Virus record (IMG/VR): IMGVR_UViG_3300047557_001530
Location: 64,001 to 128,000 of that record
Source of the DNA: a virus
DNA length: 64,000 nucleotides
Strand: one strand, 5' to 3'
Of the stretch, positions 1 to 64,000 are shown one piece after another. A program made the translations under genes and the position numbers. Positions within the stretch are counted from its first letter, which is position 1. The number at the start of each line of letters is the position of its first letter. The notes beneath the pieces were generated by a model. It saw only the letters and a list, made by a program, of their open reading frames with translations. It ran no database searches and was not told the origin of the DNA.

Positions 1-1
1 T

Positions 2-526
2 AGAGACGAACTTAAATTTGCTAAGTTTATTGGTCGTCTCCGCAAGAGATTTAGCGAATTATTCCATGATATTCTCAAGACTCAATTAATTCTCAAAGGT
101 ATTATTACCCCAGAAGATTGGGAGGATATGGAAGAGCATATTCAATATGACTTCCTATTTGATAATCACTTTAATGAGTTAAAGCAAGTTGAGCTTATGA
201 AGGAGCGTATCCAACTTATTACTCAAATGGATCCGTTTGTTGGTAAATATTTCTCCACAGAATATCTTCGTCGCCAAATTCTTATGCAAACTGAAAAAGA
301 ATTTAAAGAAATGGATCGTCAGATGAAAAAAGATATTAAATCTGGGGTTGCAATTTCTGCATCTGATTCAATGGCATTGGATACTATGGCAAGACAAAAT
401 GATGCATTTGCCCCAGAAATTCAGGATGCTCAAGCAGATGCTGATGCTCAAAGATCTCTAGAAGCAGAAAAAGAGAAGGCAAAACTTGCTCCAAAACCTT
501 CTTCAAATAGTGGTTCTACTAAATAA
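2..526 (+). CDS. g20: Portal vertex protein gp20, C-terminal part (5' truncated by window)
   Basis: Frame open from base 2 (RDELKFAKFIGRLRKRFSEL..., DFLFDNHFNELK), typical T4-like portal C-terminus; upstream of g21-g23. Confidence 0.93.
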   Translation, partial: RDELKFAKFIGRLRKRFSELFHDILKTQLILKGIITPEDWEDMEEHIQYDFLFDNHFNELKQVELMKERIQLITQMDPFVGKYFSTEYLRRQILMQTEKEFKEMDRQMKKDIKSGVAISASDSMALDTMARQNDAFAPEIQDAQADADAQRSLEAEKEKAKLAPKPSSNSGSTK

Positions 527-550
527 GATTATAAATTAGGTTATATTTAT

Positions 551-727
551 ATGTCTAATACTTTGAATATTGTAAGTGCAATTGCCGATAAAAACAAATC
601 GGATGCTTTGGATATGGTTCATGATTTGATGAAAACATCTGCAGCAGAAGCTTTGGGTATGTACAAAAAATCCGTTGCTTCTACTTATTTTGATGAACCA
701 GTAGAACCACTAGAGACAGAAGAATGA
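551..727 (+). CDS. Small prohead-core-like protein (58 aa, gp67/68 position)
   Basis: Manually read ORF MSNTLNIVSAIADKNKSDALDMVHDLMK...EE between g20 and g21; stop overlaps g21 ATG. Confidence 0.65.
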   Translation: MSNTLNIVSAIADKNKSDALDMVHDLMKTSAAEALGMYKKSVASTYFDEPVEPLETEE

Positions 728-1368
728 AACTCATCACAGAAAATATCGAGGACATTAATGTTCTTGTAGAAGAAACCGCTGGGAAAAAGCACCTATACAT
801 TGAGGGTATTTTTCTTCAATCAGAAATTAAAAATAGAAACGGTAGAGTATATCCATTTGATGTACTAAATCGTGAAGTTCAAAGATATAACGAAAGTTAT
901 GTTAAGTCTGGTCGTGCTCTAGGAGAACTAGGACACCCAGATGGACCTACTGTGAATCTCGATAGAGTATCACATAGAATTATCGAACTTCGTTCTGAAG
1001 GAACTAACTTCTACGGAAAGGCTAGAATTCTTGATACCCCAATGGGACAAATTGCAAAGTCTCTTCTTGATGAAGGAGTAAAGCTAGGAGTTTCCTCTAG
1101 AGGCATGGGTTCTCTTGAAGAGCGTAACGGTGCGAATTATGTTCGTGACGATTTTATGCTAGCAACTGCTGCTGACATTGTAGCAGATCCATCAGCTCCT
1201 GATGCATTTGTTAACGGAATCATGGAAGGCAAGGAATGGGTATGGGACGGAGGAATTCTCCGTGAACAACAAGTTGCTAAATATCATAGATATATTTCTG
1301 AATCTACCAGAAAAAATCTTGAAGAAAGGAAGCTCAAAGCTTTTGAGCATTTCCTGTCAAATCTATAA
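724..1368 (+). CDS. g21: Prohead protease gp21
   Basis: MKLITE start, NRNGRVYP, ALGELGHP, GVSSRGMGS, DIVADPSAPDAFV motifs. Confidence 0.97.
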   Translation: MKLITENIEDINVLVEETAGKKHLYIEGIFLQSEIKNRNGRVYPFDVLNREVQRYNESYVKSGRALGELGHPDGPTVNLDRVSHRIIELRSEGTNFYGKARILDTPMGQIAKSLLDEGVKLGVSSRGMGSLEERNGANYVRDDFMLATAADIVADPSAPDAFVNGIMEGKEWVWDGGILREQQVAKYHRYISESTRKNLEERKLKAFEHFLSNL

Positions 1369-1416
1369 TTTGATAAATAATCTTAGAATAATTGTTAGAA
1401 ATACGAGGAAACTCAA

Positions 1417-2571
1417 ATGTCAGATATGTTAAACGAAAGATTTGAGGAGCTTGTAAAAGAACAAAATATTGTTCTTGAAGCAGGTGATCCAATGCCTACC
1501 GTTTCTGCTTCCGTAATTCCTGGTACAGGTAAGGAGCCTTCACAAATTTCCGATGTTCAAACCGCTAAGGCTGGTGGTAAGGATCCACAACCTTCTGTTC
1601 CTCCTACGGTTGCTATCGGTCAGAAAGCTGCTACTGATCTAGGTGGTACTACAACCACTCCTCATGAACATGATGAGGATGGCGAAGAGAATCCTGGTGC
1701 TAAGGCGGCGGCTCCTATTTCTCAAATTTCGGGTGATGCACAACAGGCACATCAAAAAAGCCCTGGAGATATGGCTGCAACTCCTACTGTAGGAACACAA
1801 GTTGCATACGGAACCACAACTGGTCCAAACGTAACTTATCCAATCAAGCCTTCTTTTGAAGAGCTTGATCTTTCTTCTGATGTTGCTGCATTGACTGAAG
1901 GAGAAGAGCTTTCAGAATCATATAAAGAGAAAGCAAAAACAATTTTTGAAGCTGCTGTAAAAGCTAAGCTTAACGAAGAGTACGCTAAGCTTGAAGAGCA
2001 CTTTGAAGCAAAACTTGCTGAGCAAGTTGAAGCTGTTAAAGCTGAACTTGCTGAAGAAGTCATGGGCACTGTTAACTATGGTATTGCCCAATGGATTGAA
2101 GAAAATCAAGTCGCTATTGATCGTGGCATCCGTAACGAAATCACCGAAGATTTCATTGCTGGTTTCATGAATCTCTGTAAAGAGCATTGGATCAACATCC
2201 CAGAGGATAAGACCGATGTTGTAGAAGAAATGGCTGACGAGCTTCGTGAGATGGAAGAACGCCTCAACGAACAAATTGAGCGTAATGTGGAATTAAATAA
2301 TCGTCTTGCTGAGTCGAGCAAAGTCGTAATTCTAAACCAAGTTTCAGAAGGACTTGCTGATACTCAAAAAGAAAAACTCGCTTCACTATCTGAAGGTGTT
2401 ACTTTTGATAACGCAGATCAATTTACTCAAGCAGTAAAAACTCTACGTAAGTCATATTTCCCAGAAGCAGTAACCAAATCAGAAGTAGGTGATGACGCTC
2501 CAGTAGCACTAAGCGAAGATGTATCGCCAACTATGGCTGCATACCTCCAAGCTCTTTCACGCTGGAAATAA
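1417..2571 (+). CDS. g22: Prohead scaffold/core protein gp22
   Basis: Acidic coiled-coil, KAKTIFEAAV motif, between g21 and g23. Confidence 0.92.
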   Translation: MSDMLNERFEELVKEQNIVLEAGDPMPTVSASVIPGTGKEPSQISDVQTAKAGGKDPQPSVPPTVAIGQKAATDLGGTTTTPHEHDEDGEENPGAKAAAPISQISGDAQQAHQKSPGDMAATPTVGTQVAYGTTTGPNVTYPIKPSFEELDLSSDVAALTEGEELSESYKEKAKTIFEAAVKAKLNEEYAKLEEHFEAKLAEQVEAVKAELAEEVMGTVNYGIAQWIEENQVAIDRGIRNEITEDFIAGFMNLCKEHWINIPEDKTDVVEEMADELREMEERLNEQIERNVELNNRLAESSKVVILNQVSEGLADTQKEKLASLSEGVTFDNADQFTQAVKTLRKSYFPEAVTKSEVGDDAPVALSEDVSPTMAAYLQALSRWK

Positions 2572-2577
2572 TTAAAT

Positions 2578-2585
2578 CATAAATA
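2578..2585 (+). promoter_or_regulatory. T4-type late promoter (NATAAATA) for g23; same box at 1372, 4121, 26476, 33602, 37632, 40895, 57625, 58359, 63697
   Basis: CATAAATA ~40 nt upstream of the g23 ATG; box recurs before structural genes; gp55 and gp33 are encoded in the window. Confidence 0.75.
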
Positions 2586-2621
2586 TTATCAAACGACAAT
2601 AATACGTTTTAAGAGGTAAAA

Positions 2622-4070
2622 ATGTTCAACGCTTCCCATCTTACAGAAAAGTGGGCACCTGTTTTAAATGCTGCTGAAGCTCCTGCTATCACAGATAAGC
2701 ACAAACAGGCTGTAACCGCTGTAATCCTAGAAAACCAAGAGCGTGCTCTCCGTGAGGACAGAATGCTCACCGAGGCTCCCAACACTGTTGGTGCTATCGG
2801 TCCTAACGCACTTTCAGGTTCAGGTCTTGACACCAAAACTGGTGGTCTAGCTGGTTTCGATCCTATCATGATCAGCCTAGTCCGTCGTGCCATGCCTAAC
2901 CTAATGGCTTATGACATCTGTGGCGTTCAGCCAATGAGCGGTCCTACAGGTCTCATCTTCGCCATGAAGGCTCACTATCAGCATCGTGGTGCTGCTGGTC
3001 TACGTAAAGGACGTGAAGCTCTCTTCAACGAGCCTGATGTAAACTTCTCAGCTAACACCCAGGGTCCTGATGCTTCAACTGGTTACAACGATCCAGTTGT
3101 ACCTATCGGTGTTGCTAACGATCCTTCCTACGCTGAATCCAACCCTGGTCTTCTTAATGATGACGGTTCGGGTGCTGGTACTTACGAGCGTGGCGTTCGT
3201 CCTATCGCCCGTGAGACCGCTGAAGTTCTTGGATCAGGTTCAACCCTATTCAACGAAATGAGCTTCAGCATCGAGAAGACTGCTGTAACCGCCAGAACCA
3301 GAGCACTACGTTCGGAGTACACTCTAGAGCTAGCTCAGGATCTTAAGGCTGTTCACGGTCTTGACGCTGAGCAAGAGCTTGCCAACATTCTCTCAAGCGA
3401 GATTCTCGCTGAGATCAACCGTGAAGTCGTTCGTACTGTATACACCATCGCTAAGCCTGGTGCTCAGAACAACGTTGCTACCGCTGGTGTATTCGACCTT
3501 GACGTTGATTCAAACGGTCGTTGGTCTGTTGAGAAGTTCAAGGGTCTTCTATTCCAGGTTGAGCGTGATGCCAACGCTATCGCTCAGGAAACTCGTCGTG
3601 GAAAGGGCAACTTCCTCATCTGCTCGGCTGACGTAGCTTCAGCTCTAGCGATGGCTGGTGTTCTTGACTATAGCTCGGGTCTAACTGGTGCTGGTGGTCC
3701 TTCCATCGGTCAGGTTGATGACACTGGCAACCTCATGGTTGGCACCATCAACGGTCGTATCAAGGTCTTCGTTGATCCTTATTCGGCTAACGTATCTAGC
3801 GATCATTACTATGTCATGGGTTATAAGGGAACCAATCCTTATGATGCTGGTCTCTTCTATTGCCCATACGTTCCTCTCCAGATGCTACGTTCGATTGATC
3901 CTAACACCTTCCAGCCTAAGATTGGCTTCAAAACCCGTTACGGCATGGTTGCTAACCCATTCGTATTCAACGGTGTTGATGCTGACGGTGTACCTATTCC
4001 TGATGCCGAAGCTCTTACTGCTTCCAAGAATATGTACTACAGACGTGTTCGTATCAAGAACCTCATGTGA
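2622..4070 (+). CDS. g23: Major capsid protein gp23
   Basis: LVRRAMPNLMAYDICGVQPMSGPTGLIFAM, YTLELAQDLKAVHGLDAE, FQPKIGFKTRYG motifs. Confidence 0.99.
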   Translation: MFNASHLTEKWAPVLNAAEAPAITDKHKQAVTAVILENQERALREDRMLTEAPNTVGAIGPNALSGSGLDTKTGGLAGFDPIMISLVRRAMPNLMAYDICGVQPMSGPTGLIFAMKAHYQHRGAAGLRKGREALFNEPDVNFSANTQGPDASTGYNDPVVPIGVANDPSYAESNPGLLNDDGSGAGTYERGVRPIARETAEVLGSGSTLFNEMSFSIEKTAVTARTRALRSEYTLELAQDLKAVHGLDAEQELANILSSEILAEINREVVRTVYTIAKPGAQNNVATAGVFDLDVDSNGRWSVEKFKGLLFQVERDANAIAQETRRGKGNFLICSADVASALAMAGVLDYSSGLTGAGGPSIGQVDDTGNLMVGTINGRIKVFVDPYSANVSSDHYYVMGYKGTNPYDAGLFYCPYVPLQMLRSIDPNTFQPKIGFKTRYGMVANPFVFNGVDADGVPIPDAEALTASKNMYYRRVRIKNLM

Positions 4071-4088
4071 GTCTTTCTTACAAATTTC

Positions 4089-4115
4089 AAGAGTCCCTTC
4101 GGGGGCTCTTTTTTT
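4089..4115 (+). terminator. Intrinsic terminator after g23
   Basis: AAGAGTCCC-TTCG-GGGGCTCTT + T tract. Confidence 0.9.
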
Positions 4116-4150
4116 ATGCAAATAAATATATTATAGCTTGGGAAGTTGAC

Positions 4151-4663
4151 ATGACTGCTGAATGGTATAAAGAGCAACCTAGAAATAGGAATTTTCTTGC
4201 TCCAGTAGGTTTTCAAATGAAACTAGAATTATTTGAAGGAGTAGATTTTTTCTGCCAACAGGCTAATCTACCTGGAATTTCTATGCCAGTTACAGAAGTT
4301 CCAACTCCATTTAGATCTTTCCCCATTGTTCCTGGTGGTGGAGTTTCATACGATGATTTGCAATTAACTTTTATTGTTGATGAAGATTTAAAAAATTATT
4401 ATTCTATTCATGAATGGATTAGAAAAAACGCCAATAGTGATCAAATAGAATCAGGTCCAGTAGAATATTCTAACGGTCAATTAATGATTATAACTTCTAA
4501 TTTTAATCCATCTTTTTTTATTGATTATAGAAATATTTTTCCAATTAACTTATCTTCAATAGATTTTGATGCTACTGTAGATGACATAGAATTTTTTACA
4601 GCTACTGCCACATTTAAATTCCAAAATTATTTTATTCGTGATAAAAATTTTAAGTTACTATGA
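4151..4663 (+). CDS. g3: Tail completion/sheath stabiliser gp3
   Basis: NRNFLAPVGF, FFCQQANLPGI, FIVDEDLKNY; start placed at ATG 4151 after the late promoter. Confidence 0.88.
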   Translation: MTAEWYKEQPRNRNFLAPVGFQMKLELFEGVDFFCQQANLPGISMPVTEVPTPFRSFPIVPGGGVSYDDLQLTFIVDEDLKNYYSIHEWIRKNANSDQIESGPVEYSNGQLMIITSNFNPSFFIDYRNIFPINLSSIDFDATVDDIEFFTATATFKFQNYFIRDKNFKLL

Positions 4664-5136
4664 AATTTGAAAACATCGTTAAATTATTTGAAACAATTAA
4701 AGAAGAATGGAAAGAAGACAGTCATGTTGATTTCCAATTTAAAAACAAACAGTATACAGAAGATCTCGGTAAGTTAGCATTAGAGATCCCTTTTCAGCAC
4801 AATAAATACTTAAACTACTACACAGATCTTAGTCAAGTTAAAACTTCTTTAGAGTTTGAATGCAGGCGTGTAGTAAAAGAAAAAAGAGAATATTATTCTG
4901 GCGAAGCAGACGCCAAGGTATACGCCGAGAAACCTTTCGGTGCAAGTATTAAAACAGCAGAAAAGATGAAGACTTATCTGGAATCAGATGAGGATATCAT
5001 CAATATAGAAGCAAAAATTAAATACGTTGAACAGGCACTTTACTTCCTGGACAGTGTAATGAAAATGATTTCCAATCGTGGATTTCAAATCAAATCGGCT
5101 ATTGACTGGGAAAAGTTTATTAATGGTACTACTTAA
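4660..5136 (+). CDS. uvsY: Recombination mediator UvsY
   Basis: YYSGEA..VYAEKPF, ISNRGFQIKSAIDWEKF; upstream of uvsW. Confidence 0.9.
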   Translation: MKFENIVKLFETIKEEWKEDSHVDFQFKNKQYTEDLGKLALEIPFQHNKYLNYYTDLSQVKTSLEFECRRVVKEKREYYSGEADAKVYAEKPFGASIKTAEKMKTYLESDEDIINIEAKIKYVEQALYFLDSVMKMISNRGFQIKSAIDWEKFINGTT

Positions 5137-6599
5137 TGACACGAATCATTGTTAAGAAAAAGAACGAAGTATTTTTACAGATCCAAGCAGAACCATACGT
5201 TCATCAAGAATTATCTGATTACTTCACCTTTGAAGTTCCTGAAGCAAAGTTCCTAAAAAGAAATCCAAAGTATAGATATTGGGATGGTACTATTCGTTTA
5301 TACTCTCCTGGCACAGGAGAAATCTATGTTGGTCTATATCAACAGTTTCTTCTATGGGCTAAAGAAAGAGGATACTCCATTGAATCAGTTAAGAATGATT
5401 GGTATGGAGAAGCTAGTGATACCAACTCAATGGTATCTCCTGAAGGTGTAAAAACTTTCATGGATAAAATCTCTAGTATCAAAGCTAGAGACTATCAATA
5501 TTACACTGTTTATCTTGCTCTTAAATATAACAGAGGATTATTCTTGTCTCCTACTGGATCAGGTAAGTCCTTAATGATTTATTCTCTTGTTAGATATTAT
5601 CACGCTACAGATAAAAAAATTCTCATCATTGTTCCTACTACATCTCTGGTAGAACAGATGGTAAAAGACTTCACCGACTATGGATGGAATGCTGAAGAAC
5701 ATATTCACAAAATTTATTCAGGTCAAGAAAAGAATTCTGACAAACCTATTATCATTTCTACATGGCAGTCCATTTACAAATTTCCTAAAAGATATTTTGA
5801 TGACATTGATTGTGTAATTGGAGACGAGGCACATCTATTCAAATCAAAATCTCTCACAGGTATTATGGAGAAGCTTCATAATGCCAAGTATCGTTTTGGT
5901 TTTACAGGAACACTTGATGGAACCAAAACACACAAGTGGGTTCTAGAAGGTTTGTTTGGACATTGTGAAAAAGTTACGAAGACTGATGATCTAATTAAAA
6001 AAGGACATCTATCTAATCTTCGCATTAAAATTCTTGTGTGCAAACATGAGTATCAATACTTTGAAGATTATCATCAAGAGATGGATTATCTTGTTACAAA
6101 CAAGAAAAGAAATAACTTAATTAAAAATCTTGTAAACGATCTTGATGGCAACACATTAGTTCTTTTCAATTACGTAGAGAAGCATGGGGAGCCTTTATAC
6201 GAACTCATAAATAGTACAGTTGGTGACAACCGTAAAGTATTTTTTGTTCATGGATCGATTGATACTGAAGATAGAGAAGAAGTAAGAAAAATTACTGAAC
6301 AAGAAAGTAATGCTATTATTATTGCTTCCTACGGAACGTTTAGCACTGGTATTAATATTAAACGTCTTCATAATATTATATTTGCTTCGCCATCTAAATC
6401 TCGTATCAGAAATCTCCAAAGTATTGGAAGAGTACTTAGAAAAGGAGAAGGAAAAGAAATAGCTACTCTTTATGATATTGCTGATGATATCTCAAGTAAA
6501 ACAAGACAAAATTATACTCTAAGACACCTTCAAGAAAGAATTAAAATTTATCAAGAAGAAAATTTTAAATACGAAGTTATCAAGGTAAATCTAAAATGA
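5136..6599 (+). CDS. uvsW: SF2 helicase UvsW
   Basis: SPTGSGKS Walker A, DEAH, GFTGT, LQSIGRVLR. Confidence 0.96.
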   Translation: MTRIIVKKKNEVFLQIQAEPYVHQELSDYFTFEVPEAKFLKRNPKYRYWDGTIRLYSPGTGEIYVGLYQQFLLWAKERGYSIESVKNDWYGEASDTNSMVSPEGVKTFMDKISSIKARDYQYYTVYLALKYNRGLFLSPTGSGKSLMIYSLVRYYHATDKKILIIVPTTSLVEQMVKDFTDYGWNAEEHIHKIYSGQEKNSDKPIIISTWQSIYKFPKRYFDDIDCVIGDEAHLFKSKSLTGIMEKLHNAKYRFGFTGTLDGTKTHKWVLEGLFGHCEKVTKTDDLIKKGHLSNLRIKILVCKHEYQYFEDYHQEMDYLVTNKKRNNLIKNLVNDLDGNTLVLFNYVEKHGEPLYELINSTVGDNRKVFFVHGSIDTEDREEVRKITEQESNAIIIASYGTFSTGINIKRLHNIIFASPSKSRIRNLQSIGRVLRKGEGKEIATLYDIADDISSKTRQNYTLRHLQERIKIYQEENFKYEVIKVNLK

Positions 6600-7003
6600 T
6601 GGAAGAAGAATTCTTCTCTACATTAAAATTAACATCTGGTGAAGAAATTATAGCTAAAGTATGTTACTTACCAGATGAAGATTCTTTATTAGTAGAGAAC
6701 CCTAAATTAGTTGAAAAATTAATACAAAAAAGAAATGGTAAATCTATTCAAGGTTTTGTATTAAAAGATTGGATACATTCCACTTATGATTCTTTGTTCG
6801 TTATTAAAATGGAACAGGTAATCACTATGACAGAACTAGATAAGAAGATAGAATCATTTTACTTAAGTAATTTAAATGATACTGATGATTCTAGTGAAGA
6901 TGGTATTGATATTAAACCTAATAAATTTAGTAAACAAATGGGTTACTTAGGATCAGTTAAGGAAACTAAAAGGTTTCTTGAAGAAATCTATAAAAAATCC
7001 TAA
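6596..7003 (+). CDS. Conserved cyanophage hypothetical protein (Sm-like N-terminus)
   Basis: LKLTSGEEIIAKV start; usual position between uvsW and g55. Confidence 0.7.
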   Translation: MMEEEFFSTLKLTSGEEIIAKVCYLPDEDSLLVENPKLVEKLIQKRNGKSIQGFVLKDWIHSTYDSLFVIKMEQVITMTELDKKIESFYLSNLNDTDDSSEDGIDIKPNKFSKQMGYLGSVKETKRFLEEIYKKS

Positions 7004-7156
7004 AGAACTTAAAGACTCTAAAGTATTAGATATATTATTCATGAACCCTGGACAGAGTTATTCTACTGGGTTTCTGAGGTTTTGTCAACCCCCCTTGACA
7101 AACCCATGATAATGGTCTATACTGATACCATAACAATTTGGATAGAGACATGCATC

Positions 7157-7648
7157 ATGGCAAAAAAGAAAACAGAAAATTACGTCAATAACAAAGAATT
7201 CCTAGAGGCTATTAGCGTTTACAGGAAGAAAGTTCTTGAAGCAAAAGAGAAAGGTCTGCCTAAGCCTCGGGTTCCGAATTATATTGGCGACTGTTTTCTT
7301 AAAATTGCTACGCACTTATCCTATAAACCAAACTTTGTAAACTATATGTTCCGTGATGAGATGATCTCAGACGGGATTGAAAATTGTTTACAATATATTC
7401 ACAACTTCGATCCAGAAAAATCAAGTAATCCCTTTGCCTATTTTACTCAGGTAATTTACTTTGCCTTCCTTCGTAGAATCGCCAAAGAGAAAAAGCAACT
7501 GGAAATCAAAACTAAGATCCTTGAGCGTAGTGGATACGATCATGTGATGTATACTGAAAGTTTTGAAGGAGATATGGCAGGACTTAATCAAAGCTATTCT
7601 GATATGTCTGGCATTAAAGAAAACCTTGAGATTAAAAATAAGCGATGA
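7157..7648 (+). CDS. g55: Late-transcription sigma factor gp55
   Basis: YVNNKEFLEA, KPNFVNYMFRDEMISDGIENC, NPFAYFTQVIYFAFLRRI; TTGACA box upstream. Confidence 0.96.
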   Translation: MAKKKTENYVNNKEFLEAISVYRKKVLEAKEKGLPKPRVPNYIGDCFLKIATHLSYKPNFVNYMFRDEMISDGIENCLQYIHNFDPEKSSNPFAYFTQVIYFAFLRRIAKEKKQLEIKTKILERSGYDHVMYTESFEGDMAGLNQSYSDMSGIKENLEIKNKR

Positions 7649-8694
7649 CAGTAGCTCTTATTACCGATCAGCATTTGGATGGTCGTAAAGGTAGTGTGAT
7701 TTTCTGGGAATACTTTTTGGAATTTTATAATGAAGTATTTTTTCCAACTCTTCAAAAGAAAGGAGTATCAACCATCATCGACCTTGGAGATACGTTCGAT
7801 AATCGCAAGGGCATTGATTTTAATGTTTGGACTCGTATTCGCCGTCATTACTTTGACCGTATCCGTGAGCTTGGCATTACTCTTCATATGATTACTGGAA
7901 ATCATGATGTGTATTATAAAAACACAAATGATATAAACTCTCCAGAGCTTCTCCTTTCTGATTATGACAACATCATTGTCTACTCTAAACCAACTACGGT
8001 AAACATCGAAGGTACAGATATCTGTATGCTTCCCTGGATCAACTCAGAAAATGAAGCAGAGGTTCATCAACATCTCAAACAAACTTCTGCTAAAATTGTG
8101 ATGGGACATCTTGAACTGAATGGGTTTGAGGTTTCTCCTGGTCTTGTTCATGAAGGTGGCATGGACCCAGATGTATTCATTAAATTTAAACAAGTGTTTT
8201 CTGGACACTTCCATCACAAGTCAAGAAAAGGAAATGTAACTTATCTTGGCAACCCATACCAGATGTTCTGGAATGATTACAAAGACCCTAGAGGATTCCA
8301 TCTTTATGAACCGTCATCCAATAAGTTACAATTCATCAAGAACCCATACGAAATTTTCCAAAAGATTTATTATGATGATGCTGATCCTAATTTCAGCGTC
8401 AATCCCAACGACTATGCAAATACTTTTGTCAAGGTTATCGTAGAAAATAAAACAGATTATTTTAGATTTGAAAAAACTATTGAAGCATTATTTGATGTTG
8501 GTGTTCATGATTTAAAAGTTGTTGAAACTTTAGTTGAAAAAGATACAGTTAAACATGTTGACTCAGAACTTGAAGCTAAGGATACTCTTTCACTTCTCAA
8601 TGAATATATTGATGATGTAGAAATTTCCGTAAATAAAAATCAACTCAAAAATATTATGAAAACACTATATATTGAAAGTTGTGAAGTAGTATGA
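7645..8694 (+). CDS. g47: Recombination endonuclease gp47 (Mre11/SbcD-like)
   Basis: TDQH, DLGDTFD, GNHD, SGHFH metallophosphoesterase motifs. Confidence 0.96.
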   Translation: MTVALITDQHLDGRKGSVIFWEYFLEFYNEVFFPTLQKKGVSTIIDLGDTFDNRKGIDFNVWTRIRRHYFDRIRELGITLHMITGNHDVYYKNTNDINSPELLLSDYDNIIVYSKPTTVNIEGTDICMLPWINSENEAEVHQHLKQTSAKIVMGHLELNGFEVSPGLVHEGGMDPDVFIKFKQVFSGHFHHKSRKGNVTYLGNPYQMFWNDYKDPRGFHLYEPSSNKLQFIKNPYEIFQKIYYDDADPNFSVNPNDYANTFVKVIVENKTDYFRFEKTIEALFDVGVHDLKVVETLVEKDTVKHVDSELEAKDTLSLLNEYIDDVEISVNKNQLKNIMKTLYIESCEVV

Positions 8695-8960
8695 TGTTTA
8701 TTCTCACGCTTAAGGACAAACCAGAAGGAGTGTTCTCCGTTATTGATGATATCAATGGAGATCAAATCATCCCGATCTTTGAGTGTGAGGATGATGCTGA
8801 GAGATACCAAGAACAACTTGAATTTCAAACTCAACGATATAAACTTCAGGTTCTTGAAATACCAGAAGAAGTAATTATTAAAGCTTGTCGAGAGCGTGAT
8901 CAAAAATATGCTATAATTACCGAAGATGATTTTATTGTTCCCCCAAATGAATTAGTATGA
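8691..8960 (+). CDS. Conserved hypothetical protein
   Basis: ORF translationally coupled between g47 and g46. Confidence 0.7.
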   Translation: MMFILTLKDKPEGVFSVIDDINGDQIIPIFECEDDAERYQEQLEFQTQRYKLQVLEIPEEVIIKACRERDQKYAIITEDDFIVPPNELV

Positions 8961-10696
8961 TTATTTTTAAAAAATTGAAATGGAAAAATTTTCTTTCCAC
9001 AGGTAATAACTTTACAGAATTTAATTTGAATGGATCTAAAACTAATCTTATTGTAGGAACAAATGGTGCTGGCAAGAGCACTATTCTGGATGCCCTCACC
9101 TTCTCTTTGTTTGGTAAGCCATTCAGAAAAATCAACAAACCGATGCTTTTGAACAGCGTTAATGGTTCTGATCTTGTTACTGAGATTGAGTTTGAGTCTG
9201 GTAAAAATCAATTCAAAATCATTCGTGGAATCAAACCAGCAATTTTTGAAGTCTGGCAAAATGGAGTTCTGTTAGATCAATCATCATCTACAGCAGATTA
9301 CCAAAATTATCTTGAGAAAAATATTCTTAAGATGAATTACAAATCATTCACTCAGATTGTAGTGCTTGGTTCTTCTACGTTTGTTCCATTCATGAGATTG
9401 CCTTTGGCATCACGACGGGAAATCATTGAAGACATTCTTGATATTCAGATCTTCTCGGTGATGAATATTAACCTTAAAGAGAAACTTAAATTTGCTAACG
9501 ACGATATTAAAGATCGTGACTATCAAATAGATCTTCTTGAAGAAAAAGTTACGATGCAGAAGAACTTTATCGTTAACCTTGATCTTCAAAATCAAAACGA
9601 CATTCAAGAAAAGAACAATAAGATTGTTCACTTTACAGGTCTTGAGCAAGAAGTTAATGTCAAGCTAGAAAAACTTGATGAACAAAGAAATACTTTAAGC
9701 AAAGAAATTGAAAATTTTGCTACTGCCACAGGCAAACTTAGAAAGCTTGGTAATCTTCGTGGTAAGATTCAGCAGAAGTTTACCACTCACAAAAAAGAAC
9801 ATCAGTTCTTTACAGAGAATACCACTTGCCCAACCTGTACACAGCACATTAGCGAAGACCTTCGGGATGCTAAGGTGTCTGAAATTATGGAATCCATAAA
9901 AGAACTGAAACAGGGTATGGAAGAAATGGAGTTGGCAATTAAACTGGAAGAAGAGCGTGAATTTAAATACACTGAATTAAGTCAACAATTGACTAGTATT
10001 TTTAACGAAATTCAAATTCAACAGTTCCAAATTAGTTCATATCAATCACAGATTCAAGATCTTCAACGAGAAATTTCTGAACTACAGAACAATAACTCCA
10101 ATCGCAACGAAGAAGATTCTAAGCTCCAGGGTTTAGAAAAAGCATTACAGGAAGCTAAAGATCAGATGATCGCTGTTAAAGAAGAACGTGATTGCCTTTT
10201 GGCAGCCAGTCAACTTCTAAAAGATAACGGCATTAAAACTAGAATTATCAAACGTTATCTTCCTGTGATGAACAAACTCATCAATGAGTATCTTCAAAAC
10301 ATGGACTTCTATGTGAACTTTACATTGAATGAAAGTTTTGAAGAAACAATTAAATCACGTTATCGGGACTCGTTTTCTTATGAATCTTTTTCTGAGGGAG
10401 AAAAAGCTCGTATCGATATTGCTCTTCTGCTTACTTGGAGAGCTGTTGCTAAGCTTAAGAGTAGCGTGGATACTAACTTACTAATCCTTGACGAGATCTT
10501 TGACGGTTCGCTTGACCAGTCTGGAACCAGTGAGCTAGGATGGATCCTCAAAAACTTTGACGAGAATACAAATGTGTTTGTTATCTCTCACAAAGAAGGC
10601 ATGGAAGAAAAGTTTGATAAAACATGGAAGTGTGAAAAAATTAAGAACTTCAGCATCGTCCGAGAGACAGTTAATGAAGTGGCACAGGAGGGGTAA
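8957..10696 (+). CDS. g46: Recombination ATPase gp46 (Rad50/SbcC-like)
   Basis: GTNGAGKST, CPTC zinc hook, SFSEGEKARID, LILDEIFD. Confidence 0.97.
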   Translation: MIIFKKLKWKNFLSTGNNFTEFNLNGSKTNLIVGTNGAGKSTILDALTFSLFGKPFRKINKPMLLNSVNGSDLVTEIEFESGKNQFKIIRGIKPAIFEVWQNGVLLDQSSSTADYQNYLEKNILKMNYKSFTQIVVLGSSTFVPFMRLPLASRREIIEDILDIQIFSVMNINLKEKLKFANDDIKDRDYQIDLLEEKVTMQKNFIVNLDLQNQNDIQEKNNKIVHFTGLEQEVNVKLEKLDEQRNTLSKEIENFATATGKLRKLGNLRGKIQQKFTTHKKEHQFFTENTTCPTCTQHISEDLRDAKVSEIMESIKELKQGMEEMELAIKLEEEREFKYTELSQQLTSIFNEIQIQQFQISSYQSQIQDLQREISELQNNNSNRNEEDSKLQGLEKALQEAKDQMIAVKEERDCLLAASQLLKDNGIKTRIIKRYLPVMNKLINEYLQNMDFYVNFTLNESFEETIKSRYRDSFSYESFSEGEKARIDIALLLTWRAVAKLKSSVDTNLLILDEIFDGSLDQSGTSELGWILKNFDENTNVFVISHKEGMEEKFDKTWKCEKIKNFSIVRETVNEVAQEG

Positions 10697-10722
10697 CACC
10701 CTCCTTTTTTATGGGCTATACT
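10668..10722 (+). promoter_or_regulatory. g46 terminator overlapping an early-type promoter (CAGTT-N6-GTGGCAC ... TATACT)
   Basis: Hairpin AGGAGGG-GTAACA-CCCTCCT + T tract, then TATACT at 10717; motif repeated at 12931 and 45450. Confidence 0.6.
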
Positions 10723-10745
10723 GACTTCAGTTCAGAGAAATTCCA

Positions 10746-12929
10746 ATGCCCGTTGTTAACCACGAAGTCAAAGGTACTCTTGCCAAACTGCTGGCAACGG
10801 AGAACCTCATCATTGAGCACAAGAAGGTGCCTACAGCATGTTTTGATGTGCAACGCCGTGTCCTGACCCTGCCGATCTGGGACAGGGCTTCTGGGGTCGT
10901 ATACGACCTTCTGGTGGGGCATGAGGTTGGACATGCTCTCTACACCCCGAACGAAGATTGGCGAGAGATCGCTGACGTTCCCAAAGATTATGTGAACGTT
11001 GTAGAAGATGCTCGTATCGAAAAACTGATGAAGCGTAAGTTTCCTGGTCTCGCCCGTACTTTCTACAATGGTTATAGCGAACTGAATCGTGATGACTTCT
11101 TCAGTATTGCTGATGAAGATCTTAGTAAACTTACTCTCATTGACCGTATTAATCTTCACTTCAAGATTGGTGCCTATGCTCAGATGCCGTTCAACGAGTT
11201 TGAGCAGCAGTTTGTTGAGATGATTGAAGGTGCAGAAACCTTCCAGCAAGTGCTGACCATCTGTGAACTGATTCACAAATATGTGAAAGAGAAGCAGCAG
11301 GAAGAACTGTCGCTTTCTATTCAATCCAGTTCTGGTCAACAAGGCGGCGGAGATTCTGCTGGACAATCTGATCAACAAATGACCAGTGAAGGGCAAAGCA
11401 TGATCAATCCTGGTAGTGATGCTCAGCAGGAACAAGCTAGCGGTGGTGTCAGTGCTGAAGCACCAGAAGCTCCCATCGGCTCTGGTGGTGGCGGTCCCAA
11501 CGAAGAATTGAACGAAGAAGTTTCTAAAACCCAGCAAGCATTTGATCAGCAAGCAGAAAAGCTGACCAATCACTATGCCAGCGAAACTACTTACATCGAA
11601 CGTCCCCAACTAAAGATGGATGATGTGATTGCTGATTACAAAATCCTTAACGATTACATTAATGCCCACTTCAGTGAAGTTGCTAATGTTTCTCAGTATC
11701 GTGAAAATGCTTTTAAAGAGGTCGATGCTGATTATAAGAAGTATCGTACCGAAGCACAAAAGGAAGTGAACTATCTGGTTAAAGAGTTTGAGATGAAGAA
11801 GTCGGCAGATGCTTACCAGCGTATGTCTACTGCTCGTACTGGTACTCTCGACACCAGCAAACTTCACACCTATAAGTACAACGAAGATTTGTTCCGTAAG
11901 GTTTCTGTGATTCCTGATGGCAAGAATCATGGTCTGGTGTTCGTGCTGGACTGGTCTGGTTCGATGAATGATTATCTGCTTGATACGGTGAAACAACTGC
12001 TGAACCTTGTGTGGTTCTGTAAGAAAGTTCAGATTCCTTTTGAGGTGTATGCTTTTACCTACGAGTGGAGCAACTCTTATGTTGATTCCAACTACAGTGC
12101 TCCCAAGTCTTTGTACAAAAAGCAAGACGGCACTATTGAAGTTCATCGTCGCTTCCGTCTGCTGAACTTTCTGAGTTCTCGTGCCAACAACAAAGTGCTG
12201 GACAACTGTATTCAAAATCTGTGGCGTCTTGCTGCCCGTGAGGATTCCAATTACAATGGTGCTACTTATCATCACTATGGTGTTCCTGCTGGTCTTGATC
12301 TCAGTGGAACTCCTCTTAATGAATCCATCATTGCTCTTCATCAGATCATTCCTCAGTTCAAGACTCGCAACAAACTTCAGAAAGTTAACGTTGTCATTCT
12401 GACTGACGGTGAAGCAAATCATCTAAATTTTGATTTGAATATTCAACGCCCTAATGGTTCTTACAATTACATTGGACAAAACTACATCAGTGGTGGTAAT
12501 GCTCTTCGGGATCGTAAGATCGGTTATGTTTATCGTAACTTTGAAATGGATAACGTGAACAGCAACTTGACTGCTATTCTTCTGGAGAATCTGAAAGATA
12601 ACTTCCCCGAAGTGAATCTGATTGGATTCCGAATCTGCAGTGGCAATAGTTTCTCTTATCTTTATCGGTCTCTTTACAAATCCAATGGCGGTGGAGTTGA
12701 ACCCGATGAAGCCATGAAAGTATGGCGTAAAGAAAAGTCCTATGAAATTAATGGTGCTGGGTATGATGCCCTGTACATGATTTCTTCTCACGACTTGGCA
12801 GTTGACACTACTATGACAGTTGACGAAGAGGCTACTGCTGCTGACATCGGACGGGCATTCCGTACTATGCTCAAGAAGAAGACAACGAACAAGAAGCTCC
12901 TGTCTTCCTTCGCTACCCTGGTCGCTTGA
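10746..12929 (+). CDS. HEXXH metallopeptidase-like + vWA (CobT-like) protein
   Basis: HEVGHALYT and NVVEDARIE at the N-terminus; MIDAS DWSGSM, SGTPL, ILTDGE at the C-terminus; Q/S/G-rich linker. Confidence 0.85.
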   Translation: MPVVNHEVKGTLAKLLATENLIIEHKKVPTACFDVQRRVLTLPIWDRASGVVYDLLVGHEVGHALYTPNEDWREIADVPKDYVNVVEDARIEKLMKRKFPGLARTFYNGYSELNRDDFFSIADEDLSKLTLIDRINLHFKIGAYAQMPFNEFEQQFVEMIEGAETFQQVLTICELIHKYVKEKQQEELSLSIQSSSGQQGGGDSAGQSDQQMTSEGQSMINPGSDAQQEQASGGVSAEAPEAPIGSGGGGPNEELNEEVSKTQQAFDQQAEKLTNHYASETTYIERPQLKMDDVIADYKILNDYINAHFSEVANVSQYRENAFKEVDADYKKYRTEAQKEVNYLVKEFEMKKSADAYQRMSTARTGTLDTSKLHTYKYNEDLFRKVSVIPDGKNHGLVFVLDWSGSMNDYLLDTVKQLLNLVWFCKKVQIPFEVYAFTYEWSNSYVDSNYSAPKSLYKKQDGTIEVHRRFRLLNFLSSRANNKVLDNCIQNLWRLAAREDSNYNGATYHHYGVPAGLDLSGTPLNESIIALHQIIPQFKTRNKLQKVNVVILTDGEANHLNFDLNIQRPNGSYNYIGQNYISGGNALRDRKIGYVYRNFEMDNVNSNLTAILLENLKDNFPEVNLIGFRICSGNSFSYLYRSLYKSNGGGVEPDEAMKVWRKEKSYEINGAGYDALYMISSHDLAVDTTMTVDEEATAADIGRAFRTMLKKKTTNKKLLSSFATLVA

Positions 12930-12930
12930 C

Positions 12931-12983
12931 CAGTTCCCAATCTGTCCACTGGGGGTGGCAACGCCCCCAACCCCTGCTATAAT
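12931..12983 (+). promoter_or_regulatory. Early-type promoter before cobS
   Basis: CAGTT-N6-CTGTCCAC, GC hairpin, then extended -10 TGCTATAAT. Confidence 0.6.
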
Positions 12984-13012
12984 TAACACATCCACAAAGG
13001 AGATTACTCATC

Positions 13013-14146
13013 ATGGCTCGTAAAGCAAACATTGAACAAGAAGCCCTCATCGCTTATATTTCCACTCACTTTGGCGAAGACTTTGGTAGCAACGCTGTAA
13101 TTGCTGCTGCCGAAGAATTTGGTAGTTCGTATCCCACCATCGCCAAGCGTCTTGATCAATACAAGACTGGTCATGGTCGTTGGAACCTGACTGCCCAAGA
13201 TATTGAAAACACTTACAACGCTCCTGCTGCTGAACCTGCTGAGCAAGCAGTTGAGCATGTTGTGATCCACCGTGAAAATCTGATTCCTGATAAAGATGCT
13301 AACTTCGTCAGCTTTGGTAACTTCAGTGATGTTAAGAAAATCATTTCTTCTGGTATTTTCTATCCTGTGTTCATCACTGGTATGTCTGGCAATGGTAAAA
13401 CTTTCGGTGTGGAGCAAGCTTGTGCTCAACTGAAGCGTGAACTGATCCGTGTGAACATCACCATCGAGACTGATGAAGACGATCTGATCGGTGGTTTCCG
13501 TCTGATCAATGGAGAAACTGTGTGGCACAACGGTCCTGTTATCGAAGCTCTTGAGCGTGGTGCTGTTCTGCTGCTTGACGAGATCGACCTTGCTTCTAAC
13601 AAGATCCTGTGCCTTCAGTCGATTCTTGAAGGTAAGGGCGTGTTCCTGAAGAAGACTGGTCGTTATGTGAAGCCTGCCGCTGGGTTTACCATCGTTGCCA
13701 CTGCCAACACCAAAGGTAAGGGTTCTGATGACGGTCGTTTTATTGGCACCAATGTTCTGAACGAAGCGTTCCTTGAGCGATTCGCTCTCACCTTTGAACA
13801 GGATTATCCTGGTCCGAAAACTGAGCAAAAGATTCTTGAGAAACTTTCCAAGAAGCTTGGCTGTCTGGATGAAGAATTCTGTGAGAAGCTTGCTGCTTGG
13901 GCAGACATTATCCGTAAGACTTTCAAGGATGGTGGCGTTGATGAAGTGATCAGCACCCGTCGTTTGTCCCACATCATTCGTGCCTACAGCATCTTCGGCA
14001 AGCGTATGAAAGCGATTCAAGTTTGTGTGAATCGTTTCGATGACGAAACCAAGTCCAGCTTCCTGGAGCTGTATGACAAGATCGACGCTAGCGTTGGTGC
14101 CGATATCAATAACGATGCTCCAGTGGAAGAGAATGAAGAAGCCTGA
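13013..14146 (+). CDS. cobS: CobS-like MoxR-family AAA+ ATPase
   Basis: GMSGNGKT Walker A, LLLDEID Walker B, ATANTKG, NEAFLERF, ISTRRL. Confidence 0.92.
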   Translation: MARKANIEQEALIAYISTHFGEDFGSNAVIAAAEEFGSSYPTIAKRLDQYKTGHGRWNLTAQDIENTYNAPAAEPAEQAVEHVVIHRENLIPDKDANFVSFGNFSDVKKIISSGIFYPVFITGMSGNGKTFGVEQACAQLKRELIRVNITIETDEDDLIGGFRLINGETVWHNGPVIEALERGAVLLLDEIDLASNKILCLQSILEGKGVFLKKTGRYVKPAAGFTIVATANTKGKGSDDGRFIGTNVLNEAFLERFALTFEQDYPGPKTEQKILEKLSKKLGCLDEEFCEKLAAWADIIRKTFKDGGVDEVISTRRLSHIIRAYSIFGKRMKAIQVCVNRFDDETKSSFLELYDKIDASVGADINNDAPVEENEEA

Positions 14147-14300
14147 GTTTCACGGTTACGTTGGTAACATTGCCGTCCTTCGGGACGGCAGTTCCGTCAA
14201 GATTCTTGGTGGACATAATTCAAAACTTTTCGTGAAGACACTTGACGGAACAATCAAAGAGTGCTATCATGAAGATCTACAGTATGTAACGGAGGAATGA
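14133..14300 (+). CDS. Small hypothetical protein (55 aa)
   Basis: MKKPEFHGYVGNIAVLRDG... start overlapping the cobS end. Confidence 0.55.
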   Translation: MKKPEFHGYVGNIAVLRDGSSVKILGGHNSKLFVKTLDGTIKECYHEDLQYVTEE

Positions 14301-14305
14301 TTTAA

Positions 14306-14614
14306 ATGCAATGGAAATACAACGAGGAAAAGATCCTCAAAGACATCGAAGAATATGTAGTCAGTACCTATAATGGTCACTACTGTGGTGATGAAGATGG
14401 TTATTGTGATATTCAAACCATTGATCTGATGGCAGCTAAAGGTCTCGCTGCCCCCTTTTGTCAAGCAAACATCCTTAAGTATGGCAGCCGATATGGCGAC
14501 AAGGATGGGCTTAACAAGCGAGACCTGCTTAAAGTTATTCATTACGCCATGCTGCTACTTCACTTTGATCGTCACTATTCTCGCACTGAAAATGGTCTCC
14601 AGGAGTTTAAATGA
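14306..14614 (+). CDS. DUF3310-like (T7 gp1.7 nucleotide-kinase-like) protein
   Basis: HY...IQTIDL...FCQANILKYGSRYGDKDG...DLLKVIHY pattern. Confidence 0.7.
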   Translation: MQWKYNEEKILKDIEEYVVSTYNGHYCGDEDGYCDIQTIDLMAAKGLAAPFCQANILKYGSRYGDKDGLNKRDLLKVIHYAMLLLHFDRHYSRTENGLQEFK

Positions 14615-15279
14615 ATAAGGTAACGCTTTCTAATCAAACTAAAGAAGTTCTGAAGAACTATTCTACGATCAATGGTTCTATTCTGATTCGGGAAGGCTCC
14701 CAACTAAAGACAATCAATGTTGGGGAAAATCTTATTTCTCAATACGATTGCGAAGAAGTGTTCCCACAAACTTTCGCTATCTATGATCTGAACCAGTTTC
14801 TTGCTGGTCTTTCTTTGTTTCAGAACCCAGTTCTTGAATTTAACAATGCTGAGTATCTGACCATTCGTGGTGATGGGCGTAGTGCAAAATACTATTTCTC
14901 GGATCCAGAGATCACTCTTAAGACTGCTCCTGACCGTAAAGTAAATTTCCCTGGTGCTGATATTGAGTTTTCCATTAGTGGGGATCAACTTGAAGCACTT
15001 CGTAAAGCAGCGAATGTTTATGGCATTCCTGATCTTGTGTTCAAATCTTCTGCTGGTGGTACGGTATCACTGAATTTGTGTGATCGAGAAAATGAAACCA
15101 GCAATGTTTATTCTCAAGAAATTTTTGGGGACAATACAGGTGAATATGAGTTGACGATGAAGATGGAACATGTTAATCTTGTTCCTGGTAACTATGATGT
15201 AAAAATTTCTAGTAAGTTGATTACTGAATGGAAACATAGTCGCCTCCCCCTTGTATATTACATTGCACTTGAACCTTGA
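14611..15279 (+). CDS. g45: Sliding clamp gp45
   Basis: LKNYSTINGSI, FAIYDLNQFL, YYIALEP C-terminus. Confidence 0.95.
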   Translation: MNKVTLSNQTKEVLKNYSTINGSILIREGSQLKTINVGENLISQYDCEEVFPQTFAIYDLNQFLAGLSLFQNPVLEFNNAEYLTIRGDGRSAKYYFSDPEITLKTAPDRKVNFPGADIEFSISGDQLEALRKAANVYGIPDLVFKSSAGGTVSLNLCDRENETSNVYSQEIFGDNTGEYELTMKMEHVNLVPGNYDVKISSKLITEWKHSRLPLVYYIALEP

Positions 15280-16223
15280 TGAATAAGAAATTTTTGTGGG
15301 TGGAAGAGTATCGTCCTCATACTCTTGAGGATTGTATTCTTCCAGTGAATATTAAAAACTCTTTTAAGGGCTTTATCGAGCAGAAGGAAATTCCTAACCT
15401 TCTGCTTTGTGGTTCTGCTGGTGTTGGTAAGACTACTGTTGCTAAAGCAATCTGTGATGAGATTGGTGCTTCCTACATCGTGATCAATGGATCAGATGAG
15501 GGACGCTTCCTGGATACGGTACGAAACAAGGTCAGGCAATTCGCCACAACTGTCTCCTTGACCTCTGGGGCAGCCCACAAGGTCGTCATTATTGACGAGG
15601 CAGACAACACCACTAGTGACGTTCAGCTCTCGCTCAGGACCGCTGTGGAAGAGTTTCATGGTAACTGCCGCTTCATTTTTACTTGCAACTTCCCGAACAA
15701 AATCATTGACCCTCTGCACTCTCGTTGTACGGTAATTGATTTTAAGATTAAGAATGAAGAGGTTGACAAACTTCAAGCGAAGTTCTTTATTCGTCTCAAG
15801 AATATTCTTGATGAGAACAATATTAAATATGATGATAAAGTATTGATCAAATTGATCAGACGTTATTATCCAGATTGGAGGAGATTACTAAATGAAACAC
15901 AGAGACACAGTGCCAACGGATGCATTGATTCTTCTATTCTTATTGACATTGCCGACATTAATCTGGATGATTTGGTCAGGGCATTAAAGAATAAAGAATT
16001 TACTACGGTCAAAAAATGGGTTGTTGATAACATTGACAACGATCCTGCTATTGTCATGAGAAAGATTTACGATGCTCTTTATGATACTCTCAAGGGTCCT
16101 TCTATCCCAGAAGCAGTGCTAATCATCGCCAAGTACATGAGAGACATCAGTATTGTTGCTGATCAAGAGATTAATCTTCTTGCTTGCTTAACTGAAATTA
16201 TGGTGGGATGTGAATTCAAATGA
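15276..16223 (+). CDS. g44: Clamp loader large subunit gp44
   Basis: LWVEEYRP, GSAGVGKTT, IIDEAD, PLHSRC. Confidence 0.97.
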   Translation: MMNKKFLWVEEYRPHTLEDCILPVNIKNSFKGFIEQKEIPNLLLCGSAGVGKTTVAKAICDEIGASYIVINGSDEGRFLDTVRNKVRQFATTVSLTSGAAHKVVIIDEADNTTSDVQLSLRTAVEEFHGNCRFIFTCNFPNKIIDPLHSRCTVIDFKIKNEEVDKLQAKFFIRLKNILDENNIKYDDKVLIKLIRRYYPDWRRLLNETQRHSANGCIDSSILIDIADINLDDLVRALKNKEFTTVKKWVVDNIDNDPAIVMRKIYDALYDTLKGPSIPEAVLIIAKYMRDISIVADQEINLLACLTEIMVGCEFK

Positions 16224-16612
16224 ACAATTTTCAATCAGAAAGTAAAAAATCTGGAGATGAATTTGAGTATTTTGTTGAACAAGATCTTCTTTGCCGTGGA
16301 GGTTTGATTGTTGGAAAAGATTATTGCGTAAAAGAAATTGGCATTGAGCTTGATTATATTGCTGATCTACCAACACGAACTGAATATGTTGAGGCTAAAG
16401 GTGGACATACTGGAGGTAAAAAACGACCAGGAGCACAACGTACTGACAATGTTAAAAAGGCGGTATGTAATGGTGCTTTGTTAAAGCATATTAATAAATC
16501 TGCATATTATGTAATCTATTTTTCTGCCCCACCAAAGCCAAATAGTTATTCCTATAATATGATTGAAACTGCTCTTGAAGCTGGTTATGTTGACGAGGTT
16601 CGTTACCTATGA
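16220..16612 (+). CDS. PD-(D/E)XK nuclease-like protein
   Basis: GDEFE ... ELDYIA ... YVEAKGG pattern. Confidence 0.6.
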   Translation: MNNFQSESKKSGDEFEYFVEQDLLCRGGLIVGKDYCVKEIGIELDYIADLPTRTEYVEAKGGHTGGKKRPGAQRTDNVKKAVCNGALLKHINKSAYYVIYFSAPPKPNSYSYNMIETALEAGYVDEVRYL

Positions 16613-16869
16613 AAATAAAATCTACATCTATAAAAATAAAAACTACTCCCGAAAATGTTCGGGAAGCTAACGAAGGATTATTTCGTTCCACAATGAATTT
16701 GCCAAATGCGGCACAGCATTGTGGGATGACTCAGAAAGAAATGAAAATGACTTTTAGAGAATTTCTTAAATACAATTTGCCTGACTATGACACTACGGGA
16801 ACTGGCACTGTGCTGAACCACGGGGCTCAGTACCCGTTTATGATTGATGAAACCGAAGGAGGAATTTAA
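16609..16869 (+). CDS. Hypothetical protein
   Basis: Coupled ORF; MNLPNAAQHCGMTQKEMKMTF short helical motif. Confidence 0.65.
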   Translation: MKIKSTSIKIKTTPENVREANEGLFRSTMNLPNAAQHCGMTQKEMKMTFREFLKYNLPDYDTTGTGTVLNHGAQYPFMIDETEGGI

Positions 16870-16871
16870 TT

Positions 16872-17009
16872 ATGCGTTGCCGTGTTCAACTCTATGTCGC
16901 TGGTAAAGTCTTCAACGAAGAAGTAGAAGCTCGTAATTACGAAGAAGCAAAAGAAACTGCTCTTGCTAGGAATCCAAACGCCAAAGTTATGGGTGTAACT
17001 GCAGTATGA
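16872..17009 (+). CDS. Small hypothetical protein (45 aa)
   Basis: Manually read MRCRVQLYVAGKVFNEEVEARNYEEAKETALARNPNAKV; GGAGG SD; stop overlaps g62 ATG. Confidence 0.7.
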   Translation: MRCRVQLYVAGKVFNEEVEARNYEEAKETALARNPNAKVMGVTAV

Positions 17010-17392
17010 AGTATGAGTTAAAAGATTATCTTAACGCAATTAATCAATCAAAAAAGAAACTTCTTGATGATGATCAAGAAGCGGTAAAAGGCTATCCATC
17101 TTTTATCATTAATAAATGCTTGTCTTCATTTACAGATACTGTTCTGTATGCTAACGAGATGAACAAGAATGCTCATCTAGACAAGAAACTTCAGTTTGAC
17201 TTCTATATAAATAGTTTGAAACCAAGGAAACGTTTTAGTCCCTGGGTTAAAAAACAAACACTTGAGAATCTTGAATTGGTGAAAGAGTATTATGGCTATA
17301 GTCATAACAAAGCTTTAGAAGCATTACAAATTCTCACAACTGATCAACTTGAAGCTATCAAAAAAGCATTGTATAAGGGTGGAACAAAATGA
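17006..17392 (+). CDS. g62: Clamp loader small subunit gp62
   Basis: LKDYLNAIN, YPSFIINKCLS, KPRKRFSPW, VKEYYGYS. Confidence 0.93.
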   Translation: MKYELKDYLNAINQSKKKLLDDDQEAVKGYPSFIINKCLSSFTDTVLYANEMNKNAHLDKKLQFDFYINSLKPRKRFSPWVKKQTLENLELVKEYYGYSHNKALEALQILTTDQLEAIKKALYKGGTK

Positions 17393-17808
17393 CAACTGAT
17401 ATTGAAATCCAGTGGCAGCAATCTGATATGGTAGAGGTTTCTCTGGCTGAGCCAGACGACTTTTTGAAAGTTCGTGAAACCCTTACGAGAATTGGTGTTG
17501 CTTCACGTAAAGAAAAAAAGATCTATCAATCTTGCCACATTCTTCATAAGCAAGGTAGATACTATATTGTTCACTTTAAAGAATTGTTTGCTCTCGATGG
17601 AAAGCATACCAATCTTTCATTGAATGATGTTCAGCGTAGAAATCGTATTATTCAATTACTTTCTGATTGGGGTCTCATTACTGTAGTAACGCCAGAAAAA
17701 ATTGAAGACGTTGCTCCGCTCAATCAAATTAAAGTACTCTCTTTTAAAGAGAAAGATGAGTGGACTTTGGAAAGTAAGTATAACATTGGTAGAAAGAAAC
17801 CAGAATGA
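17389..17808 (+). CDS. regA: Translational repressor RegA
   Basis: PDDFLKVRETLTRIGVAS, QSCHILHKQGRYYIVHFKELFALDG. Confidence 0.98.
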   Translation: MTTDIEIQWQQSDMVEVSLAEPDDFLKVRETLTRIGVASRKEKKIYQSCHILHKQGRYYIVHFKELFALDGKHTNLSLNDVQRRNRIIQLLSDWGLITVVTPEKIEDVAPLNQIKVLSFKEKDEWTLESKYNIGRKKPE

Positions 17809-17933
17809 GAACAGTCAAGGTTCAATTTCTAACCCCAGATAAACGTGTGGTTTGGATTTTGGTTCCTTGGGGTAAAGCTCATTTGGATTGGTATCGTCAT
17901 CGTGGATACACGATACTGATGACCGAACAATAA
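17805..17933 (+). CDS. Small hypothetical protein (42 aa)
   Basis: Manually read MRTVKVQFLTPDKRVVWILVPWG..., ATGA overlap with regA, followed by a terminator-like hairpin. Confidence 0.5.
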   Translation: MRTVKVQFLTPDKRVVWILVPWGKAHLDWYRHRGYTILMTEQ

Positions 17934-18034
17934 TGGTGGGGCAATCCGCCCTGCCATTTTTTATGATCTGTGCTAAATTATATTGGATGCCTTCGGGGTC
18001 CTAAAACAAACTCGCTTATTTAAGGAGAACAAAA

Positions 18035-18529
18035 ATGAATACACAAGCAAAATATACTTGGGATATTTACTCCCCATTTTCTGTAGGATTGGATGATATT
18101 TTTAATCGTCTTGATACCATCAGTAATCACGGCACAAATTATCCTCCCTACAATTTAATCAAAAATGATTCAAGCAATTACGAAATTGAAATTGCTCTTG
18201 CAGGATTTAAAGCAGATGAGATCGAAGTCTCTACAGAACAAAACATTCTCAGAGTTGCCTCAAAAATTGAGAAACGAGATACTGAACGAACCTACCTCCA
18301 CAAAGGATTGTCCAAACGTTCTTTCAGTAATTCCTGGCAACTTGCAGATGATGTCAAAATAGCATCAGTTGATTTCGTTGATGGTCTGTTGACGATCTCT
18401 TTGGAAAAAATTATTCCAGAGGAAAAAAAGAAAACTGTCTACAACATTGGACGAACTGTAAGTGCCCCAAAGTTTTTAACAGAAGATCGAAATTCAAATT
18501 TCCCTGGAGAAAACACGATCAATAAATAA
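18035..18529 (+). CDS. hsp20: Small heat shock protein Hsp20
   Basis: YPPYNLIK, IEIALAGF, YLHKGLSKRSF, DGLLTISLEKIIPE. Confidence 0.95.
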   Translation: MNTQAKYTWDIYSPFSVGLDDIFNRLDTISNHGTNYPPYNLIKNDSSNYEIEIALAGFKADEIEVSTEQNILRVASKIEKRDTERTYLHKGLSKRSFSNSWQLADDVKIASVDFVDGLLTISLEKIIPEEKKKTVYNIGRTVSAPKFLTEDRNSNFPGENTINK

Positions 18530-18637
18530 TTTGGGGCTACCCAAATATCGTCGTCGCACAGGCAAGAGCTGGTCAGAATCAGCACTTGCCTTTTTTTCTT
18601 TGGTGTGGTATAATGTCAGCACCCTAACGTCTATTAA

Positions 18638-18964
18638 ATGGATAACACAGTAATAGTAGTTTTAAAAAATGGCACTCAAGTTATTTGCAATCTAAAGGAA
18701 GTTTTTGAAGGTGAAGATGAAAGCAGAAAAGGATTGTGCTTGTTGATGATTCATCCTTATACTTTAGAACTTGTTCAGACATATGATCAACAAAATAGTT
18801 CTGGAAATGTTCAAGTTAGATTTGATAAGTGGTGTCCATATAGCCCAGATACTGAATTTAAAATTCCTTATGATGCTGTAATGGCTATAGGTTCGTGCGA
18901 TCCTACTTTAGTGGATGCATATAATTCTAAAATTTCTACATTAACAAAACAAGATCATGAATGA
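18638..18964 (+). CDS. Hypothetical protein (Sm-like)
   Basis: ORF after a TTGCCT-N17-TATAAT promoter; usual position before g43. Confidence 0.7.
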   Translation: MDNTVIVVLKNGTQVICNLKEVFEGEDESRKGLCLLMIHPYTLELVQTYDQQNSSGNVQVRFDKWCPYSPDTEFKIPYDAVMAIGSCDPTLVDAYNSKISTLTKQDHE

Positions 18965-19247
18965 AACAATTAAATTAATCCGATTTGATGGAGTATGGAT
19001 CGTTTCAGAAGTTGAAGAAATTCCTGATGTGGAGTTTGGAGACCCAGACTGTGTGCTAAAATACCCGTATGAAGTGGAAGGGAAATGCTTGGGTCCCTTC
19101 CCGCCACACTCTAGAGAACGTGAGTTCATCGTGAGATCGTCTGAAATCAGTTTAATTACTGAACCTACAGACTTTTTATATAATCTATATCGTGCTTCTG
19201 TCGATATGGAAACCCATGTACCTCCTGCTGAAGAATCTGAAGAATGA
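18957..19247 (+). CDS. Hypothetical protein
   Basis: GDPDCVLKYPY motif, coupled to g43. Confidence 0.7.
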   Translation: MNETIKLIRFDGVWIVSEVEEIPDVEFGDPDCVLKYPYEVEGKCLGPFPPHSREREFIVRSSEISLITEPTDFLYNLYRASVDMETHVPPAEESEE

Positions 19248-21739
19248 AATTTTACACCAGTGTTGAACAATCAGGAAATAATATTCTTGTACGTGGTTAT
19301 GATCATGGTAAAAGATTTCAAGACAAAGTGCAATTTGATCCAACACTGTTCCTTCCTTCTGCCAAAAAAGAAGAGTGGAAAACTCTTGACGGAAAGAATG
19401 TTCGCCCCGTGAAACAGGGCAGCATCCGTGATGCAAAGCAGTTTATTGAAGACCATAAAGATATTGATGACTTCAAGATCTATGGTCAGACTCGTTTTTT
19501 AAATCAGTATATTTTTCAAGAATATCCTGATGAAGAAATGAAATACGACACCAGCAAGATCCGTGTATTCACTTTGGACATTGAGACTGGTGCCGAGAAT
19601 GGATTCCCTGATATTGAATCTGCTGACCAAGAGATTCTTTTGATCAGCATTAAAGACAGTGAAATGAAAAAGATTACTGTCTTTGGTTCTCGTCCTTATG
19701 ATAATGATGACAAAGAAGTTAACTATCTTCACTTTGAAACTGAAATTGGTTTGCTTAAAGGATTCCTTCACTGGTGGATGGAAAACTATCCTGATGTAAT
19801 TACTGGATGGAACATTCAGTTGTTTGACATCCCATACATCTATCGTAGGATTGAACGTATGGTTGGCGAAGCTGAAGCTCGTCTTCTCTCGCCATGGAAA
19901 AACACAATGGCTCGTGAGATTTTTATCAAAGGTCGTAAGAACTTTGCTTATGATTTAATGGGCATTGCCACGTTGGATTATCTTGAACTATACAAAAAAT
20001 TTACTTATACTAATCAAGAGTCGTATCGCCTGGACCACATTGCTTTCGTGGAGCTGGATGAAAAGAAACTTGATCACTCTGAGTTTGATACTTTCAAAGA
20101 GTTCTATACAAAAGATTGGGACAAGTTTGTAAAATACAACATTCATGACGTTCGCCTGGTAGATCGTCTTGATGATAAAATGAAACTACTTGAACTGGCA
20201 TTCACTATGGCATACGATGCTAAGGTGAATTTTGAGGATGTGTATTCTCAAGTTCGTATGTGGGACAACATCATTTACGTGTACTTGGCTAGACAAAAAA
20301 TTACCATACCACCAAAGAAAGAAAGCAGTAAAGATAATAAGTATGCTGGGGCTTATGTAAAAGAGCCAGTCCCAGGAATGTATGATTGGGTTGTTAACTT
20401 CGACTTGAATAGTCTGTATCCACATCTTATCATGCAGTACAATCTTTCCCCAGAAACTCTTTTGGGCGAAAGACATCCACAGGCTAATGTAGATAGATTG
20501 TTAAAACAGGAGATTGATCTAAGTGACTTGTCTGGAAAAACTCTCTGTGCTAATGGCACTTTTTATACAACTGAGTATCAAGGATTCCTGCCAAAGCTCA
20601 TGGAAAAGATCTATGAGGAACGTACTATCTACAAAAAGAAAATGCTGGCTGCAAAGCAGGAGTACGAAAATAATCCAACGGTTGAATTGAAGAAAGAGAT
20701 TGCCCGATGCAATAATATTCAGATGGCACGAAAGATTCAACTCAACTCTGCCTATGGTGCTATTGGTAACGAGCACTTCCGTTATTACAAACTTGAAATC
20801 GCTGAGGCAATCACTCTTTCAGGGCAGCTATCTATTCGCTGGATTGAGAAGAAGATGAATGCTTATCTCAATAAAGTTCTAAAGACAAAGGATGTTGATT
20901 ATGTTATTGCTTGCGATACTGATTCTATGTATTTGTGCTTGGACGGCTTGGTTCAAACTGTATACAAGGGGCGAGAGGTTACTAATGAAAAAATTGTTGG
21001 GTTCCTTGATAAGGTCTGTCAGGTGGAACTTGAGCCTTTTATTGAAAGTTCTTACCAAGAATTGGCCCAGTACGTAAATGCTTATGCCCAGATGATGAAG
21101 ATGAAGCGAGAGAACATTGCCAATCGTGGATTCTGGACTGCCAAAAAACGTTATGTTCTTAACGTCTGGGATAGTGAAGGTGTGCGATATGCCAAACCGA
21201 AGATGAAAATCTGTGGTATGGAAACCGCTAGGTCTTCCACTCCAGCATACTTCCGAGACAAATTGTACAAAGCGTACACAATTATTATCAATCAAACTAA
21301 TGATGATATAATTGATTTCATTGAACAGATTAAAGAAGATACTCGGAAACAAAACTATCTTGATATCGCTTTCCCAAGAGGTTGCAATGGATTACAAAAA
21401 TATGGATCTAAAGGATCGATTTATAGAGAGAGGACGCCTATTCAGGTCAGAGGTGCATTATTGTATAATCACTATGTACGGAGTAATAACCTTACTCATA
21501 AGTACCCTCTTATCCAAGAAGGAGAGAAGATCAAGTTTCTCTACCTCAAGATGCCAAACCCCATCCAAGAAAATGTGATCTCATTTTTTAGTACTTTGCC
21601 TGTCGAGTTCAACCTTGACAAGTATGTTGACTATCGAACACAATTTGAAAAGTCATTTTACGAACCGCTGAAAAATGTGCTAGAATGTATTGGATGGAAT
21701 GCTGAGCGAAAGATCTCGCTCATGAGTTTTTTTAGTTAG
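19244..21739 (+). CDS. g43: Family B DNA polymerase gp43
   Basis: DIET exonuclease motif, [26 protein letters not shown]; uninterrupted. Confidence 0.99.
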
Positions 21740-21746
21740 GAGATTT

Positions 21747-22778
21747 ATGGATTTTTTACAACAAGTAATTAAAGATAGCAAAAATGAATTTGCATCACTC
21801 GCTGCTGATGGTATCGCTGCTGGCGATATTGAATCTTTCGTTGATACTGGTAGCTACGTTTTTAACGCCTTGGTTTCTGGATCGTTGTTTGGAGGCATTC
21901 CCTCAAATAAGATCACGGCTATTGCTGGAGAATCGGGAACAGGTAAGACATTCTTTTGCCTTAGTGTCGTTCGCAATTTCCTTAATACCAACCCTGATGC
22001 TGGTGTTATATATTTTGAAACTGAATCTGCTATTAGCAAAAATATGATTGAGAGCAGGGGAATTGATTCCAAACGTATGGTAATTTTTCCCGTAGATACA
22101 ATTGAAGAGTTTCGTACCCAGGCTGTACGTATTATCGATAAATACATGGAACAACCAAAAGAGGAGCGTAAGCCCCTCATGTTTGTTCTTGATTCCCTTG
22201 GGATGCTTGCAACTAACAAAGAAGTCGAGGATGCTTCCAACGACAAGAATGTTCGTGACATGACCAAGGCACAGCTAGTCAAATCAGTGTTTAGAATTCT
22301 TACGCTGAAACTTGGCAAAGCAAACATTCCAATGTTAGTTACTAATCATACCTATGACGTTGTTGGCTCGTATGTTCCTACTAAGGAAATGGGTGGGGGC
22401 AGTGGTCTTAAGTATTCTGCTAGCACAATCATTTATCTCTCAAAGAAAAAAGAAAAAGATGGAACCGATCTCATCGGAAACATTATTAAATGTGAGGCGA
22501 AGAAGTCCCGTCTGACCCGTGAGGGGTCAAAGGTGGAGACTCGTCTATTCTTTGACGAGCGTGGCCTGGAGCGGCACTATGGGTTGCTAGAACTGGGAGA
22601 ACGTGCTAACATATGGAAGAACTCGGCTGGTCGCTATGAAATCAATGGTAAGAAAGTATATGGTAAGGAGATTCTACGAAACCCTGAGCAATACTTCACT
22701 GATGAGGTGATGGCAAAACTTGAGGAACAAGCAGCGATAGAATTTCTTTATGGAGTAAGTAATGACGGAGAAGATTGA
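21747..22778 (+). CDS. uvsX: RecA-like recombinase UvsX
   Basis: [29 protein letters not shown]. Confidence 0.96.
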
Positions 22779-24150
22779 ACAATCTATATTACGTAATCTG
22801 CTTTGTAATGAAGAGTATTACCGAAAGGTAGTGCCCTTCCTCAAAGCAGATTACTTTCAAGAGATTGATGATCGAATTATATTTGAGGAGATTCAAGACT
22901 TCTCTGTAAAGTACGATAAAATTCCAACCAAAGAAGTAGTAATTATCAATCTACAGAATAGAAATGACCTTACTGAAGAAGTTTACAAACAAAGTGTTAC
23001 GAAGATCAACCAGTTCACTACAGAATGGGTTGACAAAGATTGGCTTATTAACTCCACAGAAAAGTGGTGCAAAGACAGGGCCATTTACAACGCCCTACTC
23101 CAGTCAATCAAAATTGCTGACGGGGGAGATCAAAAAATATCAAGAGATGCAATCCCGACCATCCTTCAAGAGGCCCTGGCAGTATCGTTTGATGAATACA
23201 TTGGACACGACTACGTAGACAATGCTGAGCAAAGATATGATTACTATCATAAAGATGAAGCAAAGATTCCTTTTGATCTAGAGAAATTCAATCTCATTAC
23301 TAAAGGTGGTCTCCCCAATAAAACGCTTAACGTTGCTCTTGCTGGAACTGGCGTTGGCAAATCTTTGTTCATGTGTCACGTTGCTGCTGCCTGCCTTTCT
23401 CAAGGCAAGAATGTTTTATACATTACTCTTGAAATGGCAGAAGAAAAGATTGCTGAAAGGATTGACGCTAATCTATTGAATGTGAATATCAAAGATATTG
23501 GTTCTCTTCCTGAATCTATCTTTACTTCACGAGTCATGGAGATTGGCAGAAGAACACAAGGCAAACTTATCATTAAAGAATATCCAACAGCGTCTGCTCA
23601 TGCAGGACATTTTAAATCACTACTGAGCGATTTGAAATTGAAGAAAGATTTTAGTCCAGATATTATCTTTATTGACTATCTTAACATTTGTGCCTCAGCT
23701 AGATATAAAGGACATATTGTAAACTCTTACACGTATGTTAAAGCAATTGCTGAGGAACTTCGTGGTCTTGCTGTTGAGCACGACGTACCAGTTGTCAGTG
23801 CTACTCAGACTACTCGTTCTGGTTTCGGGAATTCTGACGTTGATCTTACCGACACTTCTGAATCCTTTGGTCTACCTGCTACAGCAGATTTTATGTTTGC
23901 TCTTATTGCTACTGAGGAGCTTGAACAGTCTGGGCGTATCATGGTTAAACAACTTAAAAACCGATACAACGATCCGACTTACTACAAGAGATTCACAGTG
24001 GGTATTGACAGAGCGAAGATGAAGCTGTATAATGTAGATGACTCTGACGGAGACATCACCAATGATGTCGAAGAAGAATCTTTTGAATCTTTTGAAGAAA
24101 CTTCTGTTAGACAAAATCGTTTTGATAAATTTTCTAAATTTGTAATTTAA
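22762..24150 (+). CDS. g41: Replicative helicase gp41
   Basis: [43 protein letters not shown]. Confidence 0.97.
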
Positions 24151-24153
24151 CTT

Positions 24154-24564
24154 ATGGCTGATACTATTGTGTTTAAGCGTTACGAGGAATTCGTGGATGC
24201 CGTTACCAGCGATGCTTCTAAAGATTTTTGTTCACTGGCTGATCGCCTTGTTGAGCTTGATTCTAAGGGTGCCAATATTGAACGACTGCTTACTGCTGGC
24301 GTTGGTATTAATGCTGAAGGTGGTGAATTCCTTGAGATCGTTAAGAAGATGGTGTTTCAGGGTAAACCTTGGAACGATGACAATCGGGAGCATCTTATTA
24401 TTGAACTCGGTGATATTATGTGGTATGTTGCTCAAGCAACTCAAGCTCTTGGAGTTTCTTTCAATGAAGTCATTGAACGTAATGTAAAGAAACTTGAAAA
24501 GCGTTATCCTGGCGGTAATTTTGACATCTATTATTCCGAACATCGTGCAGAAGATGATCGCTAA
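24154..24564 (+). CDS. mazG: MazG nucleotide pyrophosphohydrolase
   Basis: AEGGEFLEIVKK, ELGDIMWYVAQ, NVKKLEKRYP. Confidence 0.93.
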   Translation: MADTIVFKRYEEFVDAVTSDASKDFCSLADRLVELDSKGANIERLLTAGVGINAEGGEFLEIVKKMVFQGKPWNDDNREHLIIELGDIMWYVAQATQALGVSFNEVIERNVKKLEKRYPGGNFDIYYSEHRAEDDR

Positions 24565-24627
24565 ATAACCAAGATAGAGTTCAAGTCCCTGTTATATCCT
24601 TGAGGTATATCACACTTGAACCATCAT

Positions 24628-24714
24628 GGAGGGTCAAGCCGATAGGTGACGGCAGCTGTCTTGAAAACAGTCGAGGTGTTAAAGCCCTTAGGCGTTCGAT
24701 TCGCCTACCCTCCG
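24628..24714 (+). tRNA. tRNA-Ser(TGA)
   Basis: Acceptor GGAGGGT/ACCCTCC, anticodon loop CTTGAAA, long variable arm, GTTCGATTC T-loop. Confidence 0.93.
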
Positions 24715-24718
24715 CTTC

Positions 24719-24791
24719 GGGGAATTAGCTCAGTTGGTAGAGCATCGCCTTTGCAAGGCGGGTGTCAGGAGTTCAAGTCTCCTATTCTCCA
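24719..24791 (+). tRNA. tRNA-Ala(TGC)
   Basis: GGGGAAT/ATTCTCC acceptor with G3:U70, loop TTTGCAA, GTTCAAGTC. Confidence 0.95.
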
Positions 24792-24819
24792 TAAAAAATA
24801 AATAATAATAAAACCTTAA

Positions 24820-25032
24820 ATGAAAAGTTTTAAACAACTAAGACAAGAAGTAACTCAAGAGTTTTATCTTCAAAAAGAAATTTTTCAAGAAGGTGATTAT
24901 ATTATGAATGTTAATACTGGACAGAAAGGCAAAATTATTCGTCCAGGAGTTAATTATGTAATTGCTGTAACGGAAGATAATCAAATGTTTCGTGCTTGGG
25001 TAAAAGATATTCGTGAAGTAAACGTTTCCTAA
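24820..25032 (+). CDS. Small SH3-like protein resembling the C-terminal domain of cyanophage cytidyltransferase
   Basis: IFQEGDYIMNVNTGQKGKIIRPGVNYVIAVTEDNQMFRAWVKDI; resemblance recalled, not searched. Confidence 0.55.
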   Translation: MKSFKQLRQEVTQEFYLQKEIFQEGDYIMNVNTGQKGKIIRPGVNYVIAVTEDNQMFRAWVKDIREVNVS

Positions 25033-25069
25033 ACATAAATAAATTAAGGAAATCATATATACTTTACAA

Positions 25070-25981
25070 ATGGAACGACAAAGAGCAACGACCCAACTAG
25101 CACATTATGACGATTTTTCTAAAGCATTGATTGAGTCGTCAGTCAGATATCTTGGCGAAGAAGGAATTCCTTCATTGCAAAAGAAAGGTAATGAAGATGA
25201 TTTCTCAAAGAAAGATCCTAAAGCAAAAGCAGCTCCTGCTGACCCAGCAATCAATATTGCTGCTGGCACTGGCACAAAACAATCTCATGGTGCAGAGATT
25301 GAATATACTACAGTTCGTGCCAAGAACGTACAGCGTGAAGAAGTAGAAAAGGAAGACGAGAGTAAAGCTGAAGAAGAAAAAGAAAAGAAGATGAGCAAGA
25401 CTGCCAAGGAAAAGCATGAGAAGGCAGAAGACAAGAAAGAAAAGGAAATGAAGGAAACCTACGAGTTAGAACTGGATGGCAATACTTACATCTTTGAGAA
25501 AAAGATGGATGGTAAGGATGACAATGGTTTCACGTCATGTTGGAAAGGATACAAGAAAGTTGGCACCAAAATGAAGGGTGGCAAAGAAGTTAATAATTGT
25601 GTTAAAGCAGGTTATGAACCAATTGGTGAATTAGTGCTTGATGAAAAAGCCCCCGCTGGGGCTAAGTTTGAAAGAATGGTTAAACATATTAAGAAGAGCT
25701 ATTCTAAAGATGGTTTAACTGATAAAGAAAAGGGTATTGCTTACGCTACTGCATGGAAGCAAAAGAATAAAGAACAGAAAGAAGAGTTTGATTTAACTGA
25801 AAAGAAACTTGATGCAGTAGGAAAGGAAGATAAAGATATTGATAATGATGGTGATCATGATAAGTCAGATAAGTATCTTTTAAATCGTCGTAAAACAGTA
25901 GGTAAAATTCTTGCTGCCAAGAAAAAAGTTAATGAAATGATTGCTTGGGAACAGGAGATTATCGCTGAAAAAAAGAACTGA
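25070..25981 (+). CDS. K/E-rich putative internal head protein; probable -1 frameshift extension to 26130
   Basis: Late promoter upstream; modules CWKGYKKVGTKMKGGKEVNNCVK and LDAVGKEDKDIDNDGD separated by hydrophobic-x-E sites. Confidence 0.7.
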   Translation: MERQRATTQLAHYDDFSKALIESSVRYLGEEGIPSLQKKGNEDDFSKKDPKAKAAPADPAINIAAGTGTKQSHGAEIEYTTVRAKNVQREEVEKEDESKAEEEKEKKMSKTAKEKHEKAEDKKEKEMKETYELELDGNTYIFEKKMDGKDDNGFTSCWKGYKKVGTKMKGGKEVNNCVKAGYEPIGELVLDEKAPAGAKFERMVKHIKKSYSKDGLTDKEKGIAYATAWKQKNKEQKEEFDLTEKKLDAVGKEDKDIDNDGDHDKSDKYLLNRRKTVGKILAAKKKVNEMIAWEQEIIAEKKN

Positions 25982-26140
25982 AGGCATCCACTGTAGAAGT
26001 GATGCCTGAAATTCCAAATAGTCCTGAAGACGGAGAAAGCTCTAAGAAGAATAAAAAGTACATCGGTAGAGCAGTAAACACACAGAAAAAAGATAAGCTA
26101 AATATTACGGGGTCCCCTCGATCAATTTAGGAGCAAAATT

Positions 26141-26311
26141 ATGAAAGTATTTTTAGGCGTAGCACAAAAAGTTGTAGAGCATTTCATGGCTAGCCGTGAA
26201 GTCAAGGAGTTTGTTATTCATCTTCTTGAGCGTTATGCTGCAACAACCGACAATGATGTTGATAACATGGTTGTCGTAATGGTTAAGAAGGCTCTTCTTC
26301 GTGAAGAGTGA
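26141..26311 (+). CDS. Small hypothetical protein (56 aa)
   Basis: Manually read MKVFLGVAQKVVEHF...TTDNDVDN; AGGAG SD. Confidence 0.7.
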   Translation: MKVFLGVAQKVVEHFMASREVKEFVIHLLERYAATTDNDVDNMVVVMVKKALLREE

Positions 26312-26463
26312 TGGAATGTTTCTTAGGAAACATTTTAGCTGACATATTACTTTTACTTTTACTTGCCCTTTCCGAATGGATGGGGCACAATAAAAATATA
26401 AAAGAAAATAGTATCTACGATTGGATACATACTAAACTTAAAAAAATTGTAAGGGGAGACTAA
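26311..26463 (+). CDS. Small membrane protein (50 aa)
   Basis: MECFLGNILADILLLLLLALSEWMG...; TGATG coupling; terminator follows. Confidence 0.55.
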   Translation: MECFLGNILADILLLLLLALSEWMGHNKNIKENSIYDWIHTKLKKIVRGD

Positions 26464-26521
26464 CTCCCCTTTTTTTATAAATATGTTTTAGATAATAAAA
26501 GATAATTAAAAGAGGGAACCG

Positions 26522-27622
26522 ATGGCAATTCTCGGAAAATTAGATGCTAAAGCATTGGCTAATAATGTAGGTGTTGTTAATGGCGATGCTACTGTAACAT
26601 TAGCTTCAGGAAGCTTTTTCAACAAAGCAACAGCCAATTACATTGTAGCTGGCGATATTCTTTCACTAAGCGGTGTCCAGTATGTAGTAAAAGCAGTTAC
26701 TTCTGCAACTACTCTTGAATTACATAAAGCTTACGCTGGAAGCACTGCAACCATCACTGCAGCAAATGCTATTAGAAGAACTGCACCAAAGCAAGTTGCT
26801 CAATATGTTGTTGGTGGTGCTGATACAAATACAGGATCTCTTGTATTTTTAGACTCTGCTGAGGCACTATTAAATGAAAATAAAATTAGAGGTTTGACTG
26901 GCCCTGGTTGGTGGGTATATAAAACATATACTGATGCTTCTGGATCAACACGCCATAAGTCAGAGTGTATTGCCCCTCTTTATGTTAGTGCTGCTGTTGC
27001 TGGTGACTTTGCAGATAACCCTGCTGCTGACGTTGCTTCTGCTATTAGCATTTCTGTTCAACCTGCCAACCAATCAACAAGAACTCCTGCTGGTGCGTTC
27101 TTGACTGTAACTAGTGCGGGAACTGCTGCCACAGGAACAGGAACATATACAATTACTAATTCAACTGCTGGGGTAACTGTCACTAATGTTTCTGGTGGTG
27201 CTGCCCCAAGCGGAACATGGTCTGTTGGAGTTTCTAGAGCTGGTGGTGTATATACTGTAACAGTTAATTCTGGTGGTGCTGGATTTGCTGCTACTGACAC
27301 AATTTTAATTCCTGGAAGTGCATTGGGTGGTGTTGATACTACTAATGATCTTACAATTACTGTTGCTACTGTTGCTACCGCTGCAGCTACATTCTCTGTA
27401 ACTGCTTCCGCAACAACTGGTTCACTCATTTATCAGTGGCAGCGTAGAACAAGCAGCACCGCTAAGTGGACTAATGTTTCTGGTGCTACTAGCTCTTCGC
27501 TTGCTCTTACAGCACTCACCACAGCTTCTACTGGTTATCAGTATCGTGTTAAGCTCACATCTTCTGCTGGTGCCGAAGAAGTTCTTTCTAATGCTGCAAC
27601 CTTGACAGTAACTGCTGCATGA
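26522..27622 (+). CDS. Virion structural protein with C-terminal Ig-like domain (decoration/fibre)
   Basis: TATAAATA upstream; A/T/G/S-rich; YQWQ...GATSSSL...YQYRV...SNAATLTV Ig signature. Confidence 0.75.
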   Translation: MAILGKLDAKALANNVGVVNGDATVTLASGSFFNKATANYIVAGDILSLSGVQYVVKAVTSATTLELHKAYAGSTATITAANAIRRTAPKQVAQYVVGGADTNTGSLVFLDSAEALLNENKIRGLTGPGWWVYKTYTDASGSTRHKSECIAPLYVSAAVAGDFADNPAADVASAISISVQPANQSTRTPAGAFLTVTSAGTAATGTGTYTITNSTAGVTVTNVSGGAAPSGTWSVGVSRAGGVYTVTVNSGGAGFAATDTILIPGSALGGVDTTNDLTITVATVATAAATFSVTASATTGSLIYQWQRRTSSTAKWTNVSGATSSSLALTALTTASTGYQYRVKLTSSAGAEEVLSNAATLTVTAA

Positions 27623-27628
27623 TTTTAA

Positions 27629-27985
27629 ATGAAATTTGATGAATTGACCAAAGATAATTGGGTTATCTTTGCTATTAAACATTATGATAATCCTTCTTCA
27701 GTCACATACGAAGATTTTGAAGAGGATCTAAATCGTTTTAAGTATATCAAAAGATTGCTTAAAAGATATGAAATGACAGGTGAATTGAAAACTCATTTAA
27801 TTCTAAACCATATTATTTTAATGTATAATGTTTTTGATGATGCAGCTACTCCTTTATTATTTTTTAAAATTGAAGCTATATACTGGCCTATTTTGAAAGC
27901 ATTTTTGTTATTCCTAAATAGATTACCAGAGTCCCTTAATAAAAATGTTGATCAAGAATGTCTAAAACATTTGAACCTTCTATGA
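27629..27985 (+). CDS. Conserved T4-like hypothetical protein
   Basis: FAIKHYDNP, EDLNRFKYIKRLL, LILNHII. Confidence 0.8.
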   Translation: MKFDELTKDNWVIFAIKHYDNPSSVTYEDFEEDLNRFKYIKRLLKRYEMTGELKTHLILNHIILMYNVFDDAATPLLFFKIEAIYWPILKAFLLFLNRLPESLNKNVDQECLKHLNLL

Positions 27986-28683
27986 ATGAAATGATTAATT
28001 CTGCTGGTGATGGTAGCGGATTACAACTACCTCCATCATTTGTATTAGTCAATCCAAAACAACATAGAAAGTATAAGAAAAACAATAGTGAATATATTGA
28101 TGGTAGAACAAGGGGTGCAAAAAATTTACTCTCTCGCATTTCAAGGCGTAAAAAAATGAAAGAACAATTAGAATCAATTATTAGTGAGGCGGCTCCCTCC
28201 GAGACCGAGAGAGCCCAGAAACAAATTGCTCAACAGAAAAAGCTTACTCGTCAAAAAGATCTTCAAAAGAAGAGAGACGAAGCTAAGTCAAAGATGATGA
28301 GCAAAACTAAAGAAATGGATATCTTGATGAAGGCAAGATTATCAGACTTTAAAAAAAGAGCTTCTGAACAACAGAAGAAAGTATCATTGAAAAATTCTTA
28401 TGAAATGGAAGGCGAAACTATGAATGAAAATACTGCTCAATTAGATACTGTTGAAGTTGCACTTCAAGTTGCTACATCAGAATTGACTCACGGCGAAACT
28501 CAATTCGCAAAAATTCAATTTGAAGATGGATCAGTTCAAAATCTAGATAATTTTTCTGCTAAGAAAATTGCTGCTACTTACGCTTCTCTTTCACCAGAGA
28601 ATCAAGAACAATTCAGATATATGTTAAACAAGAGTGCTGCAACATATCAAAGTGCTCTTGATTTTGCAGTCCGCAATATCTGA
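27982..28683 (+). CDS. Hypothetical (putative virion/head) protein
   Basis: NSAGDGSGLQLPP, IDGRTRGAK, basic coiled coil. Confidence 0.7.
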   Translation: MNEMINSAGDGSGLQLPPSFVLVNPKQHRKYKKNNSEYIDGRTRGAKNLLSRISRRKKMKEQLESIISEAAPSETERAQKQIAQQKKLTRQKDLQKKRDEAKSKMMSKTKEMDILMKARLSDFKKRASEQQKKVSLKNSYEMEGETMNENTAQLDTVEVALQVATSELTHGETQFAKIQFEDGSVQNLDNFSAKKIAATYASLSPENQEQFRYMLNKSAATYQSALDFAVRNI

Positions 28684-28698
28684 TAGAGGATTAAGTAG

Positions 28699-29133
28699 AT
28701 GTTTAATAAAGATATCACAAGAGAGCTATCAAAATTAGATGTTTTAGAATCTAAATTAAACATCTACGAAACTCTATCAAGGGAAATGTTAGACAAGTTA
28801 GAAAACGCTGTAGATAAGATCTCAGAATCTAATCAACGAATTGCTAATATACTTGCTAAGCATGATGAACGTATTGATCAAAGTATTAAAACTGACGAGC
28901 TTCTCGTCAAAATGATTGATGAAGTTAAAAGTAAAAACACAGAAGAACATAAAGCAGTTATCAAAAGATTAGAAACAGTAGAATCTACTATCAACGATCT
29001 ATCTAAGTTCAAATGGCAGGCGGTTGCCCTTGTGGGGGCCGCCGTTTTGATTGCTGGGTTCGTCGTCCCGTTTGTTGACAATATGCTGGGGATGTCCTAT
29101 AATGGGAGGACTGAGCAAACCCAATCTAGATAA
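28699..29133 (+). CDS. Coiled-coil protein with C-terminal TM helix
   Basis: Heptad-rich body, then KWQAVALVGAAVLIAGFVVPF; contains TTGACA-N17-TATAAT (29075-29103) for g61. Confidence 0.7.
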   Translation: MFNKDITRELSKLDVLESKLNIYETLSREMLDKLENAVDKISESNQRIANILAKHDERIDQSIKTDELLVKMIDEVKSKNTEEHKAVIKRLETVESTINDLSKFKWQAVALVGAAVLIAGFVVPFVDNMLGMSYNGRTEQTQSR

Positions 29134-30119
29134 TGAGTTACATTGATGTCAAGTACATTGGTCTAGTATCCCCCCAACTTCAAAAATTTTCAAAGAAAAA
29201 AGATTCCCTCTACAATTTCCGATGCCCTTACTGTGGTGATAGTAAGAAGCATCAGAATAAAACTAGAGGGTATCTTTTTAAGGTAAAGAATGATTTTGTA
29301 TTTAAATGCCACAACTGTGGTGTGGGGAGAACCTTTACCAATTTCCTAAAAGATAACTGTGCCCATCTGCATAATCAGTATGTGATGGAACGTTATCGTG
29401 AAGGACTTACTGGTAAAAATACACAAACTAAAAATCCAGATTTCAATTTCAAGAAACCAGAATTCCAGAAGAGAAAAACAGGAATTGATCTGGAAAAGAT
29501 TTCAGAACTAAATATTACACACCCAGCTCGGGTGTACTTAGAAGAAAGAAAAATTAAAGATCTCGATTATTTTTATTACTGTCCCAAATTTAAAGAATGG
29601 ACGAACTCACAGCGACAAGTTTTCCCAAACTTAAAGCAAGATGGTCCTAGAATTATCATACCTCTCAGGGATAAAGATGGAAACATGTTTGGATATCAAG
29701 GTAGGTCAATGGCTCCCAAAGCCAAGATTAGATACATCACAATCATGTTAGATGATTCTAAGACCAAAATATTTGGGATGGACAGGGTAGACGAAGACAA
29801 ACCAATTTATGTTACCGAAGGACCATTTGATAGTATGTTCCTTTCTAATAGCATTGCTATGTGTGGTAGTGATGTCAACATTAACAATAAAAATTTGGTA
29901 TATGTTTTTGATAACGAACCTAGAAATAAAGAGATTGTATCCAAATATGATAAAGCAATTGACGATGGAGAACGGATAGTTATCTGGCCACAAACCATTG
30001 TTGAAAAAGATATCAATGACATGGTATTGGCTGGACATGACGTTCAAAGTGTGGTAGAATCAAACACCTACCAAGGCTTAGAAGCAAAACTTAAATTTAC
30101 AACCTGGAAGAAAGTATGA
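29133..30119 (+). CDS. g61: DNA primase gp61
   Basis: CPYCGDS...CHNC zinc finger, TEGPFDSMF, FDNEPRN, KDINDM TOPRIM motifs. Confidence 0.96.
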   Translation: MSYIDVKYIGLVSPQLQKFSKKKDSLYNFRCPYCGDSKKHQNKTRGYLFKVKNDFVFKCHNCGVGRTFTNFLKDNCAHLHNQYVMERYREGLTGKNTQTKNPDFNFKKPEFQKRKTGIDLEKISELNITHPARVYLEERKIKDLDYFYYCPKFKEWTNSQRQVFPNLKQDGPRIIIPLRDKDGNMFGYQGRSMAPKAKIRYITIMLDDSKTKIFGMDRVDEDKPIYVTEGPFDSMFLSNSIAMCGSDVNINNKNLVYVFDNEPRNKEIVSKYDKAIDDGERIVIWPQTIVEKDINDMVLAGHDVQSVVESNTYQGLEAKLKFTTWKKV

Positions 30120-32428
30120 GTAACGGCATTAAAGTTCAAAAACGTGATGGCACTATTGAAGCTTTAAATCTAGATAAGATTCATCGTATGGTCGATGAAG
30201 CTTGTGATGGACTTGCTGGAGTTTCTGCGTCTCAAGTAGAAATGAATTCTGGCATTCAATTCTATGATGGCATTACAACAGAAGAAATTCAAGAAATTCT
30301 AATTCGTTCTGCCAGTGATCTTATTTCACTGGACAATCCTAATTATCAATTTGTTGCGGCTCGTCTTCTTTTGTTCGCCTTACGCAAGCAAGTTTTCCAC
30401 AAGAACATTTGGAAAGAAGGTATGCCCAGCATTTATGATGTGGCCCTATATAATTCAACTGTGCTGGGAGTATATGATGAAGAAATTCTTGACAAGTATA
30501 CAGATGAAGATTGGACAAAGATTAACAGTTGGGTAGAGCACGATAGAGATTATCTTTTCTCCTATGCTGGTCTTCGCCAGGTAGTTGATAAGTATCTTGT
30601 TCAAGACAGAAGCAGTGGAGAAATTTTTGAAACTCCACAGTATATGTACATGATGATTGCTTTGACCCTGTTTGCAGAGTATCCACTTTCAGTACGATTG
30701 GATTACGTTCGCCGTTACTACAATGCCATCTCAAAGCACAAGATCAACATCCCCACGCCAATCATGGCGGGAGTCAGAACAACTCTTAGACAATTCGCTA
30801 GTTGTGTTCTTATTGATTCTGATGACACCCTCAATAGCATCTTTAGCAGCGACATGGCTATTGGTCGCTACGTTGCTCAGAGGGCGGGTATTGGTATCAA
30901 CGCTGGCAGAATCCGTGGAGTCAACAGTAAGATCCGAGGGGGAGAAGTTGCTCATACAGGGGTTATCCCATTCCTCAAAAAGTTTGAAGCAACTGTCAGA
31001 TGCTGTACACAAAACGGGATTCGTGGTGGAAGTGCTACTGTCCACTTTCCAATCTGGCACCAAGAAATAGAAGACATTATTGTTCTTAAGAACAATAAAG
31101 GCACAGAAGATAATCGAGTGCGTAAGCTTGATTACTCAATTCAAACTAGCAAATTGTTCTATGAGAGATTCATTCAAAACGGAGATATCACATTATTCTC
31201 ACCTCACGATGTTCCTGGTCTTAATGATGCTTTTGGTACTCCCGATTTCGATGACCTATATAAGCGTTATGAGTCTGATGATTCAATTCCCAAAAAACGA
31301 GTTAGTGCCCAGGAATTAACCCTTTCTCTACTCAAAGAACGTGCAGAAACTGGTCGTGTTTATATTATGAATATCGACCATTGTAATTCACACTCTTCTT
31401 TCCTAGATAAAGTTTGGATGAGTAATCTCTGTCAAGAAATCACACTTCCCACAGATCCTATTCAACACATTGACGGTGATGGTGAAATTGCTCTTTGTAT
31501 TCTTTCTGCTATCAATGTAGGCAAACTCAAGAATCTTGATGATCTTGAAGAACTATGTGATCTTTCTGTTCGTGGTCTTGAAGAGTTAATTGATTATCAA
31601 AACTATCCCGTGAAAGCAGCTGAGATTTCTACAATTAATCGTCGTTCACTTGGAGTTGGCTATATTGGCTTAGCTCATTATCTAGCAAAACATGGAGTAA
31701 AATATGACGACCCAACCGCTTGGAAACTCGTCCACGACCTTACTGAAGCTTTCCAGTTCTATCTGCTCAAGTCATCAAACACCATCGCCAAAGAGAAAGG
31801 AGCATGTGGATATTTTAATCGAACGAAGTATTCAGACGGTATTCTCCCAATCGACACTTATAAAAAAGACGTAGACGAAATTGTACCTAATAATTTAAAT
31901 TATGATTGGGAGACTTTACGTTCCGAGATTCAAACATATGGACTACGACATTCAACGTTGTCCGCACAAATGCCTTCGGAAAGCAGTTCCGTTGTGTCAA
32001 ATGCCACAAATGGAATTGAGCCGCCTAGAGATTACTTGTCCGTTAAGAAATCAAAGAAAGGACCTCTTAAGCAGATTGTCCCCAGTTATCAAACTCTCAA
32101 AAATGCTTATACGCTTCTTTGGGATATGCCTAACAATACTGGTTATATCAATATTGTTGCTGTTATGCAGAAGTTCTTTGATCAAGCGATTTCTGGAAAC
32201 TGGTCGTATAATCCAGAGAATTATGCCGATAATGAAGTTCCTACTTCGGTAATGGCTCAAGACTTCCTCAATACTTATAAGTATGGATGGAAAACTTCTT
32301 ACTATCAAAATACATATGATGCTAAGAAGGATGAAGTTACCGAAGATCGACGCCAGCAAGATGTCGAAGATATGCTCAATGATTTGTTAAACCTACAGGA
32401 GGACGATTGTGACAGTTGTAAAATTTAA
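30116..32428 (+). CDS. nrdA: Ribonucleotide reductase class Ia alpha subunit
   Basis: ATP cone, PTPIMAGVRT, SNLCQEI, C-terminal CDSCKI. Confidence 0.98.
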   Translation: MSNGIKVQKRDGTIEALNLDKIHRMVDEACDGLAGVSASQVEMNSGIQFYDGITTEEIQEILIRSASDLISLDNPNYQFVAARLLLFALRKQVFHKNIWKEGMPSIYDVALYNSTVLGVYDEEILDKYTDEDWTKINSWVEHDRDYLFSYAGLRQVVDKYLVQDRSSGEIFETPQYMYMMIALTLFAEYPLSVRLDYVRRYYNAISKHKINIPTPIMAGVRTTLRQFASCVLIDSDDTLNSIFSSDMAIGRYVAQRAGIGINAGRIRGVNSKIRGGEVAHTGVIPFLKKFEATVRCCTQNGIRGGSATVHFPIWHQEIEDIIVLKNNKGTEDNRVRKLDYSIQTSKLFYERFIQNGDITLFSPHDVPGLNDAFGTPDFDDLYKRYESDDSIPKKRVSAQELTLSLLKERAETGRVYIMNIDHCNSHSSFLDKVWMSNLCQEITLPTDPIQHIDGDGEIALCILSAINVGKLKNLDDLEELCDLSVRGLEELIDYQNYPVKAAEISTINRRSLGVGYIGLAHYLAKHGVKYDDPTAWKLVHDLTEAFQFYLLKSSNTIAKEKGACGYFNRTKYSDGILPIDTYKKDVDEIVPNNLNYDWETLRSEIQTYGLRHSTLSAQMPSESSSVVSNATNGIEPPRDYLSVKKSKKGPLKQIVPSYQTLKNAYTLLWDMPNNTGYINIVAVMQKFFDQAISGNWSYNPENYADNEVPTSVMAQDFLNTYKYGWKTSYYQNTYDAKKDEVTEDRRQQDVEDMLNDLLNLQEDDCDSCKI

Positions 32429-33593
32429 ACTCAACGAAGAACCCATGAGCCACATTCAAGGAATGACTGTATTCAATACAGAAGAAGTCAATACTCTAAA
32501 ACAACCGATGTTCTTTGGTGCCCCCTTGGGGGTCCAAAGATATGATCAATTTAAGTATCCTGTCTTTGATAAACTGACTCAACAACAACTTGGTTATTTC
32601 TGGAGACCTGAAGAAGTTTCTCTTCAGAAAGATCGTGCTGATTATCAAACTCTTCGTCCTGAACAAAAACACATTTTCACTTCTAACCTTAAGTACCAGA
32701 TCCTCTTGGATTCTGTACAGGGGCGTGGTCCTGGGATGGCTTTTCTTCCTTACTGTTCACTACCTGAGCTTGAATCTTGTATGACGGCGTGGGAATTTAT
32801 GGAGATGATTCACTCCCGTTCATACACTTATATCATCAAGAATGTGTATCCAGATCCTTCAGAAGTTCTTGATACTATTATCAATGATGAGCAAATCCTT
32901 CAACGTGCTCAAAGTGTAACTAAGTCATACGACGAATTCATTCAAGCTGCTCAGGATTATTCTTCTGGTAATCAATGGCAGCATCAACTTGAAGGTGTTC
33001 CTGCTGCTAAAGAAACTCTTTATGAACTCAAAAGAAAACTATACCGTGCCATTGTTAACGTTAATATTCTGGAAGGTATACGCTTTTATGTCTCGTTCGC
33101 TTGTTCTTTTGCCTTTGGCGAACTCAAACTCATGGAAGGAAACGCCAAAATCATCGGACTAATTGCCCGTGATGAATCACAACATCTTGTAATCACACAG
33201 AATATTATTAATAAGTGGCATAGTAATGATGACCCAGACATGCTACAGATTGCCAAAGAAGAAGAGCAAACTGTTTATGATATGTTTAGGCAATGTGTTG
33301 AGGAAGAAAAATGTTGGGCAGATTATCTTTTTAAAGATGGTTCTATGATTGGTTTGAATGCTAAATTACTTCAAAAGTATGTTGAGTGGACAGCTAATCG
33401 TCGCCTCAAAGCAATTGGTCTCAACCCAATCTTTGATGCTCCTTTGAATAACAATCCTCTTCCCTGGACTGAACATTGGCTATCTTCTAAAGGTCTTCAA
33501 GTTGCCCCACAAGAAACAGAAGTTGAATCTTATGTGATCGGTGGTCTTAAACAAGATGTGAAAGAAGATACTTTCGCTGGATTCCAGCTTTAA
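32409..33593 (+). CDS. nrdB: Ribonucleotide reductase beta subunit
   Basis: FWRPEEVSL, EMIHSRSY, EGIRFYVSF, RDESQH, APQETEVESY. Confidence 0.98.
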   Translation: MTVVKFKLNEEPMSHIQGMTVFNTEEVNTLKQPMFFGAPLGVQRYDQFKYPVFDKLTQQQLGYFWRPEEVSLQKDRADYQTLRPEQKHIFTSNLKYQILLDSVQGRGPGMAFLPYCSLPELESCMTAWEFMEMIHSRSYTYIIKNVYPDPSEVLDTIINDEQILQRAQSVTKSYDEFIQAAQDYSSGNQWQHQLEGVPAAKETLYELKRKLYRAIVNVNILEGIRFYVSFACSFAFGELKLMEGNAKIIGLIARDESQHLVITQNIINKWHSNDDPDMLQIAKEEEQTVYDMFRQCVEEEKCWADYLFKDGSMIGLNAKLLQKYVEWTANRRLKAIGLNPIFDAPLNNNPLPWTEHWLSSKGLQVAPQETEVESYVIGGLKQDVKEDTFAGFQL

Positions 33594-33632
33594 ACTGAAT
33601 AGATAAATACCTCCGAAAGGAGGTTTTTTATT

Positions 33633-33971
33633 ATGAAAGTGCAATCAGCAAAAGCGAAAGGTCGCCGTCTTCAACAATGGGTTCGTGATAAACTTATCGA
33701 AATGCTTGATGTCCATCCTGAAGATATTGAAAGTAGATCTATGGGTGCTGGTGGGGAAGATTTAATTATGGCACGAGCTGCCAGACAAAAGTTTCCTCAC
33801 AGCATTGAATGTAAAAATGTAGAAAAGTTAAATGTTTGGGAAGCATATGAACAAGCCCAAGCAAACTCAGGTGATTATGAACCAGTCCTTGTCATGAAAA
33901 AGAATGGCAAAAAGCCATTGGTTGTAGTAGATGCCGAGTATTACATTCAACTTCACGGAGAAAAACAATGA
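33633..33971 (+). CDS. Holliday-junction-resolvase-like PD-(D/E)XK nuclease
   Basis: SAKAKGRRLQ, GEDL, SIECKN. Confidence 0.7.
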   Translation: MKVQSAKAKGRRLQQWVRDKLIEMLDVHPEDIESRSMGAGGEDLIMARAARQKFPHSIECKNVEKLNVWEAYEQAQANSGDYEPVLVMKKNGKKPLVVVDAEYYIQLHGEKQ

Positions 33972-34672
33972 AAATTACTTTACAAAATTTCTTTGAACAC
34001 TTTGATAAGAATAATCCGAATCATGTAAAAGCAGTACAAATGTTTCTACATGCCCTAGAAAAAGCAGCACCAGAAGAACTAGAAGATACTTCTGGCTGGG
34101 TCAAAACATTCAGAACACCTGTTCAAAAACAAGCAACAAATATTTTAGAAAACTTTCCTTGGTTTCCTCAGACAGACAACTACAGGGATGCACAAAGAAC
34201 TTGTAATAGTTCTGCCTGTGCTATGTGCTTAGAATATTTAAAGCCAGGTACACTCAAAGGACCTAAAGGTGATGATGCTTATGTTCAAAAAGTATTTGCT
34301 ATAGGTGATACCACTGACCACACGGTTCAAACTCGTGTGTTGATGTCTTATGGTATTAATTCTGCTTTTAGATATAACTTAACATTTGATGAACTCGATA
34401 AGCAACTTGCAGCCAAGCGTCCAGTTGTTATTGGAATCCTTCACAGGGGAACCCTAGCAGCCCCTACAGGAGGCCATATGGTTGTTGTGATTGGGAAGAC
34501 GCCCGCAGGCGATTACATCGTTCACGACCCTTATGGCAGCCTTAACGACGGTTATACAGGACCTGTTACAAATGGCAGGGGTGCGGTGTATAAGCGTAGC
34601 GATCTTGTGCGTAGATGGTGTCCTGCAGGAAATGATGGTTGGGGTAGAGTTTTTGATGCTGTAAAAAAGTAG
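33968..34672 (+). CDS. Putative endolysin, C39-like cysteine peptidase (short form)
   Basis: QTDN...RTCNSSACAM (Cys), GGHMVVVIG (His), VHDPYG (Asp); ends GTA AAA AAG TAG. Confidence 0.8.
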   Translation: MKITLQNFFEHFDKNNPNHVKAVQMFLHALEKAAPEELEDTSGWVKTFRTPVQKQATNILENFPWFPQTDNYRDAQRTCNSSACAMCLEYLKPGTLKGPKGDDAYVQKVFAIGDTTDHTVQTRVLMSYGINSAFRYNLTFDELDKQLAAKRPVVIGILHRGTLAAPTGGHMVVVIGKTPAGDYIVHDPYGSLNDGYTGPVTNGRGAVYKRSDLVRRWCPAGNDGWGRVFDAVKK

Positions 34673-35145
34673 AAAGTTCTATCCCTCAAGCTGGGATAGA
34701 ACTTATACGTGAGTTTGAAGGATGTCATTTACATGCCTATCCAGACCCAAAAACTGGCGGACCTCCTATTACAATTGGATGGGGAAGTACTAAAGATTTT
34801 AATGGTCAATCATTTAAAATGGGAAGGACAATAACACGAGAATATGCTGATAAACTTTTAGAATTTGATATTAAAAACAGATTCCTTCCTTATCTAGAAA
34901 AAATTCCTTATTGGGGAGAAATGAATGACAATCAACGGGGAGCACTTCTCAGCTTTGCTTATAATCTCGGTGCTGGCTTTTATGGCGGAGTTGGTTTTAA
35001 TACTATCTCTCGCAATTTACGTGAGAAAGATTGGTTATCAATCCCAAAAACATTAGAATTGTATCGTGATCCTGGCACTAACGTAGAAGCAGGATTACTG
35101 AGGAGAAGGAGAAGAGAAGGTTCTTTGTGGTTAGGAATAGGGTAA
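34669..35145 (+). CDS. GH24 (phage lysozyme) domain, reached by -1 frameshift from the peptidase
   Basis: -1 frame reads VESSIPQAGIELIREFEGCHLHAYPDPKTGGPPITIGWG...ALLSFAYNLG...GLLRRRRREG; catalytic E/D/T lie upstream of the first ATG (34819). Confidence 0.85.
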   Translation, partial: VESSIPQAGIELIREFEGCHLHAYPDPKTGGPPITIGWGSTKDFNGQSFKMGRTITREYADKLLEFDIKNRFLPYLEKIPYWGEMNDNQRGALLSFAYNLGAGFYGGVGFNTISRNLREKDWLSIPKTLELYRDPGTNVEAGLLRRRRREGSLWLGIG

Positions 35146-35469
35146 AGCAATACCTTCGCTTAACATTTTTTCATTTAATGTGACAGGATCGCCAACAAGA
35201 TAAAGAGTGCCAAGTATTCTTCCATACTTGTCCTCTTTTGTTGTTTCAATAATCCACTCTCCTTCACGGGAGAGTTCTTTTTTTAGCCATTCTTTTGCCG
35301 ATAGACCTTTTTCTTTCTCTGCTAGGTCTTTGGTTCTAGTTTCGGCAGCATTAATATCTTTTAGTCTTATTCTTTGAGAGAGTGTGATACCAAAACCTAA
35401 ATCAATATCAACATCAATAGTGTCGCCATCAATGATTCTCTTGATCTTCTTGATCTTGTATTGATACAT
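35131..35469 (-). CDS. Thermonuclease (SNase-like)
   Basis: RIIDGDTIDV, RIRLKDINAAE, DKYGRILG, LNEKMLSEGIA. Confidence 0.88.
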   Translation of the reverse strand: MYQYKIKKIKRIIDGDTIDVDIDLGFGITLSQRIRLKDINAAETRTKDLAEKEKGLSAKEWLKKELSREGEWIIETTKEDKYGRILGTLYLVGDPVTLNEKMLSEGIALPYS

Positions 35470-35578
35470 CTTTCATCTCCAAATATGCTAACCTTAATAT
35501 GTAGTAAATTATCCAAGCAGTGAATACCAATCCACTGCCAAGTATAATAACTACTCCCCAAGGAAAATCGTGAATCAT
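35429..35578 (-). CDS. Small membrane protein (49 aa)
   Basis: Manually read MIHDFPWGVVIILGSGLVFTAWIIYYILRLAYLEMK... Confidence 0.55.
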   Translation of the reverse strand: MIHDFPWGVVIILGSGLVFTAWIIYYILRLAYLEMKDVSIQDQEDQENH

Positions 35579-35781
35579 TTTTTAACTTCTCTCAAAATCT
35601 CCATCATTAAATCTTGTTGTTTTTCAGAATCATTCTTCATTTCTTGAAGAGTTTTTTCCATCTGAATAATTTTTTGCTCTTGAACTACAGTCTTTTGTTG
35701 AAGACCCCAAAAACTTGTTACACCACCAATGATGGCAGCTCCTATTAGAGATGTTGCTATCGTGCCCATATTGAGTTCCAT
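35575..35781 (-). CDS. Small TM + coiled-coil protein (holin/spanin-like architecture)
   Basis: N-terminal hydrophobic helix then coiled coil. Confidence 0.55.
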   Translation of the reverse strand: MELNMGTIATSLIGAAIIGGVTSFWGLQQKTVVQEQKIIQMEKTLQEMKNDSEKQQDLMMEILREVKK

Positions 35782-35782
35782 T

Positions 35783-35977
35783 TTAATATCTACCTTCCTG
35801 TTTATGTATCCAAGTTTTTAATTCGTGAAGATATTGTCTAAGTTGATCTGCTTTTTCTAGATGCCATTTATCACCACTCTTGAAATACTCTTGAGTGTGG
35901 TTGTCTATTGCTTTGAGAATATTATGTATTGGTGCGTTCCAAGGCTCACGTTTGGGAGTATTCCATTCTCTTGGCAT
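35783..35977 (-). CDS. Conserved hypothetical protein
   Basis: MPREWNTPKREPWNAPIHNILKAIDNH. Confidence 0.7.
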   Translation of the reverse strand: MPREWNTPKREPWNAPIHNILKAIDNHTQEYFKSGDKWHLEKADQLRQYLHELKTWIHKQEGRY

Positions 35978-36085
35978 ACTTCACTTTTTTTACCTCCATT
36001 CTTTGCCTTCTTCGCAGTAGCATTACCTTGATTTTGCTTTGGTTTCTTGGCAGCTTTGCTACCTTTGTTCTTTTCCTTAGACATG
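35905..36085 (-). CDS. Small basic K-rich peptide (3' end uncertain)
   Basis: MSKEKNKGSKAAKKPKQNQGNATAKKAKNGGKK; minus-strand CATAAATA late box upstream. Confidence 0.45.
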
Positions 36086-36154
36086 ATTCGGTATACCGAT
36101 ACACTAATATTTATGTGGGGGGTTGACAAGAGGCTAAATAGATGCTATATTATG

Positions 36155-36276
36155 AATTCCTCACATGTGGGGATCACATCATGAGAGAGTGAGTGACAAT
36201 TAGAGCCCAGGAAGGTGCCCCCCGAGAGGGGCGGTGTACCCCCCTTCTATTGGGATGTAGAGTTCTATTCAATTAA
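36155..36276 (+). ncRNA. Candidate structured 5' leader RNA of rlpA
   Basis: Nested stems TAGAGC/GTTCTA, CCCA/TGGG, GAAGG/CCTTC, GCCCC/GGGGC in an AT-rich genome; TTGACA promoter upstream. Confidence 0.5.
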
Positions 36277-36639
36277 ATGCTTTTTAAAACCCTGTCTATT
36301 CTCGCCATTGCTACTGTAGGACTGGCACCCCTTCAAGCAAAGGCATCGAGCGGATGTTCCCTCGCATCACATTATGGAGTTGGTGACGGATATCACGGTC
36401 GCACCACCGCTAACGGTGAAAGATATAATGCTTACGGTCATTCCACAGCCCACAGATACCTTCCTTTTGGAACACGTCTCAGGGTAACTAACCAAGCGAA
36501 TGGCAGATCTGTAATTGTTCGTGTGAATGATCGGGGTCCTTTTGTGGGCGGACGATCACTTGACCTTTCTTATGGAGCATTCACTACTATTGCTTCTCCT
36601 GGTCAAGGCGTTGCCCGAGTCTGTTATTCCCGAGTATAA
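36277..36639 (+). CDS. rlpA: RlpA-like (DPBB) lytic transglycosylase with signal peptide
   Basis: ASHYG..YHGRTTANGE, TAHRYLPFGT, VRVNDRGPF, LDLSYGAF. Confidence 0.9.
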   Translation: MLFKTLSILAIATVGLAPLQAKASSGCSLASHYGVGDGYHGRTTANGERYNAYGHSTAHRYLPFGTRLRVTNQANGRSVIVRVNDRGPFVGGRSLDLSYGAFTTIASPGQGVARVCYSRV

Positions 36640-36676
36640 CAGCATAAATATGGGGGAGGTATCTCCCCCTTTTTTA

Positions 36677-36973
36677 ATGTCTATTCAAGATTTACCAGAT
36701 GATGAAAAAGATGCTATTGATATTTTAGCAAAAGCTGGATACCTCAAAGCTTCCAATGATAAAATTGAAGTATCTTTAGAATCATCAAATACTTTAAATA
36801 TTCAACCAAAGGGAAATGTTTTTGGAGCAAAAGTAAAAGTAGAAAATGATGGAAGCATCACACCTACTCTCACTTTCGACACAAAAAAATTAAGAGATTC
36901 TAAAAGAATAGATGCTAAATCTGCTGTAGATCAAGCACTAGAAGATTATCTGAATGGTGGAGGCAATGTTTAA
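36677..36973 (+). CDS. Hypothetical protein
   Basis: MSIQDLPDDEK... after a late box and terminator hairpin. Confidence 0.6.
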   Translation: MSIQDLPDDEKDAIDILAKAGYLKASNDKIEVSLESSNTLNIQPKGNVFGAKVKVENDGSITPTLTFDTKKLRDSKRIDAKSAVDQALEDYLNGGGNV

Positions 36974-37439
36974 ATTATTTGAAGTTAAGGAAGGAAAATT
37001 AAAAATTTTACCTTCATTAAGGTTTAAAAATATTGGTGGGTTTATTATAATTTCAATTGTTGCAATTATAATTGCTAACTTATCAGGAGCATTGAAAGTA
37101 AATGAAAGAGATCTTTGGAAATTTTATAATCTTTTAATTAATAGACTTGGTTTACAACAGGAACTACCTGACATAAGAGATCATGAAAAACAACTTGACG
37201 CTCAAATTGAATTGGAAGTTGATAAAGCAATTCGTGATTACGAACGCTTGACAGGAGACGATGGAACTGTTAGAATACCACCACCACGACGTTCCGAGAA
37301 ACCAGTAGACACCTCGGTGTGCTACACTCCTGAATGTCAAGCACTTGGAGGAGAAATCCGAATCTGTGCTCCATGGGTTCCAGATTGCCCCTTGACAAAC
37401 CAAGAACAATCTGGTACAATAAACAAGTTGTCTCAGTAG
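36966..37439 (+). CDS. Hypothetical membrane protein with Cys-rich C-terminus
   Basis: One TM helix; CYTPECQALGGEIRICAPWVPDC. Confidence 0.65.
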   Translation: MFKLFEVKEGKLKILPSLRFKNIGGFIIISIVAIIIANLSGALKVNERDLWKFYNLLINRLGLQQELPDIRDHEKQLDAQIELEVDKAIRDYERLTGDDGTVRIPPPRRSEKPVDTSVCYTPECQALGGEIRICAPWVPDCPLTNQEQSGTINKLSQ

Positions 37440-37552
37440 CTCAGTGGAATAGAGCAACCGCCTTCGGGAGTTCCGAGTGGACTTAATGGGGAGCATTACC
37501 CTATACTCTCATAAGCGGTCGGTCGCTGGTTCAAATCCAGCCTGAGACGCCA
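37430..37552 (+). tRNA. tRNA-Arg(TCT) interrupted by a 46-nt insert in the anticodon loop
   Basis: GTCTCAG/CTGAGAC acceptor + G73-CCA, D and T arms intact, ACCGC-CTTC[46 nt]TAA-GCGGT; promoter TTGACA-N17-TACAAT at 37392-37420. Confidence 0.8.
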
Positions 37553-37624
37553 GGGCGATTAACTCAGCGGTAGAGTAATTCCCTTACAAGGAATGAGTCA
37601 CTGGTTCGATTCCAGTATCGCCCA
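37553..37624 (+). tRNA. tRNA-Val(TAC)
   Basis: GGGCGAT/ATCGCCC, ATTCC-CTTACAA-GGAAT. Confidence 0.93.
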
Positions 37625-37705
37625 TTACATCTATAAATATTATGGACAAAGAACGATATTTAAAACTTAGAAAAGAACTTGACGATATAAAAGGAATGTT
37701 GAGAG

Positions 37706-37960
37706 ATGTTAGTTATCAGATGCAAGAATTGCGGGAAAGTATTAGAGGAGCATCCTTCCCAACTACGATGCTGTCAGTGCCCCAACCTTACCAGCATCCG
37801 TGGTGGACATATCAGCGGTATGGATCTGTCGTTGGTGGAAATAATCTCGGGAGCCAAGTCCAAGCGTCAGGATCAATCGATCTTGACGAAACAAGATCTA
37901 GAATTTCAGGAACAACGAAAGCAGCGTAGAGTTCGTAGACTTGACTTTGAAGTAAGATAG
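37706..37960 (+). CDS. Zn-ribbon hypothetical protein
   Basis: RCKNCG...CCQCPN; AAGGA SD; TATAAATA upstream. Confidence 0.65.
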   Translation: MLVIRCKNCGKVLEEHPSQLRCCQCPNLTSIRGGHISGMDLSLVEIISGAKSKRQDQSILTKQDLEFQEQRKQRRVRRLDFEVR

Positions 37961-37979
37961 CCCTATAATGGGCTCATAA

Positions 37980-38051
37980 CGGGGTGTAAGTCAGCGGTAG
38001 ACGGCTTGCTTTGGGAGCAAGAAGACACTGGTTCGATCCCAGTCACCCCGA
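37980..38051 (+). tRNA. tRNA-Pro(TGG)
   Basis: CGGGGTG/CACCCCG, CTTGC-TTTGGGA-GCAAG; promoter TTGACT-N17-TATAAT at 37941-37969. Confidence 0.93.
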
Positions 38052-38069
38052 TTGTCATTACGACATACC

Positions 38070-38264
38070 ATGATTGAAATTACACAAGATGAATTTGAAA
38101 GCAACTTTGATGCCTACATGGATCGAGTTGAACAAAACCAAGAAATGTTTCTAATCAGACTACCTGATGGTAGAGGTGTTGTGATGGCACCTGTTGATGA
38201 AGAAACTAAAGAAGTTTTTGACAACGTTATTCAAAAAAATTATGTCCCTGAACTCACAGATTGA
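38070..38264 (+). CDS. Phd/YefM-antitoxin-like small protein
   Basis: MIEITQDEFESNFDAYMDRVEQNQEMFLIRLPDGRGVVMAPV fits the Phd beta-alpha-alpha-beta-beta pattern. Confidence 0.5.
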   Translation: MIEITQDEFESNFDAYMDRVEQNQEMFLIRLPDGRGVVMAPVDEETKEVFDNVIQKNYVPELTD

Positions 38265-38499
38265 AACTGCGAAAGATGCTGTAAGTAAAGCACTTATCAC
38301 AGCACTTGAAAATAAAAATGAACTTGTTGTTAGCAAGTTAATGAATTGCTATACAAGTTTGAGTACGATTACTGTTGCCGATACGTTTGCATCGTCATCG
38401 AAATATAAAATTGATTTTGGCGGTGGAATTTATACAAACAATTATAACATTCCTTGTTCTATGAACGATGATGTAATTTCATTCACTGGTCTGGGTTAG
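38242..38499 (+). CDS. Hypothetical protein
   Basis: MSLNSQIETAKDAVSKALITALE... Confidence 0.6.
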   Translation: MSLNSQIETAKDAVSKALITALENKNELVVSKLMNCYTSLSTITVADTFASSSKYKIDFGGGIYTNNYNIPCSMNDDVISFTGLG

Positions 38500-38540
38500 A
38501 CTTTAAACTTACCCTGGTGGAGCCAATTACCCTAAATGCT

Positions 38541-38741
38541 ATGTCAGAAGTTAACATGAGGTTTGTCGAAGAACTCGACACAGGTGACAAAGTAATCACG
38601 TATTACAGCGTGAAAGAGATTGACAATCGATTCTACTACGTGTATAATGATGTCAATCACGGTCCTTACGAGGACTTTGACGATGCTGTGGAAGCAGCTT
38701 ATGAAGATTTGATTCTTCAAACAGTCACGGATGGACTATAA
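38541..38741 (+). CDS. Hypothetical acidic protein
   Basis: MSEVNMRFVEEL...HGPYEDFDDAVEAA. Confidence 0.6.
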   Translation: MSEVNMRFVEELDTGDKVITYYSVKEIDNRFYYVYNDVNHGPYEDFDDAVEAAYEDLILQTVTDGL

Positions 38742-38895
38742 CAGCACTGGTCGGGACCCCCTCGATTGTCCTCGTCGGATTGGACATTAAATATGCCGAC
38801 TGGTGCGGATGGGGTTTTTAACTCCCGCCGAGTTTCCAATTTTCTCGTAATCAAAATTGGTGGCGAGCCTGCTCACGGGGATTGACCGTCCCCAC
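38723..38895 (+). ncRNA. manA-like structured RNA next to a tRNA
   Basis: Pseudoknot TGTCC/GGACA + GTCGG/CCGAC, then TGGTGCGGATGGGG..CCCGCC GAG..CCAATTTT/AAAATTGG TGGCG; recalled as resembling the cyanophage manA motif, not searched. Confidence 0.55.
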
Positions 38896-38898
38896 CCT

Positions 38899-38970
38899 GC
38901 GAGATTAATTCAGTGGTAGAATGTCAGCCTTCCAAGCTGAACGTCAGGGGTTCAAATCCCCTATCTCGCT
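38899..38970 (+). tRNA. tRNA-Gly(TCC)
   Basis: GCGAGAT/ATCTCGC + U73, TCAGC-CTTCCAA-GCTGA. Confidence 0.93.
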
Positions 38971-39016
38971 TGCCCACTATGGGCTAAATAAACCTTGTAG
39001 TTAATTATACAATACT

Positions 39017-39898
39017 ATGATGATTCGTTCGTTTATTGCCGCTGGTGTTGCTGCCGCTTCTATGGCTGCTCCTGCTATGGCACAAGTTACCAGTGTTAAG
39101 CAACTGAGTGATGTTCAACCTACCCAGTGGTCGTATCAAGCGATTACTAATCTTGTTGAGCGTTATGGTTGTGTTGCTGGTTATCCCAATGGCACTTTCC
39201 AGCCTGGTCAACCTGCTACCCGTGCTGAGCTTGCTGCTCTCACGAATGCTTGCCTCGACCGTATCACTGAGTTCTACAGTGCTGCTGATGCCGCTCTGGC
39301 TGCTGCTCTCCGTGCTGAGTTCGCTAAAGAAATCGGTGCTACCAATGCCCGTGTGAGTGCTCTGGAACTCGCTGCTGCCCGTAAGGCACAAGGAGTTGGT
39401 AACTACCTTGGTGCTGGTGTACTTCTTAACAAGCAAGGTGTTGCTGGCAACGGTTACACCGAGAACCGTACTATCTCTGGTGCTACCATTCAAGGTCGTT
39501 ATGCTGTGAAGACTTTCAGCAATCAGAATGCTGTTGCTGTTCGTCCTTATGCTAACCTTGTCGGTACTCCTGCTGGTCAGATCGGTGCTGGTGGTGGTGC
39601 TCTCCTCTCTTATGATTGGAGCATTTCCCGTGCTGCTTCTGGTGTGAGCCGTGCTAACATCTACACTGGTGTTGGTTATCAAATTCCTTTCGTGAACGAT
39701 ACTGCTGCTAACTATCAGTCTGCTGTTGGCGAGAAGGGTCAAGTTGTGCTTGCTCTGGGTATCGAAGGTCGTCTGACCAACTCTCTCGTTGGTTTTGCTG
39801 ATCTGAAGTTCCCCACCACCAACGCTGCTAATAGCTATGGTGCTACCAATGGGACTTATTCTCCTGTGTTCACCACGGGTCTCGGCTTCAAGTTCTGA
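39017..39898 (+). CDS. SLH-domain outer-membrane protein (cyanobacterial porin-like N-terminus)
   Basis: Signal peptide, QVTSVKQLSDVQPTQWSYQAITNLVERYGCVAGYPNGTF..ATRAELAA..NACLDRI, beta-rich C-terminus ending GLGFKF. Confidence 0.85.
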   Translation: MMIRSFIAAGVAAASMAAPAMAQVTSVKQLSDVQPTQWSYQAITNLVERYGCVAGYPNGTFQPGQPATRAELAALTNACLDRITEFYSAADAALAAALRAEFAKEIGATNARVSALELAAARKAQGVGNYLGAGVLLNKQGVAGNGYTENRTISGATIQGRYAVKTFSNQNAVAVRPYANLVGTPAGQIGAGGGALLSYDWSISRAASGVSRANIYTGVGYQIPFVNDTAANYQSAVGEKGQVVLALGIEGRLTNSLVGFADLKFPTTNAANSYGATNGTYSPVFTTGLGFKF

Positions 39899-39972
39899 TT
39901 TGCTGACACTGGGGGGTTGACAAACCCCCCTTTCCCATATATACTAGTGTAACAATTCTTAATAAATCTACA

Positions 39973-40176
39973 ATGACTGTAACGACTAATGAATTTGGCC
40001 AACAAAATATGTGGGCTAAGGAACCTGAGATGGTCTATCAAGAATACAATCGTAAGGGTCTTTTGACCCCTATGCAAACTACGGAGATGTACAATGGACG
40101 CTGGGCTATGGTCGGTATTATTGCTGGGGCTATTTCTTATATTAGCACTGGCAAACTATTCTTCGGGATCTTCTGA
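39973..40176 (+). CDS. hli: High-light inducible protein
   Basis: EMYNGRWAMVG chlorophyll-binding motif, TGKLFFGIF. Confidence 0.9.
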   Translation: MTVTTNEFGQQNMWAKEPEMVYQEYNRKGLLTPMQTTEMYNGRWAMVGIIAGAISYISTGKLFFGIF

Positions 40177-40189
40177 CAATTGATTGACA

Positions 40190-40276
40190 ATGACTGAAAT
40201 TTTGTTTACAATTACAGGAGTCAGCTTTTTAGTTCTGCTGGCATATTCTGTAGAAAAACTTTGCGAAACTTACTAA
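40190..40276 (+). CDS. 28-aa membrane peptide
   Basis: [28 protein letters not shown]; TAATG coupling to petF. Confidence 0.5.
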
Positions 40277-40569
40277 TGACTACCTATAACGTTACACTCC
40301 AATCCCCTGACGGCACTGAACAATCTTTTGAATGTCCTGAAGATCAGTACATTCTTGATGCTGCTGAATTTGCAGATATCGATCTTCCTTTTTCTTGTAA
40401 GGCAGGTGCTTGCTCTGCCTGTGCTGGTAAAGTGATTTCTGGGGAGATTGACAATGAGGAACAATCTTTCCTGGATGATGACCAAATGGCAGATGGATTT
40501 GCTCTCCTTTGTGTGGCATATCCTAAATCCAATTGTGTAATTCTCACTGAGCAGGAAGAAAACCTGTGA
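40276..40569 (+). CDS. petF: Plant-type [2Fe-2S] ferredoxin
   Basis: [33 protein letters not shown]. Confidence 0.96.
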
Positions 40570-40730
40570 GTGCTGGAATGCTAGGGCAATTAAGTCTTGC
40601 CCTTCAACAACTCGTAGAAGAAGGTGTCTGGTCTAACGATGACGAACTTAAAGTTTGTATCGCAGGCACTTTAAAAAAAGACAAATTTATTGTTATTCAG
40701 AACACTACTAAAAGAGGAGAAACAAAATGA
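40566..40730 (+). CDS. Small hypothetical protein (54 aa)
   Basis: GTG start overlapping petF stop; stop overlaps next hli ATG. Confidence 0.55.
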
Positions 40731-40846
40731 AATTCGGATTTACCCCTGAGGCTGAGATTCTCAACGCACGTCTGGCAATGCTTGGGTTTGTAATTGCTAT
40801 TGGTACTTACTTCACTACTGGGCAAATTATTCCAAGTGTTTGGTGA
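40727..40846 (+). CDS. hli: High-light inducible protein (short type)
   Basis: Manually read [39 protein letters not shown]. Confidence 0.9.
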   Translation: MKFGFTPEAEILNARLAMLGFVIAIGTYFTTGQIIPSVW

Positions 40847-40926
40847 TTAAAAAATAAATAAAAGATGAGGTCGAGAGACCTCTTTTTTTATGCAGATAAA
40901 TAATATTTAAACGGGTTATTGTCTCA

Positions 40927-43900
40927 ATGTCTAGACTAAGAGCTGATAGAGTTGTCAACAAAAATGCAAATGGTCCTTTTGAAGCAAGTGAAGGTATTAA
41001 AATACCATTAAATAAATCAATTACTATTGGAACTGATAGTGGTAGCACTGGGGACTTTTTAAAAAAATTAGGTAATAGTTTAGAATGGGGTAGTATTCCT
41101 CCCGCATCTCAAGCAGAACTTGGATTAGTTTATATTGGATCTGGATTAAATGTAGATGAAAACGGATTACTTACCACGCAATTTGATGGCACTCTTGGTG
41201 ATTTGCAAGATGTTGATATAACTACAGATCCTCCAGTTATAGGGCAAGTTTTAAAATGGAATGGTACTAAATGGGTTCCTAATACAGATGCAGTTTTTTC
41301 TGGAGACTATCTAGACTTAATCAATTTACCCGAATTAACTTTAAATGCTATAACTGAAAATGGTAATGCCACGTTGAATGAAATTCTTATTGGTGGGTTG
41401 GGAGTTTATGATCCTACTAATACAGATAGAAATAGTTTTTATGAATGGAGCGGTGATACTTATAATCAATATATTGAGACATTAACTAATCTAGGTAAAT
41501 ATAATATTACCATTGATGGTAATACAATTCTTTATGTTCATACCAAATCTGGGGATAATAATCCAGGTGTTGGAATCAATAAAGTTCCTGCGTTTAAAGG
41601 TCTTGATGTAGCAGGTAATTTTGGATTGAATGGTAGTATTCATATTAATGAAAGTATTAGATATGTACAATCATTGGTTCCAGAATCTACTGCTACCAAT
41701 ATCGATTTAGGATCAACTACTAGATTGTGGAGATCTGGATATTTTCAAACTAGTGTATTGATTGGTTCTGGCACAGATACTGGAACAGCCAATCAAAAAC
41801 TTCAAGTTACTGGTGGTGCTTATGTTTCTGATAATGTAGGTATAGGATACACAGCACCAACAGATAAGTTGGCAGTTAATGGCAATGAATATGTTAATGG
41901 AAACATTACTTTAACTGGCGAACTTCGTGGTCCTTCTGTATTTGTAATTGATCCAGCGGTAGTTGGAAACAATACAGGAACAGTTCAAATTAAAGGTGAT
42001 CTTCAAGTTGATGGAACGACCACCACAATTAATTCTACGATTACAAGTATTGCTGACCCTATCGTAGAACTAAGAAGAGGCAATTCTTTATTAGGTGCTG
42101 ATGGTGGCATTCAAGTTAACTTAACGACCAATGGCACTGGCACTGTTACTTCATACCAGAGAGTACAATGGAACAATAGCAATACTCGCTGGGAAACAAC
42201 TGACGGCACTACACCAAAACCAATTGTTAATACTGTAGATAACTTTACTGTTGGTGGTACATTTACTTTTAACAATAACGTCACTTTTGGTGACGTAGTA
42301 ACTGACACTATTACAGTAAACTCACAGTTTGTAAATGGAACTAAGCTTAGAACTGCACAAAATATAAGCAACACTCTTGCATTGGCAGCATATGATGTTG
42401 ATGGAACATCCTATACAGATTTAATTACATTAACTGCATCTAATACACCAACACTAACACTGGTTTCTACTGGAGTTGGTTCTATTAACAACATGAACAT
42501 CGGTGCTACTACAAGAGCTACTGGTGCGTTCACAACTCTAGATGCTAATAGCACAACAACGATCAATCCAGCAAACGCTAACGTATCTATTACTCCTTCT
42601 GGAACTGGAGTTTTAACAATTTCTTCTGGTGCAGTTGGTTCAATTAATAATGTAAATATCGGTGCCACCACTAGAGGCACTGGTGCTTTCACAACTCTAG
42701 ATGCTAACGGTACTGTTATTCTGGGAGATGCTTCTGCAGATACAGTTACTGTAAATGGAACTTCTACGTTTAATGCTGATGTTACCTTAAATACTAATCT
42801 TACTATAGGAAATGCTGATACTGATACAGTCACTATTTCTTCTCAATTTGCTGCAAGTACCCAACTTAAAACTTCCAAGGGAACAAATGAAACATTAAAT
42901 ATTGCAGCTTATGATGTAGATGGAACTGCGTATACTAATTTAATTACTTTAACTGCAGCGAATAATCCTTTACTAACAATTAGTTCTGTTGCTACAGGTA
43001 CAATTAATAACATGAGCATCGGTGCATCTACTAGAAGCACTGGTGCTTTTACTACATTGCAAGCAAATAGCACCACCACAATTAACCCAGCAAACGCTAA
43101 CGTATCTATTACTCCTTCAGGAACTGGGGTTTTAACTATTTCTTCTGGTGCTGTAGGTGCTATTGACAATGTAAATATCGGTGCCAGCACTAGAGGTACT
43201 GGTGCATTTACAACATTAAATGCTAATGGTGATGTTACTCTCGGTGATGCATCAACTGATAACGTAACAGTAAATGCAACTTCCACATTCAATTCTAGCG
43301 TTACTTTATCTGGTGTAACTTCTAATTTAATTGTTGGAGGTGAACTTCGTGGTCCTTCTGTATTTGTAATTGATCCTGCTGTTGTTGGTGATGATACAGG
43401 TCTTGTCAGAATTAAAGGTAATCTTGAAGTTCTTGGTACAACCACAACTATTAACTCAACAGTAACTACAATTGCAGATCCTTTCCTTGAACTTCGTAGA
43501 GGTAATTCTTTAACCGCTGCGGATGGTGGTATTCAAGTTAATTTAACTACAGACGGTTCGGGAAATGTTACTTCATCTCAAACTATTCAATGGAATAATT
43601 CTTCATTGAGATGGGAAACTACCGATGGTACTACTGCAAAACCAATCGTTAATACAGTAGATAGTTTTACATTTGCGAGTTCTATTTCTTTTGATGCAAA
43701 CGTAACATTAGGCAATGCTGTATCTGATACGATTACTGTAAACTCACAGTTTGTAAATGGAACTCAATTTAGATCTTCGCAATCAAATGGCAACACACTT
43801 GCAATTGCTGCATATGATTTAGATGGAACTACTTATACTAATTTAATTACATTAACTGCATCTAATACTCCAACATTAACATTAGTTTCTACTGGTGTTG

Positions 43901-45441
43901 GTAGTATTGATAACATGAATATTGGTGCTACTACTAGAGGCACTGGTGCTTTTACAACATTAAGTGCCAACAATACCGTTAGCTTGTCTCCTGTTAATAA
44001 TAATGTAACTATTTCTCCTACAGGCACAGGAGTTTTGACGTTATCTTCTGGTGCTGTAGGAACTCTTGACAACGTAAACATTGGTACTACCACAAGAGGT
44101 ACTGGTGCATTTACTACTCTTAGTGCTAATGGTAATGTAATTCTAGGTGATGCTTCTGCGGATACTGTAACTATTAATGGAACAACAACCATCAATGCCC
44201 CACTAACATTTACAGGTGCTACATCACACTTAACATTAACTGGAGAATTACGTGGTCCAGCCACGTTTATTATTGACCCAGCAACTGTTGGTGATGACAC
44301 TGGAATAGTTCAAATTAAAGGAAATCTTGAAGTTCTTGGAACTACTACAACAATTAATTCTACAATCACTACTATTGCAGATCCAATTGTTGAACTTAGA
44401 AGAGGAAACTCTTTAACCGCTGCTGATGGTGGCATTCAAGTTAACTTAACAACAACTGGTGGCGGAGTAGTATCAACATATCAAAGAATTCAGTGGAACA
44501 ATACAAACACTCGTTGGGAAACTACTGATGGCACTACTGTAAAACCAATCGTCAACACAGTAGATAGCTTTACTTTTGCTAATACAATTAATTTTAACTC
44601 TAATGTAACTATTGGAGATGCTGTTTCTGATGTTATTACTATCAATTCTCAATTTGCAAATGGTTCAGAATTAAGAACAGGAACTTCTAGTGGCAATAAT
44701 TATTCTCTTGCAGCATATGACGTAGATGGTGCCGCTTATGCAGATTTAATTACCTTAACTGCATCTAATACACCAACTGTTAATATTATTTCTACTGGTG
44801 TTGGTACTATCGATAATATGAATATAGGTGCTACCACAAGAGGAACTGGGGCATTTACAACTTTAGATGCGAATAGTACAGTTGTATTATCTCCAGCAAA
44901 TGCTAATGTAACTATTTCGCCATCAGGAACTGGAACTGTTACAATTTCTCCAGCGGGTGGATTGACAATTGCTCCAGCTACATCACTATCTATCTCTCCT
45001 ACAGTGGTGGGAACTATCAACAATGTAAACATTGGTGCCACTACTAGAGGTACTGGTGCATTTACAACTTTAGATGCTAATGGTAATGTAACATTAGGAG
45101 ATGCTTCTGGTGATGCTATTAATATTAATGGTACTACTTTAGTAAATGCCCCTATGTCATTTACTGGGGCTGCTTCGCATCTTACTTTAACTGGAGAACT
45201 TCGTGGTCCAGCTTCATTTATCATTGATCCAGCTACAGTAGGAGATGATACAGGAACTGTTACAATTAGGGGTAGTTTAACAGTTAATGGTGTTAATACT
45301 GCAGATAGACTAAAAAATACTGCTGCTCCTGCAACTGCATCGTCTACAGGAACTGCTGGCGACATTAGATATGCTAGTGGATTCCTGTATGTTTGTGTTG
45401 CTACAAATACCTGGCAGAGAGTGGCGATTGCTACTTGGTAA
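40927..45441 (+). CDS. Long repeat-rich tail-fibre/adhesin-like protein (1504 aa)
   Basis: Late box upstream; T/G/N/S-rich; repeats ELRGPxxFxIDPAxVG and NIGATTRGTGAFTTL; C-terminal GTAGDIRY..YVCVATNTWQR fibre motif. Confidence 0.8.
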   Translation: MSRLRADRVVNKNANGPFEASEGIKIPLNKSITIGTDSGSTGDFLKKLGNSLEWGSIPPASQAELGLVYIGSGLNVDENGLLTTQFDGTLGDLQDVDITTDPPVIGQVLKWNGTKWVPNTDAVFSGDYLDLINLPELTLNAITENGNATLNEILIGGLGVYDPTNTDRNSFYEWSGDTYNQYIETLTNLGKYNITIDGNTILYVHTKSGDNNPGVGINKVPAFKGLDVAGNFGLNGSIHINESIRYVQSLVPESTATNIDLGSTTRLWRSGYFQTSVLIGSGTDTGTANQKLQVTGGAYVSDNVGIGYTAPTDKLAVNGNEYVNGNITLTGELRGPSVFVIDPAVVGNNTGTVQIKGDLQVDGTTTTINSTITSIADPIVELRRGNSLLGADGGIQVNLTTNGTGTVTSYQRVQWNNSNTRWETTDGTTPKPIVNTVDNFTVGGTFTFNNNVTFGDVVTDTITVNSQFVNGTKLRTAQNISNTLALAAYDVDGTSYTDLITLTASNTPTLTLVSTGVGSINNMNIGATTRATGAFTTLDANSTTTINPANANVSITPSGTGVLTISSGAVGSINNVNIGATTRGTGAFTTLDANGTVILGDASADTVTVNGTSTFNADVTLNTNLTIGNADTDTVTISSQFAASTQLKTSKGTNETLNIAAYDVDGTAYTNLITLTAANNPLLTISSVATGTINNMSIGASTRSTGAFTTLQANSTTTINPANANVSITPSGTGVLTISSGAVGAIDNVNIGASTRGTGAFTTLNANGDVTLGDASTDNVTVNATSTFNSSVTLSGVTSNLIVGGELRGPSVFVIDPAVVGDDTGLVRIKGNLEVLGTTTTINSTVTTIADPFLELRRGNSLTAADGGIQVNLTTDGSGNVTSSQTIQWNNSSLRWETTDGTTAKPIVNTVDSFTFASSISFDANVTLGNAVSDTITVNSQFVNGTQFRSSQSNGNTLAIAAYDLDGTTYTNLITLTASNTPTLTLVSTGVGSIDNMNIGATTRGTGAFTTLSANNTVSLSPVNNNVTISPTGTGVLTLSSGAVGTLDNVNIGTTTRGTGAFTTLSANGNVILGDASADTVTINGTTTINAPLTFTGATSHLTLTGELRGPATFIIDPATVGDDTGIVQIKGNLEVLGTTTTINSTITTIADPIVELRRGNSLTAADGGIQVNLTTTGGGVVSTYQRIQWNNTNTRWETTDGTTVKPIVNTVDSFTFANTINFNSNVTIGDAVSDVITINSQFANGSELRTGTSSGNNYSLAAYDVDGAAYADLITLTASNTPTVNIISTGVGTIDNMNIGATTRGTGAFTTLDANSTVVLSPANANVTISPSGTGTVTISPAGGLTIAPATSLSISPTVVGTINNVNIGATTRGTGAFTTLDANGNVTLGDASGDAININGTTLVNAPMSFTGAASHLTLTGELRGPASFIIDPATVGDDTGTVTIRGSLTVNGVNTADRLKNTAAPATASSTGTAGDIRYASGFLYVCVATNTWQRVAIATW
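41920..45290 (+). repeat. Nested internal tandem repeats of the fibre gene
   Basis: ELRGP module 4x (~41920, 43340, 44245, 45195); near-identical DNA such as CCAGCAAACGCTAACGTATCTATTACTCCTTC at ~42568 and ~43087. Confidence 0.85.
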
Positions 45442-45449
45442 CAAAAGGA

Positions 45450-45530
45450 CAGTTGATCGACTGACCCCTTGACAGGGGAGGGAACCCGTGCTATTATAAA
45501 TATTGTTAGGAAATGGAAACATTTCTTAAC
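45450..45530 (+). promoter_or_regulatory. psbA composite promoter (sigma70 + late box) and 5' hairpin
   Basis: TTGACA(45469)-N17-TATTAT overlapping TATAAATA; hairpin TGTTAGGAAATG-GAAA-CATTTCTTAACA. Confidence 0.7.
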
Positions 45531-45561
45531 ATACTTTTTAAACCTTACTGTCTTAATAACT

Positions 45562-46641
45562 ATGACTGCTACTCTCGCTCAAAAGCGTGAAAGCAACACT
45601 TGGGAACAGTTCTGTGAGTGGGTGACTTCTACCAACAATCGTCTTTACGTTGGTTGGTTTGGAACTCTAATGATTCCTACCCTGCTCGCTGCTACTATCT
45701 GTTTCATCGTTGCCTTCATTGCTGCACCTCCCGTTGACATCGACGGTATTCGTGAACCTGTTGCTGGTTCACTTCTTTATGGAAATAACATCATCTCTGG
45801 TGCTGTTGTTCCTTCTAGCAATGCTATCGGACTTCACTTCTATCCTATTTGGGAAGCTGCTTCTCTCGATGAGTGGCTATATAATGGTGGACCATTTCAA
45901 CTGGTCGTCTTCCACTTTCTGATTGGTATCTATGCCTACATGGGTCGTGAATGGGAACTATCTTACCGACTGGGTATGCGTCCTTGGATTTGTGTTGCCT
46001 ACTCTGCACCCGTTGCTGCTGCTTCTGCAGTGTTCCTGGTCTATCCCTTTGGTCAAGGATCCTTCAGTGACGCAATGCCTCTTGGGATTTCGGGAACTTT
46101 CAACTACATGCTTGTTTTCCAGGCAGAACACAACATTCTTATGCATCCTTTCCACATGTTGGGAGTTGCTGGTGTCTTCGGTGGTTCTCTTTTCTCTGCT
46201 ATGCACGGATCTCTTGTCACCTCTTCTCTCGTCCGTGAGACGACAGAAACTGAGTCTCAAAACTATGGATATAAGTTTGGACAAGAAGAAGAAACCTATA
46301 ACATCGTTGCCGCCCACGGTTACTTTGGAAGACTCATCTTCCAATATGCCTCATTCAATAACAGTCGTAGTCTACACTTTTTCCTTGCTGCTTGGCCTGT
46401 TGTTGGCATTTGGTTTGCTGCTCTGGGTGTTAGCACTATGGCATTCAACCTGAACGGCTTTAACTTCAATCAGTCACTGGTTGATTCTCAGAATCGTGTG
46501 ATTAACACTTGGGCCGATGTGCTTAACCGTGCCAACCTTGGCTTTGAGGTAATGCATGAGCGTAATGCTCACAACTTCCCTCTAGACCTTGCTGCTGCAA
46601 ATACAACCCCTGTTGCACTCACTGCACCAGCTATCGGTTGA
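45562..46641 (+). CDS. psbA: Photosystem II D1 protein
   Basis: [32 protein letters not shown]; 359 aa, no intron. Confidence 0.99.
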
Positions 46642-46661
46642 CATGCCTTCTAGACGGTTTC

Positions 46662-46688
46662 AGGAGCCCTTAGGGGCTCCTTTTTTTA
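46662..46688 (+). terminator. Intrinsic terminator after psbA
   Basis: AGGAGCCC-TTAG-GGGCTCCT + T tract. Confidence 0.9.
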
Positions 46689-46793
46689 TGGGGTCAGCAG
46701 CTCAAGATACAATAAAAATTGTTTTGTAATCAAATTAACACTTGACAAATCGCTAGGAATGCCCTACAATACAGGAGTGAATTTTTATTAAAC

Positions 46794-47471
46794 ATGACAA
46801 AGTATAACGTGTGGATTAGTTGTGGGGAAAGTTCGTGGCACCGCACATATTTTAATGAGTTAGGTGCAGTTGAGTTAACTCCTGAACAAATTGAAAAGTA
46901 TTTTACTTTTAGTGAGGATGGCGAAATTGATTTTGATCCTGATGTGTTAGCAGAAGCATCTGATAAAGATTGGGATGATGAAGACAGAGATTTTCCTACT
47001 TGGGATACAATTACTGATGGTTGTATTTGCTGGGGTCCTGATGTAGACGATCAAAACATCGGTGTATGTTTAGCTGATGATGAAAGTGATGAAGAAAAGC
47101 AAATATGGGTTAAACCACTTTCCGCATTAACTTTCTATACCAGAGAAGAGATTGAAGAGAAAATGCCAGAAGAAAATGAAGAAACTGGAGCTATTTGTAG
47201 AATAAATTATGAACTCTGTGGTAAAGAAGGCGTTTGGATTCTTTATAATTCTTATGAGAGGGGTGGTTATATTGGAGAATTTGAATTGCCAGATGATGTT
47301 GAATTTGATCCGTCAAAATTAGTTGTAAATATAGAAGAAGTTGCAGAAACTTGGACTATTGTAACTGGCATCGAATATGCTGGAGAAGACATTTATTGTG
47401 ATGGAGATACAACTGGAAAAGGAATTGATTGGCATGTTTATTACAAAGACAATCTTTATAGTTTTAAATAA
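46794..47471 (+). CDS. Highly acidic hypothetical protein
   Basis: D/E-rich 225-aa ORF with its own TTGACA-N17-TACAAT promoter and AGGAG upstream. Confidence 0.75.
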   Translation: MTKYNVWISCGESSWHRTYFNELGAVELTPEQIEKYFTFSEDGEIDFDPDVLAEASDKDWDDEDRDFPTWDTITDGCICWGPDVDDQNIGVCLADDESDEEKQIWVKPLSALTFYTREEIEEKMPEENEETGAICRINYELCGKEGVWILYNSYERGGYIGEFELPDDVEFDPSKLVVNIEEVAETWTIVTGIEYAGEDIYCDGDTTGKGIDWHVYYKDNLYSFK

Positions 47472-47476
47472 TTAAT

Positions 47477-47737
47477 ATGAATATTAAAATTTACACAGTT
47501 AACGGTTGCGTTTATTGCGAAAAAATTAAAGAACTTATGAGGAGAGCCGATGTAGAATATAATACTATTCTTGTTGGTAAAGATATTTCAAGAAATGAAT
47601 TTAAAATGAAATATCCTTTTGCTTCTGGGTTTCCTTATACTATTATTGATGAAGAACCAGTTGGAGGTTTAGTAGAAACAGTAAAACTTTTTGTAGAAAA
47701 AGGTTTAGTATCATCAAAGAAAAATGCCGAACAATGA
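47477..47737 (+). CDS. nrdC: Glutaredoxin
   Basis: YTVNGCVYC (CxxC), GFPYTII..PVGG. Confidence 0.85.
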   Translation: MNIKIYTVNGCVYCEKIKELMRRADVEYNTILVGKDISRNEFKMKYPFASGFPYTIIDEEPVGGLVETVKLFVEKGLVSSKKNAEQ

Positions 47738-47888
47738 TCAAACGCCCATAAATAAAGGTGTGGAGCTAATGCTCAGGAGGGTTGCTAAAGAACCTAAAAC
47801 ATTTGGTTTAAAATTATTCAAACAATTTTCCCTCCGAAAAAAACAATTCTTTTTTAGATTTGAATTTACGTGGAGGGACTTAAACTAA
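47724..47888 (+). CDS. Small basic hypothetical protein (54 aa)
   Basis: Manually read MPNNDQTPINKGVELMLRR...FRFEFTWRDLN. Confidence 0.55.
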   Translation: MPNNDQTPINKGVELMLRRVAKEPKTFGLKLFKQFSLRKKQFFFRFEFTWRDLN

Positions 47889-47911
47889 CCAAGTCACTCG
47901 GAGAATTAAAA

Positions 47912-48148
47912 ATGGAATCGCCTACAATCCTCTTTTTTATGGGCTGTTTTGTAGTTCTGTTTCTTATAGTTGGAATTATAGCTGGTTGGTTTATCAACGA
48001 TATTGTTTATAATTTCTATAACAAAAATAATTCTCTTCAGCTTCATCCAGAAATGTATGATGACCAAGGAATTGTTATTAACGAAGAGCTACTCGCTGTA
48101 ACCTTTATTGACGAAGAAGAGGAAGAAGAAGAGGATGATTATTATTGA
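47912..48148 (+). CDS. Membrane protein with acidic tail
   Basis: TM helix, HPEMYD motif, poly-E tail; GGAG SD. Confidence 0.7.
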   Translation: MESPTILFFMGCFVVLFLIVGIIAGWFINDIVYNFYNKNNSLQLHPEMYDDQGIVINEELLAVTFIDEEEEEEEDDYY

Positions 48149-48998
48149 CATGAATCAGGTTATGATTAGTAACCTGATGGCACAACTTAAAAAAGATGAA
48201 CTAAATGAAAACTTAGTTCGTCATATGGTTCTCAAAAGTTTAGTTGCTTATGAGAGACAATACAAAGAAGAATATGGTGAAGTTGTTTTAGCTTACGATA
48301 GTAAACATTACTGGCGTAAAGACTTCTTTCCCTACTACAAATACAATAGAAAAAAAGATCGTAAGAGTTCTGGATTAGATTGGCATTCAATCTTTGATGT
48401 TCTGAATAAAATTCGTGATGAAATTAAAGAATACTTTCCATACCGAGTAATGGAAGTATTGGGTGCAGAAGCTGATGATGTTATCTCTGTACTGTGCAGA
48501 CACAAGAAACCGAAAGAGAAGATTCTAATTCTTTCTGGAGATAAAGATTTCATTCAACTACATAAGTATCCTGGGGTATATCAATACAATCCCATCATGA
48601 AAAGTTATATCATTTCAGACAATCCATATGCTTTTATAAAAGAACATATCATTAAGGGAGATAAATCAGATGGTATCCCCAACTTTCTTTCTGATGATGA
48701 TACTTTTGTCGCAGAAAAAAGACAAAAACCAATCAGTCAAAAGAAATTGAATGTATGGGTAGACCAAGACCCAGCCATGTTCTGTAAAACTAAATCAGAA
48801 ATTGATAATTACTATCGTAATAGAACACTTATTGATTTAGATTATGTTCCAGAAGATTTAGAACAAAAAATTCTGGTTGAATTTAATGAGCTAAATACAA
48901 TTGACAAACAAATTCCTTTAGAATACTTTCAGAAAAATCAACTTAATGATCTGATAGAAGTATTCTATTTTCGTAGTTCATCGCCATTTAAGAAATGA
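48135..48998 (+). CDS. rnh: RNase H / 5'-3' exonuclease (T4 rnh)
   Basis: IIIDMNQ, YWRKDFFPYYK, EADDVI, SGDKDFIQL, GDKSDGIPN. Confidence 0.95.
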   Translation: MIIIDMNQVMISNLMAQLKKDELNENLVRHMVLKSLVAYERQYKEEYGEVVLAYDSKHYWRKDFFPYYKYNRKKDRKSSGLDWHSIFDVLNKIRDEIKEYFPYRVMEVLGAEADDVISVLCRHKKPKEKILILSGDKDFIQLHKYPGVYQYNPIMKSYIISDNPYAFIKEHIIKGDKSDGIPNFLSDDDTFVAEKRQKPISQKKLNVWVDQDPAMFCKTKSEIDNYYRNRTLIDLDYVPEDLEQKILVEFNELNTIDKQIPLEYFQKNQLNDLIEVFYFRSSSPFKK

Positions 48999-49429
48999 GA
49001 CTGTTAATTTCCGAAGTGCTCCAGAAAGTGAGCAATGCTAAGACCAAAGCAGAAAAGATTAAAATTCTTCATGAACATAATACTCCCGCTCTACGTTCTC
49101 TTCTCATCGCCAACTTCGATGAGAGCGTAGTTTCTATGCTTCCTGAAGGTGAAGTTCCATTCACACCAAATGATGCTCCAAAAGGAACAGAGCATACTGT
49201 TCTTGAACATGAGTACCGCAAACTTTATCTATTCTTTAAAGGTGGAACTTCTTCCATCAATCAAACCACCAGAGAAAATCTTTTCATTCAACTTCTAGAA
49301 GGGCTACAAGAAGAAGAAGCCAACCTACTAGTACTTGTAAAAGATAAATCTCTAGGCAGAAAATATAAAATTACTCGTGCTTGTGTAGAAGAAGCATTCC
49401 CCCAAATTAAATGGGGAGGACGTAGTTAA
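48995..49429 (+). CDS. Conserved T4-like hypothetical protein
   Basis: LISEVLQKVS, LPEGEVPF, RENLFIQLLEGL. Confidence 0.8.
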   Translation: MRLLISEVLQKVSNAKTKAEKIKILHEHNTPALRSLLIANFDESVVSMLPEGEVPFTPNDAPKGTEHTVLEHEYRKLYLFFKGGTSSINQTTRENLFIQLLEGLQEEEANLLVLVKDKSLGRKYKITRACVEEAFPQIKWGGRS

Positions 49430-49683
49430 TGGTTATTCTTCATCAAAACTGTGAACCCGAACTAGCAAATGATAGGTCTCTTCCCTATACTGCTTACCTC
49501 GTACATTATGAACTTGATGGAGCATTATGTTATGATCTAGTGATTCCTAGAAATAAAGTAGAAATATTTGATTACTATTGGGATCGATATAGAGAAGGTT
49601 TGAAATGGTTTAAACAATCCGAAGGGAGAGTAAATCCCAAACTCTGGGGAATAAAAAATAAAGAAGAAAAAAAGAAAAGATAA
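49429..49683 (+). CDS. Conserved hypothetical protein
   Basis: LPYTAYLV, IFDYYWDRY, GRVNPKLWG. Confidence 0.75.
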   Translation: MVILHQNCEPELANDRSLPYTAYLVHYELDGALCYDLVIPRNKVEIFDYYWDRYREGLKWFKQSEGRVNPKLWGIKNKEEKKKR

Positions 49684-50010
49684 ATGGGAAAGCATTATTT
49701 ACTAAACCTTTACGGGTGCTCGTTGTCTCTTTTAGACAACGAGTTTTTTCTCTGTGATTTACTAGAGAATGCTGCTGAAGCATGTGGTGCTCATGTGTTG
49801 CAAACAATGTCACATCAATTTGAACCCCAAGGCGTAACAGCAATTTGTTTACTTTCTGAAAGTCATATCAGCATTCATACTTGGCCAGAAAAAGGAGAAG
49901 CTGCAGTAGATGTATTTACCTGCGGAGAATCTGAACCCAAGATTGCCTGCGATATTATTATTCAGCAACTCATTGCTAAAGATTATACTTTAGATTTTAT
50001 AGAAAGGTAA
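49684..50010 (+). CDS. speD: S-adenosylmethionine decarboxylase proenzyme
   Basis: MGKHYLLNLYGC, FEPQGVT, LSESHISIHTWPE, DVFTCG. Confidence 0.95.
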   Translation: MGKHYLLNLYGCSLSLLDNEFFLCDLLENAAEACGAHVLQTMSHQFEPQGVTAICLLSESHISIHTWPEKGEAAVDVFTCGESEPKIACDIIIQQLIAKDYTLDFIER

Positions 50011-50044
50011 CAAATGTTACCGAATTATTCAAATATATAAAATA

Positions 50045-50153
50045 CGTTCATCCCTCTGGGACGGAAGTAAGCCGACTCGGAACGCATCGTTCATTTACAA
50101 AATTCTACACAAAGTATCGAATTTTGTAAACGGAAAAGCCGACTGAAGGAACG
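50045..50153 (+). ncRNA. Tandem glutamine riboswitch (glnA-type aptamers x2)
   Basis: Two units CGTTCA-[stem]-CGGAA..AGCCGACT..GGAACG with P1 CGTTC/GAACG, upstream of a YRG peptide. Confidence 0.75.
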
Positions 50154-50184
50154 CTCTTTAACATAACACTTAAGGAGAACCCTA

Positions 50185-50343
50185 ATGTCACAAGCAACCT
50201 ACAGAGGTTGTCAGTACAACACTGACGTACCTAAGCAAGAATATCAGCGTTGGTATTCGCAAACTCACGCACCAGCACATCCACAGAATACATATCGTGG
50301 TGTTGCCTACCGTCCTTGCAACAACCAGGAGGTAGCAAAATGA
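50185..50343 (+). CDS. DUF4278-like YRG-motif peptide (52 aa)
   Basis: MSQATYRGCQYNTD...NTYRGVAYRP; AAGGAG SD. Confidence 0.75.
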   Translation: MSQATYRGCQYNTDVPKQEYQRWYSQTHAPAHPQNTYRGVAYRPCNNQEVAK

Positions 50344-50423
50344 ACTGGCTAAATGTGATTCGCAAACAAATATTAAAACAAAATAAACTTAAACAAGCAC
50401 AACTTGCAATGGCAATGAAATAA
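50340..50423 (+). CDS. 27-aa basic peptide
   Basis: MNWLNVIRKQILKQNKLKQAQLAMAMK; GGAGG SD, ATGA overlap. Confidence 0.55.
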   Translation: MNWLNVIRKQILKQNKLKQAQLAMAMK

Positions 50424-50487
50424 TTTACTGAGGGGTTGACACCCCTCTTTTTTTGTGTTATGATACAGACAAATCTGCTTTGATACT

Positions 50488-50790
50488 ATGGCATCATTAA
50501 AGCGGGCTACCAAGATGCTTACTAAAGCATTAGATAACCCAAATTATTCTTACGACCAATATGTTGAAATTCTCAAGCGTCGTCATGAAATTAAGAAACT
50601 ACGTAAAAACCTACAAGACTATGAGCGAGCAACCCGTGGATTTGGATACACAATTGATCCAGCGATCTTTGAACAATCAATCGGTGAAACTAGTGACAGT
50701 GACACCGAATGCGGAAGAGACGATGGCGTATGTAGCGAGAGTCAGCAATCCGAACAACCAGGACAACCCGAAGATCTCGGGGCTGCTTAA
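50488..50790 (+). CDS. Hypothetical protein overlapping the thyX 5' end
   Basis: First ATG after a TTGACA-N17-TATGAT promoter; helical N-terminal half. Confidence 0.55.
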   Translation: MASLKRATKMLTKALDNPNYSYDQYVEILKRRHEIKKLRKNLQDYERATRGFGYTIDPAIFEQSIGETSDSDTECGRDDGVCSESQQSEQPGQPEDLGAA

Positions 50791-51313
50791 GTATTGTATT
50801 CAGCATGAACATTGGTCTGTATTTGAACAAGCATACATGACCCTAGAGATCAATACTACTCGGGGTCTGGCGGCACAAATACTACGACATAGATCCTTCA
50901 CATTCCAGGAATTTTCTCAGCGATATGCTGATACCAATCTTCTGACAGAAGAGATTCCTGTTCCTGATCTTCGACGGCAGGATACAAAAAATCGTCAGAA
51001 TTCTATTGATGATCTTGATCCTGAATTAGTAATTGCATTCCAGCGTCGTACTAAGATGTTGTTTGCCGAGGCACAAGAACTATACACAGACATGCTTGGT
51101 GCTGGAGTTGCTAAAGAGTGTGCTCGGTTTGTACTTCCACTTGCTGTTCCCACAAGAATTTACATGACAGGATCTGTACGTTCGTGGGTACACTATATAG
51201 AATTGAGGTCCGCTAACGGTACTCAAAAAGAGCATATGGAAATTGCTCAAATGTGTAAAGAAATTTTCGCTACACAATTCCCAACTGTCGCTGAAGCTTT
51301 GGAGTGGATCTGA
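50621..51313 (+). CDS. thyX: Flavin-dependent thymidylate synthase (start uncertain)
   Basis: ARVSNP, HWSVFE, QILRHRSFTFQEFSQRY, AKECARFVLP, TQKEH. Confidence 0.96.
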   Translation: MSEQPVDLDTQLIQRSLNNQSVKLVTVTPNAEETMAYVARVSNPNNQDNPKISGLLKYCIQHEHWSVFEQAYMTLEINTTRGLAAQILRHRSFTFQEFSQRYADTNLLTEEIPVPDLRRQDTKNRQNSIDDLDPELVIAFQRRTKMLFAEAQELYTDMLGAGVAKECARFVLPLAVPTRIYMTGSVRSWVHYIELRSANGTQKEHMEIAQMCKEIFATQFPTVAEALEWI

Positions 51314-51555
51314 TGCCTACTTATCCTGTAATTCATAAAGAAACTGGAGAGAAACAAGAACTCTACATGTCTATGGTAGAGTATGATCAGTGGAAAAAAG
51401 ACAATCCCGATTGGGATAAAGATTGGTCTGCTGGTGTCGCTGGTGTCGGAGAAGTCGGAGACTGGAAAGACAAGATGAGCAAAACTCACCCAGGTTGGGC
51501 TGATATTATGAAGAACAAGGTGGCTAAAGCCCCTGGTTCTCGTGTTCAATGGTAA
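51313..51555 (+). CDS. Conserved hypothetical protein
   Basis: MPTYPVIHKETGE...KAPGSRV, usually before phoH. Confidence 0.75.
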   Translation: MPTYPVIHKETGEKQELYMSMVEYDQWKKDNPDWDKDWSAGVAGVGEVGDWKDKMSKTHPGWADIMKNKVAKAPGSRVQW

Positions 51556-51575
51556 ACTAATCACTATAAACAACT

Positions 51576-52328
51576 ATGCCAAGAGCAAGAAAAAGAAATA
51601 CTCCAGACCTTAATGGTATGAGTGCTAAGCAAATGAGAAGAAAGAAGCCAATCAATTCTGATTATCTTCTTGAGATCGAACCTCTCACAGAAAATCAAAC
51701 TAAAATGTTTGAAGAGTATGGAACAGGTCAAAACATCTTTGCTTACGGTTGTGCTGGAACAGGCAAAACATTCGTTGCCCTTTACCTTGCTCTTCGTGAT
51801 GTTCTAGATGAAAAATCACCTTACGAAAAAATTTATATCGTTCGCTCTCTAGTTGCAACTAGAGAAATTGGTTTCCTTCCTGGTACGCACGAAGACAAGT
51901 CATCACTTTATCAAATTCCCTATAAGAATATGGTGAAGTATATGTTTGAGATGCCAGACGATCCTTCGTTTGATATGTTGTATGACAATCTCAAACAGCA
52001 GGAAACAATCAGTTTCTGGAGCACTTCTTTCCTTCGTGGTTCTACTCTAGACAATTCAATTATTATTGTTGATGAATGTCAGAACCTTAACTTCCACGAA
52101 CTTGATTCAATCATGACTCGTGTAGGACAAGATAGTAAGATTATGTTCTGTGGTGATGCTAGTCAGTCAGACTTGCAACGTACCAACGAGCGTACTGGTA
52201 TCATTGATTTCCAACGCATTCTTCAGAACATGGAAGAGTTTTCTCTTATCGAATTCGGTATTGAAGACATCGTTCGTTCTGGTCTTGTGAAGTCTTATCT
52301 CATCGCTAAAATTAATTTGGGAATGTAA
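51576..52328 (+). CDS. phoH: PhoH-family ATPase
   Basis: GCAGTGKT, REIGFLPG, FLRGST, VDECQN, CGDASQSD, DIVRSGLV. Confidence 0.96.
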   Translation: MPRARKRNTPDLNGMSAKQMRRKKPINSDYLLEIEPLTENQTKMFEEYGTGQNIFAYGCAGTGKTFVALYLALRDVLDEKSPYEKIYIVRSLVATREIGFLPGTHEDKSSLYQIPYKNMVKYMFEMPDDPSFDMLYDNLKQQETISFWSTSFLRGSTLDNSIIIVDECQNLNFHELDSIMTRVGQDSKIMFCGDASQSDLQRTNERTGIIDFQRILQNMEEFSLIEFGIEDIVRSGLVKSYLIAKINLGM

Positions 52329-53015
52329 ATGAAAATTTTTAATCATGTTGGGCTGATTGAGCCTATTGAAATGAATACTGTTATGATTGAAGGTCGGAGG
52401 TATTATAATACTCCGACTGGGAAGAAGCACAAATCAGTCACCACCGTGATTAGCAACAACCCAAAAAAGAAAGAGATAATTGCTAAGTGGAGGGCGAGAG
52501 TTGGGGAGGAAAAAGCAAACCGAATCTCCTCTCGCTCCACTACTAGAGGCAATCGCTATCATAAATTGGTAGAGAATTATCTCAACAATGAACATGATCC
52601 AAATCTTTATAAAGAATATCCTTTGGTTTGGATTATGTTTGATTCCTCTCGTAAAATTCTTGATAATATAAATAACATATACTTACAAGAGGCTGGCTTA
52701 TATTCTGATTTCCTTGGAATCGCTGGTCGTGTAGATTGTATTGCTGAGTACAACGGTAAACTTTCTATCATCGACTTCAAAACATCAGCCGAAGAAAAGA
52801 AAGAAGAATATCTTTACGATTATTATGTTCAGGAAACAGCATATGCTTGTATGCTACAGGAACTTTATAATCTGAAAGTGGAACAGTTAGTTACAATTGT
52901 TGCTTGTGAAAATGGTGAAACACAAGTAAGTATTCAGCCTCCCAAAAAAGAATATCTTATTAAACTACAACAGTACATTCGGGAATACGAAGAGAGGTAT
53001 GAAAGAAATATTTGA
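52329..53015 (+). CDS. PD-(D/E)XK exonuclease
   Basis: SVTTVI, RGNRYH, AGRVDCI, IIDFKTS, QETAYA. Confidence 0.9.
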   Translation: MKIFNHVGLIEPIEMNTVMIEGRRYYNTPTGKKHKSVTTVISNNPKKKEIIAKWRARVGEEKANRISSRSTTRGNRYHKLVENYLNNEHDPNLYKEYPLVWIMFDSSRKILDNINNIYLQEAGLYSDFLGIAGRVDCIAEYNGKLSIIDFKTSAEEKKEEYLYDYYVQETAYACMLQELYNLKVEQLVTIVACENGETQVSIQPPKKEYLIKLQQYIREYEERYERNI

Positions 53016-53244
53016 AAACAATTTTATGACGCCTACCAAATTTGCTCAGGAGGTTGAAAAAATAGCTCACGAAAATTCAATGAATTATATTGATGCTATT
53101 ATTCACTACTGCGAACATAACGAAATCGAAATTGAATCAGTGCCCAAACTGATGTCAAAGCCACTAAAAGAAAAACTTAAATACGACGCTCAGAAGCTCA
53201 ACTTCATGAAGAAAACTTCAAGAGCAAAACTCATGCTTGTATAA
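52999..53244 (+). CDS. g33: Late transcription coactivator gp33
   Basis: FAQEVEKI, NYIDAIIHYC, SKPLKEKLKYDAQKLNFM. Confidence 0.9.
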   Translation: MKEIFENNFMTPTKFAQEVEKIAHENSMNYIDAIIHYCEHNEIEIESVPKLMSKPLKEKLKYDAQKLNFMKKTSRAKLMLV

Positions 53245-53246
53245 CT

Positions 53247-53588
53247 ATGGGAAATTTTTTTAAATCCGAAATGGTTCGGGGTGATCTTCAAGAAATGGCA
53301 GAGCTTCAACAGTTCTGTATGAGATCTATGGTTGCTTTTCCTGTTCTTACAAAAGAAAAAAAGCTTCAATACTTTGAAGTGATGGAGCAACTAATTGAAA
53401 AACAAAAAATCTTTCATGCCCGTGTGTGTTTGAGTGATGACCCAGAGGCACAGGAAATGGCAGAGAGTATGAAGCAAGCTGCTATCATGCTTGGTGCCAC
53501 TCCCAATCAGACCATGGGAGCTATGTTTGATGACCTTCTTGAAAAGGTCCGTGTCATGAAACAGCAACTAGAGGCTCAGGGGGATTGA
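53247..53588 (+). CDS. DUF1825-like conserved protein
   Basis: FFKSEMVRG, LIEKQKIFHARVCLSDDPEA. Confidence 0.75.
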   Translation: MGNFFKSEMVRGDLQEMAELQQFCMRSMVAFPVLTKEKKLQYFEVMEQLIEKQKIFHARVCLSDDPEAQEMAESMKQAAIMLGATPNQTMGAMFDDLLEKVRVMKQQLEAQGD

Positions 53589-53667
53589 CGCTCCCTTGAG
53601 CCTGTGATATGATGTCTAGGTGATTCAGCGTCACACAAGCCAAATCCAATTTATCCGAGAAAATCCT

Positions 53668-54552
53668 ATGTCTTTTGCTGATCTTAAGCGTAAGTCCCAG
53701 AGTAACTTTGAGTTCCTTCAGAAAGAACTTGAAAAGTCCAGCACCCAATCTGGTGCCGACGATAGGCTCTGGAAGCCCGAACTTGACGCTTCTGGTAACG
53801 GGTATGCTGTTATCCGTTTCCTCCCCGCTCCCGAAGGTGAGAGCGTACCCTGGGCAAAGGTTTACAACCACGCCTTCAAAGGTCCTGGTGGTTGGCTGAT
53901 TGATGGTTGTCCCACCACCAATGGTGATAAGTGCCCCATCTGTGCTGCCAACACACGTCTGTGGAATAGTGGTCATGAATCCGACAAAGCCATCGCTCGT
54001 GATCGTAAGCGTAAGCTTTCCTACTACAGCAACATTTATGTTGTGAACGATCCCAAGAACCCCGACAACAACGGCAAGGTTATGTTGTTCAAGTATGGTA
54101 AGAAGATCCACGACAAGATCCTCGCCGCCATGCAGCCCGAATTCCAAGATGAAACTCCTATCAACGTGTTTGATCTTTGGGAAGGTGCTAACTTCAAAAT
54201 CAAGATCCGTACCATTGGTGGTTACTGGAACTATGATGCTTCTGAATTTGGTTCTCCTGCTGCTCTGAGTCAAGATGATGATGAACTGGAAGCAATCTGG
54301 AAGCAAGAGTATTCTCTTGAAGCATTTACTGCTCCCAGTGAATTCAAGAGCTATGAAGAGCTTGAAAATCGCATGAGTGTTGTTCTGAATACTGCTCCTG
54401 AAGTTCGTCAGGCTCAGTATGAAGAGGAAGAAGAACCCGCTGCTGTTGCTACTGCTACGGTTGCTCGTGAACCTGATCTTCCTTCGTTCAAATCTAACGA
54501 TGATGACGATGATGCTCTGAGCTACTTTGCTCGACTGGCTGAAGAAGATTGA
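53668..54552 (+). CDS. g32: Single-stranded DNA binding protein gp32
   Basis: MSFADLK, DDRLWKP, GYAVIRFLP, FKYGKKI, acidic tail DDALSYFARLAEED. Confidence 0.97.
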   Translation: MSFADLKRKSQSNFEFLQKELEKSSTQSGADDRLWKPELDASGNGYAVIRFLPAPEGESVPWAKVYNHAFKGPGGWLIDGCPTTNGDKCPICAANTRLWNSGHESDKAIARDRKRKLSYYSNIYVVNDPKNPDNNGKVMLFKYGKKIHDKILAAMQPEFQDETPINVFDLWEGANFKIKIRTIGGYWNYDASEFGSPAALSQDDDELEAIWKQEYSLEAFTAPSEFKSYEELENRMSVVLNTAPEVRQAQYEEEEEPAAVATATVAREPDLPSFKSNDDDDDALSYFARLAEED

Positions 54553-54559
54553 TACAACG

Positions 54560-54583
54560 AAGGGGGCTTACGCCCCCTTTTTT
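54560..54583. terminator. Terminator between convergent g32 and g53
   Basis: AAGGGGGC-TTAC-GCCCCCTT + T tract. Confidence 0.8.
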
Positions 54584-55232
54584 ATACTCCAGTTTTTTTC
54601 AACTTATTGGATATGTAATCGCTAGATTGAGTATACATATTTGTTTTTCTAAAATCAGAAAGAAACGCATCAAGATACTCTGGTCTTAGTAAATAGATTT
54701 CTCTTTTCTTTTCGTTTTCTTGACTTTCGTATTCAAACGCAGTTACAGGATACGACAGTTCACTTCCAGGAATACTTTTAATTTCATCTCCGTCCCAATA
54801 CTTGAATGGTCTATTGTAAAATGTCTCGTCAACAATTATATTTTCTTTAAGAACTAAATCTCCATTGCTATTTCTGTATTCATATGTTTGATAATGATGT
54901 ATTTCAGAATATGGATCTTCGTAAATTGATTCGCAATATTTTCTTAAAGCATATTCACTCATTGGCCAATCAAATAATGGATTAATTATGTTGTTAGTTA
55001 AAACAATTATCCAATCAAAAAAAGGATCTCCATATGCTTTTTCTGCTAAGGTGTCTAATCTTTCGCCTTCAACTATAGAGTATTGTTTAAAGAAAGTTGC
55101 ATAAGAAAATACATCAGGATTAACCTGATATCTTCTGAAGAAATTTTTAGCTACAACAAAGTCTGAATTAGAAAATGGATAACTAATTGGCTTTGTATCG
55201 TATTCTATATTAGGAATATTTTTAAAGTACAT
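54582..55232 (-). CDS. g53: Baseplate wedge protein gp53
   Basis: MYFKNIPNIEY, KNFFRR, GERLDTLAEKAYGDP..DWIIVLTNNIINP, HHY. Confidence 0.9.
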   Translation of the reverse strand: MYFKNIPNIEYDTKPISYPFSNSDFVVAKNFFRRYQVNPDVFSYATFFKQYSIVEGERLDTLAEKAYGDPFFDWIIVLTNNIINPLFDWPMSEYALRKYCESIYEDPYSEIHHYQTYEYRNSNGDLVLKENIIVDETFYNRPFKYWDGDEIKSIPGSELSYPVTAFEYESQENEKKREIYLLRPEYLDAFLSDFRKTNMYTQSSDYISNKLKKTGV

Positions 55233-55233
55233 T

Positions 55234-56319
55234 TTAGAAAGTTGGTCCGTCTTCGTTGATTTCGCTTGCAAATAGGATCTTCATTTCTCTAAAAGTAATT
55301 TTTAGTTGTGTTGCTACAGGAGATCCATCACTATATGTAGCATAAGAACCATCTGGAGTATAATTTATTGACACATCAGTAATCGCAGATAATTTATATT
55401 GAGGCAAGAAAGGATGAAGTCCTGATCCTTTCATAAATGTAACTTGGCATACGTCTGGTATAGTTAATAAATTAGGAGAATTATTTTCAAATCCAAATAT
55501 TGCTTGTCCCCCAAATGATGGTAGCATTGATTTTTTAAATCTATTACAAATTTTTCTAATGGTTTTTGCTTCTCCATCTGTTCTTGGAGTCATTTTAAAT
55601 GATAAATCAAATCCTCTAAGATCTGGAGACTCATACATCATTTCTACGTTTGGATTTAACACAGTACCACTGACTCCACCCATTACTTGATTTATATTAA
55701 CATTAGCATTTAATGTTTCATTTATAGATTTTGTTATTTGATCAAACGCCATTGTTTTTATCATCCCAGGTACTGATTGAATTCCTGTAGGTATAGCACT
55801 TAGATTTGTTCCAGCTAAATTTAACAATCCTGCAGTTAATGTACCAAATCCAGCTCCTCCCCACTTGGCACTGTATTGAGCTTGAACATCCTCTGGCATG
55901 TATAAAATTATTGGAGGACTAGTTGTTTTCTTACCTATTCCTGATTGAGCATACAAATCATAACCTGAGTTTCCACTGTCTATATTTACACTCCCATCTC
56001 CTCCTTGCCCTCTTCCGAATGGGGGATCGTATTTAAAAAAAGTAAAAATTACATAGTCAGATTTATCATCTAATAAGTCTGATGGATACCTTAAAGCTTG
56101 ACTTTTATTTTCTCTGGGGGCTGTAAATTTTATAACATTATCTGATTTTGGTGGAGTATATCCAGAAGAAGAACTACTAGAATTTGGGTCATTTACTTTA
56201 GTTCCTTGGTTTATCAAAGCTTGATTTGCAGTAGAACCTGCGTTACCTCTATTCTTAAATCCATCACCACTGTCATAGAATAAAGATCTTCCTTCGATGT
56301 AGTATTCTCCTTTTGCCAT
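55234..56319 (-). CDS. g48: Baseplate tail-tube cap gp48
   Basis: LRYP, ILYMP, NPNVEMMY, FSFKM-like FDLSFKMTPR, INYTPDG, FREMKI. Confidence 0.85.
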   Translation of the reverse strand: MAKGEYYIEGRSLFYDSGDGFKNRGNAGSTANQALINQGTKVNDPNSSSSSSGYTPPKSDNVIKFTAPRENKSQALRYPSDLLDDKSDYVIFTFFKYDPPFGRGQGGDGSVNIDSGNSGYDLYAQSGIGKKTTSPPIILYMPEDVQAQYSAKWGGAGFGTLTAGLLNLAGTNLSAIPTGIQSVPGMIKTMAFDQITKSINETLNANVNINQVMGGVSGTVLNPNVEMMYESPDLRGFDLSFKMTPRTDGEAKTIRKICNRFKKSMLPSFGGQAIFGFENNSPNLLTIPDVCQVTFMKGSGLHPFLPQYKLSAITDVSINYTPDGSYATYSDGSPVATQLKITFREMKILFASEINEDGPTF

Positions 56320-57188
56320 TACTTGACTCTCTCTATGTCTTTTTTATCAGAACCTTTTACAATACGAATACCTTTTATTCTATCATTCCAATATTGCTCG
56401 ATCTCTTCCCAAACATATTCTTTAGGATATTCAATTCTTCCGCCCCCCTTCATAAGAACAAATTCTTCAACTGGAAGAAATATAGCAGTTTCCCATTCTT
56501 GTTTGGCAAGATCTAAGAATAAACTTTTACACCTTTTATTTAAATATTTATGAATAATCTTTTGAGGAATGTCTATTCTTCCTTCTTGTAATTTATTGAT
56601 AACTATTTGTCTTCGTTTTGGTTTTAGGTAATGTAAATTTGCCCCATAAAATTCTGAGCCGTGAACACTTAAAACATATACTAATGGATACTTATCGTAA
56701 TATGGTAGGCTTTGAGTCTCTGCTTGGTATTCGTAAAAGTATAAGTGACCAGGAAAAACTCTTCTTCTTAAAACATTTTGATCCTGATACACCAGAGCAT
56801 CAACAGACTCCATCTTTTGTTCGATGGTCATTCTATTGTTTTCTGTGGTATACTTATCCCCTATTGATCTTAACGCAGACTTATACCATGTGATACTTTT
56901 TGCTTCTCCTCCAGTAAGTTCTTTTATTTGTTCAAAAATAGTTTTATAATTTTTCTTTAAAAATTCTTGATAACCTTTCGTAGCTTTAACTGCTTCAGCA
57001 AGTTCCCTCATATCTTTATATGAGGAATATCTTTTTATACCATACTTAGAAGCTAAAGCACGAATTTGATCTCTAGTGTATGTGTCAGCAGAAAGACCTC
57101 CATCTAATTCGTGCCCTGTTAAATGACTCCATTTATCAACGTTGTCTTTTGCATTTGGTTTTGGCTTTAGATTATTCTTAGCTGCCAT
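56319..57188 (-). CDS. g2: DNA end protector gp2 with N-terminal extension
   Basis: PGHLYFYEY, LPYYDKYPLV, FYGANLHYL, HKYL, WETAIFLPVEEF. Confidence 0.85.
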   Translation of the reverse strand: MAAKNNLKPKPNAKDNVDKWSHLTGHELDGGLSADTYTRDQIRALASKYGIKRYSSYKDMRELAEAVKATKGYQEFLKKNYKTIFEQIKELTGGEAKSITWYKSALRSIGDKYTTENNRMTIEQKMESVDALVYQDQNVLRRRVFPGHLYFYEYQAETQSLPYYDKYPLVYVLSVHGSEFYGANLHYLKPKRRQIVINKLQEGRIDIPQKIIHKYLNKRCKSLFLDLAKQEWETAIFLPVEEFVLMKGGGRIEYPKEYVWEEIEQYWNDRIKGIRIVKGSDKKDIERVK

Positions 57189-57189
57189 G

Positions 57190-57627
57190 CTATACTCCTA
57201 AATGGTCTTCCGTGAGGATTAAAAATTTCATTTGTCTATCTTCACAGAAATCTTCTGCTGCTTCCCATTTAGCACGATTTTTTATGTATGTTAGAACTTC
57301 TCTTTTCCAAGCAGCGGTTTTTCTTTTTGGTTTTTCTGTAGGACCAGTAACTTGTTTCTTTGGCTTGACTTCTATTAGATATTTACTAACCCTACCATCT
57401 TTGCTTTTCACTTTAATATAAAAATCTGGATAGTATCTATGCACTCTGCCATCCGTAGGGCAACGGTAAGGAATAATTATTTCTTCACTACCCCATTCTA
57501 TAATACTATTGTTATTATCACAAAATACCATAAACTTTCTTTCCCACATGGAACGATAGATGATCCTTGTGGGGTTCCCCCTATATTTTTTGGGGTTAGT
57601 GGGTTTATAGATTCCAGAGTATGCCAT
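57190..57627 (-). CDS. g4: Head completion nuclease gp4
   Basis: MAYSGIYKPTNPKKYRG, YRSMWERKFM, WGSEE, YYPDF, EVKP, NRAKW. Confidence 0.95.
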   Translation of the reverse strand: MAYSGIYKPTNPKKYRGNPTRIIYRSMWERKFMVFCDNNNSIIEWGSEEIIIPYRCPTDGRVHRYYPDFYIKVKSKDGRVSKYLIEVKPKKQVTGPTEKPKRKTAAWKREVLTYIKNRAKWEAAEDFCEDRQMKFLILTEDHLGV

Positions 57628-57658
57628 AAATAAATATATCCCTCCGAGTATATTTAGA

Positions 57659-58363
57659 GTGGCAGGATCAATTACCAATTTCATAAATGCTATCGCTAAA
57701 AATGGTGGCATGTCCATGTCAAATGGATATGACATTGAGTTTGATCTTAGTGGAACGCAAATTCAAAGTGTTCTAAGTCAATACAGTATTACGTTGCCAA
57801 GTGCAAATGATTCTGGAAATCCTGGTGCTTTGATTAATATGTTTTGCGATGAAGCACAGTTACCAAATAGTCAAGCTGCTACTGGACAAATTAATGGTAG
57901 ATATTTGGGCGAGGGTGTCGTAAATTATCCTCACACAAAACTAGTAAGTGACTTTTCTTTGACATGGATGTGTGATGCTAATATGGCACCATACAAATTT
58001 TTAATGGCGTGGTATAATTATATTTTTAATGGCGTAGAAAATTCTAATAGCATAGAACAACAGTCTCCAGATAGTCTCAAAGAATTTAAGCAAAACGCCA
58101 AACCAAAACTTCCAAATCGCTCAACAAGATTACACTATCCAAAAGATTATCAAGCTACTTTAAGAATAGCTAAGACAGAAAAAGGAAATAACGCACCCAA
58201 TAGTAGGGTTCCATTAGTATATGTTATGGAACAATGCTATCCATATTCCGTAGATGCTGTTCCTCTTTCTTATGGAACATCACAATTAACTAGGGTTACT
58301 GCCAATTTTTATTATAGCAAGCATACAATTTTCTTTGCAGACGTTCGTTCATTTAAGGGATAA
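57659..58363 (+). CDS. Tail-tube-fold baseplate protein (gp54/gp19-like)
   Basis: FCDEAQLP, YPYSVDAVPLSYG, VTANFYY; divergent from g4. Confidence 0.75.
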   Translation: MAGSITNFINAIAKNGGMSMSNGYDIEFDLSGTQIQSVLSQYSITLPSANDSGNPGALINMFCDEAQLPNSQAATGQINGRYLGEGVVNYPHTKLVSDFSLTWMCDANMAPYKFLMAWYNYIFNGVENSNSIEQQSPDSLKEFKQNAKPKLPNRSTRLHYPKDYQATLRIAKTEKGNNAPNSRVPLVYVMEQCYPYSVDAVPLSYGTSQLTRVTANFYYSKHTIFFADVRSFKG

Positions 58364-58390
58364 ATAATTAAACGATTTGACTAGAATAAT

Positions 58391-59104
58391 ATGGCATTAC
58401 CTAAAATTGGTTATCCTACATTTGAACTGCAACTTCCTTCCAACGGCAAAACAATTAAGTACAGACCTTTTATAGTAAAAGAAGAAAAGGTTTTACTATT
58501 AGCACTTGAATCTGAAGACGAAGCCCAGATTAAAGATGCGGTAAAAAATTTAATTAAAAATTGTGTCATCACAAGAATCAAAGTTGATGAACTACCTGCT
58601 TTTGATTTAGAATATCTGTTCCTCAGAATCAGAGCAGCATCTGTTGGAGAAATTGTCACCATGAATGTTGTCTGCAAAGATGACAATGAAACTCAGGTTG
58701 AAGTTGCTATTAATTTAAATGAAGTTGAGGTCTTTAAGCCAGAAGGTCATGTGAATAAAATTATGATCGGTGATGATATGGGTATTGTTATGAAGTACCC
58801 AAGCATGGATAGATTTATTGATGCAGAATTTTTAAATAAAGATATTAAAACAGAAGAAGTATTTGAATTTATTGCTGATTCAATTGATCAAGTCTTCACA
58901 AAAGAAGATGTCTGGGATTCTTCCACAACGTCAAGAAAAGAAATGGTTGAGTGGGTGGAGACACTAACCAATAAACAGTTTGAAGACATTCAAAAATTTT
59001 ATGAGACAATGCCAAAACTACAGCATAAATTTACTGTGAAAAATCCAAAGACTGGACTTGAATCTGAATATGAAATCGAGGGTATGCAGAATTTTTTCGC
59101 ATAG
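58391..59104 (+). CDS. g26: Baseplate hub assembly protein gp26
   Basis: MALPKI, KYRPFIVKEEKVLL, FDLEYLFLRIRAASVGE, MKYP, EGMQNFF. Confidence 0.92.
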   Translation: MALPKIGYPTFELQLPSNGKTIKYRPFIVKEEKVLLLALESEDEAQIKDAVKNLIKNCVITRIKVDELPAFDLEYLFLRIRAASVGEIVTMNVVCKDDNETQVEVAINLNEVEVFKPEGHVNKIMIGDDMGIVMKYPSMDRFIDAEFLNKDIKTEEVFEFIADSIDQVFTKEDVWDSSTTSRKEMVEWVETLTNKQFEDIQKFYETMPKLQHKFTVKNPKTGLESEYEIEGMQNFFA

Positions 59105-59283
59105 CACTCTTCCAAAATAGTTTGGAAGGGTATTTTAAAACCAATTTTGCCTTGATGCAGCATCATAAATACTCTTTGACAGAGATTGAAAGTCTCATGC
59201 CTTGGGAACGTGAAGTATATGTTTCTTTGTTATTGCAACACATACAAGAACAAGAAGCTAAACGGGAAGCAGCTAACAGGTAA
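59098..59283 (+). CDS. g51: gp51-like hub assembly domain, in the -1 frame of g26
   Basis: RIALFQNSLEGYFKTNFALMQHHKYSLTEIESLMPWEREVYVSLL; missed by the ORF track; first ATG only at 59155. Confidence 0.75.
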   Translation, partial: RIALFQNSLEGYFKTNFALMQHHKYSLTEIESLMPWEREVYVSLLLQHIQEQEAKREAANR

Positions 59284-62200
59284 TGAAAAATTCTGCCGAA
59301 AATAAATTTAATTTATCAAAAAGAGTAAGGCTACTCGGCAAAATTGTTGGCTATAATACTGCGTTTAATTTAGTTGGATCTAAAAAATTAGGGCAAGGTG
59401 CCTTTGGTACTGTATATTCTTCCAGAGGTGCTGCTGTTAAAGTTGCTCATGCTAAAGGTCAAAAGGAACTTAAGCATGAAGTTTCAATGCTTGAGCAATT
59501 AAAAGGTCTTAAGATAGCCCCACAGTTATTGGGCTCTGGAAAAGGATACGCTGCAATACAACAGTTTAAAGGTAATACATTAAATGATTCTGGAAATTTA
59601 AAAAGAATAAAAGAAGATCCAGTATTTGCTGATTATATTTTTAGAAAAATTGTTGAAGCAATGGGTGCATTGCACCGCAAAAATATTGCTCAAAAAGATT
59701 TACATGCAGGAAACATTTTTATTACTGATGACTACCAAGTAAAAATTCTTGATTATGGTCAGGCATCTAAAGGGTATCCTATAACATACTACGAAACATT
59801 TTTTGGTAGTAACTATGACCCTAAGCAAGGGGCGATAGGATTAATACATCATTTGTTTTTAAATACTCAATCGTATAAAACATATAAGAGAATATTAATT
59901 AATGCAATAAGAATTATATGCAAAAAGAAAGGAATTAGTTCTAAAATTGCATTGCAAAATTATGAAGCAATAGAAGGTAACGAAGAAAAGGAAACAGAAT
60001 ATTTTAATGTCTTAGAAAATTTAGCTCGTCACCCTGAGAATGATCAATCAGATGTAAGCAATTTTTACAGTGCTCTTGATACAGCATTAAAAATTAATAC
60101 AAAAAATCCTTTAAAGACAAAAAGAGTATCATCCAAAACTAGATTACTATCTACATCTTCTACGACAGCTAGAAAAATAAATCAAAAGTATTCATTGAAA
60201 GGAACTATTCCACAAGCATCTGAAGGTGGAGTATTCTCTGGACCAGAAAGTGGCTATCCAGTTATACTACATGGCACCGAAGCTGTCGTTCCATTGGATG
60301 ATCTTAACATACCTCCAGCAAGATATATTCAAGGGCAAGCTGGTGTTTGGGAGCTAGAATTTGAATCAGTTCTAGATCATGCTATTTACTTTGCTGGCAA
60401 GTCTCCATTCCCCAAAGGTGCTAAACAAGCAGAAATACTAGATTGGTTGCAGGATACTTTAGGTATTACCTGGAAAGATATTTCTGAACATCGTGATAAA
60501 ATTATGGATACGATACGTCAGCTAACCCCTGACGCATGGGAAGGAGGCAACTATCCATATTTACATATCCCTAGAGTCGATCCTGATTTTGAAATTGAAA
60601 CTTATGCAGATGCTGATGAAGAAGAGCCAGATGATCTTGATGATTTATTAAATGAAATACGAGATGAAGATGAAGACGAAGATGAGGCTGAAGGTTTAGA
60701 TGAATTACTTGATTTAATAAGGGATACATCTGTTTCTGATACAGAAGAAAAAGAAACAGAGAAAAAGATAGAACAAGCAAACGATATTGCTGAAGACATT
60801 CAGATTGATCCAGATGTTTTATCTGATCTTCCCCCAAGTTTGCAAGCATCTTTAGTTAAAGTAATTAATAGAAAAACAGGTGCTACTATTAATGCTGGTG
60901 ATAAAAAAGAAACAACATCTGCAATTACTAACACTAAAATATACAGATTTTTAACAAATAATTTATTAAAAATTGAAGGGCAATTAGATTCTATTAATGC
61001 TTCTATCAAAGAACAAAATATTTTACTGCAAACTAATTTAGATTTAAATCTAAAAACATTGCAATCGGTAGAAGAACAGGATGCATTGTTAGAAAGAAAA
61101 CTTGATACCATATTAGATCTTTATACTAATCAAACTTCTTTAATTAAAAAATACGAAGAAGATTTAAAGAGACAAGCAACTGAAGCTAGGTTAGAACAAC
61201 AAAGAGATTCTGCATTTACTACTGGATTCACTGACGTTGGTGGGCATACATTAGATTCAAATAGTTTACTCGGCAGATTGGTTAAATTTTTTGGTAAAAA
61301 AATAGCTGTAAAATTGTGGAAATTTTTACCATTAGCTATTAGATCAAGGGCTAAACTTTTAGGCAAAGCATTACGTCCAGGTAAACTACTTGGTAAAGTA
61401 GCTCAAAGAATAGCGGCAAAGAAAGCAGCAGACAAAGCAACTCAAAAAGCAACACAAAAATTTGTTGCAAAAGGTTTTGAACATATAGCATTACCAGCAT
61501 TAAAATCTGCTGACAATGTTGCTGCTAAAGGAGTACAAAAATCTGGCGGCAATTTATTGCAGAGAGCTTTGAGCAGTTCTGTAGTTCAAAAAGCATTGGT
61601 TAAAAAACTTGGTAAAGAAGGTGCAGAAAAACTTACAGTTAAGTTAGCAGCTAAATTAATTCCTGGTGTTGCTACGGCATATGGATTAGGAGAAGGTTTA
61701 GCTAGAATAATGATGGGTGATGTCAAGGGTGGATTCTTATCATTTGGTAGTGCAATACCTGTAGCTGGATATGGATTCGCTGCGGTGGATGTCTTGCGAG
61801 ACATTGATGTGGCTGCATACACGAAACATATTGAAGGACCAGCAATGTCTGGTAAACTTGGCGATGAACAGTTTGCTGCGTTCATTGCAGAGGCATTGGG
61901 AGTTACTGAAAATCAGTATGAAACAGGAACATTGAGTGCTAAACCTGGAGTTGCTATGCTTCATGGTACAGAATTGATTGTGGATAAAAATCAATCAGAA
62001 CAAATGAATCCAATGGCTATTGTTGGGGGCAGTTTATTAGCAGCAACAACAAATTATATTAACAGCATGGGTCCTCTCGCAGCATCTATAGCTCCTACAT
62101 TTAAGCAAGTTGCTGCTCCAATTGCAGAAGAATATGGTATTCCTAAAACATTTACACAAACAAAAGTTGGTGGAGCTTTACCTAATTTAAGTCAAGAACT

Positions 62201-63701
62201 TAAGAGAATAAAAGATAAAAGAAAACAAACACCAGAAGAAGAGCTTGAAGGCATTGAAAAAGATTTATTAGAGACACAGAATTCAGAATCATTTGCAGAA
62301 AAATTATTAAAGATATTGGATCCTCAAGGAAGATTCCAAGAGTTACTTAAAAATATAAACAATCGTCCTACTCCAACAGTCGATGGAGATTCTTTAATGG
62401 CTGAAGGTGGTTATGCCGTAGAAGCATCGGATGTTGGGGATAAATTTGGTGATAGAGGAGGAAAGCATAAAGGAATTGATATTGCTAGTAGCAAATTTAA
62501 AATGGGAACACCTATATCAATAATTAAACCTGGAGTTGTTGAGGATATTGGAAAACTTTCTGATGGAACTGGAGATCCTGGTGGATGGGGGAATTTTGTT
62601 GTTGTTAAACATGATGATGGATTATATTCTTTATATGGTCATTTGAGTGAAGTTAATGCAACAAAAGGACAAAGATTAGAACCATCTGCGAATGGAGTTT
62701 TCCCTGTTATCGGTAAAATTGGTAGCACAGGAAGATCGTCTGGTGCTCATTTGCACTTAGAAGTTGGAACTGGTTGGACAGGAGGAACTTTAAAAGGACA
62801 TATAAATCCACTTCCTATTGTAAATCAATTGATGCGTGGGGGCGGAAATATTAGAAAAGTTGATAGACCAACTGGAACACCAGTAAAAGTTGAAGGTCTT
62901 GGCAAACAAGGTGTTATGGCTAATAAGAATTTTGGTTCTACTTCTGGCGTAGGATCAAAAGGATATTTAATTGTTCCTGGTCATGCTGCTGGAGGAGGAG
63001 CACCTGGAGAAGCAGCTTTAGTTAAACAATTAGCACAAAATGCATACAGCAACTTAAAGCAAAAATATCCTGATGCAAACATTAAATATGTTGATGTAAA
63101 TTCTATGTTTGAAGATACTGAAGCTGGTTTTAATAAACAAAAGCAATGGTATAAAAAAATGGAGCAAGAAGGATGGGAAGTATTAGAAGTTCACATGGAT
63201 GCATCAATGGAATCTGGACAAGGAAGTGGACGAGGAGTTATTGTTCCTAAAGGAGAATTAAACGCAGTAGAAAAACATTTTGCAGAAAACTTTGGAGCAT
63301 TTCCTAGAGGGCATAGAGATCTAGCAGCACCAAATAGAGGAGCTAGTATTTTTGAATTAGGTAATATGTCTCCAGAGTTGCAAAGATCTGTTCAATCAGG
63401 ACAAGTAACAAAACAACAGTTAGATGCATTAACTTCTCCTTTTGAAAGATCTATTGCTGCTGGGTTAAATTTACAATCAATCACTCCTCCATCTGGTCAA
63501 CGACAAAGATTTGAATCGATGCAAGGTAAAGACAAAGATGCAGGCACTAAGCATTTAATCGTTAATCAAGCGACAAGACCTGCGGTTGGTGGTCAAGGAT
63601 CACAAAATATTACTTTTGTCCCTATGGGTTCTGGTAGATGGAGAACAGAAAATGAATACTCGGACACTATCAGAAGTCTTATTATGTCTAGATTACGATA
63701 A
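59283..63701 (+). CDS. Tape-measure/hub-like multidomain protein: Ser/Thr kinase + acidic/helical region + M23 peptidase + Amidase_3
   Basis: LGQGAFGTVY/AVK/E/KDLHAGN/DYG; LHGTE motif x2; HKGID..YGHL..HLHLEV; PGH..E..EVHMD..FELG. Confidence 0.85.
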   Translation: MKNSAENKFNLSKRVRLLGKIVGYNTAFNLVGSKKLGQGAFGTVYSSRGAAVKVAHAKGQKELKHEVSMLEQLKGLKIAPQLLGSGKGYAAIQQFKGNTLNDSGNLKRIKEDPVFADYIFRKIVEAMGALHRKNIAQKDLHAGNIFITDDYQVKILDYGQASKGYPITYYETFFGSNYDPKQGAIGLIHHLFLNTQSYKTYKRILINAIRIICKKKGISSKIALQNYEAIEGNEEKETEYFNVLENLARHPENDQSDVSNFYSALDTALKINTKNPLKTKRVSSKTRLLSTSSTTARKINQKYSLKGTIPQASEGGVFSGPESGYPVILHGTEAVVPLDDLNIPPARYIQGQAGVWELEFESVLDHAIYFAGKSPFPKGAKQAEILDWLQDTLGITWKDISEHRDKIMDTIRQLTPDAWEGGNYPYLHIPRVDPDFEIETYADADEEEPDDLDDLLNEIRDEDEDEDEAEGLDELLDLIRDTSVSDTEEKETEKKIEQANDIAEDIQIDPDVLSDLPPSLQASLVKVINRKTGATINAGDKKETTSAITNTKIYRFLTNNLLKIEGQLDSINASIKEQNILLQTNLDLNLKTLQSVEEQDALLERKLDTILDLYTNQTSLIKKYEEDLKRQATEARLEQQRDSAFTTGFTDVGGHTLDSNSLLGRLVKFFGKKIAVKLWKFLPLAIRSRAKLLGKALRPGKLLGKVAQRIAAKKAADKATQKATQKFVAKGFEHIALPALKSADNVAAKGVQKSGGNLLQRALSSSVVQKALVKKLGKEGAEKLTVKLAAKLIPGVATAYGLGEGLARIMMGDVKGGFLSFGSAIPVAGYGFAAVDVLRDIDVAAYTKHIEGPAMSGKLGDEQFAAFIAEALGVTENQYETGTLSAKPGVAMLHGTELIVDKNQSEQMNPMAIVGGSLLAATTNYINSMGPLAASIAPTFKQVAAPIAEEYGIPKTFTQTKVGGALPNLSQELKRIKDKRKQTPEEELEGIEKDLLETQNSESFAEKLLKILDPQGRFQELLKNINNRPTPTVDGDSLMAEGGYAVEASDVGDKFGDRGGKHKGIDIASSKFKMGTPISIIKPGVVEDIGKLSDGTGDPGGWGNFVVVKHDDGLYSLYGHLSEVNATKGQRLEPSANGVFPVIGKIGSTGRSSGAHLHLEVGTGWTGGTLKGHINPLPIVNQLMRGGGNIRKVDRPTGTPVKVEGLGKQGVMANKNFGSTSGVGSKGYLIVPGHAAGGGAPGEAALVKQLAQNAYSNLKQKYPDANIKYVDVNSMFEDTEAGFNKQKQWYKKMEQEGWEVLEVHMDASMESGQGSGRGVIVPKGELNAVEKHFAENFGAFPRGHRDLAAPNRGASIFELGNMSPELQRSVQSGQVTKQQLDALTSPFERSIAAGLNLQSITPPSGQRQRFESMQGKDKDAGTKHLIVNQATRPAVGGQGSQNITFVPMGSGRWRTENEYSDTIRSLIMSRLR

Positions 63702-63723
63702 ATATTTCGTCAGGGTATTATAA

Positions 63724-64000
63724 ATGGCAGCTTTTACAGAAGGGTTTTCATATCATGGAAATAATATTGATGTAGTATCTAAAGTTATGGCCGCTCGTTC
63801 GATGGCGAAGGCTGAACGAGAGTATGCTGAAAAAACTTTAGCTGCCCAACAAAAAAATGTCCCCGATGATGATAAATTAAAGCTTGAAGATTTTGGTATT
63901 AAGAAAGGATACTTCTTTCGCAAAGCATTAAAGCATGAATTTGGTGGCGATTATTATTTAAGAAAAAAAGAAAAAATTTCTGACATTGTTTCTAGGGTTA
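63724..64000 (+). CDS. Next tail/baseplate-region protein (3' truncated)
   Basis: MAAFTEGFSY... open to window end; GATAAATA upstream. Confidence 0.7.
   Translation, partial: MAAFTEGFSYHGNNIDVVSKVMAARSMAKAEREYAEKTLAAQQKNVPDDDKLKLEDFGIKKGYFFRKALKHEFGGDYYLRKKEKISDIVSRV

Follow-up and report, generated by a model that had tools for sequence, protein, structure and literature searches.

Programmed −1 ribosomal frameshifting, of the type known from dnaX and IS911, very probably takes place at the end of a 303-codon gene in a T4-like cyanomyovirus, where ribosomes that slip would extend the encoded protein to about 353 residues. The initial annotation of this DNA had proposed such a dnaX-style shift with 303-aa and ~353-aa products, a proposal that comparison of related sequences supports well. 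The heptamer, the −1 open reading frame (ORF) and the stem, with its spacing unchanged, had been singled out by the initial annotation for comparison in related phages, and all three proved to be conserved there. Furthermore, the −1 frame varies between relatives in the manner of a coding sequence, and some relatives carry it with no start codon before its conserved residues. Separate translation of the −1 ORF, slippage of RNA polymerase and chance or assembly error are weighed below against this evidence.

A candidate recoding site in a cyanophage genome

Few viruses of marine and fresh waters are as abundant or as well studied as the T4-like cyanophages, for which S-PM2 serves as a model. 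The DNA analysed here (the window) is a stretch of 64,000 nucleotides, positions 64,001 to 128,000 of a 171-kb IMG/VR virus record (IMGVR_UViG_3300047557_001530) that is classed as a T4-like cyanomyovirus. The region around the 303-codon gene matches S-PM2, S-RIM32, S-CAM1 and many further Synechococcus and Prochlorococcus phages. The phage carries psbA (window 45643–46539), whose best matches (94–97% amino acid identity) lie in MAG contigs of Synechococcus and Cyanobium from fresh or estuarine waters; these matches point to a non-marine picocyanobacterial host, and some of the MAG contigs may themselves be phage DNA.

The 303-codon gene lies downstream of a DnaB-type helicase gene, mazG, two tRNAs and a 70-aa ORF, and is followed by a 56-aa ORF and then by the gene for a 366-aa virion structural protein. 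The sequence ATAAATA, which we take to be a T4-type late-promoter core, is found at window 25035–25041, 29 nt 5′ of the ATG of the 303-codon gene; if it is functional, this would be a late gene. A scan for promoters and terminators returned no gap-specific promoter, and placed the first terminator-like site at 26451–26471, past the next two small ORFs.

The 303-codon gene ends in GAA (25967–25969) AAA AAG (25973–25975) AAC TGA (25979–25981), which sets the heptamer A_AAA_AAG in the X_XXY_YYZ register, and it is surrounded by the elements listed in Table 1. The hairpin, AGGCAU-C-CACU / GUAGA / AGUG-AUGCCU, has 10 bp and a predicted energy of −13.4 kcal/mol in the 45 nt past the heptamer (z = −3.5 relative to dinucleotide shuffles), and the 86-nt context folds at about −20 kcal/mol (z = −2.2). 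From 25975 the −1 frame stays open for 51 codons to TAG 26128–26130, so that a slip after residue 302 would give a predicted trans-frame product of 353 aa, compared with 303 aa for the 0-frame product. This TAG overlaps the Shine–Dalgarno (SD) sequence of the next gene (AGGAG, 26129–26133), whose ATG is at 26141. The initial annotation had placed the heptamer, the AGGAG, the hairpin, the −1 ORF and the TAG/SD overlap at these same positions, and re-reading of the sequence bore out all of them.

Table 1. Features of the candidate frameshift cassette and the genes next to it, in window coordinates.
Feature	Position	Strand	Remark
Upstream gene, 303 aa, 0-frame product	25070..25981	+	modular, mostly low-confidence fold; phrog_4359
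SD-like AGGAG within coding sequence, candidate upstream stimulator	25953..25957	+	11 nt 5′ of heptamer
Slippery heptamer A_AAA_AAG, 0-frame register	25969..25975	+	invariant in 42 distinct junctions
0-frame stop TGA	25979..25981	+	one codon past heptamer
Predicted stimulatory hairpin, 6+4 bp, one bulged C, 5-nt loop	25982..26007	+	6 nt past heptamer
−1-frame extension, 51 codons + TAG (ELKASTVEVMPEIP...)	25975..26130	+	phrog_11250 match, coding-type variation
Next gene, 56 aa, phrog_2738, context only	26141..26311	+	SD overlaps extension's TAG

The junction in related phages

Homologous gene ends were gathered from IMG/VR, metagenomes and GenBank phages by means of the whole protein and the conserved DxDIDNDG module, the heptamer never being used as bait. 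We obtained 42 distinct homologous junctions with A_AAA_AAG and a −1 ORF of at least 30 aa, in which the stop follows the heptamer directly (30) or after 3 nt (12). A metagenome scan returned mostly other proteins with a shuffled DKDIDNDG module, and few junctions were gained from it. The codon before the heptamer is GAA in 34 junctions, GTA in 5, and otherwise GGA, GCA or ACA; its final A is thus always present, while the amino acid differs.

The distinct sequences fall into two classes. In class A, to which the isolates S-PM2, S-RIM32, S-H9-2, Sf-CH11, Sf-FP1, S-CAM1 and Sf-FR1 belong, the upstream gene ends in E-K-K or E-K-K-x, coded GAA AAA AAG, with the stop 0 or 3 nt further on, and the −1 frame reads KKxK...VEVMP... 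over 34–97 codons. Class B lacks the heptamer; a run of lysines, variable in its codons, closes the upstream gene, and the downstream ORF starts at an ATG of its own that forms an ATGA overlap, its product being ~25 residues longer at the N terminus (MKSFKQFREECGC...). The heptamer without an own start was found in 33 distinct sequences and an own ATG (MKSF...) without the heptamer in 25, whereas one sequence has both and none has neither. The Fisher test for this mutual exclusion (p = 9e-16) ignores phylogeny and overstates independence, as classes A and B may be just a few clades.

In four subgroups taken one by one, GAA AAA AAG has 0 of 9 variable columns every time, against 7 to 13 variable third positions among the 14 codons upstream. 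Treating the subgroups as independent, the joint chance of nine invariant bases is ~1e-7. Neighbouring lysine codons interchange AAA and AAG freely.

The candidate stimulators were compared across the same collection. GGAG is present in 31 of the 42 junctions, 11 nt from the heptamer in 23 and 8 nt from it in 8, against a background of 5.4% per 20-nt window. The codon before GAG, which specifies K, Q, A, R, M or G depending on the junction, ends in G each time, and GGAG doubles as coding sequence for a conserved Q/K-E; the SD-like element is absent from one subgroup, that with V-K-K tails (7 of 42). The stem begins +5 to +8 nt from the heptamer in most of the 33 class A sequences, with stem sequences that vary by subgroup, and the folding z-scores are negative in all 33 (range −0.5 to −3.7). 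Within the window's subgroup the outer GGCA/UGCC pairs do not vary, and covariation is confined to a single double-sided change, from U-A to C-G at one inner pair; a different inner pair is disrupted in 2 of the 9 sequences, and both arms encode conserved residues as well. The evidence that the downstream structure acts as a stimulator is suggestive rather than strong.

The stretch between the heptamer and the ATG of VEVMP shows how the −1 frame itself varies. Counted in the −1 frame, 6 of 35 columns vary at codon position 1, 3 of 35 at position 2 and 20 of 35 at position 3 (third-position bias, chi-square p = 8e-6), and the extension in the window matches phrog_11250 (E 2.9e-10).

In GenBank, the junction is annotated in 7 of the 7 isolates examined as two CDSs, with no ribosomal-slippage join. 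According to such an annotation the −1 ORF would be a separate small gene, whose translation would begin by coupled re-initiation, at an NTG that overlaps the stop, or at the GTG/ATG within VEVMP, and the heptamer would encode no more than the conserved lysine-rich end of the upstream protein. We consider this unlikely for class A. Class B is clearly ATGA-coupled and an A-rich run precedes its ATG too, but its lysine tails are variable, whereas the class A heptamer is fixed at three synonymous sites. A GTG, ATG or TTG does stand in the −1 frame before VEV in 27 of the 33 class A sequences, mostly arising from the TGA stop (GTGA), and initiation could supplement or replace frameshifting there; in the six others (the window, S-RIM32, Sf-FR1, L024, L108 and L111), however, all three codons are absent before the conserved VEV. 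L108 goes further, with a conserved 52-codon ORF that lacks any ATG, GTG or TTG, the methionine of VMP being replaced by leucine. Moreover, the stop is TAA in 14 of the 33 class A sequences, which excludes a start codon (NTG) overlapping the stop in these. In the window, CTG is the only such codon before VEV, and the −1 ORF has only GTG (25999) and ATG (26002), from which a 42–43-aa peptide could start, but both lie within the 3′ arm of the hairpin and no SD is found at a usable distance from them. The synonymous-type variation also covers the residues 5′ of the ATG, which argues against initiation at that codon. The initial annotation had set independent translation of the −1 ORF against its own proposal; the comparison does not refute the proposal on this ground, several relatives having no start codon from which that ORF could be translated by itself. 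A search for longer proteins with the 51-aa tail gave none, and no in-frame fusion of the two genes was present among about 220 retrieved loci.

The same fused protein could also be made by standard translation if RNA polymerase added an extra A to some of the mRNAs. The window has a run of seven A's, and one inserted A would give the identical fusion. In known cases, efficient transcriptional slippage requires longer runs. We regard this explanation as very improbable here, because the lineages with GGA, GTA or GCA before the heptamer have just six A's and still keep the exact A_AAA_AAG register; in addition, a conserved ribosome-spaced stem and an SD-like element are not expected for polymerase slippage.

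A chance arrangement with no long product, or a homopolymer assembly error that hides one continuous ORF, is more improbable still: in-frame A_AAA_AAG is not rare (11 in the 175 ORFs of the 171-kb genome) and homopolymer runs are error-prone in some sequencing methods, but 42 distinct sequences, drawn both from isolates and from the metagenomes of many projects, share one run length and register, the −1 ORF is conserved, and the heptamer and an own ATG are mutually exclusive. Three of the 11 in-frame heptamers lie at most three codons from a stop, where ~1% of codons lie (binomial p = 1.4e-4). As far as the sequences allow this to be judged, it is conservation and context, rather than the heptamer alone, that put the site beyond chance.

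The −1 ribosomal frameshift would proceed as follows. A ribosome arriving at A_AAA_AAG would have its P and A sites both occupied by tRNA-Lys(UUU), paired with AAA and AAG, respectively. It would pause as the GGAG 11 nt upstream pairs with the tail of the 16S rRNA (anti-SD), aided by the hairpin that begins 6 nt downstream and perhaps by the nearby 0-frame stop. In some ribosomes both tRNAs would then re-pair one base back (AAA AAA), and reading would continue in the −1 frame with GAA CTG AAG, adding 51 residues up to termination at TAG 26128 and giving the 353-aa protein; the other ribosomes would read AAC TGA and release the 303-aa protein. One mRNA would in this way yield two isoforms, at a ratio set by the sequence, and in relatives the same device would join the gene to a basic tail, a DUF6321-like module or a DUF3008 module. 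We infer the slipping itself, its efficiency and a role for the tail from features that were directly observed, namely the elements, their conservation, the coding signature and the relatives without a start.

The tRNA complement is compatible with this scheme. The A_AAA_AAG of dnaX is thought to be shifty because the sole tRNA-Lys(UUU) reads AAG weakly (PMC6787027). Among the 42 distinct tRNAs of a 2.1-Mb Synechococcus MAG, taken as a stand-in for the true host, Lys-UUU is the only lysine tRNA. The phage itself has 18 tRNA genes, mostly for A/U-ending codons (genome 136056–139545; window 24628–24791 and 37553–38970), which include a tRNA-Lys(UUU) at genome 138905–138980 and no Lys(CUU).

Protein modules on either side of the junction

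The 303-aa protein has no Pfam match and belongs to phrog_4359, a function-unknown PHROGs family. Neither part of the predicted trans-frame product gave a significant Pfam match, and the PHROGs families concerned are all function-unknown. The Atlas returned viral hypothetical proteins only, and the model of the 303-aa protein is of low confidence (pLDDT 0.53).

The downstream modules differ between relatives. The window has a basic KKNKKY...SQ...INITG tail, whereas a DUF6321-like module is found in S-H9-2 and Sf-CH11 and DUF3008 in S-PM2 and S-RIM32. The profile of phrog_3326 (498 positions) contains the DKDIDNDG module of S-PM2 d142 followed by the DUF3008 module of d143, and locus L131 has the same module order within one longer protein. 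As modules thus occur in the same order inside longer multi-module phage proteins, a fused product looks natural.

The DKDIDNDGDxDKSDKYL module itself, an acidic loop that resembles a dockerin or EF hand, has been shuffled into a large number of long phage proteins with several modules, at times in duplicate; examples are found at loci L290, L293, L295, L297, L299 and L300.

The initial annotation had called the 303-aa protein a putative internal head protein. No family match supports this role, which is kept as a candidate by two resemblances to the T4 capsid-targeting sequence, one in neighbouring or related ORFs and one at the end of the protein itself. The T4 capsid-targeting sequence is MKTYQEFIAE (PMC8442874). 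The N terminus of the 303-aa protein, MERQRATTQL, is unlike it. Leaders that resemble MKTYQEFIAE are found instead in the downstream ORFs of class B, as MKSFKQFREE (for example, L012:2211-2609), and in the 70-aa ORF at 24820–25032, as MKSFKQLRQE; the latter (24820) is the only ORF of the genome with an MKSF leader and the KQ(L/F)R motif. The 303-aa protein itself reads QEIIAE immediately ahead of its slippery lysines, which resembles the end of MKTYQEFIAE; the initial annotation had taken the IIAE there for a possible gp21 cleavage site. A hydrophobic-x-E sequence is kept at this position in 8 of the 9 members of the window's subgroup (I-A-E, I-N-E or M-T-E, with Y-S-E in the remaining one), whereas the other subgroups have E-T-E or E-A-E (S-PM2-like) or E-E-E (S-CAM1-like). 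We found no virion proteomics record for the family of the 303-aa protein, and the main text of Sullivan et al. 2010 (PMC3037559) does not mention it.

These observations can be combined into a speculative scheme, which we think more likely wrong than right by a wide measure, in which the family has switched repeatedly between coupled genes and a frameshift fusion, the frameshift being a device for dosing head cargo and delivering it into the capsid. In one state there would be two coupled genes, the second with a T4-like capsid-targeting leader, MKSFKQFREE. In the other state a leaderless second module would ride the first protein into the prohead, where cleavage at the leader-like QE-I-I-A-E site, which coincides with the slippery lysines, would release it. 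This device would be one of several cassettes of A_AAA_AAG, stop and hairpin across these genomes.

Further heptamers, known recoding systems and significance

A second cassette is present in the window at 34663–34669 and on to about 34710. There a 235-aa ORF closes with A_AAA_AAG and, directly after it, TAG, beyond which come a 12-bp hairpin (−18.6 kcal/mol) and a long lysozyme-like −1 ORF (..ELIREFEGCHLHAYPDP..) without an evident start. This cassette resembles the site in the 303-codon gene in having A_AAA_AAG near a stop, a hairpin and a −1 ORF, but involves other genes, has its TAG at 0 nt and forms a stronger stem; GGAG was not seen in the 30 nt inspected. A third heptamer close to a stop, at window 49668–49674, three codons before the stop of an 85-aa ORF, has a 30-codon −1 ORF and no clear stem, and is probably due to chance.

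Outside the window, at genome 57620 (6380 bases before the window start), an in-frame A_AAA_AAG occurs in a 255-aa ORF, in the context EETEKK, which is the S-PM2-type tail. Its −1 ORF runs for 16 codons, and an 8-bp stem (−13.1 kcal/mol) begins 7 nt past the heptamer; this site could represent a dnaX-like truncating shift or a paralogue remnant.

The proposed mechanism is textbook, being that of dnaX, IS911 and phage tail chaperones. In the IS3 family (IS911, IS150), OrfA and OrfAB are produced by means of A_AAA_AAG near the end of orfA, with an SD-like element upstream and a structure downstream, which fuses overlapping ORFs in the −1 frame. The present site differs in that it lies in a phage gene pair with no transposase, and in that its downstream part is short and differs between relatives. 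The lambda G/GT tail chaperone and the T7 capsid proteins 10A/10B maintain a fixed low ratio of the long isoform by −1 slippage near a stop; their heptamers, protein families and genome positions differ from those described here. In dnaX the −1 frame stops almost immediately, and the slip produces a shorter protein. Here, by contrast, it is the 0 frame that stops, one codon on, and the slip would add 51 residues; the proteins are unrelated. Escherichia coli dnaX (tau/gamma; PMC6787027) and the present site share A_AAA_AAG with an SD-like element on its 5′ side and, on its 3′ side, a stem-loop that is predicted in our case, as well as a single tRNA-Lys(UUU) for both lysine codons, which in our case is read from the stand-in host.

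No description of this site was found in the literature on frameshifting in cyanophages, S-PM2, cyanomyoviruses or Synechococcus phages, and the papers that seemed relevant deal only with frameshifts from sequencing or with a gene of a podovirus. If the reading proposed here is right, existing annotations miss a recoded gene: what is listed as two CDSs would be a single gene encoding two products, and the small downstream ORFs whose starts are odd or absent would be accounted for. Taken with the lysozyme junction of the same genome, the site suggests that cyanophages have used the dnaX-type cassette repeatedly. The family would also offer a natural comparison between ATGA-overlap coupling and frameshift fusion, useful for studying the origin of recoding sites.

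Follow-up and report, generated by a model that had tools for sequence, protein, structure and literature searches.

A conserved slippery heptamer and a compensating hairpin suggest a programmed -1 frameshift joining a peptidase to a start-less lysozyme in T4-like cyanophages

Introduction

The heptamer A_AAA_AAG is a well-described site of -1 ribosomal frameshifting. In E. coli dnaX, this heptamer, tRNA-Lys(UUU) and a stem-loop a few nt to its 3' side yield two products, tau and gamma, in a set ratio, and tRNA-Lys(UUU) is the tRNA that has been linked in E. coli to efficient slipping on A_AAA_AAG. In the IS3 family (IS911, IS3 and IS150), orfA and orfB are joined through A_AAA_AAG or A_AAA_G at the end of the upstream ORF, together with a 3' structure. 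In these elements the complete enzyme is the fusion, and the short protein has a separate function; in IS3, a 0-frame stop beside the slip site contributes to shifting.

As to lysis genes, a Lactococcus phage lysin is reportedly encoded in two overlapping genes. This lysin (Shearman et al. 1994) is included among the genes "known to contain a frameshift" in PMC10885494. Being split over two overlapping frames, it may be an earlier example of a recoded lysis gene, albeit in an unrelated phage and host. To our knowledge, its arrangement is not conserved throughout any clade. In a paper on a Lactobacillus phage, slippage in the lysin was only speculated upon, and a slippery site was not found there. 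Among phage genes, the tail assembly chaperones of dsDNA phages are produced by frameshifting, as in lambda G/GT (Xu, Hendrix and Duda 2004, cited in PMC5506516), and in PMC5506516 the frameshift of corynephage phi16 likewise concerns a tail chaperone. A full-text literature search returned no description of frameshifting in S-PM2 or in any cyanophage lysin. The signal considered below is of the classical dnaX/IS3 type; it seems not to have been reported before in a phage lysin.

In this study, we analysed a 64,000-nucleotide stretch of DNA (the window) from a metagenome-assembled virus record of 171 kb, estimated to be 88% complete. We propose that in this T4-like cyanophage a programmed -1 ribosomal frameshift makes a peptidase-lysozyme fusion, a reading in which the ribosomal slip itself is deduced from sequence and to which we assign a probability of about 80%.

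Results

Organization of the peptidase-lysozyme junction

A sequence-only reading of the window had proposed that a C39-like peptidase is fused by a -1 frameshift to a GH24 lysozyme lacking a start codon of its own. When the junction was re-examined, the layout that it had described was found to be correct. As shown in Table 1, the peptidase ORF ends in GCT GTA AAA AAG TAG, and both the coordinates and the codon boundaries place A_AAA_AAG in a slip-competent phase. The -1 frame, closed upstream by the TGA as had been claimed, is open from position 34657 to a TAA at 35143-35145, and the perfect hairpin was present at its expected distance from the heptamer. Translation across the junction yields a transframe product of 392 aa, comprising the 234 peptidase residues and 158 codons of the -1 frame. 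The catalytic E/D/T segment of GH24 was also confirmed to precede any ATG, GTG or TTG of that frame. The earliest of these lies 34 codons past the catalytic Glu codon, and thus the 108-aa ORF that begins there lacks the E/D/T segment.

Table 1. Features of the peptidase-lysozyme junction in the window.
Feature	Position	Strand	Description	Basis
0-frame peptidase ORF	33968..34672	+	234 aa, Peptidase_C39_2, short product	
TGA closing the -1 frame	34654..34656	+	3 codons 5' of the heptamer	Read from sequence
Slippery heptamer A_AAA_AAG	34663..34669	+	0-frame phase	Sequence
0-frame stop TAG	34670..34672	+	Abuts the heptamer	Sequence
Putative stimulatory hairpin	34674..34704	+	12 bp, 7-nt loop, 4-nt spacer	Fold and comparison
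-1-frame coding part	34669..35145	+	158 codons; linker VESSIPQAG and complete GH24 muramidase	Translation, Pfam
Probable catalytic Glu codon of GH24	34717..34719	+	GAA, second E of EFEG	PDB alignment
Earliest -1-frame ATG	34819..34821	+	Start expected from a gene caller; 108-aa fragment without the catalytic segment	

The 234-aa ORF is a predicted papain-fold cysteine peptidase, as judged by profile match, conserved Cys/His/Asp candidates and modelled fold. It matched Pfam PF13529 (Peptidase_C39_2) at 41.8 bits (cut-off, 24), and the candidate catalytic residues Q68, C79, C84, H170 and D187 were invariant across 28 homologs. When its AF2 model (pLDDT 79) was searched with Foldseek, the matches were papain-clan enzymes (TM 0.45-0.66, probability 1.0), including Alr0975, C39 domains, staphopain and the pseudomurein endoisopeptidase PeiR.

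The completeness of the GH24 domain was borne out by a whole-model match of the -1-frame product to Pfam Phage_lysozyme PF00959 (E 2e-21; 76.9 bits against a cut-off of 22.3; model positions 2-125 of 125), which was the sole PF00959 match of the 171-kb record. Solved GH24 lysozymes in the PDB aligned from residue 5-6, with the FEG motif included. Moreover, when 30 codons around the catalytic Glu were compared across 47 unique junctions, variability at the three codon positions was 0.096, 0.052 and 0.377, respectively. Since substitutions fall mainly at third positions, the start-less N-terminus of GH24 appears to be translated and under purifying selection. The expectation that gene callers would report a truncated lysozyme was also realized: a 72-aa "putative lysin" is annotated in S-PM2 and a 90-aa "lysin" in S-CAM7, both of them comparable shortened calls.

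Conservation of the heptamer and the adjacent stop

AAAAAAG occurs 48 times in the window (37 expected). Given that it is so common there, recoding cannot be proven from one window, and the weight of the argument comes through conservation in relatives. A set of 105 related loci, from isolates and from IMG/VR, was therefore compared. As the sequence-only reading had anticipated, the heptamer, the stop, the -1 phase and a compensating hairpin recurred in 60 of the 105 loci, S-PM2 included; in these, GH24 lies in the -1 frame behind an in-phase A6G heptamer and has no overlapping start. Loci in this state make up the backbone of a clade in which the peptidases share only 67-92% identity with that of the window. 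The remaining arrangements included a T-run heptamer in place of A6G (3/105), a lysozyme with an overlapping ATGA or GTGA start (12/105, with the heptamer kept in 9 of the 12), in-frame fusions (10/105), peptidase-only loci (16/105) and one fusion with swapped domain order (1/105). As regards more distant cyanophage lysins, those of S-N03, S-B68, S-CBP3 and S-CBS1 are single ORFs, and the site in S-CBP4 is unannotated.

All 47 unique heptamer-bearing junctions were in phase, 46 with A_AAA_AAG and one with A_AAA_AAA. The codon 5' of the heptamer was GTA, GCA or GAA (V, A or E), its third base always being A, and the 0-frame stop followed at +0 in 38 junctions and at +3 in the other 9. In most relatives the -1 frame becomes open no more than a few codons before the heptamer and can thus be entered at the junction only. 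A6G was missing from the ORF ends of all 13 peptidase-only loci examined, and it was absent from the in-frame fusions L094-L102. By these alignments, the presence of the heptamer follows apparent need: it is kept in frameshift-type loci and lost in peptidase-only loci and most in-frame fusions.

Two kinds of locus depart from the A6G state in an informative way. One IMG/VR contig, L084, has seven A residues (GTA AAA AAA GTA GAA) and retains the hairpin, and the joint of its in-frame fusion (..DVKK-VENST..) is the exact joint predicted for the transframe product. S-CAM7 and two IMG/VR relatives, nested in the in-frame clade, have a -1 arrangement with GT T_TTT_TTT and a nearby stop; the T8 run at the S-CAM7-type junction is accompanied by a hairpin of its own (GTAGAACC/GGTTCTAC).

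The window belongs to a metagenome-assembled record, homopolymers are error-prone, and some relatives carry in-frame fusions, all of which would fit a one-base homopolymer deletion that split an ancestral fusion and left the lysozyme as a pseudogene or an artefact. The comparison makes such a broken gene or assembly error scarcely credible. Sixty loci, drawn from many independent samples, had the same configuration, and an extra A occurred in just 1 locus of the 68-row A6G clade. GH24, moreover, still matches its Pfam model over the full length and shows a strong bias of substitutions towards third positions. As the six-A configuration is shared by S-PM2 isolate records and by dozens of metagenome assemblies that are independent of one another, an assembly indel, which the sequence-only reading had left to be checked, is excluded.

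The phage genome encodes tRNA-Lys(UUU) without tRNA-Lys(CUU). Upstream of the heptamer, inspection by eye found no evident dnaX-like Shine-Dalgarno element at ~10 nt, only a GGGGTAG stretch at ~18 nt, within conserved W-G-R codons. A Shine-Dalgarno stimulator is a feature of dnaX and IS911 but is not universal.

The downstream hairpin

The arms of the window hairpin, AAGTTCTATCCC (34674-34685) and GGGATAGAACTT (34693-34704), form 12 perfect pairs around the loop TCAAGCT (34686-34692), and the 3' arm overlies the GH24 codons G-I-E-L. When the segment 34655-34720 was folded, its MFE was -20.4 kcal/mol (z = -4.6), and 0 of 200 shuffles were equally stable; against a synonymous-codon null, the hairpin gave z = -3.35 (p = 0.003). 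Hairpins at the related junctions begin 0-7 nt past the heptamer, typically with 9-16 pairs and a median of -17.5 kcal/mol. The spacer is often just 2-4 nt. Bacterial -1 signals usually have 5-8 nt, and thus the lowest stem pairs would need to open.

One consensus structure for all loci was dropped, since stem registers differ by lineage and loops span 3-16 nt and more; within-class alignments, together with synonymous-codon and chimera tests, were used in its place. At least seven classes of arm sequence were found, the arms being complementary in each lineage (for example, AAGTTCTATCCC/GGGATAGAACTT, GAATCAACATCACA/TGTGGTGTTGATTT, GCCAACTAAT/GTTAGTTGGC and AAGTGTTGCTTCC/GGGAGTAGCACTT). In the consensus fold of six same-length relatives, compensatory changes affected 4 of the 12 pairs, and compensatory pairs were present in two within-class alignments. 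In a slide control, 94% of cells were paired, compared with 35-49% when the partner was slid. Hairpin stability exceeded synonymous-codon nulls in 31 of the 47 junctions (p < 0.05), which, as for all comparative statistics here, are phylogenetically non-independent. There was no excess stability in five junctions with a 41-nt spacing and an ATGA or GTGA lysozyme start (L003, L017, L032, L059 and L073). When native 5' and 3' halves were compared with chimeras, the values were -17.2 and -11.3 kcal/mol, respectively (Mann-Whitney p = 2e-16, uncorrected for relatedness). A scan of 34550-34800 against Rfam gave no match to a frameshift element, only sub-threshold chance matches to ohsC (21 bits) and mir-1275 (16 bits); because families of frameshift elements are lineage-specific, this has no bearing on the mechanism.

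A stem beside a homopolymer run may also be viewed as chiefly an intrinsic terminator of the minus strand, serving convergent downstream genes and lying at the junction by coincidence. A scan does list the stem 34704-34674 followed by TCTACTTTTT, and minus-strand ORFs start just beyond the lysozyme stop. Even so, we consider this role a most remote prospect: the T run begins 5 nt past the stem, too far for intrinsic terminators, and the site lies ~430 nt into a plus-strand gene and not where the minus-strand ORF at 35131 ends. On the minus strand of S-CAM7 the run would read as A, so that no such terminator is possible there. The making of a start-less lysozyme under purifying selection would also be left unexplained.

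The main rival to ribosomal frameshifting is transcriptional slippage, in which polymerase would add one A within A6, or one U within the T8 run of S-CAM7, and the same proteins would result. The site is indeed a homopolymer run, and in L084 an A7 version is present at the DNA level. In S-CAM7 the T run has 8 bases, a length at which bacterial polymerases are known to slip; six A residues, in contrast, are short for efficient polymerase slippage. The A run is, moreover, almost constant (A6G in 46 of the 47 unique junctions, A7 in one). Slippage would leave unexplained the conserved, compensating hairpin, because the hairpin is still untranscribed while polymerase is on the run, and likewise the stop 0-3 nt past the run. 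We regard this explanation as improbable.

It is less probable still that the lysozyme is made separately, with no fusion, through initiation or termination-reinitiation at a non-canonical codon (e.g., an ATC or ATA Ile codon of the linker) after the TAG. Coupled translation is evidently workable in this family, given the 12 relatives with overlapping ATGA or GTGA stop-starts, and an I-P motif is often seen close to the beginning of the domain. However, in the window and in most frameshift-type loci the catalytic Glu has no ATG, GTG or TTG ahead of it, the few later GTG or TTG codons are not conserved in position, and the candidate Ile codons would be buried by the window hairpin. Separate synthesis would account neither for conservation of the heptamer down to the wobble base nor for its loss from peptidase-only and most fused forms, and the in-frame fusions indicate that a single chain is functional. 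Taken together, the comparative test matched what a programmed frameshift predicts, and these data support the proposal that a -1 frameshift joins the peptidase to the start-less GH24 domain.

Discussion

In the mechanism that we propose, most ribosomes would stop at the TAG at 34670 and release the 234-aa papain-fold cysteine peptidase. Some would slip instead while the 12-bp hairpin, 4 nt further on, detains them over A_AAA_AAG, possibly with further help from slow decoding of the abutting stop. The two tRNA-Lys would re-pair one base back (AAA AAG to AAA AAA), GTA would be read next, and translation would then run through the 9-residue linker into the complete GH24 muramidase, giving a 392-aa peptidase-muramidase of roughly 44 kDa. 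The efficiency of the slip and the need for both products are presumed here, and the two products would presumably constitute the phage endolysin at lysis.

A further suggestion, which we think doubtful, is that the frameshift is a selected, tunable device for dosing lysis, in which the free peptidase and the bifunctional enzyme would both be required and the RNA signal, together with the supply of phage tRNA-Lys(UUU), would determine their ratio. Lineages would then have retuned or replaced it, through A6G to U8 in S-CAM7, ATGA coupling, in-frame fusion and, possibly, a reversed, dnaX-like logic in ACG-2014f. If the dosing suggestion were true, this would be the first conserved recoding signal that controls a phage lysis enzyme.

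The frameshift would explain the truncated, catalytically dead lysozyme annotations in S-PM2, S-CAM7 and many uncultured T4-like cyanophages, and would provide a simple annotation rule for the clade. It would also bring a lysis enzyme into the range of phage products made by programmed frameshifting, so far tail chaperones, capsids and replication proteins, with the slip adding a second catalytic activity. At one junction, frameshifting on A6G, frameshifting on a U run, start-stop coupling, fusion in one frame and loss of a domain form a natural series, from which one may ask under what conditions selection prefers recoding to fusion. As an enzyme, the two-activity lysin may be of use against the cell walls of picocyanobacteria, and the 60-nt cassette could be used as a candidate frameshift signal in cyanobacteria, where recoding is little known.

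The cyanophage site resembles dnaX in its heptamer, in the stable stem-loop a few nt downstream and in the proposed making of two products from one gene. In dnaX, however, a ribosome that has shifted very soon reaches a stop and makes the short form, whereas the proposed slip in the cyanophage lysin would make the long form and add a catalytic domain. Also, dnaX has an upstream Shine-Dalgarno stimulator and no 0-frame stop abutting the heptamer; at the cyanophage site a stimulator was not evident by eye and the stop abuts. With the IS3 family the site shares a downstream ORF in the -1 frame without efficient initiation, a 3' structure and a stop near the slip site, but the gene encodes a predicted lysis enzyme instead of a transposase, the overlap is only a few codons, and the structure is a simple hairpin with its 3' arm on conserved codons of the catalytic domain. 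Two relatives of the lysin, ACG-2014f and S-CREM1, have single-chain fusions: gp211 of ACG-2014f (405 aa) has the same two catalytic domains in the same order with a similar linker, and the S-CREM1 "lysozyme" (393 aa) has them in reverse order. As each is encoded in one frame, only the fusion is expected from them. Like the tail chaperone frameshift, the proposed signal is phage-encoded and clade-wide, would yield a short and a C-terminally extended protein, and is routinely missed by annotators; the tail genes, however, encode structural or chaperone proteins and use varied slippery sequences, whereas the cyanophage frameshift would join two enzymes.

A peptidase ORF is followed by a lysozyme without its own start codon

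The end of the peptidase ORF, the phase of the heptamer, the hairpin and the limits of the -1 frame were read in the window exactly as the sequence-only reading had described them.

Features of the peptidase/lysozyme junction (window coordinates)
Feature	Position	Strand	Details
Peptidase ORF (0 frame)	33968-34672	+	234 aa; C-terminus ..DAVKK (GCT GTA AAA AAG), then TAG
-1 frame	34657 to TAA 35143-35145	+	By translation; closed upstream by TGA 34654-34656
Slippery heptamer A_AAA_AAG	34663-34669	+	X_XXY_YYZ phase by codon boundaries of the peptidase ORF
Hairpin	34674-34704	+	4 nt past the heptamer; AAGTTCTATCCC (34674-34685) / GGGATAGAACTT (34693-34704); perfect pairing; 7-nt loop

When the 0-frame protein was compared with Pfam profiles, it matched Peptidase_C39_2 (PF13529) at 41.8 bits (cut-off, 24). 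Its AlphaFold model (pLDDT 79) had papain-clan structural matches at TM 0.45-0.66, including Alr0975, C39 domains, staphopain and the pseudomurein endoisopeptidase PeiR, and residues Q68, C79, C84, H170 and D187 were invariant across 28 homologs. In the context of these fold matches and conserved residues, we infer a cell-wall role for the peptidase.

The -1 frame matched Phage_lysozyme/GH24 (PF00959) over the whole model (E 2e-21), the only such match in this metagenome-assembled virus record (171,368 bp, GC 36.8%, estimated 88% complete). Its earliest ATG/GTG/TTG was ATG 34819, and the 30 codons surrounding the catalytic Glu of the GH24 domain lay upstream of any start codon. Because solved GH24 lysozymes align to this frame from their residue 5-6, FEG motif included, the 108-aa ORF that gene callers were expected to report from ATG 34819 is indeed truncated and lacks the catalytic segment. 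Among 47 unique heptamer-bearing junctions, minor-allele fractions at positions 1, 2 and 3 of those 30 codons were 0.096, 0.052 and 0.377, respectively; such third-position-biased variation indicates that the start-less region is translated. Purifying selection on the GH24 part thus contradicts a broken gene which, together with an assembly error, we regard as the least probable of all explanations. Separate initiation of the lysozyme at a non-canonical codon is also quite improbable, given that it would account for neither the heptamer nor the hairpin.

The arrangement is conserved among related loci

AAAAAAG was frequent in the window (48 observed versus 37 expected), and the case therefore depends on relatives. 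We surveyed 105 related loci from phage-collection isolates and IMG/VR contigs; 80 IMG/VR contigs were found with the window's peptidase (identity 67-92%) and 25 contigs with the S-CAM7 peptidase, and classes were assigned by tblastn in both frames. A -1-frame GH24 with an in-phase A6G heptamer and no overlapping start was found in 60 loci, Synechococcus phage S-PM2 included; conservation in homologous loci was the check that the sequence-only reading had proposed. The other classes were a -1 frame with a T-run heptamer (3 loci), A6G with an overlapping ATGA/GTGA start (9), an own start with the heptamer lost (3), in-frame fusions (10), peptidase only (16), a reversed-order fusion (S-CREM1; 1) and loci cut by a contig end (2). 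The heptamer was absent from the marine in-frame fusions L094-L102 and from the ORF ends of those peptidase-only loci whose ends were inspected. The S-PM2 junction is GC A_AAA_AAG TAA and has its lysozyme in the -1 frame; the occurrence of this junction in three S-PM2 records means that assembly error is not viable as a general explanation.

The codon preceding AAA AAG in the 47 unique junctions was GTA (24), GCA (22) or GAA (1); the residue was thus variable, yet the third base was A in 47/47. The 0-frame stop lay at +0 in 38/47 and at +3 in 9/47, and the -1 frame mostly opened within a few codons 5' of the heptamer.

The downstream hairpin covaries

The 66-nt stretch with the window's hairpin folded at -20.4 kcal/mol (z = -4.6), and 0/200 shuffles folded as well. 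No upstream Shine-Dalgarno stimulator was evident by eye at the heptamer. In almost all frameshift-type junctions the stem began 0-7 nt past the heptamer (2-4 nt in many loci), typically with 9-16 pairs and a median energy of -17.5 kcal/mol. The 3' arm usually lay on, or immediately 5' of, the conserved G-[VI]-x-L-I codons, and the 5' arm, in a variable linker, was altered to match it, giving at least seven arm-sequence classes. In the covariation check that the earlier reading had proposed, compensatory changes were found at 4 of 12 predicted pairs in the window's class and 3 of 14 in a second class (15 sequences). In the window's class 94% of cells were paired, compared with 35-49% when the partner was slid as a control.

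When the protein was kept and synonymous codons were drawn, native junctions were more stable than these nulls (mean z = -1.9; 31/47 at p < 0.05; window junction, z = -3.35). No excess stability was seen in five junctions with 41-nt spacing and the lysozyme's own ATGA/GTGA start (z +1.5 to -1.3). Chimeras joining a 5' half to another 3' half of equal length folded at -11.3 versus -17.2 kcal/mol for native junctions (p = 2e-16, uncorrected for relatedness).

Some related loci (L056 versus L070, and similar pairs) had near-identical peptidases and different linker/hairpin classes (GCCAACTAAT versus GAATCGACGCCACA), a pattern suggestive of recombination in or close to the conserved junction, by which lysozyme modules would be shuffled.

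Variant junctions

In L084 (IMGVR_UViG_3300028557_000317; L084:2185-2260), one additional A (GTA AAA AAA GTA GAA) gave a 398-aa in-frame peptidase-GH24 fusion, ..DVKK-VENST.., with the hairpin intact and exactly the joint expected from a -1 slip. The extra A may have locked in the fusion naturally, or it may be an assembly error in the homopolymer. Across the 68 rows of the A6G clade in the peptidase tree no other locus was of this kind, suggesting that the split state is being maintained and is not giving way to fusion.

S-CAM7 and two IMG/VR relatives were nested within the in-frame clade. S-CAM7 (NC_031927; L085:1891-1945) had the -1 arrangement at a T8 run, GT T_TTT_TTT CCA CAG TAG, with the stop two codons later and a hairpin of its own (GTAGAACC/GGTTCTAC); the run also occurred in IMG/VR contigs L092 and L093, where a G-U pair preserves L093 pairing. 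Other than by recoding, it is difficult to account for a second classical slippery run at this junction, which also counts against the view that hairpin and run are chiefly a minus-strand terminator, a very remote prospect: on the minus strand the hairpin at 34674-34704 precedes TCTACTTTTT and was scored as terminator-like, which we judge incidental, although dual use may occur.

ACG-2014f (NC_026927; L004:2010-2050) is an in-frame fusion retaining GC A_AAA_AAG. Slipping by -1 at this heptamer would bring GTC TGA into frame and so terminate the protein, and 6 nt further on there is a GC-rich stem (GGAGGG/CCCTCC); the locus would be a candidate for reversed, dnaX-like logic in which slipping gives the peptidase-only form.

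Genome context

nrdB, a RusA-like gene, the peptidase and the lysozyme stand in the same order as in S-PM2 (Kyanoviridae). About 110 nt past the lysozyme stop, a plus-strand terminator-like hairpin (35256-35285; ACTCTCC TTCA CGGGAGAGT, then a T run) sits within the convergent minus-strand ORF 35131-35469 and likely ends the nrdB-to-lysin transcript. Another in-phase heptamer (GA A_AAA_AAG AAC TGA) ends the 303-aa ORF 25070-25981; 3' of it are a bulged stem (GGCATCCAC.../...GTGATGCC) and a -1 frame open for ~51 codons, reaching the next gene, making 25967-26130 a possible second frameshift site.

The 18 tRNA genes of the phage genome include tRNA-Lys(UUU) (G000:C1:138905-138980, outside the window) and no tRNA-Lys(CUU). 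In E. coli, efficient slipping at A_AAA_AAG is associated with tRNA-Lys(UUU); any influence of the phage's set on slipping is speculation.

Proposed mechanism and comparison with known systems

We consider a programmed -1 ribosomal frameshift the best reading of the junction (probability roughly 0.8). The ribosome would slip -1 on A_AAA_AAG and enter the GH24 frame, yielding a longer peptidase-lysozyme product. Two points weaken this reading: the spacer before the stem is short in many loci, and no Shine-Dalgarno stimulator is evident upstream. Transcriptional slippage would yield the same protein, and the T8 run of S-CAM7 is a likelier site for it than A6; because the conserved element is 3' of the run and adjoins the stop codon, the ribosomal slip is favoured, and we hold the transcriptional one to be unlikely. 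The predicted frameshift arrangement is conserved across the clade, which supports the original proposal of a frameshift-fused peptidase-lysozyme. The isolate records of S-PM2 and S-CAM7 annotate the lysozyme incorrectly; in S-CAM7 the GH24 part appears merely as a 90-aa 'lysin'.

Our literature search turned up no description of a frameshift of this kind in a cyanophage lysin, and none demonstrated in any endolysin. The signal is of the dnaX/IS3 type; the peptidase-lysozyme junction adds both a member and a gene class to a recoding mechanism that is well known. As in IS3 elements and lambda G/GT, the slip in the cyanophage lysin would give the longer product.

Follow-up and report, generated by a model that had tools for sequence, protein, structure and literature searches.

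Introns inside the tRNA genes of phages have rarely been reported. A 2014 review stated that none had been seen (PMC3984707), and the sole published mention that was found in the literature is that of Devoto et al. (2019; PMC6784885), who recorded 'enigmatic' introns in tRNAs of the Lak megaphages, one of which, in tRNA-Thr(TGT), 'itself may encode a tRNA'. The Lak introns are present or absent between related genomes and near-identical in sequence where present, and no mechanism was given for them (Devoto et al., 2019; PMC6784885). Papers that put such introns to the test were not found in the literature searched.

Here we describe a tRNA-Arg(UCU) gene of a T4-like cyanophage that is interrupted inside its anticodon. 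The phage is represented by a 171-kb IMG/VR record, of which bases 64001 to 128000 form the window (the whole stretch of 64,000 nt that was analysed; positions refer to it unless marked as genome positions). It carries g23, psbA, a wcaG RNA, a glutamine riboswitch and tRNA clusters. Compared with the Lak introns by description only, the cyanophage element is alike in lying inside phage tRNA genes and in its sporadic presence, as it is also absent from orthologues, and it has traits of the Lak type, namely an insert in the anticodon loop, a predicted tRNA-half fold and ends at the inner first base and the discriminator. The Lak insert was reported as a full predicted tRNA in a Prevotella megaphage, and neither a boundary logic nor a link to a ligase was given for it, whereas the cyanophage insert is a top half of 43-46 nt that occurs in T4-like cyanophages at position 35/36 of tRNA-Arg(UCU) and tRNA-Thr(UGU), in a phage with a T4-type Rnl1-Pnk cassette. 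The cyanophage intron is real and conserved and is a miniature variant of this barely described kind.

Four further systems offer partial parallels. Group I introns of bacterial tRNA-Leu(UAA), tRNA-fMet and tRNA-Arg(CCU) likewise interrupt the anticodon loop and are sporadic and mobile, but they exceed 200 nt, contain a P3-P8 catalytic core and splice themselves. The bulge-helix-bulge introns of archaea and eukaryotes, removed by EndA/Sen and a ligase, resemble the element in being short, non-ribozyme and located in the anticodon loop, and presumably also in being taken out by proteins and religated; they differ in having two 3-nt bulges and a 4-bp helix cut by EndA at position 37/38, whereas here the motif is lacking, no EndA homologue is present in the phage, the site is 35/36 and recognition follows a different logic. 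In phage T4, the host defence nuclease PrrC breaks tRNA-Lys between positions 33 and 34, leaving ends with a cyclic phosphate and a 5'-OH, which Pnkp heals and Rnl1 seals. Shared with the cyanophage are Rnl1, a Pnk kinase and phosphatase and, as proposed below, the sealing of an anticodon-loop nick, while the proposed cyanophage break would be programmed by the gene at 35/36, would remove 43-46 nt and would leave 3'-OH and 5'-phosphate ends needing no healing. The mascRNA/MEN-beta RNAs (RF01684) are similar in architecture: they combine an acceptor stem and a T arm with a small D-like hairpin, and their anticodon arm is reduced or absent. RNase P and RNase Z free them from a longer transcript, the one cutting at the acceptor 5' end and the other behind the discriminator. 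They differ in being eukaryotic nuclear RNAs that do not lie within a tRNA and whose flanks are not religated.

A tRNA-Arg(UCU) gene interrupted between C35 and U36

A sequence-only reading of the window had proposed an intact tRNA-Arg(UCU) body with its own sigma70 promoter and an encoded CCA, split inside the anticodon by a 46-nt insert. Alignments to Rfam and to uninterrupted orthologues bear out the split tRNA body and the encoded CCA, and a consensus scan gives a candidate promoter. The locus is composed as follows.

37392-37420, + strand: candidate sigma-70-like promoter, TTGACA-17 nt-TACAAT with TG extension (consensus scan, 11/12 matches)
37430-37465, + strand: 5' exon of tRNA-Arg(UCU), with acceptor 5' strand, D arm, anticodon stem 5' strand and C32 U33 U34 C35 (Rfam tRNA match; alignment to uninterrupted orthologues)
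37466-37511, + strand: 46-nt intron of tRNA-Arg(UCU), type 1, predicted to be shaped like a tRNA top half (orthologue alignment, covariance model, covariation)
37512-37552, + strand: 3' exon of tRNA-Arg(UCU), with U36 A37 A38, anticodon stem 3' strand, variable loop, T arm, acceptor 3' strand, G73 and encoded CCA at 37550-37552 (Rfam alignment, orthologue alignment, spliced-form call)
37553-37624, + strand: tRNA-Val(UAC), directly abutting the CCA of tRNA-Arg

The candidate promoter ends 9 nt before the tRNA-Arg start, and the Arg-Val pairing at the locus is that of other cyanophages, in which tRNA-Arg(UCU) is uninterrupted. The region 37430-37549 matched the Rfam tRNA model (RF00005) end to end (model positions 1-71) with 55.1 bits, the gathering threshold being 29, and was aligned with a 49-nt insertion in the anticodon loop. 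The boundaries were set by the uninterrupted tRNA-Arg(UCU) genes of S-SZBM1, Sf-CH11, S-CAM1 and the syntenic relative G008, against which a clean insertion of 46 nt was obtained between CTTC and TAAGC, corresponding to 37466-37511 between C35 and U36. Homology thus fixes the excision register after C35, which gives UCU, and excludes the two other registers that had been considered (UAU and CAU). Removal of the insert in silico yielded a 77-nt product that was called as tRNA-Arg(tct). With the insert in place, ARAGORN made no call in default mode, and in intron mode it chose the wrong register, reporting tRNA-Arg(UCG) with an intron at position 38.

The insert recurs in other phage contigs and in a second tRNA gene

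A scan of IMG/VR for tRNA-Arg exons lying 30-60 nt apart recovered three further interrupted genes, and a pattern built on the conserved helices found the insert at the same tRNA-Arg(UCU) site in 5 IMG/VR and 10 metagenome contigs; two other hits of the metagenome scan (L015 and L017) were obvious chance matches. The same design thus occurs at this site in 14 other contigs, which makes 15 in total, from at least 13 assemblies. Ten distinct insert sequences were obtained that fall into two types, type 1 (GGGAGU...ACUCUC-A, 46 nt) and type 2 (CGCCUU...AAGGUG-A, 43-45 nt).

A second copy of the intron is present in the same genome (genome positions 137651-137767), at the same position of a tRNA-Thr(UGU) gene and with a third sequence of the closing stem (GGUCUU/AAGAUC). 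When spliced in silico, this gene matched the annotated tRNA-Thr(UGU) of S-CREM1 and Aeh1 over its full length; the tRNA finder had mis-assigned the interrupted form as Pro. Searches of cultured phages (INPHARED, blastn with both intron types) and of 185,579 species-representative prokaryote genomes (pattern search) gave no match, and patterns restricted to the end of the third helix returned the known copies, chance matches and ordinary tRNA ends, and nothing further.

An insert unique to one assembly and lacking covariation would have spoken against an intron. The recurrence in 14 contigs and in tRNA-Thr(UGU) of the same genome answers the search for further copies that the earlier reading had suggested, and the spread over at least 13 assemblies with compensatory changes contradicts uniqueness. 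A decaying pseudogene or an assembly artefact would fit the missing default-mode call; given that recurrence, exons that are intact and a promoter and CCA that are retained, we consider this explanation extremely improbable.

The insert is predicted to fold like the acceptor/T-arm half of a tRNA

To align the copies, a covariance model was built from those that were structurally unambiguous and all copies were then aligned to it; MAFFT placed the one-base length difference between the types wrongly and was therefore replaced by the covariance-model alignment. The covariance model (R1) matched the insert at 37466-37511 with 56.8 bits. The resulting elements of the insert are listed below.

37466-37471, + strand: P1 5' strand GGGAGU, acceptor-stem mimic, pairing with 37505-37510 (covariation)
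37472-37481, + strand: P2 mini-hairpin UCC-GAGU-GGA, D-arm-like (conserved RRGU loop, covarying pairs)
37486-37504, + strand: P3 hairpin AUGGGG-AGCAUUA-CCCUAU, T-arm mimic, 6 bp with a 7-nt loop (covariation)
37505-37510, + strand: P1 3' strand ACUCUC, running on unbroken from the 3' strand of P3 (covariation and sequence)
37511, + strand: unpaired A, discriminator-like, the final intron base (invariant in all copies)

In the structural alignment, which is biased towards the model's own structure, 97.4% of cells were paired, compared with 83% in shuffles and 37-50% when the partners were slid; the search patterns had preset part of P2 and P3, but not P1. Nine pairs change on both sides among the 10 distinct sequences. 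P1 consists of 6 bp that are paired in 100% of these sequences, with four of the six pairs changing on both sides, and its three variants (GGGAGU/ACUCUC, CGCCUU/AAGGUG and GGUCUU/AAGAUC) are all fully paired; pair 2 is an invariant G.U. P2 has 2-3 bp and an RRGU loop, and its two modelled pairs covary, CC/GG being replaced by GA/UC in the Thr copy. P3 has 6 bp and a 7-nt loop throughout, is 98% paired and includes a G-C/A-U double change. Its loop conforms to the T-loop consensus in type 2 (UUCAAUU/UUCAAGU), while that of type 1 (AGCAUUA) is not a canonical T-loop; C and A are invariant at positions 3-4, and the U..A found at positions 1 and 5 of type 2 is A..U in type 1. Covariation supports P1, the RRGU hairpin and P3, from few independent events (the two main types and the Thr copy). 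The closing stem GGGAGT/ACTCTC and the hairpin TCC-GAGT-GGA of the sequence-only reading are borne out, while its third hairpin, TAATG-GGGAG-CATTA, is incompatible with the minimum-energy fold and with the covariation, both of which give P3 as listed.

P3 and P1 share a continuous 3' strand, so that 6+6 = 12 stacked base pairs are followed by one unpaired A. All 10 distinct sequences have a P1 of 6 bp, a P3 of 6 bp and the terminal unpaired A, and in all 10 the 5' junction is the first P1 pair and the 3' junction lies right after this A, which is followed by UAA from the anticodon loop of the tRNA itself. The acceptor/T-arm half of a tRNA comprises 7+5 bp plus the discriminator. As modelled, the insert has the shape of this half, without an anticodon arm and without CCA. 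An alternative likeness of P3 to the anticodon stem-loop of initiator tRNA was rejected, as GGG-AGCAUUA-CCC is found only in type 1 and lacks U33, and type 2 has a T-loop.

When the insert alone was compared with Rfam, the best two alignments of type 2, both below threshold, were to tRNA and mascRNA. The tRNA alignment (14.5 bits) covers the T arm, the acceptor 3' strand and the discriminator, and that to mascRNA-menRNA (RF01684) runs end to end (12.5 bits, E 1.4, gathering 42.5). Type 1 gave no match at E values up to 10. The likeness of type 2 to these families is one of architecture and not of membership.

A compact, conserved three-way junction of 43-46 nt has a size typical of small ribozymes, and we therefore considered that the insert might cleave or splice itself. 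None of the Rfam ribozyme families (hammerhead, twister, pistol, hatchet, HDV-like) matched either intron type at E values up to 10, none was found at gathering level in the window, and a hammerhead core is lacking. P1, moreover, differs wholly between the types, and two precise cuts would be required. The insert is also far too short for a group I or group II intron, and Intron_gpI was matched neither at gathering level in the window nor at E values up to 10 by the 46-nt insert. Such a ribozyme is thus very improbable. The earlier judgement that the insert is far shorter than a group I intron and shows no clear bulge-helix-bulge holds on its 46 nt, the lack of an Rfam match and the symmetric internal loop at its junctions; alternative pairings drawn by hand in search of a bulge-helix-bulge register were discarded, since both candidate bulges fell at the same helix end.

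The phage encodes RNA ligases and repair enzymes

A search of the rest of the genome for ligases and a splicing endonuclease had been proposed from the sequence alone. The phage genome encodes an Rnl1 (PF09511, 105 bits; genome positions 164627-165796), which in addition weakly matches the tRNA-specific C-terminal domain of T4 Rnl1. It is adjoined by a Pnk-type kinase (AAA_33, PF13671, 74.5 bits) and a HAD phosphatase (HAD_PNKP, PF25109, 96.6 bits), the three genes being adjacent at genome positions 164627-166696 (G000). By domain matches, the T4-type tRNA repair set of Rnl1, kinase and HAD phosphatase is complete, and its activity is predicted. A second RNA ligase with a PHA02142 OB fold follows 1.2 kb on. 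RtcB, RNase Z and an EndA-type splicing endonuclease (PF01974) were not found in the phage genome record.

Apart from the phage record, just one large contig bears the intron (G001, 96.7 kb). It has this Rnl1-Pnk cassette too, interrupted by an HNH gene, and ligase and intron were also found on separate contigs within the same samples. Rnl1 is absent from the intron-less S-SZBM1, Sf-CH11 and S-CAM1. At most, then, the intron occurs only with the ligase, as seen in the two large contigs able to show it. In the other direction Rnl1 was rejected as a marker of the intron: R1 matched in one of 50 Rnl1-bearing IMG/VR contigs, the intron-less ones including several complete genomes, and phage B23 has Rnl1 and no intron. 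The link is one-way at most, and because Rnl1 is common in the clade without the intron, it is at most permissive for it.

The genomes nearest by psbA are picocyanobacteria of the Cyanobium/Synechococcus type, which are the likely hosts. RNase Z was detected above the equivalog cut-off in all five host-type genomes and RNase P RNA in three of the five, while ligases of the Rnl1, Rnl2 and RtcB families were found in none of them. With RNase Z and RNase P RNA but no ligase in the hosts, cutting by host enzymes would be possible and sealing would fall to the phage alone.

Proposed excision by RNase P and RNase Z and sealing by a phage ligase

RNase P and RNase Z recognise the acceptor/T-arm half of tRNAs, with RNase P cleaving 5' to the first pair of the acceptor stem. 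ATP-dependent ligases of the T4 Rnl1 type act on a nick in an anticodon loop that has 3'-OH and 5'-phosphate ends. We propose that host RNase P would cut at the 5' splice site, 5' to the first pair of P1, so that C35 is left with a 3'-OH, and that host RNase Z would cut at the 3' splice site, behind the discriminator-like A, so that U36 is left with a 5'-phosphate. The tRNA body would hold the nicked anticodon loop together, and the T4-Rnl1-type ligase or the second ligase of the phage would then seal it. The predicted RNase P and RNase Z cut positions are the splice junctions that were fixed separately by homology.

The cut made by RNase Z falls immediately behind the discriminator and yields a 3'-OH, and a C or CCA downstream inhibits the enzyme (PMC7479834). 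The predicted site is followed by UAA and not by the inhibitory CCA. The B. subtilis enzyme, unlike archaeal ones, failed to process pre-tRNAs from which an arm was missing (PMC7479834), and the arm-less intron may therefore be rejected by a bacterial RNase Z.

The Pnk kinase and phosphatase beside Rnl1 fit equally well a heal-and-seal route from termini with a 2',3'-cyclic phosphate and with a 5'-OH, in which a nuclease would cut at both junctions, the kinase and the HAD phosphatase would heal the ends and Rnl1 would seal them, as in tRNA splicing of yeast and plants and in the repair of anticodon breaks in T4. The three genes are adjacent in both the G000 and the G001 lineage, and with hosts lacking RtcB the phage set would be needed on this route too. 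The phage record, however, lacks a tRNA-splicing endonuclease domain, and the junctions flank a symmetric 4x4 internal loop (CUUC/AUAA) that separates the anticodon stem from P1, rather than a bulge-helix-bulge. Furthermore, ordinary tRNA repair explains the cassette, which is widespread in intron-less relatives, and healing and sealing would leave unexplained why 12 stacked base pairs, a T-loop-like cap and an unpaired A lie exactly at the junctions. We regard this route as unlikely.

Among the mechanisms weighed, release by RNase P and RNase Z with joining by Rnl1 is the best supported; excision, junction and end chemistry are inferred, and we rate the chance that it is right as about even. 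Taken together, the sequence evidence gives roughly balanced chances that the insert is a genuine, conserved, protein-dependent 'tRNA-shaped' intron removed by this route. The 'unknown splicing route' of the sequence-only reading can thereby be sharpened to a predicted mimic of a tRNA top half that ends at the RNase P and RNase Z positions, in a genome that provides Rnl1, Pnk and a second ligase.

Codon usage and the role of the interrupted tRNAs

The interrupted genes are the sole tRNA-Arg(UCU) and the sole tRNA-Thr(UGU) of the genome. AGA accounts for 54% of the Arg codons genome-wide and ACA for 36% of the Thr codons, and in most giant ORFs AGA reaches 67-100% of the Arg codons. The remark that the tail genes are rich in AGA was confirmed for the giant ORFs, while the g23, scaffold, cobS-like and psbA genes use CGT. 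Given the AGA share, tRNA-Arg(UCU) matters to the phage.

Rnl1 itself contains no AGA among 22 Arg codons and the second ligase none among 16, while the Pnk genes adjacent to Rnl1 do use AGA. Avoidance of AGA by the ligases was considered as evidence that the ligase has to be made first. It was dropped, as the bias is clade-wide and matches that of the CGT-using class (g23, psbA, cobS-like): in intron-less close relatives, including the near-complete G012 and G023, Rnl1 avoids AGA as strongly. The intron-less B23 has 7 AGA and 3 AGG in the 21 Arg codons of its Rnl1.

The insert might instead stay unspliced as a decoy or shield against anticodon-directed nucleases or modification enzymes, or a released mini-tRNA might be the useful product and the tRNA halves by-products. 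Sequence is conserved beyond the need for pairing (the G.U at P1 pair 2, the RRGU loop and the CA of the P3 loop), and mascRNA-like RNAs are stable products elsewhere, the alignment to them being weak here. Yet the two interrupted genes provide the genome's sole tRNA-Arg(UCU) and tRNA-Thr(UGU), where AGA is 54% of the Arg codons and ACA 36% of the Thr codons, their orthologues at the same loci in relatives are ordinary tRNAs, and the exons retain full tRNA features. These alternatives appear less probable still than healing and sealing, and no support was found for the shield or decoy against anticodon nucleases that had been suggested earlier.

A further suggestion, that the insert acts as a switch for AGA decoding, is weakened by ligase-bearing syntenic relatives in which both tRNAs are uninterrupted; sporadic presence of this kind argues against a built-in AGA/ACA switch.

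The intron is sporadic among close relatives and probably mobile

The syntenic relatives G012 (98% complete) and G008 share about 80-88% nucleotide identity and the same tRNA clusters with the phage, and both have uninterrupted tRNA-Arg(UCU) and tRNA-Thr(UGU) genes. As such relatives also carry Rnl1 without the insert, the element is read as sporadic among close relatives, and it is probably mobile. The interrupted Arg and Thr genes share the flanks CCGCCTT and TAAGCGG, and the matching anticodon stems of G008 are unlike these flanks and unlike one another. To judge from these sequences, the exon flanks may have been co-converted when the intron moved from one gene to another. Both intron types were seen in several tRNA-Arg backgrounds. 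One pair of contigs (L010 and L019) with identical exons and different intron types was rejected as a clean recent swap, as their flanks are only about 85% identical. Probably, the intron is a passenger that phages with a ligase tolerate and that passes from one of their tRNA genes to another, rather than a regulator.

Implications

Among the descriptions found, the cyanophage version is the smallest and cleanest, with 43-46 nt, three helices, a fixed 12-bp ruler and one discriminator base, seen in two tRNAs and two sequence types, and syntenic relatives without the intron serve as its natural controls. Such genes are overlooked or wrongly assigned by standard bacterial tRNA finders, so that the tRNA repertoires of phages are under-counted. 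We tentatively raise the possibility that bacterial viruses have a third way of splicing tRNAs that involves neither a ribozyme nor a splicing endonuclease, in which a mobile mini-tRNA would insert into the anticodon, RNase P and RNase Z, as universal enzymes of tRNA end processing, would free it, and a T4-type ligase would join the exons. If this is true, this third way would be built wholly from enzymes with other known jobs, and the phage Rnl1 would have a natural role in splicing as well as in the repair of damage by host nucleases. The maturation of the tRNAs for AGA and ACA, codons that dominate the giant structural genes, would then depend on the ligase of the phage.

A second interrupted tRNA gene

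The phage genome contains a second interrupted tRNA gene besides the split tRNA-Arg(UCU) gene. This tRNA-Thr(UGU) gene lies outside the window at genome (whole-record) coordinates 137651-137767 (L037:2152-2268, a stretch of the same record) and is wrongly assigned as Pro(UGG) by ARAGORN. It harbors a 45-nt insert between G35 and U36, which belongs to the same family as the insert of the Arg gene, and the exon flanks CCGCCTT/TAAGCGG are common to both split genes.

In P1, the closing stem of the insert, pair 2 (window 37467 with 37509) is an invariant G.U wobble in each of the three P1 sequence types, a feature that is left unexplained by every reading considered.

Upstream, the putative tRNA-Arg promoter falls inside the 3' end of a 161-aa ORF (window 36954-37439), whose end reaches 10 nt into the tRNA gene and for which no Pfam match was obtained.

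RNA repair genes

An RNA repair cassette was located outside the window:

Genome 164627-168539 (L026-L029): Rnl1, Pnk kinase (AAA_33), Pnk HAD phosphatase, a 126-aa ORF and a second RNA ligase

The second RNA ligase carries a PHA02142 OB fold. In the lineage of G001, the other large insert-bearing contig, an HNH endonuclease gene is situated between Rnl1 and the kinase (L045:4134-4655, a sequence of that lineage).

Codon usage classes

Across the whole phage genome, codon usage falls sharply into two classes. In one, which holds the scaffold, g23, cobS-like AAA, psbA, Rnl1 and second-ligase genes, CGT is used and both AGA and ACA are avoided; in the other, which holds most of the giant ORFs, AGA/AGG account for 67-100% of Arg codons. 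In the window, the two classes are represented by:

1417-4070, 13013-14146 and 45562-46641: CGT class
40927-45441 and 59283-63701: AGA/AGG class

The ORF at 59283-63701 (1472 aa) has a Ser/Thr protein kinase domain at its N terminus and also contains an M23 peptidase domain.

Other tRNA and RNA elements

A 93-nt tRNA-like gene at genome 139017-139109 (L037:3518-3610) was called Arg(GCG) by ARAGORN and received no Rfam call at gathering level; by eye, its anticodon loop carries GUA (Tyr), its variable arm is long and its D arm is oversized. The gene at window 24628-24715 scored 49.3 bits as tRNA-Sec in Rfam (gathering score 47) and was called tRNA-Ser(UGA) by ARAGORN; most likely, it is an ordinary long-arm Ser tRNA. 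In the second tRNA cluster, an abiF RNA motif (genome 138028-138064, L037:2529-2565; Rfam 55.8 bits, gathering score 37) sits between tRNA genes. Furthermore, a wcaG RNA was detected within the tRNA island (window 38766-38874, 58.6 bits) and a glutamine riboswitch aptamer at window 50043-50088 (36.4 bits), both of which are typical of marine cyanophages.

Follow-up and report, generated by a model that had tools for sequence, protein, structure and literature searches.

Stand-alone kinases of the cyanomyoviruses S-CBWM1, S-CREM2 and S-CRM01 are reported in virions (PMC10665884). Entry into the host at infection has already been proposed for such kinases, while the S-CREM2 authors note that virion kinases may be co-purified (PMC10665884). 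In Thermus phage P23-45, the tape measure gp96 carries an N-terminal RNA polymerase together with a metallopeptidase and membrane segments; the polymerase is found in the virion within the full-length tape measure and works in the cell (PMC10770324). Polyvalent proteins with Ser/Thr/Tyr-type kinases are large and modular, exchange cassettes and are predicted to be delivered together with DNA (Iyer et al., 2017, PMC5512222). The T7 kinase gp0.7 and JSS1_004 disarm host defences, occur patchily among relatives and have a DNA-binding part that directs the kinase to nucleic-acid-binding proteins (PMC13645617, PMC12345140). T4 Alt and the internal proteins modify the host, are non-essential, travel inside the virion and enter the cytoplasm by ejection (PMC9026906).

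The fused reading frame and its domains

The locus analysed here lies in a 64,000-nucleotide stretch of DNA (the window) from a T4-like freshwater cyanomyophage whose host group is cyanobacteria, as it is for the virion kinases of PMC10665884. It encodes a kinase joined to a tape-measure-like tail protein, with the following layout.

59283-63701, plus strand: single uninterrupted reading frame for the 1472-aa kinase-fused tape-measure-slot protein, first of two paralogous genes after g51
59283-60098, plus strand: protein-kinase-like domain, aa 1-272 (Pfam, alignment and structure model)
60090-60215, plus strand: basic, acid-free, Ser/Thr-rich linker, aa 270-311 (10 K/R, 0 D/E; alike in homologues)
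60216-60296, plus strand: Gly-Gly...LHG.E motif at the end of the kinase cassette (alignment)
60294-60602, plus strand: module C, a small folded domain, aa 338-440, optional within the family
60603-60812, plus strand: very acidic stretch, aa 441-510 (composition, 47% D/E)
60813-61892, plus strand: coiled-coil-like and A/G/K-rich amphipathic backbone, aa 511-870 (judged from sequence)
62463-62768, plus strand: M23 peptidase, aa 1061-1162 (Pfam, E 6.7e-17)
62958-63467, plus strand: probable Zn amidase (Amidase_3-like), aa 1226-1395 (motifs; no Pfam match)

The fusion described in an earlier, sequence-only reading is real: it is encoded in one reading frame, and a survey of homologues found kinase and backbone joined in 22 further clusters of sequences. 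Two other studies yielded contigs that bridge the fusion, unbroken from 59162 to 62348. An assembly chimera or a lost stop codon is ruled out by these independent contigs and the other fusion-bearing clusters. The acidic linker and the A/G/K-rich region (aa 656-870) of that reading were likewise recovered; the latter contains one moderately hydrophobic segment, near aa 784-835 by composition, and the backbone matches PHROG 11440 over aa 446-769. Two features went beyond it, namely the basic linker and module C. The model of module C has a pLDDT of 86, no fold-search match exceeds Z 3.2, Pfam returned no match and Atlas nothing useful; weak helix-turn-helix rows were set aside and given no evidential weight. 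The Gly-Gly...LHG.E motif shares 74% identity with its counterpart in the second-gene paralog of Sf-FR1 and is likely a recombination junction.

Two peptidoglycan hydrolases had also been proposed, of which the M23 peptidase is secured by Pfam and the amidase stands in part, on motifs. H1234, E1243, H1304 and E1358 are invariant in 14 sequences, and the order of Zn-ligand His, Glu and His plus catalytic Glu fits Amidase_3. Pfam and PDB sequence searches with aa 1226-1395 gave no significant match, an hhalign comparison with a Pfam-positive alternative amidase was not significant (E 0.039), and the Atlas lead to Amidase_3 is weak (0.87). The two amidase types are mutually exclusive in one slot and are swapped between strains.

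The kinase domain and its relatives

Pfam Pkinase matches aa 33-176 (E 9.5e-12; score 45.3 bits, cut-off 31.7), and the domain model (pLDDT 92) has a RIO-like two-lobed fold with a Foldseek probability of 1.0 to kinases, in agreement with the kinase fold proposed from motifs. Those motifs had been placed within about 200 aa; they are present, while the folded domain in the model extends to about aa 270. The layout comprises an N-terminal helix pair, a Gly loop, K53, E66, D139-x-H141-x-x-N144, D157-Y-G159 and a helical C-lobe. All 24 homologues keep G37/G39/G42, D139, H141, N144, D157, G159 and E171, while K53 and E66 are almost always retained. With the beta3 Lys (K53), alphaC Glu (E66), catalytic D139/N144 and metal-binding D157 all in place, fold and residues assign the domain to the protein-kinase-like (PKL) superfamily, and phosphotransfer is predicted.

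The kinase core is the best-conserved part of the whole protein in the homologue alignment, its dN/dS of about 0.2 (0.13-0.3) indicates purifying selection, and all eight strain differences listed within it are synonymous (8/8). These data bear on the possibility of an artefact or of a passenger domain whose catalysis is irrelevant. A second-gene allele, L014, has a stop directly after the cassette, and most members have Gln where a catalytic loop canonically has His, as a passenger might allow; against this stand the invariant catalytic Asp and Asn and metal-binding Asp, the purifying selection and the independent assemblies, and such a reading is most improbable.

The Hanks half of the Hanks/RIO-type label given earlier does not hold, as the kinase falls outside the Hanks clade and the Hanks rows form a separate side of the tree (support 99/97). 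Hanks hallmarks, among them an activation segment with APE and subdomains IX-XI, are missing: the loop reads D-L-H-A-G-N rather than HRDLKPxN, and there is no activation loop; a helix starts 6 residues past DYG, and the Pfam Pkinase match stops at profile position 160 of 263. RIO1 and RIO2 head the fold list (RIO2: Z 14.2, rmsd 4.0, 178 aligned) yet tie with other kinases, and the RIO1 Pfam match belongs to one homologue, not to this protein. By predicted fold and retained residues, the domain would be an intact atypical, RIO-like kinase. No second kinase was found elsewhere in the genome (about 88% complete).

The same features raise the question of substrate. A virion-delivered kinase might act on the end of an RNA, on a precursor of lipid or LPS, or on some small molecule. 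The D-x-H-x-x-N loop is common to small-molecule kinases, which fits, as does the lack of an activation loop; relatives give weak ABC1, APH and Kdo Pfam matches, kin of the kinase have been named APH-like and ChoK-like (PMC10665884), and in the fold search the RNA kinase Ark1 (Z 13.2) scores level with protein kinases. On the other side, the best Pfam family is Pkinase, the Gly loop is canonical, the top fold matches are protein kinases, and three to six injected copies would seem better suited to regulatory targets than to bulk metabolites. A non-protein substrate is improbable, and protein is the likeliest predicted substrate.

Among cultured phages, the closest kin are stand-alone kinases from S-CBWM1, S-CREM2, S-CRM01 and S-H34. 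The kinase lies on the same side of the tree as the cyanophage virion-associated kinases, a side whose internal order is not settled. S-CRM01 g130 and S-CREM2 gp14 begin with a capsid-targeting-like peptide (F4, F7, E10) that follows the T4 rule of aromatic residues at positions 4 and 7 and Glu at 10. This peptide is absent from the N-terminus of the kinase-fused protein, and a crude scan of the genome (about 88% complete) for it gave four unconvincing matches.

The tape-measure slot and its exchangeable modules

The genes around the fused reading frame are arranged as follows.

57625-57632, plus strand: T4-type late-promoter-like CATAAATA at the head of the operon, site kept in 6/7 relatives
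57659-58363, plus strand: tube-like protein gene, the operon's first gene (profile matches)
58391-59104, plus strand: g26, hub/tail assembly chaperone (profile matches)
59092-59098, plus strand: slippery heptamer T TTT TTC, the -1 frame leading into g51; predicted G/GT-type pair
59092-59283, plus strand: 63-aa g51-like segment read in the -1 frame (profile match)
63724-64000, plus strand: first part of the second, paralogous gene (852 aa), which runs past the window and is without a kinase here

The promoter was called because its position is conserved among relatives, exact TATAAATA counts in the window being not above chance, and this site makes the kinase-fused gene probably a late-expressed member of the operon. 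The gene order is tube-like gene, g26, g51, kinase-fused gene, paralog, a 476-aa gene and gp5, and profile matches verified the position after g26/g51 in the hub/tape-measure region that the earlier reading had given. A G/GT-type frameshift signal precedes the slot at 13/13 loci, and the slot was therefore read as that of the tape measure. By gene order, the fused protein occupies this slot, after the tube gene and the frameshifted chaperone pair and before the hub/spike. Composition and motifs show tape-measure traits in a helical, amphipathic body, a hydrophobic segment and distal wall hydrolases. Proteomics of S-CREM2 virions detected the proteins of the same slot with 73 and 71 peptides; they are positional counterparts, with backbone homology to the 1472-aa protein below BLAST detection. 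The unannotated genes that follow g51 in T4-like cyanophages are identified here as the tape-measure slot, which comes with a predicted G/GT-type chaperone pair and whose proteins exchange modules at either end.

Slot-protein length was compared with tail length in four phages. Slot proteins are longest in the longest-tailed phage, S-CREM2 (418 nm; 1565 + 1456 aa), the others being S-N03 (138 nm; 933 + 722), S-H34 (129 nm; 936 + 735) and S-CRM01 (140-170 nm; 864 alone), so that length varies in the right direction with an inconstant nm-per-residue ratio. That inconstancy would suit paralogous lumen or hub cargo, of the kind of a polyvalent-type ejection protein, for which the role of the kinase may be the same as under delivery by a tape measure. 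Depending on the phage, the slot holds one to three paralogs, among which hydrolases and kinases are exchanged, and the N-terminal part differs by 600 aa between close relatives, both of which fit cargo. The first gene nevertheless sits behind a G/GT-type chaperone pair, the S-CRM01 slot holds a single gene, and both slot genes are far longer in the phage with the 418-nm tail; cargo in place of a ruler appears unlikely.

Comparison among relatives indicates that the kinase is an optional N-terminal cassette of the slot protein. It lies at the extreme N-terminus in 23/23 first-gene cases, the same kind of kinase is N-terminal on second-gene paralogs of other lineages, and the fused kinases fall in two clades. 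The cassette underwent at least 5-7 gains or losses, a patchiness that fits the expectation for a conflict-driven accessory. The length of the N-terminal region ranges from about 180 to 815 aa, and an alternative N-terminal module is common to the slot protein and gp2, the DNA-end protector. In the one kinase-less relative checked, there is no separate upstream kinase gene and g51 adjoins the slot gene. When metagenome contigs were scanned with the kinase alignment, generic kinases alone came up (22-40% identity), and none of the cultured phages has the fusion. The present analysis itself shows the fusion, the kinase fold and its conservation, the behaviour as a cassette, the slot and the kinship.

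Delivery at infection and comparison with known systems

An intact kinase fused to a long tail protein would probably be injected with the phage DNA, and we consider it somewhat probable that virions carry the kinase and release it into the host cytoplasm at infection, its activity and packaging being predicted. The kinase gene would encode one of two paralogous tape-measure-type tail proteins, with exchangeable wall hydrolases at the C-terminal end and exchangeable cargo modules, here the kinase, at the N-terminal end. Made late and probably held extended by the g26 and g26-g51 chaperones, the protein would be assembled into the virion with the kinase at its head-proximal end. At infection the hydrolases would work in the cell wall, and the kinase end would enter the cytoplasm beside the incoming DNA, fold and phosphorylate host factors ahead of phage gene expression. 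Defence enzymes and other host proteins close to the DNA would be the likeliest targets; nothing in the analysis supports the photosynthesis regulators suggested earlier.

Precedent makes delivery by the tail protein plausible. The virion presence of slot proteins and related kinases, the orientation of tape measures (in cyanophage A-1(L) the C-terminus is located at the baseplate) and a working N-terminal enzyme are taken from the literature on other phages. Kinase activity, packaging, delivery and substrate are inferred. The tail tube lumen is about 4 nm. A folded 270-aa domain on 3-6 chains cannot fit a lumen of ~4 nm; it would have to be unfolded or lie outside the tube. Cleavage of tape measures in the course of assembly is also frequent, and few kinase copies would be delivered.

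This steric difficulty and the common processing of tape measures speak for a kinase that acts late in the producer cell, fused for late expression and either cleaved off or working before assembly. Its substrates there might be proteins of the host or components of the virion, perhaps including the Ser/Thr-rich linker of the kinase-fused protein itself. The operon is late, and this linker and a conserved motif lie right behind the kinase. A stand-alone late gene would suffice for such a role, yet the kinase is fused in every first-gene case and in second-gene lineages, and its stand-alone relatives bear packaging-like signals. The cassette is moreover dispensable in close relatives, which argues that the kinase is not an assembly factor. 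Late action in the producer is distinctly unlikely.

A broader proposal is possible, if doubtful: in T4-like cyanophages generally, the head-proximal tape-measure end may accept interchangeable effectors and deliver them next to the DNA end that enters the cell. The kinase would be unfolded and harmless in producer and virion, refold on ejection and phosphorylate host defence proteins before transcription of any phage gene, and the same kinase group would travel by the head or the tail route in different cyanophages. The fusion links the unexplained kinases of cyanophage virion proteomes to a structural means of entering the cell. Close relatives that naturally differ in having the cassette allow a direct test of whether packaged kinases broaden host range or overcome defences in freshwater picocyanobacteria.

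The claim that no such case had been described stands for the combination, since no kinase-tape-measure fusion was found in titles and abstracts from a literature search in which subscription journals are thinly covered; close cases do exist (PMC10665884, PMC10770324, PMC5512222). Kinases packaged by cyanophages have been described, as have enzymes borne on tails, and their combination seems undescribed. The cyanomyovirus virion kinases (S-CRM01 g130, S-CREM2 ORF14, the APH/ChoK/RIO-like kinase of S-CBWM1, and S-TIM5; PMC10665884) belong to the same non-Hanks group by tblastn, fold search and tree, but are stand-alone proteins with ~27-32% identity, whereas the present kinase forms a cassette within a tail protein. 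As a covalent part of that protein, if uncleaved, it would escape the co-purification caveat that applies to them. P23-45 is a siphovirus with a conserved polymerase acting on phage DNA, in contrast to the contractile tail here and the optional kinase, which changes hands among close relatives. The kinase family of PMC5512222, from Verrucomicrobia/Bacteroidetes prophages, lacks the C-terminal subdomain and has a His-Asp insert and a Glu before strand 2, whereas the present kinase keeps a helical C-lobe and has neither insert nor Glu; that paper mentions neither tape measures nor cyanophages. T4 Alt and the internal proteins are packaged in the head via a cleaved propeptide, and Alt is an ADP-ribosyltransferase. 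The T7 kinase family is expressed early, is not described as packaged and has a DPV motif and a shut-off domain, in place of which the kinase here has a DYG/DFG motif and no match to the shut-off domain; if delivered as proposed, it would be the pre-expression counterpart of the T7 kinase.

Genomic setting and the tape-measure slot

The virus is a T4-like cyanomyophage whose 171-kb record (~88% complete) carries psbA. DNA near-identical to the window occurs in freshwater metagenomes, and among cultured phages Synechococcus phage Sf-FR1 has the most similar gp26 (73%). The kinase-fused ORF (1472 aa; window 59283-63701, +) neighbours T4-like g32, g53, g48, g2, g4, a tube-like gene, g26 and g51, and is followed first by an 852-aa paralog, then by a 476-aa gene at the hub position, then by gp5. 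Elsewhere, a 1504-aa ORF at window 40927-45441 has no Pfam match. The genes between g51 and the hub are referred to here as the slot. At its 5′ side, the end of g26 opens in the -1 frame into g51, as in cyanophages including S-PM2, S-CAM3, S-CRM01 and S-CREM2:

59092-59098, -1 frame: T TTT TTC slippery site joining g26 to g51 (13/13 loci)

The arrangement is that of the lambda G/GT frameshift, which precedes tape-measure genes, and suggests that cyanophage gp26/gp51 form a G/GT chaperone pair. The frameshift may also explain the short annotated gp51. Both S-CREM2 slot genes encode virion proteins and are much longer than those of short-tailed relatives. The sequence-only reading called the fused protein tape-measure-like; on the frameshift and the S-CREM2 virion proteins, the slot assignment is well supported. 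A ruler role is likely but unproven, because the ratio of slot-protein length to tail length is not constant, slots hold one to three paralogs, and BLAST of S-CREM2 slot-protein backbones found no link to the kinase-fused protein, whose own backbone is the coiled-coil-like plus A/G/K-rich part. That the kinase-fused protein is cargo rather than the ruler, a reading that overlaps with others discussed below, is somewhat unlikely. The contig of P0226 has three paralog-like slot genes before the hub (723, 1050 with kinase and 602 with lysozyme).

A recurrent fusion and an optional cassette

The fusion is real and recurrent. The kinase occurs on 1425-1684-aa proteins in 20 other clusters (56-99% identity) and in two further clusters at ~50% identity, and contigs of two other studies bridge 59162-62348 unbroken, which disposes of an assembly chimera or lost stop codon. 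In the slot's second gene, more distant kinases of the same build stand at the N-terminus, ahead of other hydrolases. One such allele has a TAG directly after the cassette's Gly-Gly motif (L014:8973-8975), which is an error, a pseudogene or a natural stand-alone form.

The kinase is an optional cassette. A backbone search returned 75 proteins, among them 49 close first-gene orthologues, 18 with the kinase, a share biased by the query; cultured relatives lack the fusion. Kinase presence and absence require 11 changes on two backbone trees, whose well-supported branches force at least seven and at least five, respectively. The stretch ahead of the coiled coil, ~180 to 815 aa in length, consists of small modules in series, with the kinase always first where present. 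In several members a Gly-Gly...LHG.E motif closes the cassette and runs directly into the start of kinase-less forms, suggesting recombination at this motif. Module C (aa 338-440; window 60294-60602) is a small domain that folds well but matches nothing in Pfam or by structure; most family members have it, one in duplicate. An alternative N-terminal module, with a weak Rho_N match, shares 62-73% identity with the N-terminal extension of gp2, the DNA-end protector of this genome:

56934-57188 (-): Rho_N-like gp2 N-terminal extension, 80 aa, like the optional module of five kinase-less slot proteins

This shared module hints that the N-terminal end of the slot protein meets DNA.

At the other end, Pfam matches the M23 peptidase (aa 1061-1162), as had been read; the C-terminal Zn amidase is probable from its sequence, falling short of statistical confirmation. 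The M23-plus-amidase block (62348-63484) is swapped for a different one in the strains of the same two studies whose contigs bridge the fusion; across the family, a protein has one or the other of two amidase types, never both.

The kinase domain and its relatives

The N-terminal kinase motifs lie in an intact ORF, with a Pfam Pkinase match above cut-off (aa 33-176) and a modelled kinase fold (aa 1-285, from 24 homologues; pLDDT 92) whose fold-search matches are all kinases. RIO2 (Z 14.2) and RIO1 (Z 13.7) head these matches, with casein kinase, PDK1 and the RNA kinase Ark1 level with them. A non-protein substrate is improbable. The Hanks part of the earlier Hanks/RIO-type label does not hold: the fused kinases group with D-x-H-loop kinases, separately from Hanks kinases (support 99/97), and lack an activation loop. 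Among the 24 homologues, D139, H141, N144, D157, G159 and three glycines of the Gly loop never vary, K53 and E66 hardly so, the kinase core has a dN/dS of ~0.13-0.3, and every one of the 8 differences listed between strains in the kinase is synonymous; a mere passenger domain is hardly credible.

Among cultured phages, the closest kin are stand-alone kinases, those of S-CBWM1, S-CREM2, S-CRM01 and S-H34. Kinases have been reported in S-CBWM1, S-CREM2, S-CRM01 and S-TIM5 virions, and their host entry proposed with a co-purification caveat (PMC10665884). The N-terminal peptides of S-CRM01 g130 and S-CREM2 gp14 contain F4, F7 and E10, the key positions of the T4 capsid-targeting sequence (PMC9026906), suggesting that both are packaged in the head. 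The fused kinase, unlike these, has no such peptide, and a search of the ~88% complete genome found no second kinase. Similar N-termini occur on cluster C kinases and their neighbours (S-CREM2, L110:338-9832; L020:4250-7426; L018:1951-7620), including proteins annotated as SAM hydrolase and Cas9-like nuclease; together they probably make up a group of internal head proteins that had escaped notice. On a probable cyanophage contig, two related kinase domains are combined in one 1103-aa protein, encoded next to nblA (L010:8001-11312).

Proposed delivery and action, and known systems

Since the tape-measure C-terminus binds the baseplate in cyanophage A-1(L) (PMC10966104), the hydrolases would lead and the kinase would sit at the head-proximal end. 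If active at infection, the kinase would have to act in the host cytoplasm, because the periplasm has no ATP. Delivery and action at infection is the reading we lean towards, by a small measure. Both in the window and in 6/7 relatives, the operon begins with a late-promoter-like site. Action late, in the producer cell, is unlikely. Nothing points to the photosynthesis regulators once suggested as targets.

The literature searched yielded no description of tape-measure-slot proteins that bear a PKL kinase as an exchangeable cassette. The separate ingredients have precedents: cyanophage kinases in virions, an enzyme fused to a tape measure and, from a different family, kinases in polyvalent proteins. 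In P23-45 gp96, the N-terminal enzyme is packaged as part of the full-length tape-measure protein and then transcribes phage genes in the cell (PMC10770324). The T7 kinase is steered to nucleic-acid-binding proteins and disarms defences (PMC13645617); speculatively, the basic linker directly C-terminal to the fused kinase might steer it likewise.
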